A stretch of 64,000 nt of DNA, from positions 67,768,001-67,832,000 of the forward strand of contig NC_086108.1 in NCBI RefSeq assembly GCF_963921235.1. The letters are read 5' to 3'. Shown here piece after piece: positions 1 to 64,000 of the stretch; positions within the stretch are counted from its first letter, which is position 1, and every line of letters starts with the position of its first letter. The stretch is from Mobula hypostoma (Eukaryota). The notes under the pieces were generated by a model, which was not told the DNA's origin, ran no database searches, and saw only the letters and a program-made list of their open reading frames with translations. The position numbers and the translations under genes were made by a program.

Positions 1-756
1 AAAAGGTAATACCCAAGAACTTCAAGAACTTAATGGCGGCAGAAAGTAATCGCAGAGGCCTCTCAATCAACACCAAGAAGACAGAAAGCATGGTCATCTC
101 CAGAAAGGCAAACATCCCACAATGTGTGATCAAGATTGGAAATACAAACATCAAACAAGTCAACAAATTCAGATATCTTGGTAGCCTAATAACAAGTGAT
201 GGCAGGTGCTACACAGATATCAAATACAGAATAGCAATGGCGAAGGAAGCTTTCCAAAAAATGAAGACCATATTAGCAGACAGAAAGATGAGCACGTACA
301 CTAAAAACAGAATACTGCAGTGCTACATTTATTCTATCCTGACTTATGGTAGTGAATGCTGGACCATTTCTCCAGCAATGGACAACAGACTAGAAGCAGC
401 TGACTTATGGTTCTACAGGAGAACGTTAAAAATATCATGGGCCACACACACATCAAATGAAGAAGTTCTCAGAAGAGCCCAAGCAGTTGGATCACTCATA
501 CCAACAATAAGAGAAAGACAACTCAGATTCCTAGGACACATCATGCAGAAAGATGAACTAGAAAAACTCATGCTCTCTGGAAAGATCGAGGGGAGCAAAC
601 CTAGAGGAAGACCTCAGCTTATGTACATCAAAAGCCTAGCCAGGTGGCTACACATCAAGGAAATGGAAGTCATCCAAAGAACAAGGGATAGATCTGTATG
701 GAAAACCATGGTCACCAATGTCCGCATCGGATATGGTACCTAGACAGACAGACAGA
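1..756 (+). mobile_element. RTE-clade LINE 3' end (RT C-terminal region), cut by the window start
   Basis: ORF 33-743 with GLSINTKKT, FRYLGS, LTYGSECW, LRFLGHI and RGRP motifs typical of RTE; stop followed directly by a (CAGA)n tail at 741-756. Confidence 0.85.
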
Positions 757-3737
757 ATACCCAAGAAAGAAGTCTATGATGGCCAGGTTCTCCTCATGCT
801 CTTATCCAATCTCCATGTATCCACAGGGTACTCCACATCCATGGTGGTTGGTCTCTGGAGAGTTATCACTGCTCTGTTTTTATACACTTGTCTTAGCAGT
901 TCAAATGTTACATTTCAGTCTCCTTGGCTGTAGGTCATCTGACTGACCTATATCACCATCTTATTGGCTCTGGTTCAAGCCAGCATCCATCTATTGCCCT
1001 TTTCCACAAATGTCACTGGTAATTTATGGCTCTTTGTTCTAAATCAGTTAACAAATTAGTAATCAGTTTGAATCACTCAGGCAGACACAGGCATCACTAT
1101 TCACAAACCTGCATGTTATATCATACCAAAGAACACCTCACAAATAACTTCTTATTTGGAAATGAGCTCGAGTCCATCAATTGCCTGGAGCATCATTTCA
1201 TCTGCTTTAAAATACTGGTTCAGCCACAAAAAAAGGTCACAAAATGGCAGCCTCCATTCCATCAACCTCATGGCATGAACAAAGAACAAAAACAAATTTT
1301 TTCTACTTCTACTGTCATTGATTCATTTGAACTCATTGATTTGTGGTTGGTAGTTCTTCCTGGCGAACACTATCGTCTTTTATATTTTTGATTAGCATAC
1401 CTTTATATTTCATCTTTTCTCTCCTTATTGCTATTTTAGCAGTCTTCTGCTGATTTTTAAAAGCTCCCACTGCTTTTTGCTATATTATATACCTCTTTTA
1501 TTTTTAAATTGGCTTGATTCCCTTGACAGCCACTGTTGCTTCATCCTTCCCTTAGGATACTTCTTCACCTGAATCATGAATACTTCATACTGAATCACTG
1601 ATACTAAATCGCCTAGTTCCTCTCAAGTTTTTATTTGTTCAAAGCATGGGCTACTTGAAAGTCCTCTTTTATAGCTGATCCCTACTTAACCCAAGACCAT
1701 TTCAGAGGACAGTTAAAAATCAGGCACAGTAGTGCTCAAGAGTCACATCCAGGCCATGTGAGAATGCCATCAACTGTTCCACATCAATTATTCAGCCCTG
1801 AAAAGAATATTTCCATTAGACATCTTACATTGATGTCTATGGAGAAAAAGTCAAAATTAGACCCTTTTTAATGAAGAAAATGGATGTCTACTTAAAAGAT
1901 ATTCTGTGCACTATTTTCCTTAACTAGCTGGTTTATGTATGAAAGAACATCAGCTACAAGCTCATTGGATCTAATCACTAAATTGCTATAAACCTTAGCA
2001 ATCCCTTTTCACAACAGTATGTATATTAAACTCCATATGCTAAAGTGTGCGATGTAAGGCACATCATGGAACTTGTTAATGAATTTGATTGTAGATCACG
2101 CACAGGAAAATTGAAGGTTTACTTTATTATATATGATCCTTTGGTTCCATCCATAATGTACGTTAAAGTACTCAGGGACCAATACAACATTGAACTTAGA
2201 AAAGAAACAACCCTTAGCAGTCTGTAAAACATTAAACAATCCTTTAGTATTTTTGTATTTATAAACCATGGAGTAATTGCACTATTTAACCTCATCTAAT
2301 TTTAGGATTAGTGGGAAATGTTCACTCCAGTATTTAAGTGACAATGGGAAAGAAAAGCTAGAAGTGAAGAGAAGAACTACTGCATTGCGGATATTTATAA
2401 AGAACGAATCTATACATATGTGAAATGATATCATGCTATTATGTGTCATTTGCATTTAAGGGATTATCAGCAGAAATGCTGACCCATGTTAATTAGCTCT
2501 GAAACTTCACTTATCTTGAGTGTTTTCCTGAATGATTGTTGAACTAGTCTGCTGGGCCTAAAATATCAAGGGATCATTTTAAGAATCCTCTAAATGCTGC
2601 AGTGAATTAAGATCCTGTAACTGCAGAACTGCACTTATCAAAATTCCATTCACATTGTTCCATTGAACAGGTTGTGAGCTATTTGTCACACATGGCTGAC
2701 ACTCAAAACCCATTAGGTAGGACGACATTATTATTAAAAGGAAACTAGTAAAGCCTAATGAAGCTCAATTTGTTAGCCAGCTTAAAAACAGACCAAAAAC
2801 ATTGAGTTCTTTCCTTTTCACAGAAACATTTAGAGGTCAATAATGATTTATGAAACTGAATCTGCTGGCATTTGTTGTTAAACAAACATATTTAACTCAG
2901 CAAGCATTAATGGATTCATATTTTAAATGGAAGGCTATATTTAATAGATTGAAATTTCAAGGTTAACAGGCTCTGCTGAAGCTCCACAGAAGTATAGTAA
3001 TGTTTTTTTTATATATACTGTAGTGAACTAGTGGACTATCCTGCATGTAAAGATAAAAGAAAGCTTTTTAGAACCTTCTGTAACTTCAGTTGTCAGATCT
3101 TGCAAAGAAATATAACACAGCTGGAAAGCAAAAAATGAATTTTAATTTCTGATTAGAGAAGCAGTCTGCCTAAGAGAAGACAGGCTGGCAATATCAGCAG
3201 TCCCCTCAGGCGATTTAAATTGCAAAACCTCAAGGGTACATTTCTTCCATTGGACTCTGTTCATGTAAAGATATTCCCATTATTAAAATTGGTTGGACTC
3301 TGGAAAAGAACAGGATGCAAGTGGCAGGGAAGTCGCTGGTTTTACATGGTGGCAAGACCTTGGACAGAGAAGGTTAGGAGGAAAGATGTTAAAAATATAC
3401 CTGCCTCTAAATGATGAGACTTGATCTGCTCATATGGAGATGAGTCTGGCCAGCCTCAGGCAGATTTTGTTGGTATTCTCATATTTTAGAAACTGTTGTC
3501 AAGAGGACTTATGCAGGGTAAATTTCTCATAACCTTTTATCTGTCTACCTGTTTTCTGCAGGAATATTGTAAAGTTCTCCATAACAGATTTGCTGAGTCA
3601 CATTTTAATTACAAAGTCACTGAAAAGAACAAGTAATTAGCCTTTCTTCATAAACAGCTTTATCATATCACTATCAATTAAGTAGAAATTCTGTTGCTTT
3701 ACCAGTCTAAGATCAATGTCTGTATTTAAACCAGAAA

Positions 3738-4210
3738 TGGCCAGGGGGGTTGGGGGGGTGAGGTGGTGGGGGACAGGTGGCAGAGAAGCACTGCCAGGGG
3801 TGGGGGGGGGTGAGGTGGTAGGGGACAGGTGGCAGAGAAGCAGTGCCAGGGGTGGGGGGGTGAGGTGGTAGGGGACAGGTGGCAGAGAAGTACTGCCAGG
3901 GGTGGGGGGTGAGGTGGTAGGGGACAGGTGGCAGAGAAGTACTGCCAGGGGTGGGGGGTGAGGTGGTAGGGGATAGGTGGCAGAGAAGTGGTGCCAGGGG
4001 TGGGGGGGTGAGGTGGTAGGGGACAGCTGGCAGAGAAGTGCTGCCGGGGGGGGGGTTGGGTGAGGTGGTAGGGGACAGGTGGCAGAGAAGTACTGCCAGG
4101 GGTGGGGGGTGAGGTGGTAGGGGACAGGTGGCAGAGAAGTACTGCCAGGGGTGGGGGGTGAGGTGGTAGGGGACAGGTGGCAGAGAAGCACTGCCAGGGG
4201 TGGGGGGTGG
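3738..4210 (+). repeat. G-rich minisatellite, ~49-52 bp unit, about 9.5 copies
   Basis: Repeating unit CTGCCAGGGGT(G)nTGAGGTGGTAGGGGACAGGTGGCAGAGAAGTA; length varies only in the G run. Confidence 0.95.
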
Positions 4211-4594
4211 TGCAAGTGCAGACACACCCAGCCCTGAGACACCAGCCAAGGTCATTTGATTCCAGCAATTGGTTTAATGATCATTACCAAGTGTCTCTCT
4301 GGCGCTTCCTGCTCCCTCTCCTTGCCCTTCCCCTTTTTCCAATGATGATTCCCCTCTCCCTGCCTCCGTCCTACTCTCAGTCCACAACAGAGACCCATAT
4401 CAGAATCAGGTTTATCATCGCTAACTTATGTCATGAAATTTGTTTTTTTTTAAAACAGCAGCAGAACATGTAAGTACACAGCAGTATGGAGCAATACATG
4501 AAATTACTACAGTACTGTGTAAAAGTCTTGGGCACACTATCCACTATCTACGTACAGTATACGTGCCTAAGACCTTTGCACAGTACTGGGTGAG

Positions 4595-5145
4595 ACCACC
4601 ATCAGTCAGGGTCGACCATGGATGTTGTGTCCTAGCTGTCTAGATATGCAAGTCTGGGCAGCATGATATGGAGAGCAAGATGTTGCCTAAGTAGCAAGCT
4701 TCCCCTCTCCACACATCTGATGAACCCAAAGAAATGGCAGAGACTGATATAGTTCGATACCAGTAGTGCACAGGAATTGCCAGTCAGCGTTGAACTCAAC
4801 GTAGAATTCCAGCTCTGAATTTTTCCCTCAGCGTTTACTCCTGAAGCCTTCCTCATGAATGGGTTTAGCCGCAAGGCAGCTGAGGTTTGAGATCAGAGTT
4901 CTCCTTCTCCTGGATGAGCTGTCAACCATCTACCCAAAGCATCTGGTTTTAAGGCACCTGTCACCTGTCATTGCCCCTTCTCCTGCCAGTAGAAACAGTT
5001 CCACCGGGCTTAGTAGCTAAGCCACACATGAAGGCTAGGAGTTGGACTTGGTTGTCAGAGGCTATTTGAGGTGCACACCATTGGAAGCATTTAATAGGCA
5101 GTGGGAGCTTATCCTCATTACCATCCCCGGTTATAACAACCTTAA
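4595..5145 (-). mobile_element. Non-autonomous RTE-derived short element (5' UTR-like part joined to 3' end)
   Basis: Minus strand has GGAGAAGGAGAACTCTGATCTCAAACC, resembling RTE 5' UTRs, and ends ATCCATGGTCGACCCTGAC, resembling RTE 3' ends; no ORF. Confidence 0.55.
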
Positions 5146-5682
5146 GGAACAGTACCGAAGTCACGGAATGATTGAAGTAATTTTCACAGGTATGTAGTAG
5201 CATGTAATAGAAATCTCATATACACGTATACATCATACCAGTGTGGCCCAAATTTTTCTCATGGTGATGAAGGAATAACCATAAACGTTGACCTCTCAAA
5301 AGTTACTAGGCTTTGGAGCATGTGCATCATGATCTAATTTGATAGCGGTTATCTTATAAAGAAGAACTGCTATGTACAGCATCAATGCACAAATCAGACA
5401 GGTTTAACAGTCAGTCTGGTTGCAACTTTCAAGTAATAAAAATAGAGATAAATAACAGGGATTATAATTCAGACATTAATCATTATGCAGAAAGCAAAAT
5501 AAAGAATCATGAGAGGGAAAATGAAATATAATCAAATACAGAAATATATACCAATACTTTGAAAAGCTTTCAGAGTAAAAGGTGACTGCACTTACAAATT
5601 TAGTTTTCTCCCAAGGCCAGGGAGACTTTTCAACGGGAACTATGGCTAAATAAGTAAAATTAAATGAATAGTGCAATCAGGA

Positions 5683-6000
5683 TGGCACATTAGCATGGAA
5701 GTTTATGCAAAGTTTTAAAGCACCACCGATAATTGTTTGGTGTTCAGTTCTCATTGCGGTCTGTATATTCTCCCCGTTTCCTCGGGTTTCCTCCGGGTGC
5801 TCCCATTTCTTCCACCATTCCCAAGACATGCAGGGTAGGGTTAGTAAGTTGTTGGCTTGCTATGTCATTGCTGGAAGTATGGCAACTTTTGCGGACTGCC
5901 CCTAGCGTATCCTCAGACTGTGTGAGTTGTTAACACGAACACATTTCACTTAATGTTTGTTTCCATGTACATGTGGCAAATAAGGCTTATCTTTAAATCT
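5683..6000 (+). mobile_element. tRNA-derived V-SINE (HE1-like), degenerate
   Basis: V-domain-like TTCTCCCCG..GGGTTTCCTCCGGGTGCTCC..TTTCTTCCAC; same family as 26080-26425. Confidence 0.75.
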
Positions 6001-6189
6001 GCTTAAGCTTACTCGGGTACATCTGAATAACTGAGACTAAATGGATTCAATGATTTTCACAATGAGAATACTGTACAAAAAGATGAAGTTTAGGTAAAAT
6101 TGTATATTGACTGCGCTACAATGACTGTGCCCTATGGATTTCTCTGTTTTACTTGCAAGTGCAGAATCTAGAAGATTCTATAATAAAAA

Positions 6190-6350
6190 AGGAAAATACT
6201 GGAACACTCAGTACAGACAGCTTCTGTAACAGAGACACTGAGATAACATTTCCAGAATTCAAATCAGGTGCACAGATCTCACCTGGCCTGCTGACTGCTT
6301 CCAGCATTTTCCGTGTTTTTTTTTTCAGATTTCCAATATCTGCAGTTTAT
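6190..6350. repeat. Penelope-associated inverted-repeat (hairpin) element
   Basis: AAAATACTGGAACACTCAG ... CTGCTGACTGCTTCCAGCATTTT arms; related copies near 20055, 25430, 28020, 32905, 39655, 57920. Confidence 0.55.
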
Positions 6351-7249
6351 GATTTTGATTCCAGAAAATATTGTCGGCATTGCACATTAATGAGATCAAG
6401 CTCTAAGTAAAACCTTCACTAAAATCACAAAATCACATTTTATAAACAGCAACAGCCCTGATCAAACTCTTGATTGTAAGTCCCAGCAGCACAATTATAA
6501 TCATTAGTTTTAATGACCACTTACAGAGTAATCTGATTGCAAATTGATCCTTAATTTTTTTTATCATCATTTCAGTCATGCTGATTTGACAACCATGAGG
6601 CAATCAATATGATGAGTAATTGGTACAGTCAATGTCAGATACACTAAAATATGATCATCATTGTGGTCTATTCATGGAACTTGAAAACAGAGCACAACCT
6701 CCTTACCATTCTCATCACATGGATTTGTTAAACCTTAGAAATTCCAAAAACTCCATGAGCTGTCGGAGGATGGGACTTTTTCAGTAAACTGTCTTCTTCT
6801 GCCAACCCAGTTGGTTTTGCCATTCCTCTCAAATCCCAAGTTGAAGGTATCTAAATTGGAGTTCAGACCATTAATGGAACAAGGACCCTTTTCTGACAGG
6901 CATTAGCATTTGAGAACAGCACTTTCCACTTCTGGGAAACACAAGGGAGTATAGACTGTATGGTGCATACTTAAGGGAGAGGGTGAGGAGCAATTTCCGC
7001 TTCTAAAGGAGCAATTCCTACGTCTAGTGCACAGGTGGCTAATAGGAAACCCATCAAGTAGAAAGGTGCTTCCGTACACAAATTCTAGACTGTACATTTC
7101 AGATATGAAAAAAGTCACATATTTTAATTTTCACTCACTGCCATGCTATAAATTGCAGATATACTGATAAAATTAAATCAAGGCAAATATGTTTAATTTC
7201 AAAGAAGTCTTGTCATATATTGGCTGTGTAACTACCTTTAAGGATAGAA

Positions 7250-7350
7250 TATTGGGGTTGAGTGGGATCTGGGATCAGCCATGATGGAATGGTGGAGCAG
7301 TCTCGATGGGCTGAATGGCCTATTTCTGCTCCTATGTCTTATGGTCTTAT
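7250..7350 (+). mobile_element. CR1 LINE 3' UTR fragment
   Basis: GATCAGCCATGAT..GGGCTGAATGGCCTA..CTGCTCCTATGTCTTATGGTCTTA matches the 3' end of the CR1 at 14122. Confidence 0.75.
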
Positions 7351-7719
7351 ACACCATTTGATATAACTTCTGATATACTTCTGCATCAACCACTGCTGTG
7401 AATTGTGAATTTGTACATTATTAGCCATAAAGAAATGATATTTAGCCTGAAAATCTACCTTGTCCACTTTACCTTTATGAATGACAACTTGAAAAGAATC
7501 AGGAAGTGCTACATTGGTAAGAAGTAGGAGTTTGGGAATTAATACTCCAAATGCAAAGTGAAAATGATTAGAGCAGCCAAGAAGGTGGCTCGAGGAGGTC
7601 GCGAGTCTGATGGTGAGCTGGGAAAGTATTGGAATTGTTGCCACCATTTCTGAACATGAAATAGGTGGAGATTTTTCAAAACCATATGATACTGGGAGAG
7701 GACAAAGAATTGAGCGTCT

Positions 7720-8670
7720 TTTAAATGCTACATCTGTACTTGCCTCCACCACCTTCTCTTGCAGCTCATTCCAAGTATTCACCAGCCTTTTTTGTTCATT
7801 TCCCCTCAAATCCTTTAAGTTCTCCCCCTCACCTTAAACTTATGCCCTCTATTCTAGACTCCCCTGCCCTGCGATAAAAATTCTATCTATCCTATCTATG
7901 CCCCTGTTAATTTTGTAAACTTCCATAAGGTGACCCTCAGCATCCTACAATACCAATTGACAATAAACCATGCCTATTCAATTTCTCCTTTATAAGGGCT
8001 CTCCATTCCAGACAACATCTGGTGAACCTCTCCAGCTCTCTTCCTATTGCTGTCACATCCTTTCTGTACTGTACATCGGAAATGTACATAGTATTCCAAG
8101 TGTGGTCTAACCAACGTGATGCCCCACCTCATATACTCAATGCCTTGGCCTATGAAGACAAGTATACCAAATGTCTTTTTCACTCTCTATCCACCTGTAC
8201 CATCATTTTAAGGGAACTATGGACTTGCATCCCCAAACCTCTCCATATATCAGCTCTCTTCAGGTCAATGCCACATTCTCTATAAGCCCTGCCAGTATTT
8301 GACATCTCAAAGCGCACTACTTCCCATCTTCTAGATCAAATTCCATCAGTGACTGCTCTGCCCAACTTTCTACTTAATCTATATACCACTGTATTCTTGG
8401 ATATATTTCTTTGGTATCAATGATTCCATTAATCTTCATTTTCTTCTGCAAATGCACTATCATACCACATACATCCTTATACATAACTTATATATACATA
8501 CAAACACCGAAGGTCCTATCATCGATCCCTCTAGTATACAACTTGTTTTAGATTTTCTGTCAGAAAAACAACCATCCACCCCTGAACCCTGCCTCATATC
8601 AGCATACTCCGATGTGCCAACACACCACGCACCTTAGCATTCTGGACCAGGCTACCATGCAGGATCTAAG
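7720..8670 (-). mobile_element. Degenerate CR1 LINE (RT 3' part)
   Basis: Minus-strand ORF pieces LVRPHLEYYVHF and WNELQEKVVEA. Confidence 0.75.
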
Positions 8671-9918
8671 ATTGTTTTTCTATTTATATTTATTGTTTAT
8701 TTTCTGATTTTTTAAACTGCACTTTTTAGATTTATTATGTTTTTTAATGATGTATCATAAAGAATCATTTCATTCTCCTTTACACGCATGTACTAAAGAA
8801 TGGCAATGAACAGGACTCTCGAATCCTTCCTGGACACACTTGACAAGCTCCACCCTATCTAAACCTTTTGCACTAAAGAGGTGCCAGTCAATCTGGCTGC
8901 TCACCCTCTCCCTTAAGAATGCATCTTTTAGAGGTGCTAAAGAGATGAGAGCTTACAAACACTAACAGCTACAACTCTAAACCTAAAAATGTAGTTGTGA
9001 AGAATGAGGAACTGGCTTAGATTTTTCCAAAGCTTGGAAAGGGAATGACACAGCAATGCAAAGCAATAAGAAAAAAATAAGTAGGAATTATTACTCTAGT
9101 CTATGTAATACTTAAGTGATACTTGGGAATATTTTGGAAACTATATACAATTGCAATTCATTTGGTAATTAATGGGGTAATAGTCCATGTTAAGTTATAA
9201 CTGATGTTGAGAAATACATGTGACAGAATGTAATTAAGGTTTTGTATTGGTAGAGGAAGTGTAAGGAAGTGATAAGGAATTAAATGTGTTATTTAATTGA
9301 GGAATCATTCATTAGGTCTATGAGTATTGGGGCATAGACTGCTGAATTGTTAAGTTCATTTTATTTTATGGTGTTGTAGTTGGGATGATTAGGAAAGAGT
9401 AGATTTATGCCTAGGTTATTTGTATTCTGTCTTATTGAATTCGGATAGTTATTTTTTAAATGATATAATACATATCGATATTTACTATGATATATTTTAT
9501 CATTTTTAAAAGGGAAAGTAGTTTATTGTACACAGATCTTTAAGAGCTTTGTGTGAGAGATGTTATAATTTCTGATGCTCTGCTGTGTCTACCACTCCTG
9601 TTGGCTGGTTGTTAATACAGAATATTTGGCTCTCAACGTTTTACTTACCTGTCTTGCTACATAGAATATAGAAAAAAAGCTGATGAGTGGGACAATGGGA
9701 AGTTAAAGTCAGAAAATGATAATAACAATATTGTGTAAATATTTGTGCACATAATTTTCACTTTACAGATAGCAGACATTTTCACTGGTGAAGCAAAGGC
9801 TGTAAGACTGCAGTTACACTGGATACTTTATAAAAAATTATGCAGGTGCTTCTGCTTTGTATCAGTGGAAAAAAAAATTAATTTAACTCAAGCCAAAGGA
9901 GTATCAGTTCAGTTCTTT

Positions 9919-9922
<4 letters not shown>

Positions 9923-9949
<27 letters not shown>
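9923..9949 (+). repeat. (AC)n microsatellite
   Basis: About 13 AC units read directly. Confidence 0.95.
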
Positions 9950-11049
9950 GCCCACTTTGGGAAACCAATTTCATTTCACTAAGCATCATTAGCTGTATTG
10001 TATTGCTCTGCTCATTACATCCATTTACAAACACAAATTAAGTACTTTGTTTTAACTAGAGATAGAAATGAACAGTATTATTCATTGACATCTTATACAA
10101 ACGTAAAGAAAACTTGGGACTCAAATATGAACATAGCCACAATGTAAGAGAATGATACCCCACATCACAGAACTTTCCTCCCAACATTCAATCACAGTGC
10201 ATCATTAGTATTAACTGTAATACAAGTTCCAAGTTCAGTGACCTACACAGAAAAATAGAAGGTGTTAAACAGATAGAAAATATTGCTAGTAAATATATAA
10301 TCACTCTAATAACACTTTTCAAGCTTTGTTCAAACATTTGGCAAATCTTAATACTGCTTTCCATTAATCTTTTATTCAATAATTCAAAATAAACATGCTT
10401 TAGTTTTATTTATAGTTTACCAGTTCCCAAACAACAATAAAGCTAATGAAGAATATTCACAACCGTGATCATTATCACAGTTGCAGTTGTTCTGTGAGTG
10501 CAATCACTCAGTCTTGCTTGTGTATAGAGAATAATGAATGCCCAGGAGTGATTACAAGGCAGTAATCTTATTGAAGATCAAATAACATCATAAACCATGG
10601 GATGACATTTCAGCCCTGAAATTATTCCCAGGAGTCATTTTTTTCCTTGTGATTTGCTGTAAATTTCATGCAGACAATTTGAAAGCATGCTGAGATTTTT
10701 TTTGTTGTGGCAATGGACATGGCTAGTTTTACTTTTTTTCATATCAAATGCTACTATCTGAACCATGGTCTTTCTTAAAGTTTACTGACAGAAAACTTAC
10801 AAATGTTATGATCCATGGCATTAGTTTTCAGACAGTATTTTTTAAAAATTCCAATGTATGAAAAGAATACAGGAAATAAAAACAGAAAACACTAGCAATA
10901 CTAAGAGGGCCAGGCAGAATCTGGGGTGAGACAAACAAAAAGTTAACAGTTCAACCTGATGACTCAAAACTTTCCAGAACTTCCTGCCAGAAGTTTGCAA
11001 ACAATATTAAAATAAAATGATGTCATGGTCTGTAAAAAAATCATTGTCA

Positions 11050-11915
11050 AGAATTACAGCAGGATCTCGGTGATCTGGGTAAGTGGGCTGAGAGATGGCA
11101 AATAGAGTTTAATTTAAATAATTGAGAGATGTTACATTTTGGAAAGACAAATCAGGGTAGGGCATTCACAGTGATCAATACAGTCTGGGAGAGTGTTGCA
11201 GAACAGAATGACCTAGAAGTGCAAGTACACAGTTGCCTGAAATTGATTATCACAGGTCTCATTGTTTTTTGTCTATGATTACAAAAGACAGCTTTCAGCA
11301 TGATGGCTTTCATCAGTCAGGGCACTGAATATAAAAATTGGGATGTATGGTGCAGTTGTGCAAGATGTTGGTGTGGCACATTTCGAATATGGTATTCAGC
11401 TTTGGTCAACCTGCTATAGGAAGGATGCCATTAAGCTGGACATAGTGCAGAGAAGATTTATAAGGATGTTGCAGGATCTGAGGGACTAAGTTATAGGAAG
11501 AGACTGAGTAAGATAGGACTTTATTCATTGAAATGTCAGAGAATGAGATTTGATCTTATTGGAGTATATAACAGCACGAGGGGCAATAGACAGGATGAAT
11601 AAACACATGGCTGTAGAATGAAGAACCTGAGGGCAAAGGTTTAGGTGAGAGAGGAGAGACTTATTAGGAACCTGAAAGGGCAACATTTTTACCCCGAGGG
11701 TGGTCTAGATATGGTTGAGTTGCCAGTGAAAGCAGTTGAGGCAGGTACATTGACAACATTTAAAGGCCACTTGGACAGGTACGTAGATAGGAAAGATGTA
11801 GAAGGAAATTGGCCAAACAAAGGCAAATGTGAGTAGGTTAGATTGTCATCTTGGTTGGTATGGATCGGTTGGGCCAAAGAGCCTGTTTCTGTTCTGTTTT
11901 ACTCTAACACTCTAT
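11050..11915 (+). mobile_element. Degenerate CR1 LINE 3' fragment
   Basis: Homology to the RT C-terminus (ELPVKAVEAGTLTTFKGHLD) and 3' UTR ending TTGGGCCAAAGAGCCTGTTTCTG..ACTCTA. Confidence 0.8.
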
Positions 11916-12985
11916 AAATGATTGAAGATCATCAAGCTAACAAATTAATTTTGCCTCTCTATTTATTGTTGCCCATAGTATTTTATCTTTACAACAACAC
12001 ATAAGAACTGATGCAACAAAAATAAGGCTGCTGTCTAACCATAGCAACAGGTCTCTAAAAAAAAAGAATACAATTGACTGAGAAATTTCTCAATTGACCT
12101 GAGATATCAAAAAAATCAGTGGTGGAGAACTTCAGAAAAAAGGTCCAAAATCACCTGTTTTTCAAAGTGTACTGTCTATTTCAGCAATTTCCTTGCATAT
12201 AGAGAAGGAACAAATAAAATATACACAATCTGTTCTCTTTAAATAATGTTCTTCCAAATGTGTGTGTGAAGTTAAATGGCTGCCAAACAAAGTAAGCTGG
12301 ATCCATCTAGGCCCAGCTCGCTGCCTGTGGTGTTCACTTGCACTTTTTCACAATTAAAGAGGCTTTGATGAAGTGATGCTCTGCTCTGAAAAAGTGTGTG
12401 GGGCTCTTAAAGGTGTTTTAATAGTTTTTTTTTAATCCATCAGGTAGTCAGAGACATTCAAAAGTCATTCAGATATATTTAAGCAATAACAAAAGATATA
12501 TTTAATTAAAACATTAATAACCTAGCTACTATGGCATGTGATTATGTCATATTTTTCTTTACAAAAAAGAGGAAATTGGGTTAGTCAATTCTATACATGT
12601 TTAGACAGTGCAAACTATGAGCAGTGTGAGTAATGTTCCCATGAATGCTACTGTGTGAAGGTGCAATGGGACGTATGAATGTAGGCATAAATGTAGATAA
12701 ATACCGTTGGTAGATGAGTAATTGTGAGGTGTGATGTATTGTTAAGGTCTAAGACACCAATGTGTTAGAAAATACTTACTGATTTTGACCATGCAAACTT
12801 GCATCAGTTTCCTAATCCTCAGGTTAGATTTTTGGGACTGACTGCTAGAACTTTTCCTCCCACTTTCCAATGTCTGCCTGAAGAGACTACTGTGAGTAGC
12901 AGAAGCACTTCTATTTTTCACATCTGTACCAAAGGCTCAACTGCAGGGTCGGATAACAATGAAAATTGTATTCTTCCATATTGTG

Positions 12986-13723
12986 CGTTGTGACAGCAAC
13001 TGAGTCACTGGAGAAGCAAGAGAAGTTGTAGATATAGAAGTCTTTATTCATCATAACCAACAGACAATCACTTGGAGGCGCTCTTAGCAGAGTACCCCAA
13101 ACTCAAAAGTACATTACAATTTTTATACCCCTGAGATCAAAGGTAACAATAGGTGATACAATACAATTCCAGTAGTTACAATTACCTCATTTACTTCAAT
13201 ATTTTAGGTTGATAATGCTTCCTTCAAATTATACATCTAGAGTGGGAGACACATCTGAATGCTCAAACACCCTTGCTGGGACAAACTAATTGATACAGAA
13301 ATTCTAAGAACTTCTGAAGACATAGAACCAGATGTGCAAGATTATTGTCTGTGTGAGCTGACTCTCTGAGGACACAATAGATCAGCTATTGATTGCAACT
13401 ATACTTGTGACCATGTTTGATCTGCTAACTGACATGATCAGCCTGGTCTCCTAGCTTGAATTTAAGTCACAATGGTGCAAATAACTTAGCCATGTTGCCT
13501 GGTTTGATGCAAGCCAATTAACACAACCCCATTGCCTTAATGTTTGGCTCACTCATATGCAAACATCTCATGGTCAGCATTTTGCAAACCATATCTGGGC
13601 CAGCCGGTGCTTTTAACTTAAATTTACTGCTTGCAATTTACAATTTACATCAAGAACTGAAGACTGGTTCTCATTTGAATTAATATCTGCAAAACTCACG
13701 TAACTCGAGAATGCTCCCTAACA
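12986..13723 (-). mobile_element. Solo LTR (738 bp) with 5-bp TSD TTGTG
   Basis: TTGTG at 12981-12985 and 13724-13728; termini CGTT (likely mutated TGTT)...AACA; minus-strand TATAAAA near 13125 and AATAAA near 13045. Confidence 0.65.
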
Positions 13724-14219
13724 TTGTGCCTTTCTGCTTGTTTCCCAGGACAGAAAAATTCCAGGATCCATCCAGACCTTACCTTAACCACATTGCATCT
13801 TTCCATTATATAATTCTCATTGCATTTAAGTAGTATGGGCTAATTTTGTGGTGCCCTGGGCTCATAAAGAGATAATTAGTCTATGATTATAATGTTTAGA
13901 ACTGCCTGCACCCAACAATCATGTTGCCGTATTATAGCCCAAGACTCCATTAAGGGGTAGCATGAGGATAGTGTATCAAAAGAATGGAAATATCTTAATT
14001 GCTTATTGTGATCTATTTACATGGATGATGCAATCTGGCCATCGTGATTTTTACTAGGACAAACATAGAATACAGTTGAAATGAAGAGTCAAACTCAAAT
14101 ATCAGCTTGTTTTCCCTCTTTATAGAAACATAGAAACATAGAAAATAGGTGCAGGAGTAGGCCATTCGGCCCTTCGAGCCTGCACCGCCATTTATTATGA
14201 TCATGGCTGATCATCCAAC

Positions 14220-17200
14220 TCAGAACCCAGCCTTCCCTCCATACCCCCTGACCCCTGTAGCCACAAGGGCCATATCTAACTCCCTCTTAAACATAGCCAA
14301 TGAACTGGCCTCAACAGTTTGCTGTGGCAGAGAATTCCACAGATTCACCACTCTCTGTGTGAAGAAGTTTTTCCTAATCTCGGTCCTAAAAGGCTTCCCC
14401 TCTATCCTCAAACTGTGACCCCTCGTTCTAGACCTCCCCAACATCGGGAACAATCTTCCCGCATCTAGCCTGTCCAACCCCTTTAGGATTTTATACGTTT
14501 CAATCAGATCCCCCCTCAATCTTCTAAATTCCAACAAGTACAAGCCCAGTTCATCCAGTCTTTCTTCATATGAAAGTCCTGCCATCCCAGGAATCAAACT
14601 GGTGAAGCTTCTTTGTACTCCCTCTATGGCAAAGATGTCTTTCCTCAGATTAGGAGACCAAAACTGCACACAATATTCCAGGTGTGGTCTCACCAAGGCC
14701 TTGTACAACTGCAGTAGTACCTCCCTGCTCCTGTACTCGTATCCTCTCGCTATAAATGCCAGCATACCGTTCGCCTTTTTCACCGCCTGCTGTACCTGCA
14801 TGCCCACTTTCAATGACTGGTGTATAATGACACCCAGGTCTCGTTGCACCTCCCCTTTTCCTAATCGGCCACCATTCAGATAATAATCTGTTTTCCTATT
14901 TTTGCCACCAAAGTGGATAACTTCACATTTATCCACATTAAATTGCATCTGCCATGAGTTTGCCCACTCATCCAACCTATCCAAGTCACCCTGCATCCTC
15001 TTGGCATCCTCCTCACTGCTAACACTGCCACCCAGCTTCGTGTCATCCGCAAACTTGGAGATGCTGCATTTAATTCCCTCATCCAAGTCATTAATATATA
15101 TTGTAAACAACTGGGGTCCCAGCACTGAGCCTTGCGGTACCCCACTAGTTACCGCCTGCCATTCTGAAAAGGTCCCGTTTATTCCCACTCTTTGCTTCCT
15201 GTCTGCTAACCAATTCTCCACCCACACCAATACCTTACCCCCAATACTGTGTGCTTTAAGTTTGCACACTAATCTCCTGTGTGGGACCTTGTCAAAAGCC
15301 TTTTGAAAATCCAAATATACCACATCCACTGGTTCTCCCCTATCCACTCTACTAGTTACATCCTCAAAAAATTCTATGAGATTCGTCAGACATGATTTTC
15401 CTTTCACAAATCCATGCTGACTTTGTCCGATCATTTCACCGCTTTCCAAATGTGCTGTTATCACATCCTTGATAACTGACTCCAGCAGTTTCCCCACCAC
15501 CGACGTTAGGCTAACCGGCCTATAATTCCCCGGTTTCTCTCTCCCTCCTTTTTTAAAAAGTGGGGTTACATTAGCCACCCTCCAATCCTCAGGAACTAGT
15601 CCAGAATCTAACGAGTTTTGAAAAATTATCACTAATGCATCCACTATTTCTTGGGCTACTTCCTTAAGCACTCTAGGATGCAGACCATCTGGCCCTGGGG
15701 ATTTATCTGCCTTCAATCCCTTCAATTTACCTAACACCACTTCCCTACTAACATGTATTTCACTCAGTTCCTCCATCTCACTGGACCCTCTGTCCCTTAC
15801 TATTTCTGGAAGATTATTTATGTCCTCCTTAGTGAAGACAGAACCAAAGTAATTATTCAATTGGTCTGCCATGTCCTTGCTCCCCATAATCAATTCACCT
15901 GTTTCTGTCTGCAGGGGACCTACATTTGTCTTTACCAGTCTTTTCCTTTTTACATATCTATAAAAGCTTTTACAGTCCGTTTTTATGTTCTCTGCCAGTT
16001 TTCTCTCATAATCTTTTTTCCCCTTCCTAATTAAGCCCTTTTTCCTCCTCTGCTGAACTCTGAATTTCTCCCAGTCCTCAGGTGAGCCACTTTCTCTGGC
16101 TAATTTGTATGCTTCTTCTTTGGAATTGATACTATCCCTAATTTCTCTTGTCAGCCACGGGTGCACTACCTTCCTTGATTTATTCTTTTGCCAAACTGGG
16201 ATGAACAATTGTTGTAGTTCATCCATGCAACCTTTAAATGCTTGCCATTGTATATCCACTGTCAATCCTTTAAGTGTCATTTGCCAGTCTATCTTAGCTA
16301 ATTCACGTCTCATACCTTCAAAGTTACCCCTCTTTAAGTTCAGAACCTTTGTTTCTGAATTAACTATGTCATTCTCCATGTTAATGAAGAATTCCACCAT
16401 ATTATGGTCACTCTTACCCAAGGGGCCTCTCACGACAAGATCGCTAATTAACCCTTCCTCATTGCTCAAAACCCAGTCCAGAATAGTCTGCTCTCTAATT
16501 GGTTCCCCAACATGTTGGTTCAAAAAACCATCCCGCATACATTCCAAGAAATCCTCTTCCTCAGCACCTTTACCAATTTGGTTCACCCAGTCTACATGTA
16601 GATTGAAGTCACCCATTATAACTGCTGTTCCTTTGTTGCACACATTTCTAATTTCCTGTTTAATACCATCTCCGACCTCACTACTACTGTTGGGTGGCCT
16701 GTACACAACTCCCACCAGCGTCTTCTGCCCCTTAGTGTTACGCAGCTCTACCCATATCGATTCCACATCTTCCCGGCTTATGTCCTTCCTTTCTATTGCG
16801 TTAATCTCTTTTTTAACCAGCAACGCCACCCCACCTCCCCTTCCTTCATGTCTATCCCTCCTGAATATTGAATATTCCTGAACGTTGAGCTCCCATCCCT
16901 GGTCACCCTGGAGCCATGTCTCTGTGATCCCAACTATATCATAATCATTAATAACAATCTACACTTTCAATTCATCCACCTTATTACGAATGCTCCTTGC
17001 ATTGACACATAAAGCCTTCAGGCGCTCTTTTACAACTCTCTTAGCCCTTGTACAATTATGTTGAAAAGTGGCCCTTTTTAATGCTTGCCCTGGATTTGTC
17101 GGCCTGCCACTTTTACTTTTCTCCTTTGTACTTTTCGCTTCTACGCTCACTTTACACCCCTCTGTCTCTCTGCACTGGTTCCCATCCCTCTGTTGTGAAC

Positions 17201-17261
17201 TAACCTCCTCACGCCTAGCCTCTTTAATTTGATTCCCACCCCCCAACCATTCTAGTTTAAA
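14220..17261 (-). pseudogene. CR1 ORF2, APE endonuclease + reverse transcriptase, with one in-frame TAG at 16959-16961
   Basis: ORFs 16959-17246 and 14220-16829 share a frame; EN motifs NARS, GITETW, YRPP, GDFN, SDH; RT motifs YLDFQKAFD, GVPQGSVLGP, KFADD. Confidence 0.92.
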
Positions 17262-18088
17262 GTCACCTCAGTAGCCCCCGCTAATCTCCCTGCCAGGATA
17301 TTGGTCCTCCTAGGATTCAAGTGTAACCCGTCCTTTTTGTACAGGTCACGCCTGCGCCAAAAGAGGTCCCAATGATCCAAAAACTTGAATCCCTGCCCCC
17401 TGCTCCAATCCCTCAGCCACGCATTTATCCTCCACCTCATCGCATTCCTACTCTCACTGTCGCGTGGCACAGGCAGTAATCCCGAGATTACTACCTTTGC
17501 GGTCCTTTTTCTCAACTCCCTTCCTAGCTCCCTATATTCTCCTTTCAGGACCTCATCCCTTTTCCTACCTATGTCATTGGTACCTATATGTACCACGACC
17601 TCTGGCTCCTCACCCTCCCACTTCAGGATATCTTGGACACGATCAGAAATATCCCGGACCCTGGCACCAGGGAGGCAAACTACCATCCGGGTCTCTGGAC
17701 TGCGTCCACAGAATCGCCTATCTGACCCCCTTACTATCGAGTCCCCTATCACAACTGCCCTCCTCTTCCTTGCCCTACCCTTCTGAGCTACAGGGCCAGA
17801 CTCTGTGCCGGAGGCACGGCCACTGTTGCTTCCCCCAGGTAAGCTGTCCCCCCCAACAGTACTCAAACAGGAGTACCTGTTGTTAAGGGGCACAGCCACC
17901 GGGGTACTCCCCATCACCTGACTTTTCCCCTTCCCCCTCCTAACCGTGACCCACTTGTCTGCCTCCCGTGGCCCCGGCGTGACCACCTGCCTTCCACTCC
18001 TCTCTATCACCTCCTCACTCTCCCTGACCAGACGAAGGTCATCGAGCTGCAGCTCCAGTTCCGTAACGCGGTCCCTTAGGAGCTGCAT
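17252..18088 (-). CDS. CR1 ORF1, coiled coil plus SGNH/GDSL esterase domain (N-terminus missing)
   Basis: VIGDSIVR, HIGTND and DGLHL esterase blocks; heptad LLRDRVTELELQLDDL. Confidence 0.9.
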   Translation of the reverse strand: MQLLRDRVTELELQLDDLRLVRESEEVIERSGRQVVTPGPREADKWVTVRRGKGKSQVMGSTPVAVPLNNRYSCLSTVGGDSLPGGSNSGRASGTESGPVAQKGRARKRRAVVIGDSIVRGSDRRFCGRSPETRMVVCLPGARVRDISDRVQDILKWEGEEPEVVVHIGTNDIGRKRDEVLKGEYRELGRELRKRTAKVVISGLLPVPRDSESRNAMRWRINAWLRDWSRGQGFKFLDHWDLFWRRRDLYKKDGLHLNPRRTNILAGRLAGATEVTLN

Positions 18089-20054
18089 CTCCTATGATGA
18101 TGCTGACCACGTTACTGTGTATTCAAAACTTTTTCTAAAACAAGAAGGTTGAAATTACTGGTGATGCATTACCTGATGAATGCCTTTAATTGTGTTAAAA
18201 CATCTCGTAATAGCAATATGTAACAGAATGTAAATTTATGAAAGAATAAAATGCAATAGCATCATTTCTAAGGGTGGTTGAATTTTGTGACCAGATTTTT
18301 TTCTAGTCACAGGCCTACTATAATAACTATAAATGTTAGGTTCAGATTTCCCCATGGATATCAACTGCTCTAATATGGATTGTGCAGATTTCTCCCTGGT
18401 TACAGCAAGGTAACAAAAAGATCTTCAGTATGAACCTTTATATAGGCAGAAAACTCTTTTCATGACTGTAAAGCTACAATTTCCTCATGAACAAGCTAAC
18501 TGATTACAGCTGTCATTATGGGGTCTGACTGAAGTAAAATTTTAAACAATGGCTCCTAAGTGTAATTCTGGACATAAAGCTTACCACCGCTGTTGTTTAC
18601 TCTTATATCTACAGACCGGTGAACTCTACAAATGCAGCACATGGAATGCAGAATTAAAGACTGTTACATGTCTGAACTTCACAACTTCCTTTTCAAAACA
18701 TGGTCAGGCATAAAATAAAATAAATTCTTACAGAAAACAATTGTTGGGAATAATGCAGGAAGTATATTTGAAAAAGCAATAATTTTAAATACTGCATTTA
18801 GCATCCATCCCATTTGCTCCATACAGTTGTTTCCTAAGGGAAAACATATATACTTGCAACTCTTCGAAACCACCAGTACACTGAAATCATTTCAAAATCA
18901 CATTCATGGGGAAACTATTGCCTGATTAAATGATTGCATCTATTAGCTCCGTCATCAAATCAATCTTTATGGTTAATATTGATAGCATTATTACCCATTG
19001 AAAAATGTTGTTTTATCATATGATTAATAACCAAACAATTAAAACCTCATGATTAACAGGTAAGAAGTATATAGGTATACCCCTTAACGGACATGGTTTA
19101 TTGAAAATCTCAGGTGAAGGTCAGATGGATTGCAAATGCCTCACACAGTGGAGTCCATGGACAACTTGTGCTTTTTATAAAAGATGCTGATAAAATAGAA
19201 AAGTGCCAGAAGCTACATGGTGTGTCTTTCTATATTATTCCACATCCGAAATTATTTCCAATGGTTTCTTATACCATCTCCATAACCTCTGCTGTTGCAA
19301 AGGAATGCAGAAGTTTCTTCAGTTCGATGATTAATATACCATAGCTGTGAAGGATAGTTGTCCGATATGGTAATTAATTAGATCACTGTCTGGGGAGCAG
19401 TGGAAGACTGCAAGCAGGTATATTCACAATAACTAGATGAACATCTGTAAAAATATGTAGCAGAGTGCTGTAAAATGGGGTAAGTGTAGGTCAGGGTTCC
19501 CTCCTGCACAGTACCAGCATTCCTAAAGACACATTTCCATGTTCCACAGATTGTTGCATTAGGTGATCTAGTTCAGTGAAAGTTCCTTTTGCGATGTAAA
19601 CACATTGCTCCTCTGTGAAGTTGAAGTATTAATAGGCCTTAAAGACTCATAATGTGCAGACACAAGCATTTGCTCTCCTTTTCTCTCTTCACCCAGTCAA
19701 ATCTGCTTATCCTTATATTCTTGAGTGCCCACCCACAGCCCTACTGAAAAAGGTAAATTCACTATTGCCCAAGTCAAAGAAAGGAGTCCAACATTGCCAC
19801 AAACTTCTCAGGAGTTACAAGTCTGTTGCAGTATCCAAAATTGAGGCTAAAAAGAATGCTTAAACACTGAGCAGCTATCTGAAAGGATAAGCCATTGACT
19901 AAATGATACCCTGTAAAAGTGCTGCTGAAAGGATTTTGTTACTATCATTAACAGCCAAATAAGTTCATGATCTGGTAACTCAGGCACTGGGAAAGCTCAG
20001 GCTCACAAAAAGTTATTTGAAACAAGCAGAAGAATTTCATGGAAGTATAAATAA

Positions 20055-20330
20055 AACAATGCAGATGCTAGAAATCTGAATCAGAAATGGAAATGCTGGA
20101 GAAACACAGCAGGTCAGGAATGACAAACACGAGAAAACTAAAAACACTGGAAATCCAAAGCAAAATGCTAGAAGAACTCGGCAGGTCAGGGCAGCATCTA
20201 TAGAAAAGAGTAAACAGTTTCGGTCTGAGACCTCATGTTGCTCATTGAGTTCCTCCAGCATTGGTGTGAGGTCAGGAATAATCAAAACTAATATTTCAAT
20301 TCTGAAACCCTTCAACAGAAATGTGAAATA
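20055..20330. repeat. Penelope-associated hairpin repeats, probably two nested copies
   Basis: TGCTGGAGAAACACAGCAGGTCAGG and TGCTAGAAGAACTCGGCAGGTCAGG ... TGAGTTCCTCCAGCA. Confidence 0.55.
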
Positions 20331-20404
20331 GAAAACTCATGTTAGCTTTTAATTGCATAAATATTGGAAAGAAATGGGAAAAAGAAAAGGATATCTCTGT
20401 TATA

Positions 20405-20880
20405 ATGAGATCAAATGATCATGGCTGATCTATATTGGTTTCAACTCCTCTTTTCTGTCAGTTGCCCATAACTATAAATTCCTGAATCTTCCAAATATTT
20501 ATCTGTTTCTCTCCCTCTCTTTTAAATGTTCGTAATGATCTGGCCTCCACTATTTTTAGGACCAGACAATTCCAGAGGTTCACTCCCCTCTGAGAGAAGG
20601 AATGTCTGCTCTCCATAGTTTTAATTGACTAGCTCTTCTTTTTGTATCTAGAGGTATGTACCATCTTAATATCTACCCTGTCTAACCCTGTTAGGATCAA
20701 CATGTTTGAAAAATTCCCTTCTCATTCTTCTAAATGCCAAGATATACAACCAAACTGTTTAGCTTTTCTTTATAGGAAAATTCTCTGGTCACAGGAATTA
20801 GTTTAGTGAATTTCCTCTGGTATCCAATGCTATTACTTTTTCTTTCTGACAAGGGGACCCAAACTATCAGTAAAAACTGC
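20405..20880 (-). mobile_element. Degenerate CR1 3' fragment
   Basis: GATCATGGCTGATC and AATTCCAGAGGTTCACTCCCCTCTG match the 3' region of the young CR1. Confidence 0.65.
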
Positions 20881-22624
20881 CATTCATGTTATCCTACCAA
20901 GAACTATAATACGTCAAACATAACAGGTTTTGAACGTGGGTACATAAAATAATCTGCAGTTTCAAGTAGGCTTATAAAAAATCCCATTTGTTTTAGCTCT
21001 ACCAAAGAAAAATCATGTATTGATTGAAGAGGTCAACTTTGAACAGTCACCATATCTTTCAACTAAAAGTATCAGTTGTTAAACTGTATTAAAATTTTGA
21101 AGGGTAAGGTTATTATTCTCATACCCATTTTACACAGGATCCAGAGCAATATCTGATTAAGGCATGCTCAGGAATAAAAGACAATAAATTGTTCTTGTCC
21201 GTCTGCAAACAAATGACTGAATCTGACAGTTTGCCATATCACAGTCTCACAACCTGTTTGCAATTTTTGTTACAAGGATTTCTACACTCACTGCATAAGC
21301 CTTGACATTTTGAGCTTAAATTAAAGCTCATATTATACACTAATTTTAAATGTAGCGATAGCCTCAGGAATTACTTGGTGACCTTCAATAAAATCCATCT
21401 AATTTAAAGAAAGAAACTTATGAAGGTGGTCTCCTTTCAACCTTGGATCCCTCAGGCTGGAAAATAATAGCTATTAAAATGTTAGTTCCATTTGTCTAAT
21501 GCAATTCCACACTCAACATCCATCTTTAGAGATTTGCCTTGCATTAACAGTTCAAACATAATTTAAAGCCTTTCCATGAAGGTTATCAGGCTTTTACTAC
21601 TTATTTTTAATATGCTACTGCATGTATTTTATTAAGAAAATAGCTTTTACTTATATTAAACTGGACCTTAATCGTAAACAATAAGAATTCTTATGATAAG
21701 GCATGCTACTGACCATCCTGTTTAGAAGAATAGGGTTTGGAGCTGACTAACAGAGAGCTCTCACATCTCATCCTCCAATCTTCTCTGAATCTAATTCTTA
21801 ACAAATACAATCAACTAATTTAAGCAGCATACATAATTTTAAATACTTAAAATCAATAAAATACTGTTGGATATGATATATATAAATTAACCAATACATC
21901 AATGACAGCTCACTAGGACATCTTTATCTCCTAATAGATAGAAATGCAATTTAAATATTTATTCCACAATTTCTTGCACTTACTGATACTAAACAAGTAC
22001 ACTAAATTAAAAATTAAGTAAACATATTCCTGATTCAAGCACAATTTCCAATTTAATGTTAATGAATATACATATAAAACACATATCAACATATATTAAT
22101 TGTGAATTTCAAGACAAACTTTTAGTGATTCTGAAAGCGATATGCTGAGCCTATTCAGTGCCTGATGTTGATATTTACTTACCTGATCTTAGAGATACAT
22201 ATGTGCAGATTTCTACCACTTGTTTTACAGAAAGATAAAGGCTGATATTAATTCTGTTTCATTTCAGGAGGCAGTAGAGTTTGTTATTGATGTTGGTGCA
22301 TTATCCAAGTACATACAAGAACAGAAGTATATTTGCAATCCGCCAAGTAACCATGGGAAAATGTTCAATAGGTCTTATACTCCTGTGTCTACTTATCCTG
22401 GTGTAAGACAAGTACAATTCCAATTCACAGACTATTGACTCACCACTAAATCCAAAAGCAGCTCCAACACATGAAGCTGAGAGCTTTAAACCATTCATGT
22501 CTGCTATCCAAGCAGCAACCTAACTTAATTAAATATAGTTGATGACCTCCATTTATTTAATTCATGGTGTAATGATGTCATGAATTTATTAACAATAGTT
22601 CGATGTTTTTAATGGGCAATAATG

Positions 22625-23900
22625 CTTATCGCTCAAATCGATCCACTGATGAAGTAATAGCCTTTACCCTCCACTCTGTCCTGTCCCACCTGGAAAATGG
22701 GGTCTGATATGCCAGACTGCTGTTTATGGACTTCAGCTCGGTGTTCAACAATGTCATACACCAGAAACTGGTGGGAAACCTGTCCTCGCTGGGTCTCAGC
22801 ACCTCCCTCTGCAATTATATACTGGTGTACTGGACTTCATAACAGTAAGGCCACAGTCTGTCCATTTAGGTAGCAACGTCTCTTGTTCCATTATGCTGAG
22901 CACTGGCACTCCCCAAGGCTATATGCTGTTGATATTTCTGACGCATGACTGTGTCGCAGAATCTAGCTCAAACCATACCATCAAGTTTGCGGATGACACA
23001 GCAGTAATTGGCCTTATCAAGGACGATGATGAAATAGAGTATAGAGAGGTTGTAGAGTGGCTGGTGGATTGGTGTGAGAAGAACAACCTAAGCCTGAACA
23101 TGGAGAAGACAAAGGAGATCATTGTGGACTTCAGGAAGGTGCAGACAGACCATCTCCCTCTGCGAATACATGGATCCTCTGTAGAGAGAGATTTGTGCAC
23201 CAAGTTCCTGGGAGTTCACATCATGATGACTTCACCTGGTCCCTTAACATCACCTTCCTGAACAAGAAGGCACAGTGGTACCTCCACTTCCTAAAGAGAT
23301 TGAGGCCCCCCCTCCCATCTTAACTGCATTTTACAGGAGTACGATTGAGGGTGTCCTGACAAGCTGCATCTCCATCTAGTATGGGAGCAGTCCAGCATCA
23401 GACCAGAAGTCCCTACTAAGGACAGTAAGAACAGCCAAGAGGATCATAAGGTCTACCTACCATCCATCAGGGACATTTATCAGGAGTGCTGCATATGCAG
23501 GGCCCTTAGTATTATTAAGGATCTCATCCATCCAGAATCCTCTTTGATTTTCAACCATCAGGCAGGAGACTATGATGTACACAAACAAGAACGGTCAGGG
23601 TGAGAAACACTTTCTTCCCCCAGTCTATTAGGCTTCAGAACTCCCAGTTGCATCAAATTCAAAGTGTCACTGGTTAATCTGTTCCATACCTTACAATATT
23701 TAATATTAATGCTCTTTACTTTTTTATTTATATATAGATTTTATCCTATCTTCATAAGTTATCATTTGTTATGTGTACTACTGTGCTATACAGCCTGGTT
23801 CAAAGAAATGTTATCTCATTTCTATATACATTTTATGGTTATATACGTCATATACATGAATGTAGTTAAATGACAATAAACTTCATTTGACTTGACTTTT
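22625..23900 (+). mobile_element. Rex1/Babar-clade LINE, 5'-truncated and degenerate
   Basis: [49 protein letters not shown] plus TTGAC repeat tail. Confidence 0.85.
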
Positions 23901-26079
23901 AGTCAAATGCGCGCAACTATTGTGTGGTTTATTTTTTATCTATTTCAACTGTTTTTATGTCTCTTCCTTTCAGTGACATATACTTCTGAGACCAGCAAGG
24001 TATCAGATCTGAAAGTGGGGCCTCAGGTTTGACTGGATGATGCATTGTGGCCATTTGTAGTACTGTGTGCTTCACAGGAGAACCGTGGATTGGAGCCTCC
24101 AGCCAAAACATCTCATGGATTCCTTGGCAGCTAAGTACATCATATCATTAACTTAAGAGTTGTGTGAAGATGGCAGGTCGAAATGAAAACGATCAGGCCT
24201 AATAGTGGACAGCAATAGTTACTTCAATCTCAGAGTGAAGATTCATTTTGGGTTAATGTGATGGCTATGGAAGAAGAAATTTTCATCAACTTTTGATGAT
24301 ATTTTCATCTTTAACTGCTTTGCATACGAAGATGATCAAGGGAGTCAGCAAATCATTTCATGGAATATCTGATCACTTGAGTCCCTGAAGATTCAGTAGA
24401 ATACTAGAAAAGATGGCATATAAAGTTATTTTAGTATGGAAGGGAAGGGTGCTTCTTGCCTTGAGCAATGAATAATTTTTAACGTGTTAAGGTGGTTTTC
24501 ATTTGCATGTGTTTTTCTTACTAATTTCCATAAAATTACAGGTTGTAGAGACCAAATTTTGATTCTTTTTTAATGAAGATTTTTAATAAACACAACTATT
24601 ATTATTATTGCCAAATATTGATAAAATAAGGAGTGAAATTGTGCCCAAAACCAGATATAAAAAAAGGAAAATGTCAATCCTATTGGCTGATATAAATGAG
24701 TAACAATGTTGTGGAGATAACATACGTAAAGCCACAGTTTTACTGTAATTACACAAGTGGGAATTGTTTACCTCTCATGAGTCAGATGTTTTGTTCCTCA
24801 TTTCTAAATTCTAAGTCTACCTGCTGGCAAGCATTGCGTGTTATCTGTTGCAATCCAAACTGGAAACATTTGATGTAACCTATGAATCATGTCTTATCTT
24901 CCTCTATAATTATTATTATTATTTTCCTCTATAATTTGATGCCACAGAAATATGACTTAACTGAATCTTTGTAACTAATGTCAAATGATTTATATTCTGA
25001 AGATATCGTATTGTACTTCATTTTCTAATTTCACTCTTCCAGCAATTCGCAAAAAGCCTGACTCACTTGAACTCCAGTTGTCACTATCCAATACAGATAA
25101 TTCTGGTAAATATATACTAACTACAGCAGAAAATAATATTAATATTCAAGAGAAAATGAGCCTAACACCAGTGATAAAAGGATGAGAGCTATGAAACAGC
25201 AAGAGGAAACATACATTATACTGCTTTCTTTTAAAATCTTCCAAGGTGCTAATGACATTTTATTCTGATTGTTATAAAAACTATCTATCGTTGCTTATCC
25301 TCCTTGACCACCTTCTCCCGCTTATACTTCTCACTACCTTCCAACTAAGTGAGACCAGATGTATCCACCTCCACCCTTACTTATCTAGTTGTGACCAGTG
25401 AAGCAAAGGGAAATGAGCACCCATCAGTCTACTCGAGTAACTCAGCAGGCTGAGCAATATGTGTGGGAGGACAGGAAATGTTGACGTTTCTGGTTGAAAC
25501 CCTGCGTCAGGACCACATCATTAAAGGTGACAACAAGTAGTTTAATGTCTTGAATACCTCTCTCTGTCCTTTTCAGTCACTAAAAGAATAGTTTGTTCAG
25601 TTCCCAGTCTGCTTCTTAGCATAGTTTCCCTAAAAACATTGAACCCCAAAATAAACTTCTGAGAACGTTAATCACCCAGAACACATATATTCATCTCCAT
25701 AACAATGACACCAGCTCACTACTCACTACCCCAACTACACCCTTCACTGGAATGAATTATTGGTCCAGCCCTCAAAGGTGCTCCGTTGCAGCTGCTATCC
25801 TTCATTTTAATCTCCAAAACCAACCTTCATCCAAAACCTATTTTCGCCCAAAATTCATTGGGCCTTTTCATTTACTTTTCATTATTAGTTCATAGGATTT
25901 TGAAAATTGCAAAAATAAAATACTACAAATGCTGATGAATGGTCATCCATTTAAAGTATTAACTCTGCTCTCCATGGATGTTGCTTGAGCTATTGCCAGC
26001 ATTTTCTGTTTTCATTTCAGCAGTTAATGTCCATTCATAATTATACTTGAAGAGGTGATAATAAGCTGTCACATTGAAT

Positions 26080-26425
26080 GGACAGCCATGGTAACATAGT
26101 GTTTAGCGCAATGCTTTACCGCAGCAGCAATTACCAATAGCGGTTCAATTCTCACTGTTGCCTGTAAGGAGGCCATGTGTTTTCCCCATGACTGTGTGGG
26201 TTTCCTCCAGGTGCTCCAGGTCCCTTCCACATTCTAAAGATATAGGGTTAGGTTAGTGAGTTGTGTGGGCATACTATATTAGCGCCAGAAGTATGTTGAC
26301 ACTTGTGGGCTGCCCCCAAAACAATCCTTGGACTGTGTTGGTCATTGATGCAAACAATACATTTTCTTGCATGTTTCGATGTTTCAATGTATAGGTGACA
26401 AAGAAAGCTAATCTTTAATCTTTAT
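26080..26425 (+). mobile_element. tRNA-derived V-SINE (HE1-like)
   Basis: A-box-like TAACATAGTGTT, B-box-like GGTTCAATTC, V-domain GGGTTTCCTCCAGGTGCTCC, tail AATCTTTAATCTTTA. Confidence 0.75.
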
Positions 26426-26759
26426 TGCAGTCCTTGAAATTAAGATACTCCCTCCCTCAGGAGAGTTACAAGATTTAGACCGAATGATGATCAAGGAATA
26501 GCAACATTTCCAAGCTCTGTTTCCTTTATAACTTGAAGAAGAACTTTCTTGCTTTATGGCGGAACAAGCGCAGTTCCACCTCTAACCACATTGACTTTCA
26601 TTTTACAGGAGCTCCTCGATGTGGTGCCAGGTCAGTTGCTGTTGATGTCCAGGTAGTCAAACTCACTTCGTTTCTAGAATTTAGCTTTTTGTCTAACTAT
26701 AAGTCTAGACTGCAGAAATTTAGAGCTTTCTGGGATGATGAGTTTAAGTGAGGAGGTTA

Positions 26760-27185
26760 TTTATCGTCGTGACTATCCCTCGAGGTCAAGGATGATGGTG
26801 TTTGTTCTGAAGAAGTGGCCCACAGAGTAAAGACGCCTGTGCATGTATTTGTTTAACGTGTACTTGATGTTGCACTCCAAGGAGCACACAATACTTCACA
26901 AATCAACCAACTGATTCCAATGGCATGGAAACCACAACGATTGGAGCTGATGGATTTGTTGCAGACTTCATCCGCCTTCACAGCTGTTGAGTTCGAAGTA
27001 ACTTCGTCCGCCTGTTCTACCGTTGAGGTTTTGGTTGGATTGTTCTTTGTCAGGGACCTCACCCTCGACCTTACCGCCATGGGTGACCCTACCAGGAGCA
27101 TAGCTCCAGACGGCATTGCTCTCGGGATCACAGGACCACACAAGCTTCTCCACCACGACAGGGTGACAAACCACGGAGAAGGGAG
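26760..27185 (-). mobile_element. Non-autonomous RTE-derived element (5' UTR plus short 3' end)
   Basis: Minus strand begins CTTCTCCGTGGTTTGTCACCCTGTCGTGGTGGAGAAGCTTGTG..CCTGGTAGGGTCACCCATGGC, characteristic of RTE 5' UTRs; CpGs retained. Confidence 0.7.
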
Positions 27186-28789
27186 GTTAATAAAAGATGT
27201 TCATTTAATAGTACTGTAAGTGGCCTCTTCTATCACTTTACTGTTTATTGAGAGCAGATTGATAAGCCAGATTTCCTCTTGTGGACAATTGCAGCTTGGC
27301 AATTTCATTACTGTGCTAGGAAGATTCTAGTTTGTACTTTGGAGACGTGAAAACTGGATGACAGAATGTTTTAAAAACTTCTTTATTGTAATATCTGTTG
27401 TTCTCTGGCATAGCTGCTCAACTCCAACATTACTCCATCCACTCACTAATGTATGAACTGTACTGCATTCATCATAATGAAATTACATAGCAGTTGGAAG
27501 CCAAATTATCGAATGGTTGGGATTACGTACTTTTAATTATCCAAATTCAAAAGGGAATTATGCTGTTTTAGTAAAAGTGTAAATTACAGTTAATCATCTA
27601 TAAACAAATCCTTCTGGCTTACTCTGTGAGGCGTACGATGCAGAATTGTGAAGAAATTTACTGTTAAAGCTCATCATCTCCTGGCAACCTTTATTGCTTT
27701 TGCTTCATTGTGAATGCTTAATGCAGCTGAGTTTGTAGCTTGAAGTGTATCATGAACTGTCTGGAACCTTCCTCGAAAATACATATTTTTTAAAGAAATA
27801 ATCAAGAGTTCCAAGGAATGCTTACAAAAATAGCAAACAAATATGGATTTGAATAAAGCACTGGGAAATTGAGGAAAAAGCTGGTAGCAAAGAAATAGAT
27901 TTGAGTGATAAACTTTTACTTCTTCGAGTTGCCTTTTCCCTCTGCCCTACATTTTTTCTAAATTTATTTCCACAATACTAATCACGCTGAGTACACATGC
28001 TTACAGTATCTGAAAATCATAAAATTGCAGAGATAGGAAATCTTATAAAAAGCAGCAAATGCTGGAAGCACTCAGCAGGTCAGGCAGCATCTGTGGAAGG
28101 AGAAATGGTCAATTTTCCAAGTCTGGAGGCTTGGTTCTTGGTCAGAAATGTTAACTATTTCTCATTCCATAGATGCTGCCTAAGATAGTCAGTATTTCCA
28201 GCACATTGTAGAGTCATCGCTTTTCAGCCCACCAAGTCCATAGCAACCGTCAACATAAATTCTACATTAAACCTATTGTTTATCTTTCCAACACTCTCAT
28301 TAACCCCTCCCTCCTCCCACCCCCACAGATTCTACCACTCACCTTCACATTAGAGGCAATTTACATTTTTTTAAGCTCACTAACATCAAGAAAAGTTAAA
28401 CTGTAGCCCTGTAATAAAACTGCTGCACTTTCCAATTTCAATTTTCTTTCTCAATGTTTTATTATTTTCATGACTGAAAATCAGTCTTCATACGTTCTTT
28501 TCTGTTTAGATAGTATCATATCCTGCCTTTAGATGAAAGCAAAGAACTTTCTGTATTTACAGTGTCCTCTCAGTTAAAAGTCAAGTGTTCAGTCAAGTCG
28601 GTGAAACCACTAAGTAATAGCATAACTTGGCGATACAGTGTTCCAGTGGAATGGCCAGCTATCTGTAATAATGCCTTCTTTTGTCCATCATCACAGTCTA
28701 TCATTTCACAGTCCACCCTGCACTTGAAAAGTATGTATCCAAAATTCCTGATAATGTGCAGTGAACTCTATTCTTTGCACTGGTGATGG

Positions 28790-29218
28790 CTAGTGTTTCC
28801 TCGGCTGGTATATTCAGCATCTCTACTGCCCGTACCACCACAGCAATGAAGGACTTCCATCTCTGGTAGTGTTCAGTGCTTCCTTCCTCATGTCAGGAGC
28901 TTGGTTTTCACTACTCTCAGTCATGCAAGTTCTGGGTGGAAACTCAGGCATGCAGTTGCACACAGATGTAGAAGGATTCTACATTGCTGTTTCCTTAACA
29001 AATTTGTTTTACTAGTCAGGGTTGTTAGCCTTGAGTTGAACCTCTGAACCTGGACCAGGGGCCACTCTTAGTCTGGAGCTACCCTTTGTCTTGTTTGGCA
29101 TGGATAATGCTACCAAGAGCCAAAGCGCAAAGCTCTGATTCCAGCTCACATAGCTCTCCAAATCCTTGAGGCACACAAGCCTCCAAAGTACAACAAGATT
29201 GTGGTCCTCTTGGAGGTT
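28790..29218 (-). mobile_element. Second RTE-derived short element (5' UTR), older
   Basis: CCTCCAAGAGGACCACAATCTTGTTGTACTTTGGAGGCTTGTGTGCCTCAA..GAGCTATG..CAGACTAAGAG, alignable with 26760-27185. Confidence 0.6.
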
Positions 29219-29574
29219 TATCAGCATAGCTATTGTGTTATTTGATTTGATAATGAGATCGGAATTATTATAGTATACAAACTAAGGTTCCTTTTGTAGA
29301 AAGGTGCAATATTGCATCTTAGTTTATACTTTATTAGGAGGCAGCCCTGTAGTGCAGCTAACAGAACCACTGTCTCTCAATACCTCGCAACTGGTTTGAT
29401 GGACATCATGGACTCAGAGAGCCAAAGGGTCGGGAGTCATGAATTGCAAGATTCACAGGCCGAAAGCTTCCCTGGTTTTACCATTGACCATGTTGAGATA
29501 ATTGAGTATGCAGTTTGGACCCTAAATGAAATCAGCTAATAATTGTTTCAGGTATTTTGAGAAATCCTCATAGA

Positions 29575-29915
29575 TATAGAGTCATAGGGCATGACTCTTG
29601 GGCCCACTAAATCCAACAGCCCCTGGCATTAACCCCCAGATAATCCTACATTAATCCTGTTCTTAATTCTCCCTACCTTCTCATCAACTCCTCCACCCTC
29701 CAGGTTCCATTACTCACTTACATGCTAAGGTCAGTTCACATTAGCTGATTAACCACCCCTCCAGAAAGGCTCTGAGATGTGGGAGGAAACCAGACTAACT
29801 GGGAAAACCCACAAAGCGACACGGAGAATGGGCAAACTCCATACAGACAGTACTCCAAATCAGGACTGAACCTGGGTCACTGGCTCTCTGAGATAACGGC
29901 TCCACTGTCCCTCCC
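29575..29915 (-). mobile_element. V-SINE with CR1-like tail
   Basis: GTGGGAGGAAACCAGACTAACTGGGAAAACCCAC..GCAAACTCCATACAGACAG is the reverse complement of the V-domain. Confidence 0.7.
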
Positions 29916-30399
29916 GAAGCAGTTTCTAATAAAAGCATCTCCACTGACTTCCATAAAGTCTGACAATCCCTCTCAATCAAGTTAAATGATGCCTTCTTCA
30001 TGAGCTTGTCAGAGTTCCGACGCAGCCTGAGGCATGGTTTCTTCTGCTCACCGTCACGGTCAGCTGAGAAAAATTGGTTGTAGTATTGATTCTCAATCTT
30101 GGTCATGTGAAATTAGGGAAGATCTATTAGAGCTGAACTATAAAGTCCAGGTTACATAGTAACTTTGTGACATGGGGACCTCAGCACCAAAACCGAGTGA
30201 TGGGAAGACAATTTACCAAGTTCAGTTACACTTCTTGGCCAGGATGCTGAACCCAGGATATAATGTCCTCATGAGTCTACTGGAACACTAAACTTTACCA
30301 TGACAATGTATCTACACAGGGTCTTCCTTCCATATCTTCCTGTCCCCCACTATTTATTTCTACTCTAATTGTTCCTTTTCTTACCCCATAAATGTCTTT

Positions 30400-31170
30400 C
30401 CAGAAGAACAGTGAGCTCTGCTGGTGGCTGTGTTATGGAGGATGCAACAAATGGCAACATACCAATTATGTCTGGAATGCTCGGTAGGCAGTGCTTCATT
30501 AGGGCTGACATTATGATTACTCTGATGGCACCCTCCACTAGAGTCCTGATGATCCTGTGATTGAAGCTGTGCTGCTTAAATCAGAGAAAGGAGCTGAAGA
30601 CAAGGAAGGAGTTTTACTTACACCCTGTGGTACAGCTGAACTATACAGCCTATGAATAAAAGAGCACTGCAGACTCCTGAGACACACAACATTGAGAGAT
30701 TTTCTCTGATGTTGGCACACAAATCTGATGTTCAGGAAGAGGTAGCTTGTGTGATCCACATCGAGCTCCAGGTTCCCAAGGGGAAGGTGGAACACCACAG
30801 GAGTGCAGTCTATCACCTTCAGAACCAGGAAGCATCACATTCTGCATCTGCGTGCCTGCTCAGCCAGATGCTTTACATTCTAGATTGGAAAACGCAGTCT
30901 CTATTTACATGAGGAAGCAGCATCAATCATCTTAAAATTGTGGAATGATTCAGAGCCAGCTACTTCAGGATGGAAGTGGCTTTGATCTCTATGATGTAAG
31001 CAAACTGGGCACAGGCTGAACTTCGGTATCAGAAGGCCATTGAAATCTGCCAGAACTGTCCCTAAAATCCATAAGCTCCAAATTCAGTAAAAACTGGTAA
31101 GAGGAACATTCCTCCCTGTATACTCCTTGGCAATTGTATCTATGCATAAAAACACTTCTTTCCTCCTTCC
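30400..31170 (-). pseudogene. PIF/Harbinger (HARBI1-like) DDE transposase relic
   Basis: Colinear minus-strand motifs GVYREECS, IKATSIL, VIDCTPV (IDCTH-like), LNIRFVCQH, TLVEGAI, CCILHNTA; many stops and frameshifts. Confidence 0.65.
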
Positions 31171-31886
31171 TTGGGGTACTTGGGCATGTCTGGCCTCCAT
31201 CCAAGGACCGTATTGCAGTTCCAGCTGTGCAGCACACAGAATTGCCTATGGCAATAGGTAATAACTGGAAAAATGGTTGCACACCTCAGCCAAACAGTCT
31301 GGAGTAGCCTCTGGAGTCCCCCAAGCAGCTGCAGAATAATGCAAAAGTGCCAAGTAAACGAATAGACTTCTAAAATAAACAGCTGCACTGAGTGTTGTGT
31401 TATGAAAACGTTGTCCTCTGTAAAAAAAATGAACATTCCTAAAGCTGAAAATGTGACCTGATTTATGATGTAAATGATGCACATGCAATGCGTTTGTAAG
31501 CAGCAGACTGAATTCCATAAACGACCCAATTTTAGCAGAGTGATCATGTCTCTGCAATGCATGCTGAAAAGCATCAAAATTCAATTATGGATAAATACAG
31601 CTTCTGTCATTCAATGTGTTGTCCAAGAACACAATAAAAAGAGAAAATTAGAACAGAAAAATCAGTATATCGCTCATGACTCTGCACATATAATAGCTAT
31701 TACACAGTACACCTAGTATTTAATTTCCTGATAGGGCTATTCAAGAAGTACTTTCTAAATTCCAAATGTAAGGAAGTAACATTTACATGAAATTGTGGTG
31801 TATGTTTACTGTGGTTTTAGGTGACATGGCAGACATTGATGGCTAAAACACTACATTTATTTAACCTAAAATCATAATGCTGAAAT

Positions 31887-32312
31887 TGTCACAGTCCCGA
31901 CCATTAATTCCCCATTTTCTCCTAATTCCCTTTGATGGCAGCACACCTGGTTTTCATCAAGATCAGCAGCATAAAAACCCCGGCTTTGCATCCACTCATT
32001 GCCAGATTGTTGTTTAGCCAGTGTGGTAATTAATGTTCCCAGCCACTTAGGATTGTGTATCTAAGTTTTACTTCAGTACTGAGGTTTACCTGTGTAACTC
32101 TGTCTCTCTGTGTCAAGAAAAGTATTGTCTACCGCTTGCCTTTCTACGCTCCGTGTCAAGAAAAGGGTTGCCTGCCGTCTGCCTTTCTGTTTGCCGTTCA
32201 ACTCCAGCAACGCTTCATGTCAGGTTCCAGCTACGCCCACGTCCTCATCTGCATCCTAACCGTGTCTCCGTGCCAGTGTCCTGTGTCTGGGTTTACGCCG
32301 TTCCCTGCAACA
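31887..32312 (+). mobile_element. Solo LTR (426 bp) with 5-bp TSD GAAAT
   Basis: TGTCAC...CAACA termini; GAAAT at 31882-31886 and 32313-32317; CACCTG and CATAAAA motifs; CpG-richer than flanks. Confidence 0.75.
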
Positions 32313-33239
32313 GAAATATGACAATAATGCAGACTAATATCAATGAAACTAGCCTACCATCTTGTTTATAACGTTTACTTCCTTACTTAACCTTGGTAGT
32401 TCCTCTAAAACATCTAACCCTTTTCCCATTCATCCCATCTTCAGGTGTGCATATTTTCTTTACTTTGAAAAAAAAATGCTAGTTAGCCTTTGACTTAAGA
32501 CCATAAGATACCGGAGCAGATTTAGGCCCTGCAGTCCATTGAGTCTCCTCCACATTCAGTCTTTAACATGCTTTAGACCCTGTGATTCTTCATAGAAAAT
32601 GCTAAACACTTACAAAGCTCTTACTTAAAGTGTTTCCTTTGATCAAAGCATCATTGCACACTCCAATTCTTTTCCCTCCTTACTATATTTTTCCATTCCC
32701 CCTTTGGAAAAATATTTGCCATGCAAAGGCAAGATGAGACTTTTAAAAATGTATTTCATTATTTGCAGACCATTCCTGGATCTCCCTTGATACCACCAAA
32801 GCCCTCATACCCACAACTGTTTGAAACAATAAAAGTACTACTTTAAATGAAAAATATCTGTGCAGGTAATGCATGGTATTATTTTGCAAAAACCAAGGAA
32901 CAAACAAAAACTTAAGAGATTCTGCCGATGTTGAAATCCAGAATAACAAACAGCAAATGTCAGAGGAACTCAGCAGATCAGGCAGCATCTATGGAAAGGA
33001 ATAAACAAAAGAAAGGAGGCAGGAAAGGAGACATAGGAATGTACACGGAGAGCTAGAATGATCCATGAAGTGAAAGACAGAAGATAGTTAAATGGCAGAA
33101 GTGAGATAAACATGAAAAAGGGATAATGAGATAAACAAAGAAGATGTGTATGGCTAAAGGTTATGATAATGAGATAAAGAGATAGGGTAAGTTTAGATAC
33201 TTAAAGGAAAAAGGGAAGATTCTGGAGCATGGTAATAAT

Positions 33240-34720
33240 CAATAGGTTTCAAAAGGTACATTTAATGTCAGAGAAATGTATACAATATACATCCTGAAAT
33301 ACTTTTTCCTGGCAAACATCCATGAAAACATAGGAGTGCCCCAAAGAATGAAGACAATTAAATGTTAGAACCCAAAAGCGCCCCCTTTCCCATGCACAAG
33401 TAGCAGTAAAACAACGATACCCAATAATACTAAACAGAATGGCAGGTAGAAATGAGGCTGAGGCCAGAGTCTATGAGAATACATAAAGTAAAGTAAGAGA
33501 AGTAAATGTATTATCAAAATACATCTGTGTTGCCGCATACTACCTTGAGATTCATTTTCTTGCGGACGTTTACCGAAAAGAAAGAAACAAAAAAAGAATT
33601 TTATGAAAAACTGGCAAACAATCAACATGCAAAAGAAGATAAACTGTTAAAATAAAAATAACATTGAGAACATGAGCTGTGGCTGCTCCTGAACCTGGTG
33701 GTGTGGGACATAAGGCTTTTATACCTCCTACAAAATGGTGGCAGTGAGAGAAGAACATGGCTGGAAGATGGGAGTGTTTGATGATGAATGCTCTTTTCTT
33801 GTGGCAGTGCTCCATGTAAATGTACTCAATAGTAGGAAGGGATTTTCCTTTCTTGGGCAGGGCTGTATCCAACATTTTCTGTAGCCTTTTCCATTCCTGG
33901 GCATTGGTGCTTCCATACCAGGCCATGATGCAATCCAATGTGCATCAAGAGAAGTTCGCTTGTTAAAGTTTTTAGTGATATACCAAATCTTGGCAAACTT
34001 CTAAGAAAGTAAATGCACTGTCTTTTTTTTTTGTAATGACATTTATGTGCTGGTCCCAGGAGAGATCCTTTGCGGCAGGAAAGTTGTTTCCACTGGTAGG
34101 TGAGACTAGAACTAGGGGACATAGCCTCAAGATCCAAGGGGTAGATTTAGGATGGAGATGAGGAGGAACTGTTTTTCCCAGAGAGTAGCGAATCTGTGGA
34201 ATTCTCTGCCCAGTGAAGCAGTGCAGGCTATCTCAGTAAATATATTTAAGACAAGGTTGGATAGATTTTTGCAGAGTAGGGGAATTAAGGGTTACGAGGA
34301 AAAGACAGGTAAGTGAGGGTGAGTCCATGGCCAGTTCAGGCATGATCTTATTGAATGCCAGAGTAGGCTCAACGGGCCGGATGGCCTTCTCCTGCTCCTA
34401 TTTCTTATGTTCTCTGATCGAATATAAAGCTACTGAGCTTCTCCATCCCCATTCCTCTAATGAACCGGCTCACGGATCTCCAGCTTCTTCCTCCTGTACT
34501 TGATAATCAGCTCTTTGACTTTGCTGATGTTGACTGCGAGTGGAGGCATCATTTAAAAGCCTAACCATCTCCATCTCTGATTCGGCCAACAACAGTGGTG
34601 TTGAAAACGAATCTGCTGCTTTCAGTGATGTTGTCAGCAAACTTAAATATTTTCAACTTGGACTGTACTTAGCCATACAATCATAAGTCAAAAGTGGGTA
34701 AAACAGGGAGCTAAGTTTGG
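33240..34720 (-). mobile_element. Degenerate Rex1/Babar LINE interrupted by a CR1 3' fragment
   Basis: CIMAWYGSTNAQEWKRLQK, CIYFLRSLPRFG, and KFADN near 34630. Confidence 0.7.
34075..34412 (+). mobile_element. CR1 3' fragment
   Basis: ACTAGAACTAGGGGACATAGCCTCAAGAT..AATCTGTGGAATTCTCTGCC..CTGCTCCTATTTCTTATG. Confidence 0.8.
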
Positions 34721-35574
34721 TGCCTCTTAATATTAACAAGTTACACCAGTGATAACTGGAGATGGGAGGGAGGAATGAGATGAGATTTGTGGTTCTCTGG
34801 AATGATGGGCTTCAGAAATAGTACTATAGATGTCCAAAGAACAGAAGGTGATGATGAAACTCATCCTAAGAGCATTTTACAAGAAACTTGTTGTTGGAGG
34901 AGTGACCAAAGACAGGTGCTCCTATTTCCCAGTACTGCTTCAAATATCAGAGTGAGCAGTACGTTCTCAATTATCGTGTCAATTATTGTGCTCATATTTT
35001 ACTCTGGGAAAGTGGATTTTCTACTGCATAACACTGACATTAGCAGCAATGGAGAAATGAATCTTGAGGTCAGAGAGGTTAAAAGCAATGGTGCCTCAGT
35101 GATCAATTCGGTTACAGTGTATTGGTAAGTAAATAGAAGTTCCAATTCTGATTCATCTGGGTGGTGTACAATCTCAGATGTGAATATTCCTCAGGAATGC
35201 CAGAGATTCCCAGGAGAAGCACCCTCCACCACTCCTCTCGGGTGAAGTTGAATAACATCTGTGAAATTTTGGGACTCATTTATATACAAGCAATGGATGG
35301 CTGAAAAATTGTGTACTGGAAAGAATGGCAAATGTAAATATATGTCCCTTAAAGGCAAACAAATACAAAATTATAATGGAGAATAAAATATGGTCAAGGA
35401 GTTAAACCAGACATTTTATCTGTTTTCACTACTGGAGATAGTGGAGCATCAAGGATTTGTTGCCAGAGGGAAAACAAAATAATTGCTATCACGGAAGAAA
35501 AGTGCTGGCAAAATAAAGATTAATTCTGGAGCTCCCAGTTTACATCTAAGGGATATAAAGGAGCAATATAGAAA

Positions 35575-38075
35575 ATCTCTCAAAATGGTATCCAACATGA
35601 CATTAGTATTACAGTGGAGTAAAGGGAATTATAGAGGCATGAGAGAGAAGCTGGCCAAATTTGATTGGAAGGGAACACCGGCAGGGATGACAGCAGAGCA
35701 GCAATGGCTGGAATTTCAGGGAGCAACTCACAAGGTATAGGATAGATACATTGCAAAGAGGATGAAGTAGTTTAAAGGCAGAATGACATAGCTGTAGCTG
35801 ACAAGAAACGTCAAAGCTAACATTTGCACTGAAGAGAGGGCATAGAATAGAGCAAAAATTTGTGGGAAGTTATGATATTGGGAAGCATTTAAAAACCAAC
35901 AGAGGGCAACTAAAAATGTCATAAAGAAGGAAAAGATGGAATATGAAGGTAAGATAGCCAATAATATTAAACAGGATACCAGAAGTTTCTTCAGATACAT
36001 GAGGTGTAAAAAAAAGGTGAGAATAGATATAGGACCACTGGAAAACAATGCTGGAGAGGTAATAATGTGAGGCAGGGAAATGGCAAAATACAGAATAAGT
36101 ATTTAGCATCAGACTTCACCGTGGAAGATACTAGCAGTATGCTGGATGCTCAAGTGTGTCAGGGGCCAGAAATATGTGAAGTTGCCATTATTAGGCAGGA
36201 GGTCATGGAAAACTGAGAAGTCTGAAGGTAGCTAAGTTACTTGGACCAGATGGTGTACACCCCAGGTTCTGAAGGAGAATGCCGAAGAGACTGCAGAGAG
36301 GCATTAGTAATGATCTTTAAAGAATCAGTAGAAACTGGCATGGTTCTGGAAGACTAGAAAATTCCAAATGTCACTCCAAGAAGAGTGAGAGACTGAAGAA
36401 AGGAAATTATAGGCCAGTTAGTCTGACCTCAGTGGTTGGGACAATGTTGGAGTCAATTGATAAGAATGTGGTTTCTTGGTACTTGGAGGTACTTGATAAA
36501 ATAGGCCATAGTCAGCATTGTTTCCTCCCCAGAAAACCTTCCCTGACAAACCTGTTGGAATTCTTTGAAGAAAAAAACAAGCAGACTAGAATAAGCAGAA
36601 ATGTTAGATGTTGTGTACTTGGATATTCAGATGGCCTTTGACAAGGTGCCACTAATGATGCTGATTAACAAGTTAAGAGCTTATGGTATTACAAGAAAGA
36701 TACTAACATGGGTAGAGCATTTGCTGATTGGCAGAGGGCAAAAAAGTGGGCATAAAGGGAGCCTTTTCTGGTTGGCTGCCTGTGACTAATGGTGTTCCAG
36801 AGGAATCTATGTTGTGAACACCTTCTTTTTACATTATATATCAACGAATTGGGGATTGATGGATCTGTGGCCAAGTTTGTGGATAATATGAAGATAGGTG
36901 GAGGGGCAGGTAGTGTTGTGAAATCAGAGAGGATGCAGAGGGAATTAGACAAATCAGAAGAATGGGCAAAAGAAATGGCAGATGAAATATAGTGTGGAGA
37001 AGTGTGTGGTCATGCAATTTGGTGGAAGACCACAAGACGTAGGAGCAGAATTAGGCCATTTGGCCCATCAAGACTGCTCCACCATTCAATCATGACTAAT
37101 CCTATTTTCCCTTCCTCAGTCTCACTCCCCAGCCTTCTCCCCATAACCTTTGATGCCATGTCCAGTCAAGCTCTGCCTTAAATACATCCAATGACCTGGC
37201 CTCCACAGCTGCCTGTGGCAATAAATTCAACAAATTCACCACCCTGTGGCAAAAGAAATTTCTCCACATCTTTGTTTTAAATGGAACCCCATTTAAGAAG
37301 AAATAAGTATGCAGACTATTTTCTAAATGGAGAGAAAATTAAAACATCTGAGATGCAAAGGGTTTGGGAGTCCTTGTGCAGGTTTCCCTACAGGTTAGTT
37401 TGCAGGTTGAGTTTGTGATGAGGAAGGTAAAAGTGATGTTATCCTTCATTTTGAAAGGACTAGAATATAAAAGCAAAAATGTAATGTTGAGTCTTTATAA
37501 AGCACTGGTGAAACCTCACTTTGGAGTATTGTGAGCAGTTTTAGGCCTGTTATCTTGGAAAGGATGTGCTGACATTGTTGAGGGTTCAATGGAGGTTCAT
37601 GAAAATTATTCTGGGATTGAAAGAGTTGTTATATGAGGAGTATTTGATGGCTCTGGGCCTCTTCTCACTGGAATTCAGAAGAGTGAGGTGTGACCTCATT
37701 GAAACCTATCGAATGTTGAAAGGCCTCAATAGAGTGGATGTGGAGAGAATATATTTTCTATGGCGGGAAGTCCAAGAGCAGAGAGCACAGCCTTACAATA
37801 GAGGCCGTCCTTTTGGAACAGAGGTGAGGGGGAATCTCTTGAGCCAAAGTGTAGGGAATCTGTGGAATTCATTGCCACAGGCAGCAGTGGAGGCCAAATC
37901 ATCAGGTATATTTAAGGCAGAGGTTGATAGATTCTCGATTGCTCAGGACATGAAGGGATACAGGGAAAAGGCAGGAAATCCAGGTAGAGAGGGAAAATGG
38001 ATCAGCCATGTTGAAATGGCAGAGAAAACTCGATGGGCCAAATGGCCTAATTTTGCTCCTATATCTTATAGTCTT
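35575..38075 (+). mobile_element. Degenerate CR1 LINE ORF2, with an opposite-strand CR1 3' piece inserted at ~37027-37290
   Basis: GNYRGMREKLAK, LTNLLEFFEE, DVVYLDIQMAFDKVP, KFVDNMKIGG, NLWNSLPQ; 3' UTR at ~38040-38075. Confidence 0.85.
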
Positions 38076-38139
38076 AGGGTGTTAACTCATACAGGCTTCT
38101 TCATTGTAAGGAATGTGTCAGCAGTTCTTCCTACAACAT

Positions 38140-39360
38140 AATCAGAATCAGAATCAGAATCATAGGCATGTGTCATGACATTTATTAACTTAGCAGCAGC
38201 AGTTCAAAGCTGTACATAATATAGAAGAAGAAGAGGAAAAATAATAATAACCAATCGATCAATTACAGTATAAAGAGTGAGGTAGCGTCCACGGGTTTAA
38301 TGTCCATTTAGCAATCGGATGGCAGAGGGGAAGAAGTTGGTCCTGAATCGCTGAGTGTGTGCCTTCAGGCTTCTGTACCTCCTACCTTATGGTGACAGTG
38401 AAGAAAGGGCATGCCCTGGGTGATGGAGGTCTTTAATAATGGACGCTGCCTTTCTGAAACACTGTCTTTCTTCCCTAAAGATGTCCTGGGTACTTTGTAG
38501 GCTAGCACTCAAGATGGAGCCAACTAAATTACAACCCTCTGCAGCTTCTTTCAGTCCTGTGCAGTAGCCCCTCCATACCGGACAGTGATGCAGCCTGTCA
38601 GAATGCTCTCCACGGTACAACTATAGAAGTTTTTGAGTGTATTTTGTTGACATGACAAATCTCTTCAAACTCCTAATGAAGTATAGCCGCTGTCTTGTCT
38701 TCTTTATAACTGCATCGATATGTTGGGACCAGGTTAGGTCCTCAGAGATCTTGACACCCAGGAACTTGTAAATGCTCACCCTCTCCACTTCTGATCCATT
38801 TGTGAGGATTGGTATGTGTTCCTTCATCTTACTCTTCCTGAAGTCCACAATCGTTGAGTGAAAGTTTGTTGCTGTGACATCACTCCATGAGTTGGCATAT
38901 CTGCCTTTCATCTTCATCTGAGATTCTACCAACAATGGTTGTATCATCAGCAAATTTATAAATGGTATTTGAGATATGCCGACCCACACAGTATAGAGAG
39001 AGTAGAGCAGCGGGCTAAGCTCACACACCTGAGGTGCACCAGTGCTGATTGTCAGCAAGGAGGAGATATTATCACCAATCCGCACAGATTCTGGTCTTCC
39101 AGTTAGGAAGTCGAGGATCCAGTTGCAGAGGGAGGTACAGAAGCCCAGGTTCTGCAACTTCTCAATCAGAATTGTAGGAATAATGGTGTTGAATGCTGAG
39201 CTATAGTCGATGACAGCATCCTGACATAGGTGTTTGATTGTCCAGGTGGTCTAAGGCCGTGTGAAGAGCTATTCAGGTTGCATATGGAATTAACCTATTA
39301 TGGTGAAACACAAATTGCAATTGGTCCAGGTCCTTGCTGAAGCAGGAGTTCAGCCTAGGG
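38140..39360 (-). mobile_element. Rex1/Babar LINE, 5'-truncated
   Basis: [49 protein letters not shown]; (ATCAGA)n tail at 38140-38161. Confidence 0.85.
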
Positions 39361-40244
39361 CACTGTAAAATGGTTCTTCTAGTTGTAGCAATGGGAGGTG
39401 TCATCCAGAAACAACGTCCTGTACCTGCCTTCAGTGCATCTCAATCAAATCATGTGCTAGACTAAAAATTAAACAGATTGTAATGACTTTAAAACTAACC
39501 ATTTGTAAGTAATGCCATCACTCTAACAGTTGCATTGCATAGCACAACAATGGTGTGACCATTCTACATTTTCATGAACTCAATATAATTTGAATCACAA
39601 TTCTAATGAATAGGTCACAACTGTAGAGCAACATTGCAAGTAAGCAAAACACAAAACTTTGGGTCAAAACACTGCATCGAGTCCTTGCCACCACAGATGC
39701 TGCATGGCCCACTGAGTTCCTCCACCAATTTTTGATCCATATTTCACATTGCAGTCTCTTGTGTCTTGACCGAAACATTAAATTGGAAAATACTGTATGC
39801 ATTTTGCATTATGTTTAAATAGTACGTTAAAAATATAAACTCCAAGGTCAATGACAATTTTGTAATTACTATGTATTACTTTTGAAATTTTTTACTTAAC
39901 CAAGATTTGCCGGGATCATACGTTACTGCTTTCTTTCTTGTTAATGAAAATGGCATAAAATGACAAAATATTAAAATAGCAACATGATATAATGGCAGAA
40001 TGATAAAAAGGATTATATGGAATGTTAATCAAATATGTTAATCAAATTCCATTTGTATCATATAAATTTATGAACTGTAGGATATGAGTCTTATGAAAAG
40101 AAGTAATTAGAAGAAAATAGCATTACAAAAAAAAAGTGGTGCTGGAGAAATTAAATACGCCGAAGTTGATGAATTCCCATGTGTGATGATCTGCATCCAA
40201 GAGAACTAAAAGCATTAACAATGAAAATAGTGGAAACGTTCAGA

Positions 40245-41360
40245 GTCATGGAGTTGTACAGCACAGAAAAGCAGCCTTCAGCCCATCCTTGTCCATGCTA
40301 ATCCCATTTCTCAGGACTTGGCCTATACCTCTCTAAACACTTGTCATCCATATACCTGTCCACATATTTCTAAAATATATCTAATGTATTTGCCTCAACC
40401 ACTTACTCTGGAGCTGGCCCCATATACCGTATCTACTACCTGATGAGTAAACAAGTTGACCTTTAGGTTCTTATTAAACTTTCCCCTCTCTTCCACATCT
40501 TCAAGTTTTCAATGCCCCAACCTTGGAAGTAAGACCACTCATCTCATCTACAGTATCACACTCATGATGTTATATACTTCTTGGAGGTCTCCTCTCAGTC
40601 TCCTAGGTTCCAAGGATTAAATACCCAGCCTGTCTAACCTCTTCCTATAACTCAAGTTCTGGCAACATACTTGTAAATAATTTTTTGCACTTTGTAATAT
40701 TAATGAATATGTCAATGTCATAAAACTGTGTTGTACTTTGAGTTGTGAGGAGAATACAAGGAGGCTTTCTAGTGATTTAGACAAGTTGTATAATGGTCAA
40801 GTACAAGGCAGATGCAGTATATAAAGAAAAAAACTGTAAAATTGATTACTTTAGTAGATAAAACAGAAAGGCAAATTATTACTTAAATGATGATAGATTA
40901 GGAAAATGTTGATGCCCTTACACGTTGGTCAGTGAATACAAACTTACAGTACATGAAGGAGATTTTGAGTACAGGAGCAAGGGCGTTCTGCTAAAACTAA
41001 GCAAGACCACTGCTAGAATATTATGTGCAGTTTTGGTCTTTTTACCCAAGAAAGGACATATGAGCTTACAACAAGGGCTCAAAGTCTCAAGGTACAGGAT
41101 AAGACATTTAGTAAAAAGACGAGGAACTGGAAAGATGAAAACTTGTAGAATTCTTTATCCTGAAGGATATTAAGACAAAGTCAATGATCCTACTAGTAAA
41201 GGTGCTATATATATTTCTAAACACATTAAGCATGGAAGCTTTTGGGGAAGAGAGTAGAGCAATGGGATGGAGAGAGATCAGTCATGACTAGGTTGAATGG
41301 AGGAATAGACCCTAAGGACCAAATGGTCTATTCTACTCTGATTTTCTCATGTGTCCATGT
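40245..41360. mobile_element. Two degenerate CR1 3' fragments in opposite orientation (minus ~40245-40690, plus ~40735-41360)
   Basis: CR1-like 3' ends at both outer edges; FEYRSKGVLL similarity. Confidence 0.6.
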
Positions 41361-41672
41361 TCCTCAGCCAGTTGTAATTAATTCAAATAACTTATTTTAA
41401 ACCATCTAGTGTTTACAAACATTTAGCTTCTTCAGATAAAAGTTGTATGTTAAAGAATATATTCTAAATTATACTTTTATAATCAATATAGTTTTTGGGT
41501 GAAGCACTTAAAACTATTTGCTTCTCCTTGAAAAGTAATTTCTTTAATGGACTTACTTCCATGAGCCTATCACAAATGTTATTAGGTTATCAACAAATTA
41601 CTTCCTTTTTTTTACAGTTTTTGCCAAAATTGTGCCTCCAGAAGGCCAAAGTTTTGTGCAAATTATACCATA

Positions 41673-42859
41673 TACTCAGTCTTCACTTATTGGGCACACT
41701 TGTACACCTGCTCATTAATGCAAATATTTAATTAGTTAATCATGTGGCAGTATCTCAATGCACAAAAGCATGCAGACATGGTCAAGAGATTTAGTTGTTG
41801 TTCAGACCAAATATCAGAATGGGAAAGAAGTGTGATCTAAGTGACTTTGACTATGGAATGATTGTTGGTGCCAGTTGGGTTGATTTGAGTTTCTCAGAAA
41901 TTGCTGATTTCCCAGAATTTTCATGCACAACAGCTTCTAGAGTTCACAGAGAATGGTGCAAAAAACAAAAAGACATCCAGTTCGGTGGACAAAAATTCCT
42001 TGTCAATGAGGGAGTCGGAGGAAAATGGCCAAACTGGTTCAAGATTCAAAACTGTTTATTGTCATTTCCAGAATGCATGTGTAAAAGAAAACAAAATAAT
42101 TGTTACTGCAGATGTGATACAGCAGGGAAAACACATTAAATGTAAATACATAAGGTAACTTAAATACATAGGTGGATAGTATGTTCATAAAGTGATGCTA
42201 GGCACAGGAGTATCTGTACATAAGGTGACTCTGACAAGAAATGTGGTGGTTGGGGGTGTGGAGGGGTCAATTAGTGGGTGGAGGTGTTGATCAGCCTTAC
42301 TGCTTGGGGAAACTAACTGGTGTGAGTCTGATGGTCCTGGAGTGGATGTTACATAGCCTCCTCCTGGATGGGAGTGGGGCAAACAGTCCATGAACAGGGT
42401 GAGTAGTGTCCTCTATGATGTCACTGGCCCTTTTCTTGCACCCTTCTGTATACACATATACATACAGAATTGCGGGTAGGCTGGTGCCAATGATACATTG
42501 GACAGTTTGCCTACTTGTTGTGGAGCCTTCCTGTATTGCGGGTAGACTGGTGCCAATGATACATTGGACAGTTTGCCTACTTGTTGTGGAGCCTTCCAGT
42601 GGTGCTTCCACGCTATGCAGTGATGCAGCAGGTTAGGATGCTCTCTACTGCACATCCGTAGAAGGATAAGAATATAGATGTGCATCAAGCTGACAGGAAG
42701 GTGACAGTAACTCAAATAACCATGTGCTACAGCAGTGGTTTGCAGAAGAGCACATCGAATCTTGAAGTGGATGGGCTACAGCAGCAGAAGACCATGAACA
42801 TACAAATAGTGGCCACATTATTAGGTACAGGAGGTACCTAATAAAGTGGCCACTGAATG
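41673..42859 (+). mobile_element. Non-autonomous Tc1-like DNA transposon, interrupted by a LINE fragment (~42040-42685)
   Basis: MGKKCDLSDFDYGMIVGA..SFSEIADF..SRVHREW helix-turn-helix N-terminus; TIR related to CACTCAGTGGCCACTTTATTAGGTAC; TA at both flanks. Confidence 0.8.
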
Positions 42860-44249
42860 TAAGACATTCTTTAAGAGAATATTTTCCTCTCAGGCACTGA
42901 AGCAACCACATCTGTTAGATTTGCCATTTTAGGATGGAAATTTCCACCAGTAGATCTATCCCAAGGGAATAATAAAATAAAAAGTAGCTGCATTTATCAT
43001 CCACAACTGCTAAAATTCATTTTAAATAAAAAGGTATCATGGATTATATAGTGTTGTTTCAGGGTGTTTTTTATTATTATGTTATAATGTGTGATATGAT
43101 TTTTGTGTCATAGAATAACTTTCTCAATTTATTTTCCGAAGGAAACAAGATCTCTCAGCATACGGCAATGACTGTGACAAAATTCAACTCTGATCTTCTT
43201 GAAACACGTGATATCAATTAAAGCAAACCATTTCAGATGGAAGAAATGTATAATAGTGAAGAATCTTATGGTTCCATTTAAGTATATTCAAATGAAGTCA
43301 TGTTATAAATGAACTGCAATAAATATTTAAGCTGAGACAAATCAATTCATGTGACGTACAAAAGCTTGTGAATGTAGCATTCGTTCACTCAATCTCTAAA
43401 ATGCTTGTTTGCAAAGGAATGTGCATTAAGAGCTAACAATGCACTGAGATATATACAAGTTGTTATTATGCCTTTGAAAATGTGCTGAAATTATTTTTTA
43501 AAGGCAAATAATATTGCATTCACTTAGATAAAACATCAACCACAAGAGGTAATCTTTTGTGTGTTTATTAACTTCTATGCCACAAGTAAATTCTGGAAAT
43601 ACACAGGGAGCAATTTTACTGGAGACCTTGACAAGTGGGGCAATGGGCTGAGGGAGACATTTTCAGTATAAAGCCAGGGAAATTTTAATCGTATGATTGC
43701 CTCCAGTCCAAATCCTATCATTTATCTATATAACCGATTTTTATTTCAACTTTTCAGCACTTGTAGATTCACAATTTCAAAATTTGATTTTTTGCTTGTG
43801 AGTATGTGGGGGGGAGGGGGAAGGAGTGTGTGTGTGTGTGTGGGGTGGGGGGAAGTTGCAGAAATAGATGTTGGTAATTTTCTTCAGAGCTTCTCTTATT
43901 CTGTTTTAAATGAGTTTTGGACCAAGTTAATGTACTGAATAGGAGAACCCAGAGCATTACAGAGTCTTTTTCCTCATAAATTTTCAAACTGTCCTTGTTT
44001 AAATTTTAAAAATATGTTCTCCATGAAGAAAATCAAATGTAATTCCTCTGTTCAAAAATGGATAAAGACAGAAAGCAGGAACTACAGGCTGCTAGGCATG
44101 GGGAAAAATACTGTTAAAGATGTTAGAGAGCAAAACATTTAGTAAAAGCAATCGGTCAATTCAATATTGTTTCCTTAAAGGGAAATCATGTTTGACCAAC
44201 TTATTAGTGAGAAAGTAGCATGACCTGTGGATAAAGGGAAACAATTTGA

Positions 44250-46510
44250 CAATCAGAATCAGGTTTACTATCACTGGCGTACGCTGTGAAATTTTTTAAC
44301 TTAGTGACAGCAGTGCAATGCACTACATAATAACATAGAAAAAATGTGATTTACAGTAAGTATATATATCAGAACAAGAATCAGAATCAGGTTTATTATC
44401 ACTGGCATGTGACGTGAAATTTGTTAACTTAGCAGCAGCAGTTCAATGCAATATGGTACATAATCTAGCAGAGAAAAATAATAATAAATAAAATAAAAAA
44501 TAAACAAGTAAATGAATTACATATAGTGAATAGATATTAAAAATGTACAAAAACATAAATACCGTATATTTAAAAAAAAAAGTGAGGTAGTGTCCAAAGA
44601 TTCAATGTCTATTTAGGAATCAGATGGCAGAGGGGAAGAGGCTGTTCCTGAATCGCTGAGTGTGTGCCTTCAAGCTTCTGTACCTCCTACCTGATGGTAA
44701 AAGTGAGAAAAGGGCATGCCCTGGGTGCTGGAGGTCCTTAATAATGGACACTGTCTTTCTGAAGATGACCTGGGTACTTTGTAGGCTAGTACCCAACATG
44801 GAGCTGACTAGATTTACAACCCTCTGCAGCTTCGTTCAGTCCTGTGCAGTAGCCCCTCTATACCAGCAGACAGTGATGCAGCCTGTCAGAATGCTCTCCA
44901 CAGTACAACTACAGAAGTTTTTGAGTGTATTTGTTGACATGCCAAATCTCTTTAAACTCCTCATAAAGTATAGCCGCTGTCTTGTCTTCTTTATAACTAC
45001 ATGGATATGTTGGGACCAGGTTAGATCCTCACAGGTCTTGACACCCAGGAACATGTTAAAGGACCTCAGTCTCCTCAGGAAATAGAGACGGCTCTGACCC
45101 TTCTTGTAGACAGCCTCAGTGTTCTTTGACCAGTCCAGTTTATTGTCAATTCGTATCCCCAGGTATTTGTAATCCTCCACCATGTCCACACTGACCCCCT
45201 GGATGGAAACAGGGGTCACCGGTGCCTTAGCCCTCCTCAGGTCTACCACCAGCTCTTTAGTCTTTTCCACATTAAGCTGCAGATAATTCTGCTCACACCA
45301 TGTGACAAAGTTTCCTACAGTAGCCCTGTACTCAGCTTCATCTCCCTTGCTGATGCATCCAACTATGGCAGAGTCATCAGTAAACTTCTGAAGATGACAA
45401 GACTCTGTGCAGTGGTTGAAGTCCGAGGTGTAAATGGTAAAGAGAAAGGGAGACAAGACAAGACAGTCCCCTGTGGAGTCCCAGTGCTGCTGATCACTCT
45501 GTCGGACACACAGTGTTGCAAGCACATGTACTGTGGTCTGCCAGTCAGGTAATCAAGAATCCATGACACCAGGAAAGCATCCACCTGCATCGCTGTCAGC
45601 TTCTCCCCCAGCAGAGCAGGGCAGATGGTGTTGAATGTACTGGAGAAGTCTTCTTTGGCATTGGTATAACTGTTGCCTTTTTGAAGCAAGTGGGAACTTC
45701 CACCCAGAGCAGTGAGAGGTTGAAAATGTCCTTGAATACTCCCGCTAGTTGGTTGGTACAAGTTTTCAGAGCCTAACCAGGTACTCCATCGAGACCTTCT
45801 GTCTTGTGGGGGTTCACTCTCTTTAAAGACAGCCTAACATCGGCCTCTGAGGCAGAGAGCACAGGGTCATCAGGTGTAGCAGGGATCTTCACAGCTGTAG
45901 TTGTGTTCTCCCTTTCAAAGTGTGCATAGAAGGCGTTGAGTTCATCTGGTAGTGAAGCATTGCTGCCTTTCATGCTACTGGGTTTTGCTTTGTAGGAAGT
46001 AATGTCTATATATATATATAAGTGTGTTTGTTTGTTTGTGTGTGTGTGTGTGTGTATATACACATCAAATAGTTAAATTAAATAAGTAATGCTAAAACAG
46101 AAACTGGTAGTGTTCATGGTTTCAATGTCCATTCAGAAATGGCAGAGGGGATGAAGCTCTTCCTGAATCACTGAGTGTGTGCCGTCAGGCTTCTGTACCT
46201 CCTTCCTGATGGCAACAATGAGAAGAGGACATGTCCTGGGTAGTGGGGGTCCTTAATGATGGACACATTTCCTTGAAGGTACTGTATCTTGGATACTACA
46301 GAGGCTAGTGCTCATGACGGAGCTGACTAATATTACAACTCTCCTCAGCTTACAATGATGTGCACATAGCAGATGGCGGCAAAGCCAGTCAGAATACTCT
46401 CCATGGTACATCTGTAGAAATTTTTGAGTGTCTGAGATGACATTGCAAATCTCCTCAAACTCCTAATGCAATATAGCCGCTGTCTTGCCTCTCTATAGCT
46501 GCATAAAGAT
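44250..46510 (-). mobile_element. Nested Rex1/Babar LINEs (inner ~44370-46005) inside a split CR1 fragment
   Basis: Two AATCAGAATCAGGTTT tails; LSPFLFTIYTSD, LQKFTDDS, YKYLG, LPDELNAFYAHF; outer copy resumes at ~46065 after a TA/GT microsatellite. Confidence 0.8.
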
Positions 46511-48059
46511 GCTAGGATAGGCATATTAGAGGTTATTGCAACAAATAAAAGTTGGTGTGGGAAGTATGATATTTAAATGGATTGAAGATTAATTGGTGAG
46601 AGGAGACAAAGAGATATACATGGGTTTTCTTTAATTGACGAAATGTAATGGGAAGTTTACCAAAAGGATCAGTGATGAGCATACTATCAGATCAGCCAAG
46701 TTCTTGTAAATGATAAAGCAGGCAAGTGGCTCTTTATTCATATGTTTGTATGATCAGAGTGCCTTTAAAATTTAGTTTGCATTCTGGATCTACTGTTGAT
46801 TGGCACTGATAGCACTCAGATGCAACTAGAACAACTCAGCAGTCTAATAAATCTGACAGTCAGCAACAGAATTCCCTGCCTAGTTCCCCTTGCCTCGCTA
46901 CCGCTCTTCTTTTCATTCCCAAAAAGAACAGCTATTTAACCAAGTTCTTTCCTTGTATCTCATTATGTGGTTTGATATATCTTGACTGGTAACACACTTG
47001 CAATGTATTATGCAACTTAAATGGAAGTTACTGTTATTGTTCAACTGGCCAAAAAGATCCAATAATCATTGCAGTAGGCGGTCATTGTGCTATTGTGTCA
47101 AGCTCAGCTTTTATCTCTCTGTCACAGAAGTGACTCTGTGCTTGCACAGTCAGCAAGGGACAGAGCAGAGACCAAGGATTAATGGAAATTGATCTTTGAG
47201 TTTATTAACATTGTCAGCATGAGCTTATCCAACCATTGACTCCACTAAAATCAATGAAGAGCAAAGTCAGGTGGGATATACACTGAATCTTTAACTGAAA
47301 CTTACTGAATTGCCAGCAGAGTTAGATTAAAATAGTGGAAAAGCATGGAAGAATGGGTCATAGAAAATGGACTGATGCAAATTTCTTATTATTTTGTTTA
47401 AAGTTTCTCAAAATTTTACTTTCCTTTTCTGATTTTTTTTGTGTGACTATACATTTTTTTCCAGATTGCCGTCCTTACTAAGAATTGGCTACTGCCAAGC
47501 TAGTGCTCTATAAACAGCAGATGGTGGACTGTGAGTACAACGTACTAGATCAAGTTTCTACCTCCTTAAGATAAAGAGCCACATTTCAAAATGGGTAATG
47601 TAGTCGTCAAATATTGGTGCATGGGGAATGTGCAAGTTGCAATTTACATATTAAACATTCGTGTAGAAATATAACGATAACAATAAAAATCCCCTTGTGA
47701 AAGTCTTCATGCGTCACCAAAGGATCACTCAAAACAATTCATGAAATATGGACAGGCCTACAAAATTTATTATGAAGAGAAACATTTATGCCATAGTGTA
47801 ATACAATTTTGTGCAAAAGTACAGTTGATAAAAAAAATTTGAGGACAATGAAAGAAGTATGGGATTATCTTTCTGGCTATTCCCTGCAGGTTAGCTGCCA
47901 TACCAGCTCAGGCGATACCTGAACAGTGGCCTTCAACATGAGTGCACATTCTGGAAGTTCCACATGTGATGTGGATTTCTTATGCAGAAGAAGGCCTTCG
48001 CAGTACAAGTGAGACCTGCCTTGATGCACTTAAAGAGGTCCTGGCTCTGTAAGTCCCAA

Positions 48060-49040
48060 ACAATTGTTGTCTACATGGACAAAGTTCCACATGGGAGACT
48101 GGTCAAAAAGGTTCAGAAGTTTGCCATTCAGGATGAGATGTTAAACTAGATTTGAAACTGGCTTTGCAGGAAAAGCTCAAGAGTGGTAGTAGATGCTTGC
48201 CACTGACCAGTGGTGTGTCTCAATGTATGGTGCTGAGTCCATTGGTGTTTATCATCTATATCAATGATCTGGATGGTTATGCTGCAAATTGGATCAACAA
48301 CTTTGTGGATGACACCAAGATTAGGGGTGAAGTGGACAATGAGGAAGTCTATCAAAACTTGTAGCAGAACCTGGACCAGTTAGAAAAATGGCTGATGAAA
48401 TTTAATGCAGACAAGTGTGAAGTGTCACACTTTGGGAGGCCAAACCTGGATCGGACTTACTCAGTGAATGGTAGGGCACTGAGGAGTGTAGTAAAACAGA
48501 AGGATCTGGGAATACAGATCCATAATTTCTTGAAGGTGACATCACAGGCAGATAGGGTTATAAAGAGGGCTTTTGGCATATTGGCCTTCATGAATCAAGG
48601 CCAACGAGTACAGGAGTTGAGATGTCATGTTGAAGTTATGTAAGATGTTGGTGAGCACTAATTTGTGTGCAGTTCTGGTTCCCTATTTACAGGAAAGGTA
48701 TCAATAAAATTAAAAGAATACAGAGAAAATTTACAAGAATGTTGCAAAGCCATGAAGCCCTGAATAATAGGGAAAGGTTGAATAGGTTATGACTTTGTTC
48801 CTGAGAGTGTTAGGGAATAAAGGGAGATTTGATAGAGGTTATCAAAATCATGAAGGGTATAGATAGGATAAACACAAGCAGGCTCTTTCCATTGAGGTTG
48901 GGTGAGACTAGAACTAGAGGTATTTGGTTAAAGGTGAATAGTCAGATATTTAAGGGGAATCTGAGGGGGAACTTCCTCACTCAGAGGGTGGTATGAGTGT
49001 GGACCAAGCTGCCAGGGGAAGTGGATGATGTGGGTTCAAT
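48060..49040 (+). mobile_element. Degenerate CR1 RT fragment
   Basis: TSGVSQCMVLSP, IYINDLD, FVDDTKI, MKFNADKCEVSHFG. Confidence 0.85.
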
Positions 49041-50130
49041 TTCCTGCAAATGTGAGCTCAAGATGGCATTTACAAATAGTGTGTAAGTGCAGAAGCAAAG
49101 CTGGCCTAATCTGTGCTTGATCTCAGAGGTGTAGAGGAGGCCACATTGTATGCACTGAGTGCAATTGGCAAGGTTGAAGGAGGTGCATGTGAATCTCTGC
49201 CCCTCCTGGAAGGAGTGTTTAGGTTCAAGGATGAGGGTGAGGTTGGAGATGTAGGGACAGGTATTGGAGCTCCTATGGTTGGAGGGGTAAGTACAAGAGG
49301 ACAGGGAGGGATGAGCAAAGCAGTAAGAACGGTCACTGTCCCTGAAAGGGGTGGAGAGAGGAAGATGTCACAAGCAGTGGGATCTAGCCACAGCTGGTGG
49401 AAATAACACCATGCTGAATGCATAGGCTGAGGTGAGAAACAGAAAAGTTCTGTGCCACTTTTTTGGTGTAGGTTGGGTGAGAGCAGAGGTGTGGGAAAAG
49501 GGGGAGATGTGGGTGAGGGTTCCATCAACCACAAGGAATGGGGAGCTATGTTTCCTGTAAAAGGAGGCCATTTCAGATGTCCTGAAATGAAAAGCCTCAT
49601 TACAAGAACAAATGAAGTCGTAATGGAGAATGTCAGAGAAAGATGTGATGTACTGTACTTACAAGAGATAATGTGGGAGAATGTATAGTTAGGATAGCTG
49701 AGGGAATCAGTGGGTTTGTAGTAAATTTTGGTAAATAGTTTGTCTCCTGTTCTGGAAACAGAGATCAAGAAACAGGAGAGATGTGTCAGAAATGGTGCAA
49801 GTGAACTTGAGGGTGGGGTGGAAGTTAGTATTGAAGGTGATAAAATTGAGAAATTCCACATGAGTGCAGGAGGCAACACCAGTACAGTCATCAAAGTAGT
49901 GGGTACAGAGTTGGGTAGTGGTGCCAGAGTAGGTTTGAAAGAAGGACATTGCCAGGACAATGCAAATGCCTATAATGATACTTCTGATTTTTAGAGTGAA
50001 AGCAATCAAAACAGAGATTGTTTAGGGTGAGAAAAAGTTCTGGCAATTTCTCTTGAGTGTTAGTAGAGGGAAACTGGTTGGATTAATATTCCAGCAGCAA
50101 ATAGAGGACCCTACGAATTTCCTGACTGAT
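49040..50130 (-). mobile_element. Penelope-like element relic (RT C-terminus + GIY-YIG endonuclease)
   Basis: YFDDC, FHPTLKFT, FLDL, TKIYYKPTDSLSY, then FTCTSFNLANCTQCIQCGLLYTSEIKHRLG (degenerate GIY-YIG with CxxC). Confidence 0.8.
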
Positions 50131-50149
50131 TCATAATGTTGTATTCCTC

Positions 50150-52583
50150 CATCAATTTTCCTCCCAATCTTCTACATTCTAGAGAATAAAGTTCTAGCCT
50201 ATTCAACCTTTCCCTATAACTCAGGTCCTCTAGTCCCAGCAACATTTTTGTATTTTTTCTGCACTCTTTCAATCTAATTTACATCTTTCCTGTAGTTAGG
50301 TGACAAACTCTGAATACAAAAGTCCAAATTAGCCTTCACCAATGTTTTATACAACTTTAAGCTAACATCTCAATTCCTGTTCTCAGTACATTGACTTATG
50401 AAGACCAGTAACCCAAAAGATTTCTTTACAACCCTATCTACCTGTGATGCTACTTTCAAGAAATTATGGATCTGTATTCCCAGATCCCTCTATTTAACTG
50501 CACTCCTCTCACTTCGTAAGAACTACCCCGGCTGGTCCACCCAAAGTGTAACACTTTACACCCATCTGCATTAAATTTCAGCTGCCATTTTTCAGCCTAT
50601 TTTTCCAGCTGGTCAAGATCCTGCTACAAGCTTTGATAGTCTTTTCCACTGTTCACTACACTCCTGATCTTGGTGTCATTCACAAGTTTGTTGATCCAGT
50701 TTAACATCTAATCATCCAGATCAATGATGTACAGTAGATGACAAACAACAACAGACCCAGTACTGATCACTGCAGCACACCACGAGTCACAGGCATCCAG
50801 TCAGAGCGGCAACTATCCACTACTACTCTCTGGCTGCTTCTACAAAATCGGTGTCTAATCCAATCTACTATCTCATATTGAATGCCAGATGACTGAATCT
50901 ACTTGACCAGCTGCCCATGCAGGACCTTGTCAAAGGCCTTGCTAAAGTCCATGTAGACAATATCCACTGTCTTTCTTTCATCAACTTTCCTGGTAACTTC
51001 CTCGAAAAATTCTACAAGCTTGGTTAGACATGAACAGAGCCATGTTGACTATCCCTGATCTGTCCCTTTCTATCCAAATGCTTACATATCTGGTCCCTTA
51101 GAATATCTTCCAATGACTTCCCATGACTGATGTAAGGCTCACTGGCCTATAATGTCCTGGCTTATTCTTAGAGCCTCTTAATGTATTTTCCTCTACCACC
51201 ATAGCAGGTAGTCCATTCCAGGCATCTAATACTCTGAGTAAAAAACTTACTCCTCATATCTCCTTTGAACCTAACCCCTCTAACCTTCAATGCATACCCT
51301 CTGGTATTAGATATTTCAACCCTGGGAAACGGATACTCCCTGTCTACTCTGTTCATGCCTCTCATAATCTTGTAAACCTCTATCAGATCTCCCCTCAGTC
51401 TCCGCTGCTCCAGAGAAAACAGCCCAAGCTTATCAGCCTCTCATAAAACCCAGCAGCATCCTAGTAAACCTCTTCTGCACCCTCTCCAAAGCTTCAACAT
51501 ATTTCCTATAGTGTGTCAACCCAAACTGCATGCAGTACTCCAGATGTAACCTAAACAGTTTTATAATGTTGCAACATAATCTCTTGACTTTTGAATTTGA
51601 TGCCTCGATTAATACAACCAAAAGTGTAGCCACTTTCAAAGAGCTATGAACTTGGATCCCAAGCTCTCTCTGGTCAGCAACACTGTTAAGGATCTTCCCC
51701 TTAACAGTGTACTGTCTCCTTGCATTTGCCCTACCAAGGTGCAACACCTCACATTTATCTAGGCTAAACTCCATCTGCCATTTCACTGCCTATATCTGAA
51801 ACTGATCTATATCATATTGTATTCCTTGTCACTCTTCTACATTATCCACAACTCCACCAATCTCTGTCTCATCCGCAAACTTACTAACCCACCTATCTAC
51901 ATATTCATACAGATCATTTATATACATCACCAACTGCAGAGATCCCTACAGAATACCACTAAGTACAGAACTCCAGTTCAAATAATTCCCTTCAACCACT
52001 ACCCTCTGCCTTCTATGTGCAAGCCACGTCTGAATCCATACAGCCAAGTTGTTGCAGACCCCATGCATCTTAATCTTTTTGCTCGGCCTTCCACTAGATG
52101 CAAAGTGTTTCCTGACACAAACTTCAGTCACCTGCCCTATCTCATTCTCTACTATGTCTAGTATTGCACTCCCACCAGTTGGGACTTCCATGTACAGATT
52201 AAGGAAACTTTCCTGAAGACACTTGATGAACTCTTTCCCATCCAGCTCTTTTACAGTATGGGAGTCCCAGTCAATATGTGGAAAGTTAATATCACCTACT
52301 ATCACACCTTATGTTTCTTGCAATCTCTCTATATATTTGTTTTTCTAAATCCTGTGGACTGTTGGGTGGTCTATAATATAATCCCATTAACATGGTGTAT
52401 AGTATAATCCAATTAACATAATCATACTTTCCTTATTCCTCAGTCCTACCCATAAAGCCTCATCAGATGAGCTCTCCAGTCTGTTCTAATTGAGCTCTGC
52501 CATGATATTTTCCTTGCCGAGAATGGCCACCCCGACCCCTTTAATCCCTCCTGCTCTGTCACATCTGAAACAAGAGAACTATG
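50150..52583 (-). mobile_element. Cluster of degenerate CR1 fragments
   Basis: WQMEFSLDKCEVLHLG, RLHLEYCMQF, IVGDINFPHIDW; the EN-containing copy resumes at 55796. Confidence 0.8.
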
Positions 52584-52753
52584 TGTCATGGTCCAGTCCG
52601 TGAAGTCTGGATTCTGGTTCACAGTCTGGTCCATGTTCCTTATTCCAGGTTTTCTGGTTTTCCCCTTTTCTGTTGGGTGCTCAAATCGAGGCAGCTGATT
52701 CACATTTTGGGCTGGCTACATAAATAGCTCCTTGGTGCAGCTTCAGTTGCTGG

Positions 52754-54697
52754 TGTGCAGTTCATGGCTGGATTCCTGGGTTGTTCAGGGGAGTTGATTG
52801 TGGAGCTCACTGGAAAATGGTGGAGAGAGAGCACATCAAGGTAAGAGCCAAGCTGTTGAAGGAAGTTTTTGGTGAGAGTGGAAGTGAACTAGAGATGGAG
52901 GTTGGCAGGAAAGAGGAATGGAAAGAGGAAGTAAAGAAAGCAGAGGTATGGGATATCAAACTCTGAGGAGTCAGCAGATGATTAAAACAGGAGAGCAAAA
53001 CAATAGAAAGAAGATGAGATTAAAGCAATTATAAAACTAAGTGAAGATGGGGTGTCTTTTGGTGATTGGAACCTGATTTGTTTGATGAAGATGCTCAACA
53101 AAATTATAGGTGAGATTAAAAGAACAATGATTTTACAAAATGGATCTCTATTAGTGATTTGTTGGGATAGTGCTCAGCAAGGCAAAGTAATAAGATTAAG
53201 TAAAATAGATGGTAAAGAAGTACAATGCTCAATACCTAACGATAGAAAGTGGACTAGAGGAGTTATTTTGGGAATACCAACAAAAGTTACTATGGATGAC
53301 ATTAAAAAGAATATAAAAGCAGCAAAAATTATTAAGGCCAAATGTTTGAAAGTTACAAGAAATGAGAAAAAGTGTGATAGTTTATCGGTAATGATTAACT
53401 TTGATGAAGAGAGATTGCCGATTAATGTTTACTTTGGGTATATGTGTTATGTGGTTAGAATATATATACCACTGTCTTTAAGGTGCTATAAAATGTCAGA
53501 AATTTGGGCACATTGCAGCGGTCTGCAGAGGAAAACAAAGATGTGGGAGATGTGCTGGAGAACATGAATATGGGAAATGTGAAGCAGGAGCTAGGCTGAA
53601 ATGCTGCAATTGTGGCGAGGAACACAGCGCAGCTTATCGAGGGTGCATTTATAGCAAGAAGGTAGCTGAGATACAATATGTAAAAGTAACTCAAGGAATC
53701 AGTTATGCAGAGGCAGTGAAAGAATTTGCTGAAAAAGGGTGTCAAGCAAACAAATACCGGAAATAATAAACTGGTGAATTGTGAGGGCTGTAATACAAAA
53801 AATAAGGATACACTATTAATGAGTAGAAAGGATTTCATACTTTTTATGGTGAATTGTTCCGCGCAAACAAGCAAAAGAACTGAAAAAATTAAAATTATAG
53901 TCAAGTCTGCGGCAAAGTAGCTTGGTATTAAAGGGATTAGGTGGGAAGAAGTCAAAGAAATGCTGAATGGAGGATCCAACAGTTCACAGGCAGGGGAGAT
54001 GGAATCTTAATGGCACTATATTTATCGCAAATGGTCAAGAATTTAAGAAATGCGTTTCAGAACTTAAGGAAAAGCCTCAGATTTTATGGTTGAAGCCCAG
54101 GGTAAATGCACAGAACTCGAACAACAAATAGAAGTACTCAACAAGAACATTTGTGAGTTGGAAAGAGATTGGAAAATGGCGGAAATTATTACAAGGATAC
54201 AAAAGGAAAAGGAATTTGTTGCAAAGTGAATTATCTACATTCAGATTATAAAATGAAAACATGGAAGCAAATGGAGAAGAACTCCGAGGTCTCAGTAAAC
54301 AACTGCAGGCTACGATCCAAGAAAAGGAAAACCTGAAAAAGCAGATAGACTTGGAAAAATAGCAATTTAAAAGTATAACGTGCAATAATTACTATTCTTT
54401 AACAAGATGATTTTAGTCTTGCAAGTGATGTAGGTGAAATCGAAGTAATTGAGGTAATGCAACTACGAAAACGTGACAAAATTAGGGAAGAATGGCAGTT
54501 TGCAGCATTATCTAATGAGTGTATTAAGCAGTCACGAGGATTTGCAACTACAGAGTGATGCTAATAGAGAACTGCAGGCTGAACTAGATTGTCCAAAGTA
54601 GAGGACTCCAGGACATATTTGGTTGGAACACCACAAGTCTAGTAGGTGGCGGTAATGCACTGAAAAACTGGTTGCCAACCACCATAAAAAAAAAAGA
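52754..54697 (+). mobile_element. Nimb/I-group LINE derivative: degenerate ORF1 with three CCHC knuckles, ORF2 almost entirely missing
   Basis: RCYK/CQKFGHIAAVC, CGRCAGEHEYGKC, CCNCGEEHSAAYRGC; ORF2 stub IANGQEFKK..WLKP; A-rich tail; 15-bp TSD AGCTTCAGTTGCTGG at 52739-52753 and 54698-54712. Confidence 0.8.
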
Positions 54698-55414
54698 AGC
54701 TTCAGTTGCTGGATTGTTCCTGTTCATACCCTCTGTCTGAATCTCTTCTCAGCCCCTTCCTCCTAAAGCCTTGCCTTGCCTTGTCTTGCCTAGCCTCACC
54801 TGTAACCCTTGCCTGCAACCTTTGTCTGCACTGCAGTCAAGTTCAGCTGCTGGAGCAAGATAAGAAACTAAATATCGTTGTTTTGAACTGTCTCTGTCCA
54901 CACCTTTGCTAGGTAGGTCCGGTCATTTGCTGCTACCTAGTGTTGGAATCCATCTCTGTGTCCACATCTTCACTAAGTAGGTCTGGCCGTTTGCCGCTAC
55001 CTAGTGTTGGGATCCATCTCTGTGTCCACGTTTTCGTTAGATAGGTCCGGCTGTTTGCCGCTACCTTGAGTGAAAACTGTCTGTGTTCTGAGTACAAGTC
55101 CTGGCCCTATGTCTTGCTCCCTGGGGGGGGGGGGGGTCCTGACTCTGTGTAGAGCTCCAGCCCCAAGTCCTGTTCCCAAGGAGGGGTCCTGGCTCTGTGT
55201 TCCATGTCCCTGTGTTCCTGTCTCTCCCAAGACCAAGGCTCTGTGTTCTGCGTTCCTGTTGTCCTCGTCCAAGGCTCCGCGCGTCCAGTCCTCGTCCAAG
55301 GCTCTGAGGTTCCTGTCTCCCAAGACTACGTCATGTCTTTGCTCAGTTCCGGAGTCTGAGCCCGAGTCAAGACCCAGGTTCTGGGTCCTTGTCCAGTCTC
55401 TGGCTCGGAGTCTG

Positions 55415-55520
55415 AACCCAAGCCTCGTCATGTCCTCGCCTCGAGGAACCCAAGCCTCGTCATGTCCTCGCCTCGAGGAACCCAAGACTCGTCATGTCCT
55501 CGCCTCGAGGAACCCAAGCC
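55415..55520 (+). repeat. ~32-bp tandem repeat (about 3 copies) inside the LTR
   Basis: AACCCAAGCCTCGTCATGTCCTCGCCTCGAGG repeated. Confidence 0.85.
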
Positions 55521-55795
55521 ATGTCCAGTCCTGTAGCCACGTCATGTCCTCGTCTAGTTCTGGGGTCTGAGCCTGAGTCAAGACCCAGGTTCTGGGTCTT
55601 TGTCCAGTCCCTAGCTCGGAGTCCAAGCCCAGGCTCCTAGTTCCCAGTTCCTTGTCCTGGTCCCACTGCCTAGCCAATGTCCTAGCGCAAGTCTGTGTTC
55701 TTGTCCCAGCTCTCTAGTCAAGTCCTGTTCCTAGTACTTCAGTGCCTGTGTCTTGCATTTGGGTTTGCCACCAGCGCCCCCCATATGACACTATG

Positions 55796-56820
55796 AAATA
55801 TTGAGCTGCTAATCCTGCCCCCTCCTGCAAACAAGTGCCACTAATGGCTACAATATCATAATTCTATGTGTCGATCCATGCCCTAAGTTCACTCGCTTTT
55901 CCTACAGTAATTCTTATAATGAAATTTATGCAGCTTAGAACATCAGTCCCACCATTATCAACCTTTTGATTCCTGACTTTGTAAGTAGGTTTAACAACAT
56001 TTCTTCACAACTACTGCACTATCTGGTCTTGACCTCTGGTTCCCATACCCCTGCAACTCTAGGTTAACACCCCCCCCCCCCACCCCACCCACCCCCGTGC
56101 AGCAGCAGCAAATCTTCCCATTAGGATATTAGTCCCGTCCTGTTCAGGTGCAAGCTATCTCCCCTGTGCAAGTCCCACCTTCTCTGGAAGAGGGCCCAGT
56201 GATCCAAAAATCGAAAGCCCTCCTGCCTGTACCAACTACTTAGCTATGTGTTAAACTCTATGATCTTCCTTCTGGCTTCACTAGCACATGGCTCAGCAAT
56301 TCTGAGACCTCAAACCTGGACATCCTGTCCTTTATCTTAGCTTACTTTCTTCCCTGAACTTACTTCTCAGGACTTTGTCACCCATCCTACCTATGTTATT
56401 AGTCCCAATGTGGACCATGACTTCTGGCTGTTCACCCTCCCACTTAAGAATGCTGTGGACTCAATCCGAGATTTTTCTGACCTTGGCACTGGGGAGGCAA
56501 CAAACTGTGCGGGAATCCCGTCCTTGTCCAGAGAACCTCCATTCTGTTCTGCAAACCAATGAATCCCCTATCACAACAGCTTGCGTCTTCTCCCCACTTC
56601 TCTTCTGAGCCACCGAGCCAGACTCGATGCCTGAGACCTGACAGCTGCAGCTTCTCTCTGGTAGGTCATTTCCCCCAACAATATTCCAAGTAGTATGCTT
56701 ATTATTGAGGGGAGTGGCCAAGGGGTTGTCTAATCCCTTTCCCTCTCCTGACTGTCTCCCAGGTACCTACCTCCTGCATCTTAGGGATGACTACCTTGTG
56801 TATTTTCCTATCTGTCACCT
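55796..56820 (-). mobile_element. Degenerate CR1, ORF2 N-terminus and ORF1 esterase
   Basis: AVVIGDSLVCRT..RTVCCLPSAKVRKISD, homologous to ORF1 at 17252-18088. Confidence 0.85.
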
Positions 56821-57179
56821 CCTGATTCTCCTGTGTGAGTCAATGATAGCATATGGGGTTGGAGGCTGTGGAGGGGAGATCTCCTGATGTGATGAGGTTT
56901 GTAATGGTTTGGGAAACAGTGGTCTGGTGTTCATTCGTAGGGTCATGATCCAGGGGTAGGCATTGTTATCAGAAAGAGAGCAAGCGTTTAAACTGGCTAA
57001 GCAAATAGTAGCTTCTTTAACATAAACCTTTTTGGCTGACATTTTAAATAACACAAGCATGAAGGAGAGAGCAGGAGAACATCATTCAATATGATCTGAT
57101 CAACGCGCACATCCAAGCAGTGTGAAACTAATTCAGAAGAGGAGATAACAGGGTGGAACACATTAACTATATGTAGTCA

Positions 57180-59171
57180 TAGAGACATAGATCCTTCTTA
57201 TCCATGTACCTATTCAAATGTCTTTTACATGTCTTAGTTGTACCTATATCTACCATATAGTATCCACTGCTACCAGCTCATTCCTTATACACATCACCAT
57301 TTGTGTGTAAGATCTTTCCTCTCTCGCTTTAGAATAATGTTCTCTAGTTTTAGACTCCCCTACCTTGGGGAAATACCACAGCTATTCACCTTTTTCTATG
57401 CCCCTCATGATTTTATAAGCTCCTGTAAGGCCACCCCTAAACTGCCTATGCTCCAGGGCATAGAACAACTTCTTACCTTAAGCAACTTCCCTTTTGATTG
57501 CTTTCACTTTCTAAAAATCAAAGTTGTCACCATAGGCATTTATGAGCCTAACTATGGCCATGTTCCAACCCTACTTTGACACCACTACCCAACTCTGTCT
57601 CCACGATATCAATGCCTGTACTCCTAGCCTGCCTGCCTTTCCTTATATCTCAAACCTTCTCGTCATGGTAACATCCTTAAAAATCTGTTCTACGCTCTTT
57701 CCATCTTAATGACTTCCTTCTTATATCGGTGTGACCAGAACTGTACACAGTACAATGTACATGCAACCCCAGTTTTCTCTGTTCTGCAACATTTCCCAGG
57801 CTCCAACAATTTACTATGTAAGATCTGCCCTCTATTGTCTGACCAAAATGTAAAACTACACATTTATCCAAATTAAACTCCATCTGCCTTTCTTCAGTCC
57901 CTTAACCTAGTTGATCAAAAACACAAGAGATTCTGCAGATGCTGGAAATCCAGTGTAACATGTAAAAGATGCAGGAGGAACTCAGCAGGCCAGGTGGCAT
58001 CTATGGAGAGGAATAAAGAGCCAATATTTCAGGCCAAGACCATTCATCAGCACACTGTCTCAGCTCAAAATGTCTGACCTGTTATGTTCTTCCAGCACTG
58101 TGTGTGTGTTACCCCAGTTGATTGAGGTTCCAATGGTAATCATTGCTCACCTACCTCACTATCACGATAACACTTCGTCCAGTAACCATTATTGACACCA
58201 TTACTAATTAAGAACCAATAAATCTCTGCTTTAAATATACCAAATGACTTGGCCTCCACAGCAATCCATGCCAATGAATTCCATAGATTTACCACCCTCT
58301 AGCTAAAGAAATTCCTCCTTATCTCTATCCTAAAGGAACACCCTTCTACTCTGAGGTTGCACCCTCTTAGTCCAAGACTCTCCCTATAGAAACATCCTCT
58401 CCACATCCACTCTCTCTAGGCCTTTCAATATTCCAACCGTTTCGATGAGATCCCCCCACCCACCATTCTCTAAAATCCAGTGAGTATAACCCAGACCCAT
58501 CAAATGCTTCTCACATCTTAACCCTTTCAGTCCCAGGATCATTCTCGTGAACCTCCTCTGGACCCACTACAAAGCCAGCACATCCTTTCATAGATAAGGA
58601 ACCCAAAACTGCTCATCATATTTTAGGTGTGGTCTGACCAATACCTTATAAAATCTTAGCATTACATCCTTGCTTTTATATTCTAGTCCTCTCAAAATGA
58701 ATGCAAGCATTGCATTTGCTTTCCTTACTACTGACTCAACCTGCAAGTTAACCTTTAGGGAATCCTGCACGAGGTCTCACACGTCCCTTTGCAGATCTGA
58801 TTTTCTGAATTTCCTCTCCACTTAGAAAAGAATCGATGCCTTTATTTCTTCTACTGAAGTCCATGGCCATACACTTCCCTGCACTGTATTTCATCTGCCT
58901 TTTCTTTGCCCATTCTCTTAATCTGTACACATCCTTCTCAAAAATCCCTCAAAACTACCTGCCTCTCCACCTATCTTCATATCATCTACTACCTTAGTCA
59001 CAAAACCACCAATTCCATCATCCAGATCATGGATTATACCACCAAACTTAGTGTCAACTGCAAACTTACTAAGTAATACCATTCTCAATCCAATTGGTCG
59101 TATAAATAAACAACAGTGGACTAATTACCGATCCCTGCAGCATACCACTGCTTATAGGCCACCTGCCTAAT
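57180..59171 (-). mobile_element. Degenerate CR1 fragments with an intervening Penelope hairpin repeat (~57920-58110)
   Basis: MEFNLDKCVVLHFG, KANAMLAFILRGLEYKS, LVRPHLKY. Confidence 0.75.
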
Positions 59172-61554
59172 TAGTCAGTGAGCCAGGACCCCAAATTTGG
59201 GCCACCAGTACCACCTGGGGGGAATAATTCTTATAGTGATTTTTGGCAAGGTGTACATCCCTAGTGCTAAAAAATGTGATAGCATTGCAGCGGTGGTAGC
59301 TTTCCCCTTTGGGCAGATCCCTGTGGACCAGGCTATTGAAGCCACAGTGAACAAAGACACACAGACTCCTGGAGGCACATCACGGTTCAGCCTGAATGCT
59401 GGAGCTATCAAGCGTTACTACATAACAGCTGAGCACCACAGTGCATTCCTGGGACAGTTAAAGGAGATGGTGCAAGGCAACAAATCAGAGCTTTGTCATA
59501 TGGAGCTACAGCAGCCAAGAATCCAGAAAGATGAAGAAGCAGTTCAGCAATGATATGTATAAGAAGAGAGAAGTGAAATCAAATGGGAGGGTGATCATCT
59601 TGAAAGCAGACAGGTCTTTGTTTGAACGCATCATAGTGATGGCACAAGGGTGCAGTCTACGTATGGAGCATATCCTTTCTCATCTCCTTGGACCATTGCC
59701 CTGGGCCCTGTCCACACCAGAAGGATTGCTGAGAAAGACAAATAAAGCTACCTTAGCCACAACCTTGCAGAAAAATGTAGTAGTAGAAGAGCAACTCCCA
59801 GGAAACTCTGCTACAGTGGTTGATGGAATGAACTTGGTCCAAAGGGTGAAAGGTGATCAAGTTACTTTCAGAGATACTGCCACAACAATTCTGGGTATGG
59901 CTCTGAGGGAAGGCAGTCAGAGTAGCAGAACAGATGTTGTGTTTAACACATACAAGGAGAACTCTATCAAGAATAGTGAAAGATCTCTATGGGGTGAAGA
60001 GACTGGTCATGAGTTGCAAGGTATCACAGACAAACAGATAATGAGGCAGTGGAGGAGCTTCCTGACCAAAGTCAGTAACAAAAATAGTCTCATTGGCTTC
60101 ATAGTCCATGAATGGAGGAAGGCGGAGTACAGAGCAAAGCTACAGGAGAAGATTCTGTATACAACTGTGAATGACAAATGTTACAGAATCAAATCTCAAG
60201 ACAGTGAGGAGGTGTCAGCTCTTCAGTGTCAACAAGAAGCGGATGGCTGCCTACTTCTCCATGCTGCCCATGCCACAAGAGAGGGATACCAATCTGTAGT
60301 GATCTGCTCAGAAGACACAGATGTCTTTATCATGTCTTTAGCATTTTGTGACAAGATTGAGGCCCCATTGTTCCAGAAGTTTGGCACTAGAACCCGTACA
60401 AGGCTTGTAGACATCAGGAAGGTTGCTGCCACTGTTGGCATAGAGGTTTGAAGGGCTCTCATCGAGTTGCACGCATATACAGGATGTGACACTGTAAGCA
60501 CTTTTGCAGGCAAAGAGAAGCCAAGTGCCCTAAAACTTCTGACCAGCAACAGGGAAACTCAGGACACATTCTTAGAGTTCGGTCAGGAATGGGACCTCTC
60601 TCCAGAACTGATGGACAATCCGGAGGCATTTACATGTCTCCTATATGCCCCAAAAGCATCGACCACCAAGGTTAATGAGCTCATGTATCACCTTTTCTGT
60701 GCCAAAAAAGGTGAAATCGAAAGTCATCAACTCCCATCATGCAAGGACTGCTTAACAAAACATGTACAGCGAGCCAACTACCATGCTGGTATGCGGAGAC
60801 TATGTTTGGAGAAGGACCCCCAAGTGCCAAGCCCTGTTGGCAGAGGATGGAAGATGGAGAGAGAAGAGGAAGCTGAACAGTTGGTGGTGCACTGGATGGA
60901 AGGCCAGCCAGCACCTGATGCTGTCCTGGATCTACTGGCCTGTAACTGTCCAAAAAAATGTTCACTCCCAAGATGTATGTGTGTTGCAAATGGCCTCAGG
61001 TGTACTGACATGTGTAGACTAGCAGACTGTGAGAACCAGGCATCCACCTAAGAGAGTGTGGAAAGTTCAGATGAAGATGTGGAAGACTTGGAAAATTATT
61101 ATGATTATTTCTAGGTTATGAAAGTACAAAAAACAAAGTATGGAAAGCAGTCTTTGATTAAATATATTCATTTTTCAACCAAATGGGGTCTAGGTTATGG
61201 CCATGTGGAACCCTACATTTGAGTTATTGTACTGTAACTCTATGCTATGACAAAAGCTTAAGATGGTTTTGATTTGATACAACAATATGGAAAATATCAT
61301 GACATTGATAAAACTCCAGAAATTTCCCCAGATGAGGTTTTTCACCTTTTGGGGGGTGGGGTAACATTTTCTGCTGTATTGATGTTAATATGGACTATAT
61401 ACCAAAGGTGATTTCTTATTTGAAGTAATAAAGCTACCACTGGTGCAATGCTATCACATATTTTCTAACTCTAGAGATGTATACCTTGCCAAAAATCACT
61501 ATGAGCATTATTCCCCTCAGGTGGTACCGACCAACCCTACTGGCTCACGGACTA
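59172..61554 (+). mobile_element. Academ-type (XPG-encoding) DNA transposon, internally deleted
   Basis: TAG...CTA termini; imperfect TIRs 59172-59303 and 61430-61554; 3-bp TSD AAT; XPG/FEN1-like and Cys8 coding remnants. Confidence 0.85.
59304..61051 (+). pseudogene. C-terminal part of Academ transposase: XPG/FEN1-like nuclease + Cys8 finger
   Basis: QEADGCLLLHAAHA, SEDTDVF, HAYTGCDTVSTF, LPSC..HVQRANY, CNCPKKCSLPRCMCVANGLRCTDMCRLADC; frame change near 59550 and in-frame TGA at 60449-60451. Confidence 0.85.
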
Positions 61555-61679
61555 AATAGACAATCTTTTCGCACCACCCTCTTCTCTTATTGACAAGCCA
61601 ATTTTGTATCCAAAGGCTAGCTCTCTACAGACCCATCTGATTGAACCTTCAACCTACCATGGGTATATTGCTTAGCGAT

Positions 61680-62205
61680 ATGTTTATATGTTAATTTTTG
61701 TGCAAGGGAGGGATTGGGGTTTTGGGGTCTGAAGTTCCTGTTGGTGTTCTTCTGTTAGTTTTTGTGTGTGTGAGAGGGGTTGATGCTATTGTTGTTGTTA
61801 GTTTTTTGCAATGAAGAGGGCCAGGGGTTTGATGTTATTGTCGCTGTATTTTTGCAAGGGAGAGGATTGGGGGTTTTGGGTCTTTAATGTTCTAGCTGCC
61901 ATTTGCCGTGTGGGTGATCTGTTAGCTTTTGTGTGTGGGAGGAGTTTGGGGGCTTGGGGGTTTGATGTTCTAGCTGCTGTTTTCTATGTGGATGATCTGT
62001 TAGTTTTTGTGTGAGAGAGGGGGTGGGGGGTCTGGCTTTTGTTTTGTTTGTTTTTCATACGAGGGGAGGTGTTGATGTCTTTTCTTTCAACAACTCCCAT
62101 GGTAGTCTGTATTTCATGGCTACCTGGAGAAGTCGAATATCAGAGTTGTATTGTACCTGCATACTTTGACAATAAAATGAACCTTTGAACCATTGAACCT
62201 TTGTC
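61680..62205 (+). repeat. GT-rich internally repetitive retroposon 3' end
   Basis: Recurrent GTTAGTTTTTGTG..GGGG units; AATAAA followed by (TGAACCTT)-like repeat tail. Confidence 0.5.
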
Positions 62206-62689
62206 AAAGAAGAAAATGGTTATCTAGATATTGCTGACATTCCCAGAATTCTAATGAATATATCTGTGTGATTGAGTTCATTACAAAACAAGGAACATTG
62301 TTGGAAAACGGAATTGGCTCTGCAGTAATTATGATGCATCAATTGCAGTTTTAATGCCTTTTTTACAGATGGTGCTCTGCCTTCTTTCATGCCTACCAGT
62401 AGAAAGGATCAAGGCAATAGGTATAGCTGAATTCAGAATAGGAAGAGATCAAATAGAAGCAGAACTACCCATTCTGAATTTTCTCAGTCAAGTAGTGAAC
62501 ATGATAGGCTTTCAAATAAAAGAAAGATTGAGGAGGTATCAAGAGCTGGTAGAGAATGTATTTACCTGGAAGCTTTTTCCAGCAGCTGAAGGACATTGGA
62601 AGGGACATAGGCAATGTCAAGAATATCACAAGAACCCACTTCTCATTTCTTGTCCCATATTGAATCAACTTTGGTCAGGGATAAGCTCA

Positions 62690-63870
62690 AGTGGGATGAG
62701 AATGTAGGGGGAATGATTAGTAAGTTTGCAGATAACACGAATGATGGAAATGTAGATAACAAAGAAGTTATCTTTTTTAAAGATACAACAGGGTATCGAC
62801 CAGCTGGAGAGTTGAGTGAAGCAGAGGCAGGTGGAATTTAATCCTGACAAGTATGAGGAAATACAAATTTGAAGGTCAAATTCTGTTGGGACATAAGGAA
62901 TCTTAAGAATAGTCATGTACTGAAACATTGTAGAACGCAGTCTGCAATTCCTTGAAAAAAGCAACTCAAATGGATAGCGTTATGAAAAAAAAACAGTTGA
63001 TGGGTCACGTTGTGGCACATTATGGCAATTCAGCAAACCATTGACTAGATCACACAGAGAATTGTGTACAAATCTGATTGCTACACTACAGGAAGAATGT
63101 GATAACAATTGAAAGGATACAGTTGAGCTTCACTGAGATTTTGTTTGAAATAGAGGGCAGCAGTTGTACAGATTGGATAGGCTAGGCTTATTCTCACTGC
63201 AATGCAGAAGTCTAAGGAATATAGAGGCTTACAAAATTATGAGGAGCATAGATAGGGTAGATTGACATTATCTTATTCCCGGGGCAGGGGTATCAACAAC
63301 TAGAAGGCACAAGCTTAAGTTGAAAGGGGAGATTCTCAGGGTATGTTTTTCTCTACAGAGGGTGGTGAGTATTTGGAATATTTGTAATCAGCTCCCACAG
63401 GAGAGAGTGGGGGCACATACTATTAGGCATTTGCACATTGTGTTTGATGGCTCTGGGTATGTACTTGCTGAAGTTAAGAAGAATGAGGGGGGATTTCATT
63501 GAAACCAATCAAGTATTGAATGGCCTAGATGGAGAGGAAGTGGAGAGAATGGTTTCTATAGTGGGGGAGTCTAGGGCCAGAGGGCACAGCCTCAGAATAC
63601 AAGGAAGTTCATATAGAACTGAGATGAGGAGGAATTTCTTGAGCCAGAGAGTGGTGAATCTGTGAAATACATTGCCACAGAAGGTTGTGGTGGCCAAGAC
63701 ATTGGGTATATTTAAAGTGGAGGTTGACAGATTCTTAATTAGTAAGGGTGTCAAAGGTTACAGGGAGAAGGCAGGAGAATGGGCATGAGAGGGTTAATAA
63801 ATCAGTCATGATGAAATGGCAGAGCAGACTCAATAGGCTTAATTCTGCTCCTATGCCTTACAGTCTAAGG
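62690..63870 (+). mobile_element. Degenerate CR1 fragments
   Basis: ISKFADNT, RRMRGDFIET, RARGHSLRI, RRNFLSQRVVNL and 3' UTR. Confidence 0.8.
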
Positions 63871-64000
63871 TACTTTTGTTAGGAAGGGAGTAGAATGGCA
63901 TGATTCCAATGCAGGCAAATGGGATTAGCATAGATAGACCTGAGCAAGCTGATTATTGGGATGCACTTTGAATGCACTGGACTAATTTCATTCATTGTTC

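What the first reader, a model, noticed from the sequence alone, without database searches (positions are those of the whole stretch)
17225..17270. Candidate -1 programmed ribosomal frameshift fusing CR1 ORF1 to an AUG-less ORF2
Seen: on the minus strand ORF1 ends ACT TTA AAC TAG, placing U_UUA_AAC (17261-17255) in X_XXY_YYZ register right before the stop. The -1 frame reads TTT AAA CTA GAA TGG TTG GGG GGT GGG AAT, which is the ORF2 frame. ORF2 has no AUG until well inside the endonuclease (IMGDFN); the track's starts are TTG and GTG. A G-rich run TGGTTGGGGGGTGGG starts 5 nt after the heptamer. A decayed CR1 shows a related junction (GTTAACCTAG, ~56063-56077). Known: UUUAAAC is the coronavirus slippery site, while studied LINEs mostly use reinitiation or internal initiation for ORF2. 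Inference: this family may make a Gag-Pol-like ORF1-ORF2 fusion. I cannot check whether this has already been reported.
Basis: partly seen in the sequence, partly recalled or inferred. Interest (0 to 1): 0.8.

Follow-up and report, generated by a model that had tools for sequence, protein, structure and literature searches.

The report
Conserved ribosome-slip site in CR1 LINEs
In this ray-like fish, and in bird-type relatives, a very common jumping gene ends its first gene with the same seven-letter slippery sequence plus a stop, and its second gene continues one base back, in this family with no start codon, so the copying enzyme is likely made when ribosomes slip back one base, as in retroviruses.

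Summary
ORF1 (esterase) of a CR1 LINE ends U_UUA_AAC UAG (17261-17252, minus). ORF2 is in the -1 frame, with its first AUG at codon 216, inside the endonuclease. This copy is dead (5'-truncated, nonsense codon), but the family looks autonomous: 7 of 9 copies checked carry a complete -1 ORF. The heptamer is invariant in 13 of 13 lineage rows (7 ray, 6 bird-type). The last three ORF1 codons keep their third base in all 13 rows; 0 of 23 upstream codons do. An AUG near the stop occurs in only 5 of 13 rows. The window's family appears to be a recombinant that dropped its sister family's UAAUG stop-start. Best reading: programmed -1 frameshift giving an ORF1-ORF2 fusion (0.8). Against it: no hairpin or pseudoknot downstream, stop-proximal AUGs in some lineages, a GUUAAAC-leaning old family, and no protein evidence. 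A conserved G-rich motif 11 nt downstream is the candidate stimulator. Not found in print for CR1 in 9 searches, but the key 1997-2003 CR1 papers were unavailable. The scan noted the same thing on other DNA (e1-8041403, e1-9568866).

The parts
14122..18091 (-). 5'-truncated CR1-clade LINE copy of a young, abundant family (F1), with a short-repeat 3' tail
17252..18091 (-). ORF1, SGNH/GDSL esterase; lacks about the first 32 codons of the 311-aa protein; ends Thr-Leu-Asn-stop
   Evidence: PF13472 E 2.8e-16; longer copies; P0001
17255..17261 (-). Slippery heptamer U_UUA_AAC in register
17252..17254 (-). ORF1 stop directly 3' of the heptamer (TAG here, TAA in families F3-F5)
17235..17244 (-). Conserved G-rich motif (GGGGG-NN-GGG) starting 11 nt after the heptamer; candidate stimulator
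14220..17267 (-). ORF2 in the -1 frame: about 85-codon linker, APE endonuclease, reverse transcriptase; broken in this copy by TAG at 16961-16959
   Evidence: PF03372, PF14529, PF00078
17178..17192 (-). Second G-rich motif; inferred crossover from which the sequence becomes 88-93% like sister family F5
16614..16616 (-). First in-frame ATG of ORF2 (codon 216, within the endonuclease)
14122..14219 (-). 3' UTR with GGCC-loop-GGCC hairpin and repeated tail
56059..56068 (-). Decayed junction of an older CR1 family (F2)

Best explanation
ORF1 of these CR1 LINEs ends in an invariant U_UUA_AAC plus stop with ORF2 in the -1 frame, and a minority of ribosomes likely slip back one base there to make a predicted ORF1-ORF2 fusion of about 1,320 residues (esterase, linker, endonuclease, reverse transcriptase). 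Most ribosomes would stop and release ORF1p, fixing a high ORF1p-to-fusion ratio as in Gag/Gag-Pol. The pause is likely supplied by the stop codon in the next position together with the G-rich motif 11 nt downstream (a bound protein or a weak G-quadruplex), not by a classical pseudoknot. Shown: site, register, nucleotide-level conservation, lack of AUG, open linker. Inferred: slippage, the fusion protein, the stimulator.
For: (1) Third codon positions are invariant in 13 of 13 lineage rows for the last 3 ORF1 codons versus 0 of 23 upstream (7 ray rows alone: 3 of 3 versus 3 of 23). The residue before Leu-Asn varies (T, G, A, D, C, S). TTA is only 16% of Leu codons and AAC 38% of Asn codons in the element. 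Endonuclease control: 1 of 8 invariant residues keeps its third base. (2) ORF1 homologues end in Leu-Asn: 38 of 47 with a locatable C-terminus, 41 of all 78, and 96 of the 120 listed bird-type hits. (3) ORF2 is in the -1 frame with an open linker of varying length (endonuclease motif at codon 38-76 in the 9 of 13 representatives where it was located). (4) No AUG in -1 codons 1-8 in 30 of 30 F1, 18 of 19 F3, 14 of 14 F4 and all 5 F6-F8 copies. A proximal AUG needs 3 changes on the ORF1 tree and sits at two different codons. (5) F1 is 74% like F5 in ORF1 but 88-93% downstream and lacks F5's UAAUG; F1-F5 dN/dS over 300 ORF2 codons is 0.21; 7 of 9 F1 copies read in full have a 1004-1015-codon -1 ORF with first ATG at codon 156-216 (the 9 were the copies of 30 that were open over the part seen). 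(6) A 27-nt linker deletion shared by 6 of 30 F1 copies keeps the frame. (7) U_UUA_AAC is among the most shift-prone heptamers for mammalian ribosomes (PMC5009743, passage).
Against: No stable local structure: z +0.18 to +0.62 for four windows; only 1 of 12 lineage representatives has z below -1 over 60 nt; no relevant Rfam hit. In-frame AUG next to the stop in 12 of 15 F5 copies (UAAUG), 4 of 6 bird-type loci and 1 of 9 further F6-F8-like copies. Old family F2: first heptamer base G in 11, T in 8, A in 1 of 20; exact heptamer in 5 of 20, though these copies are decayed and sit behind expanding G tracts. F4 is exact in only 9 of 14. A frame-breaking 16-nt linker deletion is shared by 4 of 19 F3 copies, between direct repeats. 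The linker shows no purifying selection on residues (11.5 nonsynonymous versus 1.5 synonymous). Lineage rows are related, six are single copies, and F7 and F8 are 94% alike. No translation data.
Confidence: 0.8

Rival explanations
1. Termination-reinitiation: ribosomes stop at the ORF1 stop and restart at an AUG or near-cognate codon 0-10 nt away, giving free ORF2p, as in SART1 (UAAUG) or L1. The heptamer would be part of the restart signal.
For: UAAUG in 12 of 15 F5 copies and in L064; AUG at codon 5 in L051, L054 and L056. UAAUG geometry also puts ORF2 in the -1 frame. F1 has TTG at codon 6. SART1 and L1 use termination-reinitiation (PMC3894237, PMC5972666, passages). That L1 tolerates loss of its AUG is hinted in PMC5009743.
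Against: It does not explain an invariant XXXYYYZ in register. AUG is absent in 8 of 13 rows, and codon 5 also reads TGG, CCC, TCG or GAC. F1 lost UAAUG and still expanded. No conserved upstream UGGGA (calicivirus-type motif 1, recalled): 0 of 30 F1, 1 of 19 F3, 1 of 15 F5, though 13 of 14 F4.
Confidence: 0.12
2. The conservation reflects protein need for a C-terminal Leu-Asn, or simple inheritance; ORF2 starts internally further downstream.
For: Leu-Asn is invariant in alignment A1 (rows were hand-picked, mostly from LN-ending hits). The protein-level test of the preceding residue is weak.
Against: Synonymous positions are fixed only at the heptamer. The first AUG in F1 would delete most of the endonuclease. 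Linkers of different length all keep the -1 frame.
Confidence: 0.03
3. ORF1 and ORF2 are joined at RNA level, by splicing at the TAG or by polymerase slippage or editing at the T/A runs.
For: TAG followed by G in some bird-type loci resembles a 3' splice site.
Against: Families F3-F5 have TAA instead of TAG. Runs of three T or A are short for polymerase slippage (general knowledge).
Confidence: 0.03
4. F1 is non-autonomous, mobilised in trans by AUG-bearing F5, and its heptamer is a passenger.
For: F1 and F5 have near-identical 3' UTRs.
Against: Complete ORF2 in 7 of 9 copies; dN/dS 0.21; families with different 3' ends (F3, F7) also lack a proximal AUG.
Confidence: 0.02

Closest known systems
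Coronavirus/nidovirus ORF1a/1b -1 frameshift (U_UUA_AAC of IBV; G_UUA form in equine arteritis virus)
   Same: Same heptamer, same register, placed at the end of the upstream ORF with the polymerase in the -1 frame (PMC5009743 passages).
   Different: No pseudoknot or hairpin predicted 3' of the site; the stop follows directly; the element is a non-LTR retrotransposon.
Dictyostelium TRE5-A / TRE3-A (APE-type LINEs)
   Same: Reviewed as needing a -1 frameshift for ORF2 (PMC5911963 passage).
   Different: Amoeba elements that target tRNA genes; their shift site was not examined here and I did not see the primary evidence.
PRRSV nsp2TF protein-stimulated frameshift
   Same: A linear homopolymer-rich motif 11 nt 3' of the shift site with no RNA structure (CCCANCUCC bound by PCBP and nsp1beta; PMC5009743 passage). 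The CR1 motif starts at +11.
   Different: The CR1 motif is G-rich and no binding protein is known; the resemblance is in spacing only.
SART1 UAAUG coupling and L1 termination-reinitiation
   Same: Bicistronic LINE RNA; family F5 has UAAUG.
   Different: They give a separate ORF2p; L1 has a 63-nt spacer; most lineages here lack the AUG.
Vertebrate canonical CR1 with esterase ORF1
   Same: Esterase ORF1 plus APE-RT ORF2 (PMC13343379, PMC4120745, PMC3905857 passages).
   Different: The term 'frameshift' occurs 0 times in these three papers; ORF2 is treated as a separate protein.

Membership tests
CR1-clade LINE with esterase ORF1 | ORF1 with SGNH/GDSL esterase | tested here: met
   PF13472 E 2.8e-16
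CR1-clade LINE with esterase ORF1 | ORF2 with APE endonuclease and RT | tested here: met
   PF03372, PF14529, PF00078
CR1-clade LINE with esterase ORF1 | Short-repeat 3' tail instead of poly(A); frequent 5' truncation | tested here: met
CR1-clade LINE with esterase ORF1 | RT phylogeny within CR1 rather than L2 | not tested
   No reference RT set was fetched; assignment rests on architecture and on ORF1 likeness to bird-type elements
Programmed -1 ribosomal frameshift | X_XXY_YYZ heptamer in the zero-frame register | tested here: met
Programmed -1 ribosomal frameshift | Downstream ORF in the -1 frame, open across the site | tested here: met
Programmed -1 ribosomal frameshift | Heptamer conserved beyond coding need | tested here: met
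   3 of 3 versus 0 of 23 third positions; F2 partly deviates
Programmed -1 ribosomal frameshift | Canonical 3' stem-loop or pseudoknot 5-9 nt downstream | tested here: not met
   z near 0; the folding tools do not model pseudoknots, but the purine-rich sequence offers no stem 1
Programmed -1 ribosomal frameshift | Alternative stimulator (adjacent stop, G-quadruplex, bound protein) | tested here: inconclusive
   Motif conserved; two-tier G4 predicted at +7 in F1, F3 and F5 but not in F6, F8 or 5 bird-type loci
Programmed -1 ribosomal frameshift | Transframe protein made | not testable with these tools
   needs reporter, ribosome profiling or mass spectrometry
Stop-start termination-reinitiation (SART1 type) | AUG overlapping or adjacent to the ORF1 stop | tested here: not met
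   0 of 30 copies in the window's family; met in F5 (12 of 15) and 4 of 6 bird-type loci
Stop-start termination-reinitiation (calicivirus type) | Upstream UGGGA motif 1 (recalled) | tested here: not met
   0 of 30 F1
2A/StopGo LINEs | D(V/I)ExNPGP at the ORF2 N-terminus | tested here: not met
   The linker has only NPGQ, in F1 and F5; motif from PMC3708506

The most novel reading that the evidence does not exclude
Esterase-type CR1 LINEs from rays to birds, the dominant retrotransposons of most vertebrates, make their reverse transcriptase as a Gag-Pol-like fusion by a -1 frameshift kept since the shark-bird split, and the shift is driven not by folded RNA but by a G-rich motif 11 nt downstream that binds a protein (host, or ORF1p itself) or forms a G-quadruplex. 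It would be a cellular-genome mirror image of the arterivirus PCBP switch, or a first natural quadruplex-stimulated frameshift.
Probability: 0.3. Interest if true: 0.9.

Novelty: new variant of a known kind. Interest (0 to 1): 0.72.

Why it matters
How LINEs translate ORF2 is stated as an open question (PMC3894237). CR1-group elements are the dominant retrotransposons in most vertebrates (PMC13343379, abstract listing). A frameshift would mean the active enzyme carries an N-terminal esterase and coiled coil, would explain how RT joins ORF1p particles at a set ratio, and would mean ORF2 starts are mis-annotated throughout fish, reptile and bird genomes. It supplies a short, directly testable cassette and a candidate unusual stimulator; natural G-quadruplex-stimulated frameshifting was 'not currently known but anticipated' in 2016 (PMC5009743).

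Tried and rejected
Local hairpin stimulator: not found. Long-range pairing of the G motif with the 3' UTR: the UTR site ranked first of about 116 sites in two F1 copies, one F3 copy and one F4 copy, but 6th in another F3 copy and 13th in an F7 copy. The UTR is one of few pyrimidine-rich parts, no covariation was seen, and several of the 20 loci scored had rearranged 3' ends or a mis-picked junction; no bird-type 3' end was available. Not supported. RNA evidence: no RNA holder listed. Four runs laid were contigs only; the shown tables list no indel at the heptamer and no joint at the stop, but they are cut and contigs cannot show absence. Natural in-frame fusions: the search among longer proteins gave 3 hits, two gene models and one rearranged ORF, so no support. 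Viral contigs: none. Prokaryote genomes: 5 weak esterase hits, not followed. An own-genome search with P0047 was empty because the cut-off was too strict. Conservation inside one family is uninformative (copies 95-98% alike and selected by similarity) and was not counted as support. Rows dropped before the lineage counts: L105 and L127 (junction deleted), L124 and L128 (upstream indel; L128 still has the heptamer, L124 a one-base variant), F2 (reported apart). Of 25 metagenome loci, 16 were examined at the ORF1 end: 6 intact in frame, 3 with the heptamer after an upstream indel, 1 degraded, 1 without a junction, 5 ending before it; the other 9 matched only the earlier part of ORF1. Papers not held: Alisch 2006, Kojima 2005, Kajikawa 1997 (DOI recalled), Kapitonov and Jurka 2003.

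Full report
What is there. Window 14122-18091 (minus) is a CR1-type LINE: an esterase ORF1 and an endonuclease-RT ORF2. The closest named protein to ORF1 is from a devil ray (96%), so the host is a cartilaginous fish. The copy is 5'-truncated and has a nonsense codon at 16961-16959, where 27 of 30 copies have CAG. ORF1 ends ACT TTA AAC TAG. The -1 frame opens two codons earlier and is the ORF2 frame; its first ATG is codon 216, inside the endonuclease.

The family. An own-genome search gave 822 candidates, 40 scored and 30 fetched, including this copy. Of these, 29 have the heptamer and 30 the TAG; none has an ATG in -1 codons 1-8. Nine were open over the 553-554 codons visible; read in full, 7 of the 9 have a -1 ORF of 1004-1015 codons with the first ATG at codon 156-216. 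Such young copies cannot show selection on the site, so I went to divergent lineages.

Across lineages. Searches with distant ORF1 proteins retrieved further families from the same genome. Exact heptamer: F3 18 of 19, F4 9 of 14, F5 12 of 15, F6-F8 5 of 5, and 10 of 11 further copies. Queries P0011, P0061 and P0050 included the terminal Leu-Asn, which slightly favours those residues but not their codons. Metagenome contigs gave bird-type elements (bird-type by named homologues): 6 intact junctions, all with the heptamer. Anchored on the stop, the 13 rows share 35-94% of the preceding 71 nt. The third base is invariant for the last 3 codons and for 0 of the 23 before. TTA and AAC are minority codons in the element (16% and 38%). 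The stop itself varies between TAG and TAA. At protein level, 38 of 47 and 96 of 120 homologues end in Leu-Asn. The distant bony-fish esterases (30-49% identity; P0072, P0076-78) do not, which marks a boundary; that these are L2-type is my inference from PMC13343379. The old family F2 is the weak spot: G in 11, T in 8 and A in 1 of 20 at the first position. A G_UUA form is used by equine arteritis virus, and these copies lie behind unstable G tracts.

AUG is patchy. F5 has UAAUG (12 of 15), as does L064; three bird-type loci have AUG one codon later; eight rows have none. The label needs 3 changes on the ORF1 tree, at least 2 forced by supported branches. F1 matches F5 at 74% in ORF1 and 88-93% downstream, switching at a second copy of the G motif, in frame. 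I read this as a recombinant that kept its own heptamer, left F5's stop-start behind and still expanded, with ORF2 under purifying selection (dN/dS 0.21 between the two families). The direction of the event is inferred; no outgroup was tested. Linkers of different lengths all hold the -1 frame, so ORF2 translation must begin at or within a few codons of the junction. That leaves slippage or AUG-independent restart, and only slippage explains an invariant XXXYYYZ in register.

Stimulator. No hairpin is predicted. A G-rich motif is conserved instead: -1 codon 7 is GGG in 12 of 12 representatives and codon 9 in 11 of 12, while the flanking residues vary; GGG is 37% of Gly codons in the element. 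The core starts 11 nt after the heptamer, the spacing reported for the protein-bound motif of PRRSV. A two-tier quadruplex is predicted at +7 in F1, F3 and F5; only 5 of 651 windows of the element show one at that offset. It is not predicted in F6, F8 or the five bird-type loci folded. The sense strand is G-rich throughout (32%), so part of this may be composition. A nearby stop strongly aids the umbravirus shift site. Which of these acts is unknown.

Mechanism. Shown: the site, its register, its conservation at silent positions, the missing AUG and the open linker. Inferred: tandem slippage of the Leu and Asn tRNAs, resumption at CUA, a fusion of about 1,320 residues beside abundant ORF1p, and perhaps extra free ORF2p in AUG-bearing lineages. 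Confidence 0.8; reinitiation alone 0.12.

Literature. Nine searches of the open library listed no paper proposing a CR1 ORF1/ORF2 frameshift;'s 369 papers only 25 were listed. I saw passages only (term searches) of PMC5009743 (first 300,000 characters; 'CR1' occurs 0 times), PMC5911963, PMC3894237, PMC5972666, PMC3708506, PMC3905857, PMC13343379, PMC11303007, PMC2734521 and PMC4120745; no supplements were read. A -1 frameshift is stated for Dictyostelium TRE5-A and TRE3-A, so LINE frameshifting is not a new kind. The founding CR1 papers (1997-2003) and Repbase Reports could not be seen and may mention the site. Earlier notes of this scan reached the same reading on other DNA; they are not counted as evidence.

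Verdict. A real, deeply conserved recoding candidate; a new variant of a known kind; interest 0.72.

Noticed in passing
window 17192-17178 (minus); L106-L120: The window's family looks like an ORF1-swap recombinant with family F5, crossing over at a duplicated G motif in the linker.
   Followed up: partly
P0201: A metagenome ORF with endonuclease and partial RT followed by a distant esterase (34% identity) that also ends in Leu-Asn; the order is reversed, so probably a rearranged contig, but it hints that the site extends to distant, possibly invertebrate, CR1s.
   Followed up: partly
P0199, P0029: Stingray gene models read the esterase directly into the F-K-L linker and endonuclease; one is annotated as a hydroxyacid oxidase 2 isoform, likely a mis-annotation of CR1 copies.
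   Followed up: no
window 59462-60451 (+): 329-codon open frame with no Pfam match; possibly a DNA-transposon remnant.
   Followed up: partly
window 54891-55790: Cluster of tandem repeats (64-bp and 32-bp units) next to the decayed CR1, possibly part of another element.
   Followed up: no
window 3745-4210: G-rich minisatellite, 49-bp unit, 9 copies, 93% matches.
   Followed up: no
window 22653-23261, 38621-39250, 44836-45552: RT fragments of another LINE type; the latter two also hit ALKBH8_N.
   Followed up: no
L031-L050, just upstream of the junction: Family F2 carries variable-length G tracts directly 5' of the heptamer, a microsatellite seeded inside ORF1.
   Followed up: no
P0015: A CR1 ORF1 protein is deposited under Pseudomonas aeruginosa on a 4-kb contig, likely host contamination.
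   Followed up: no
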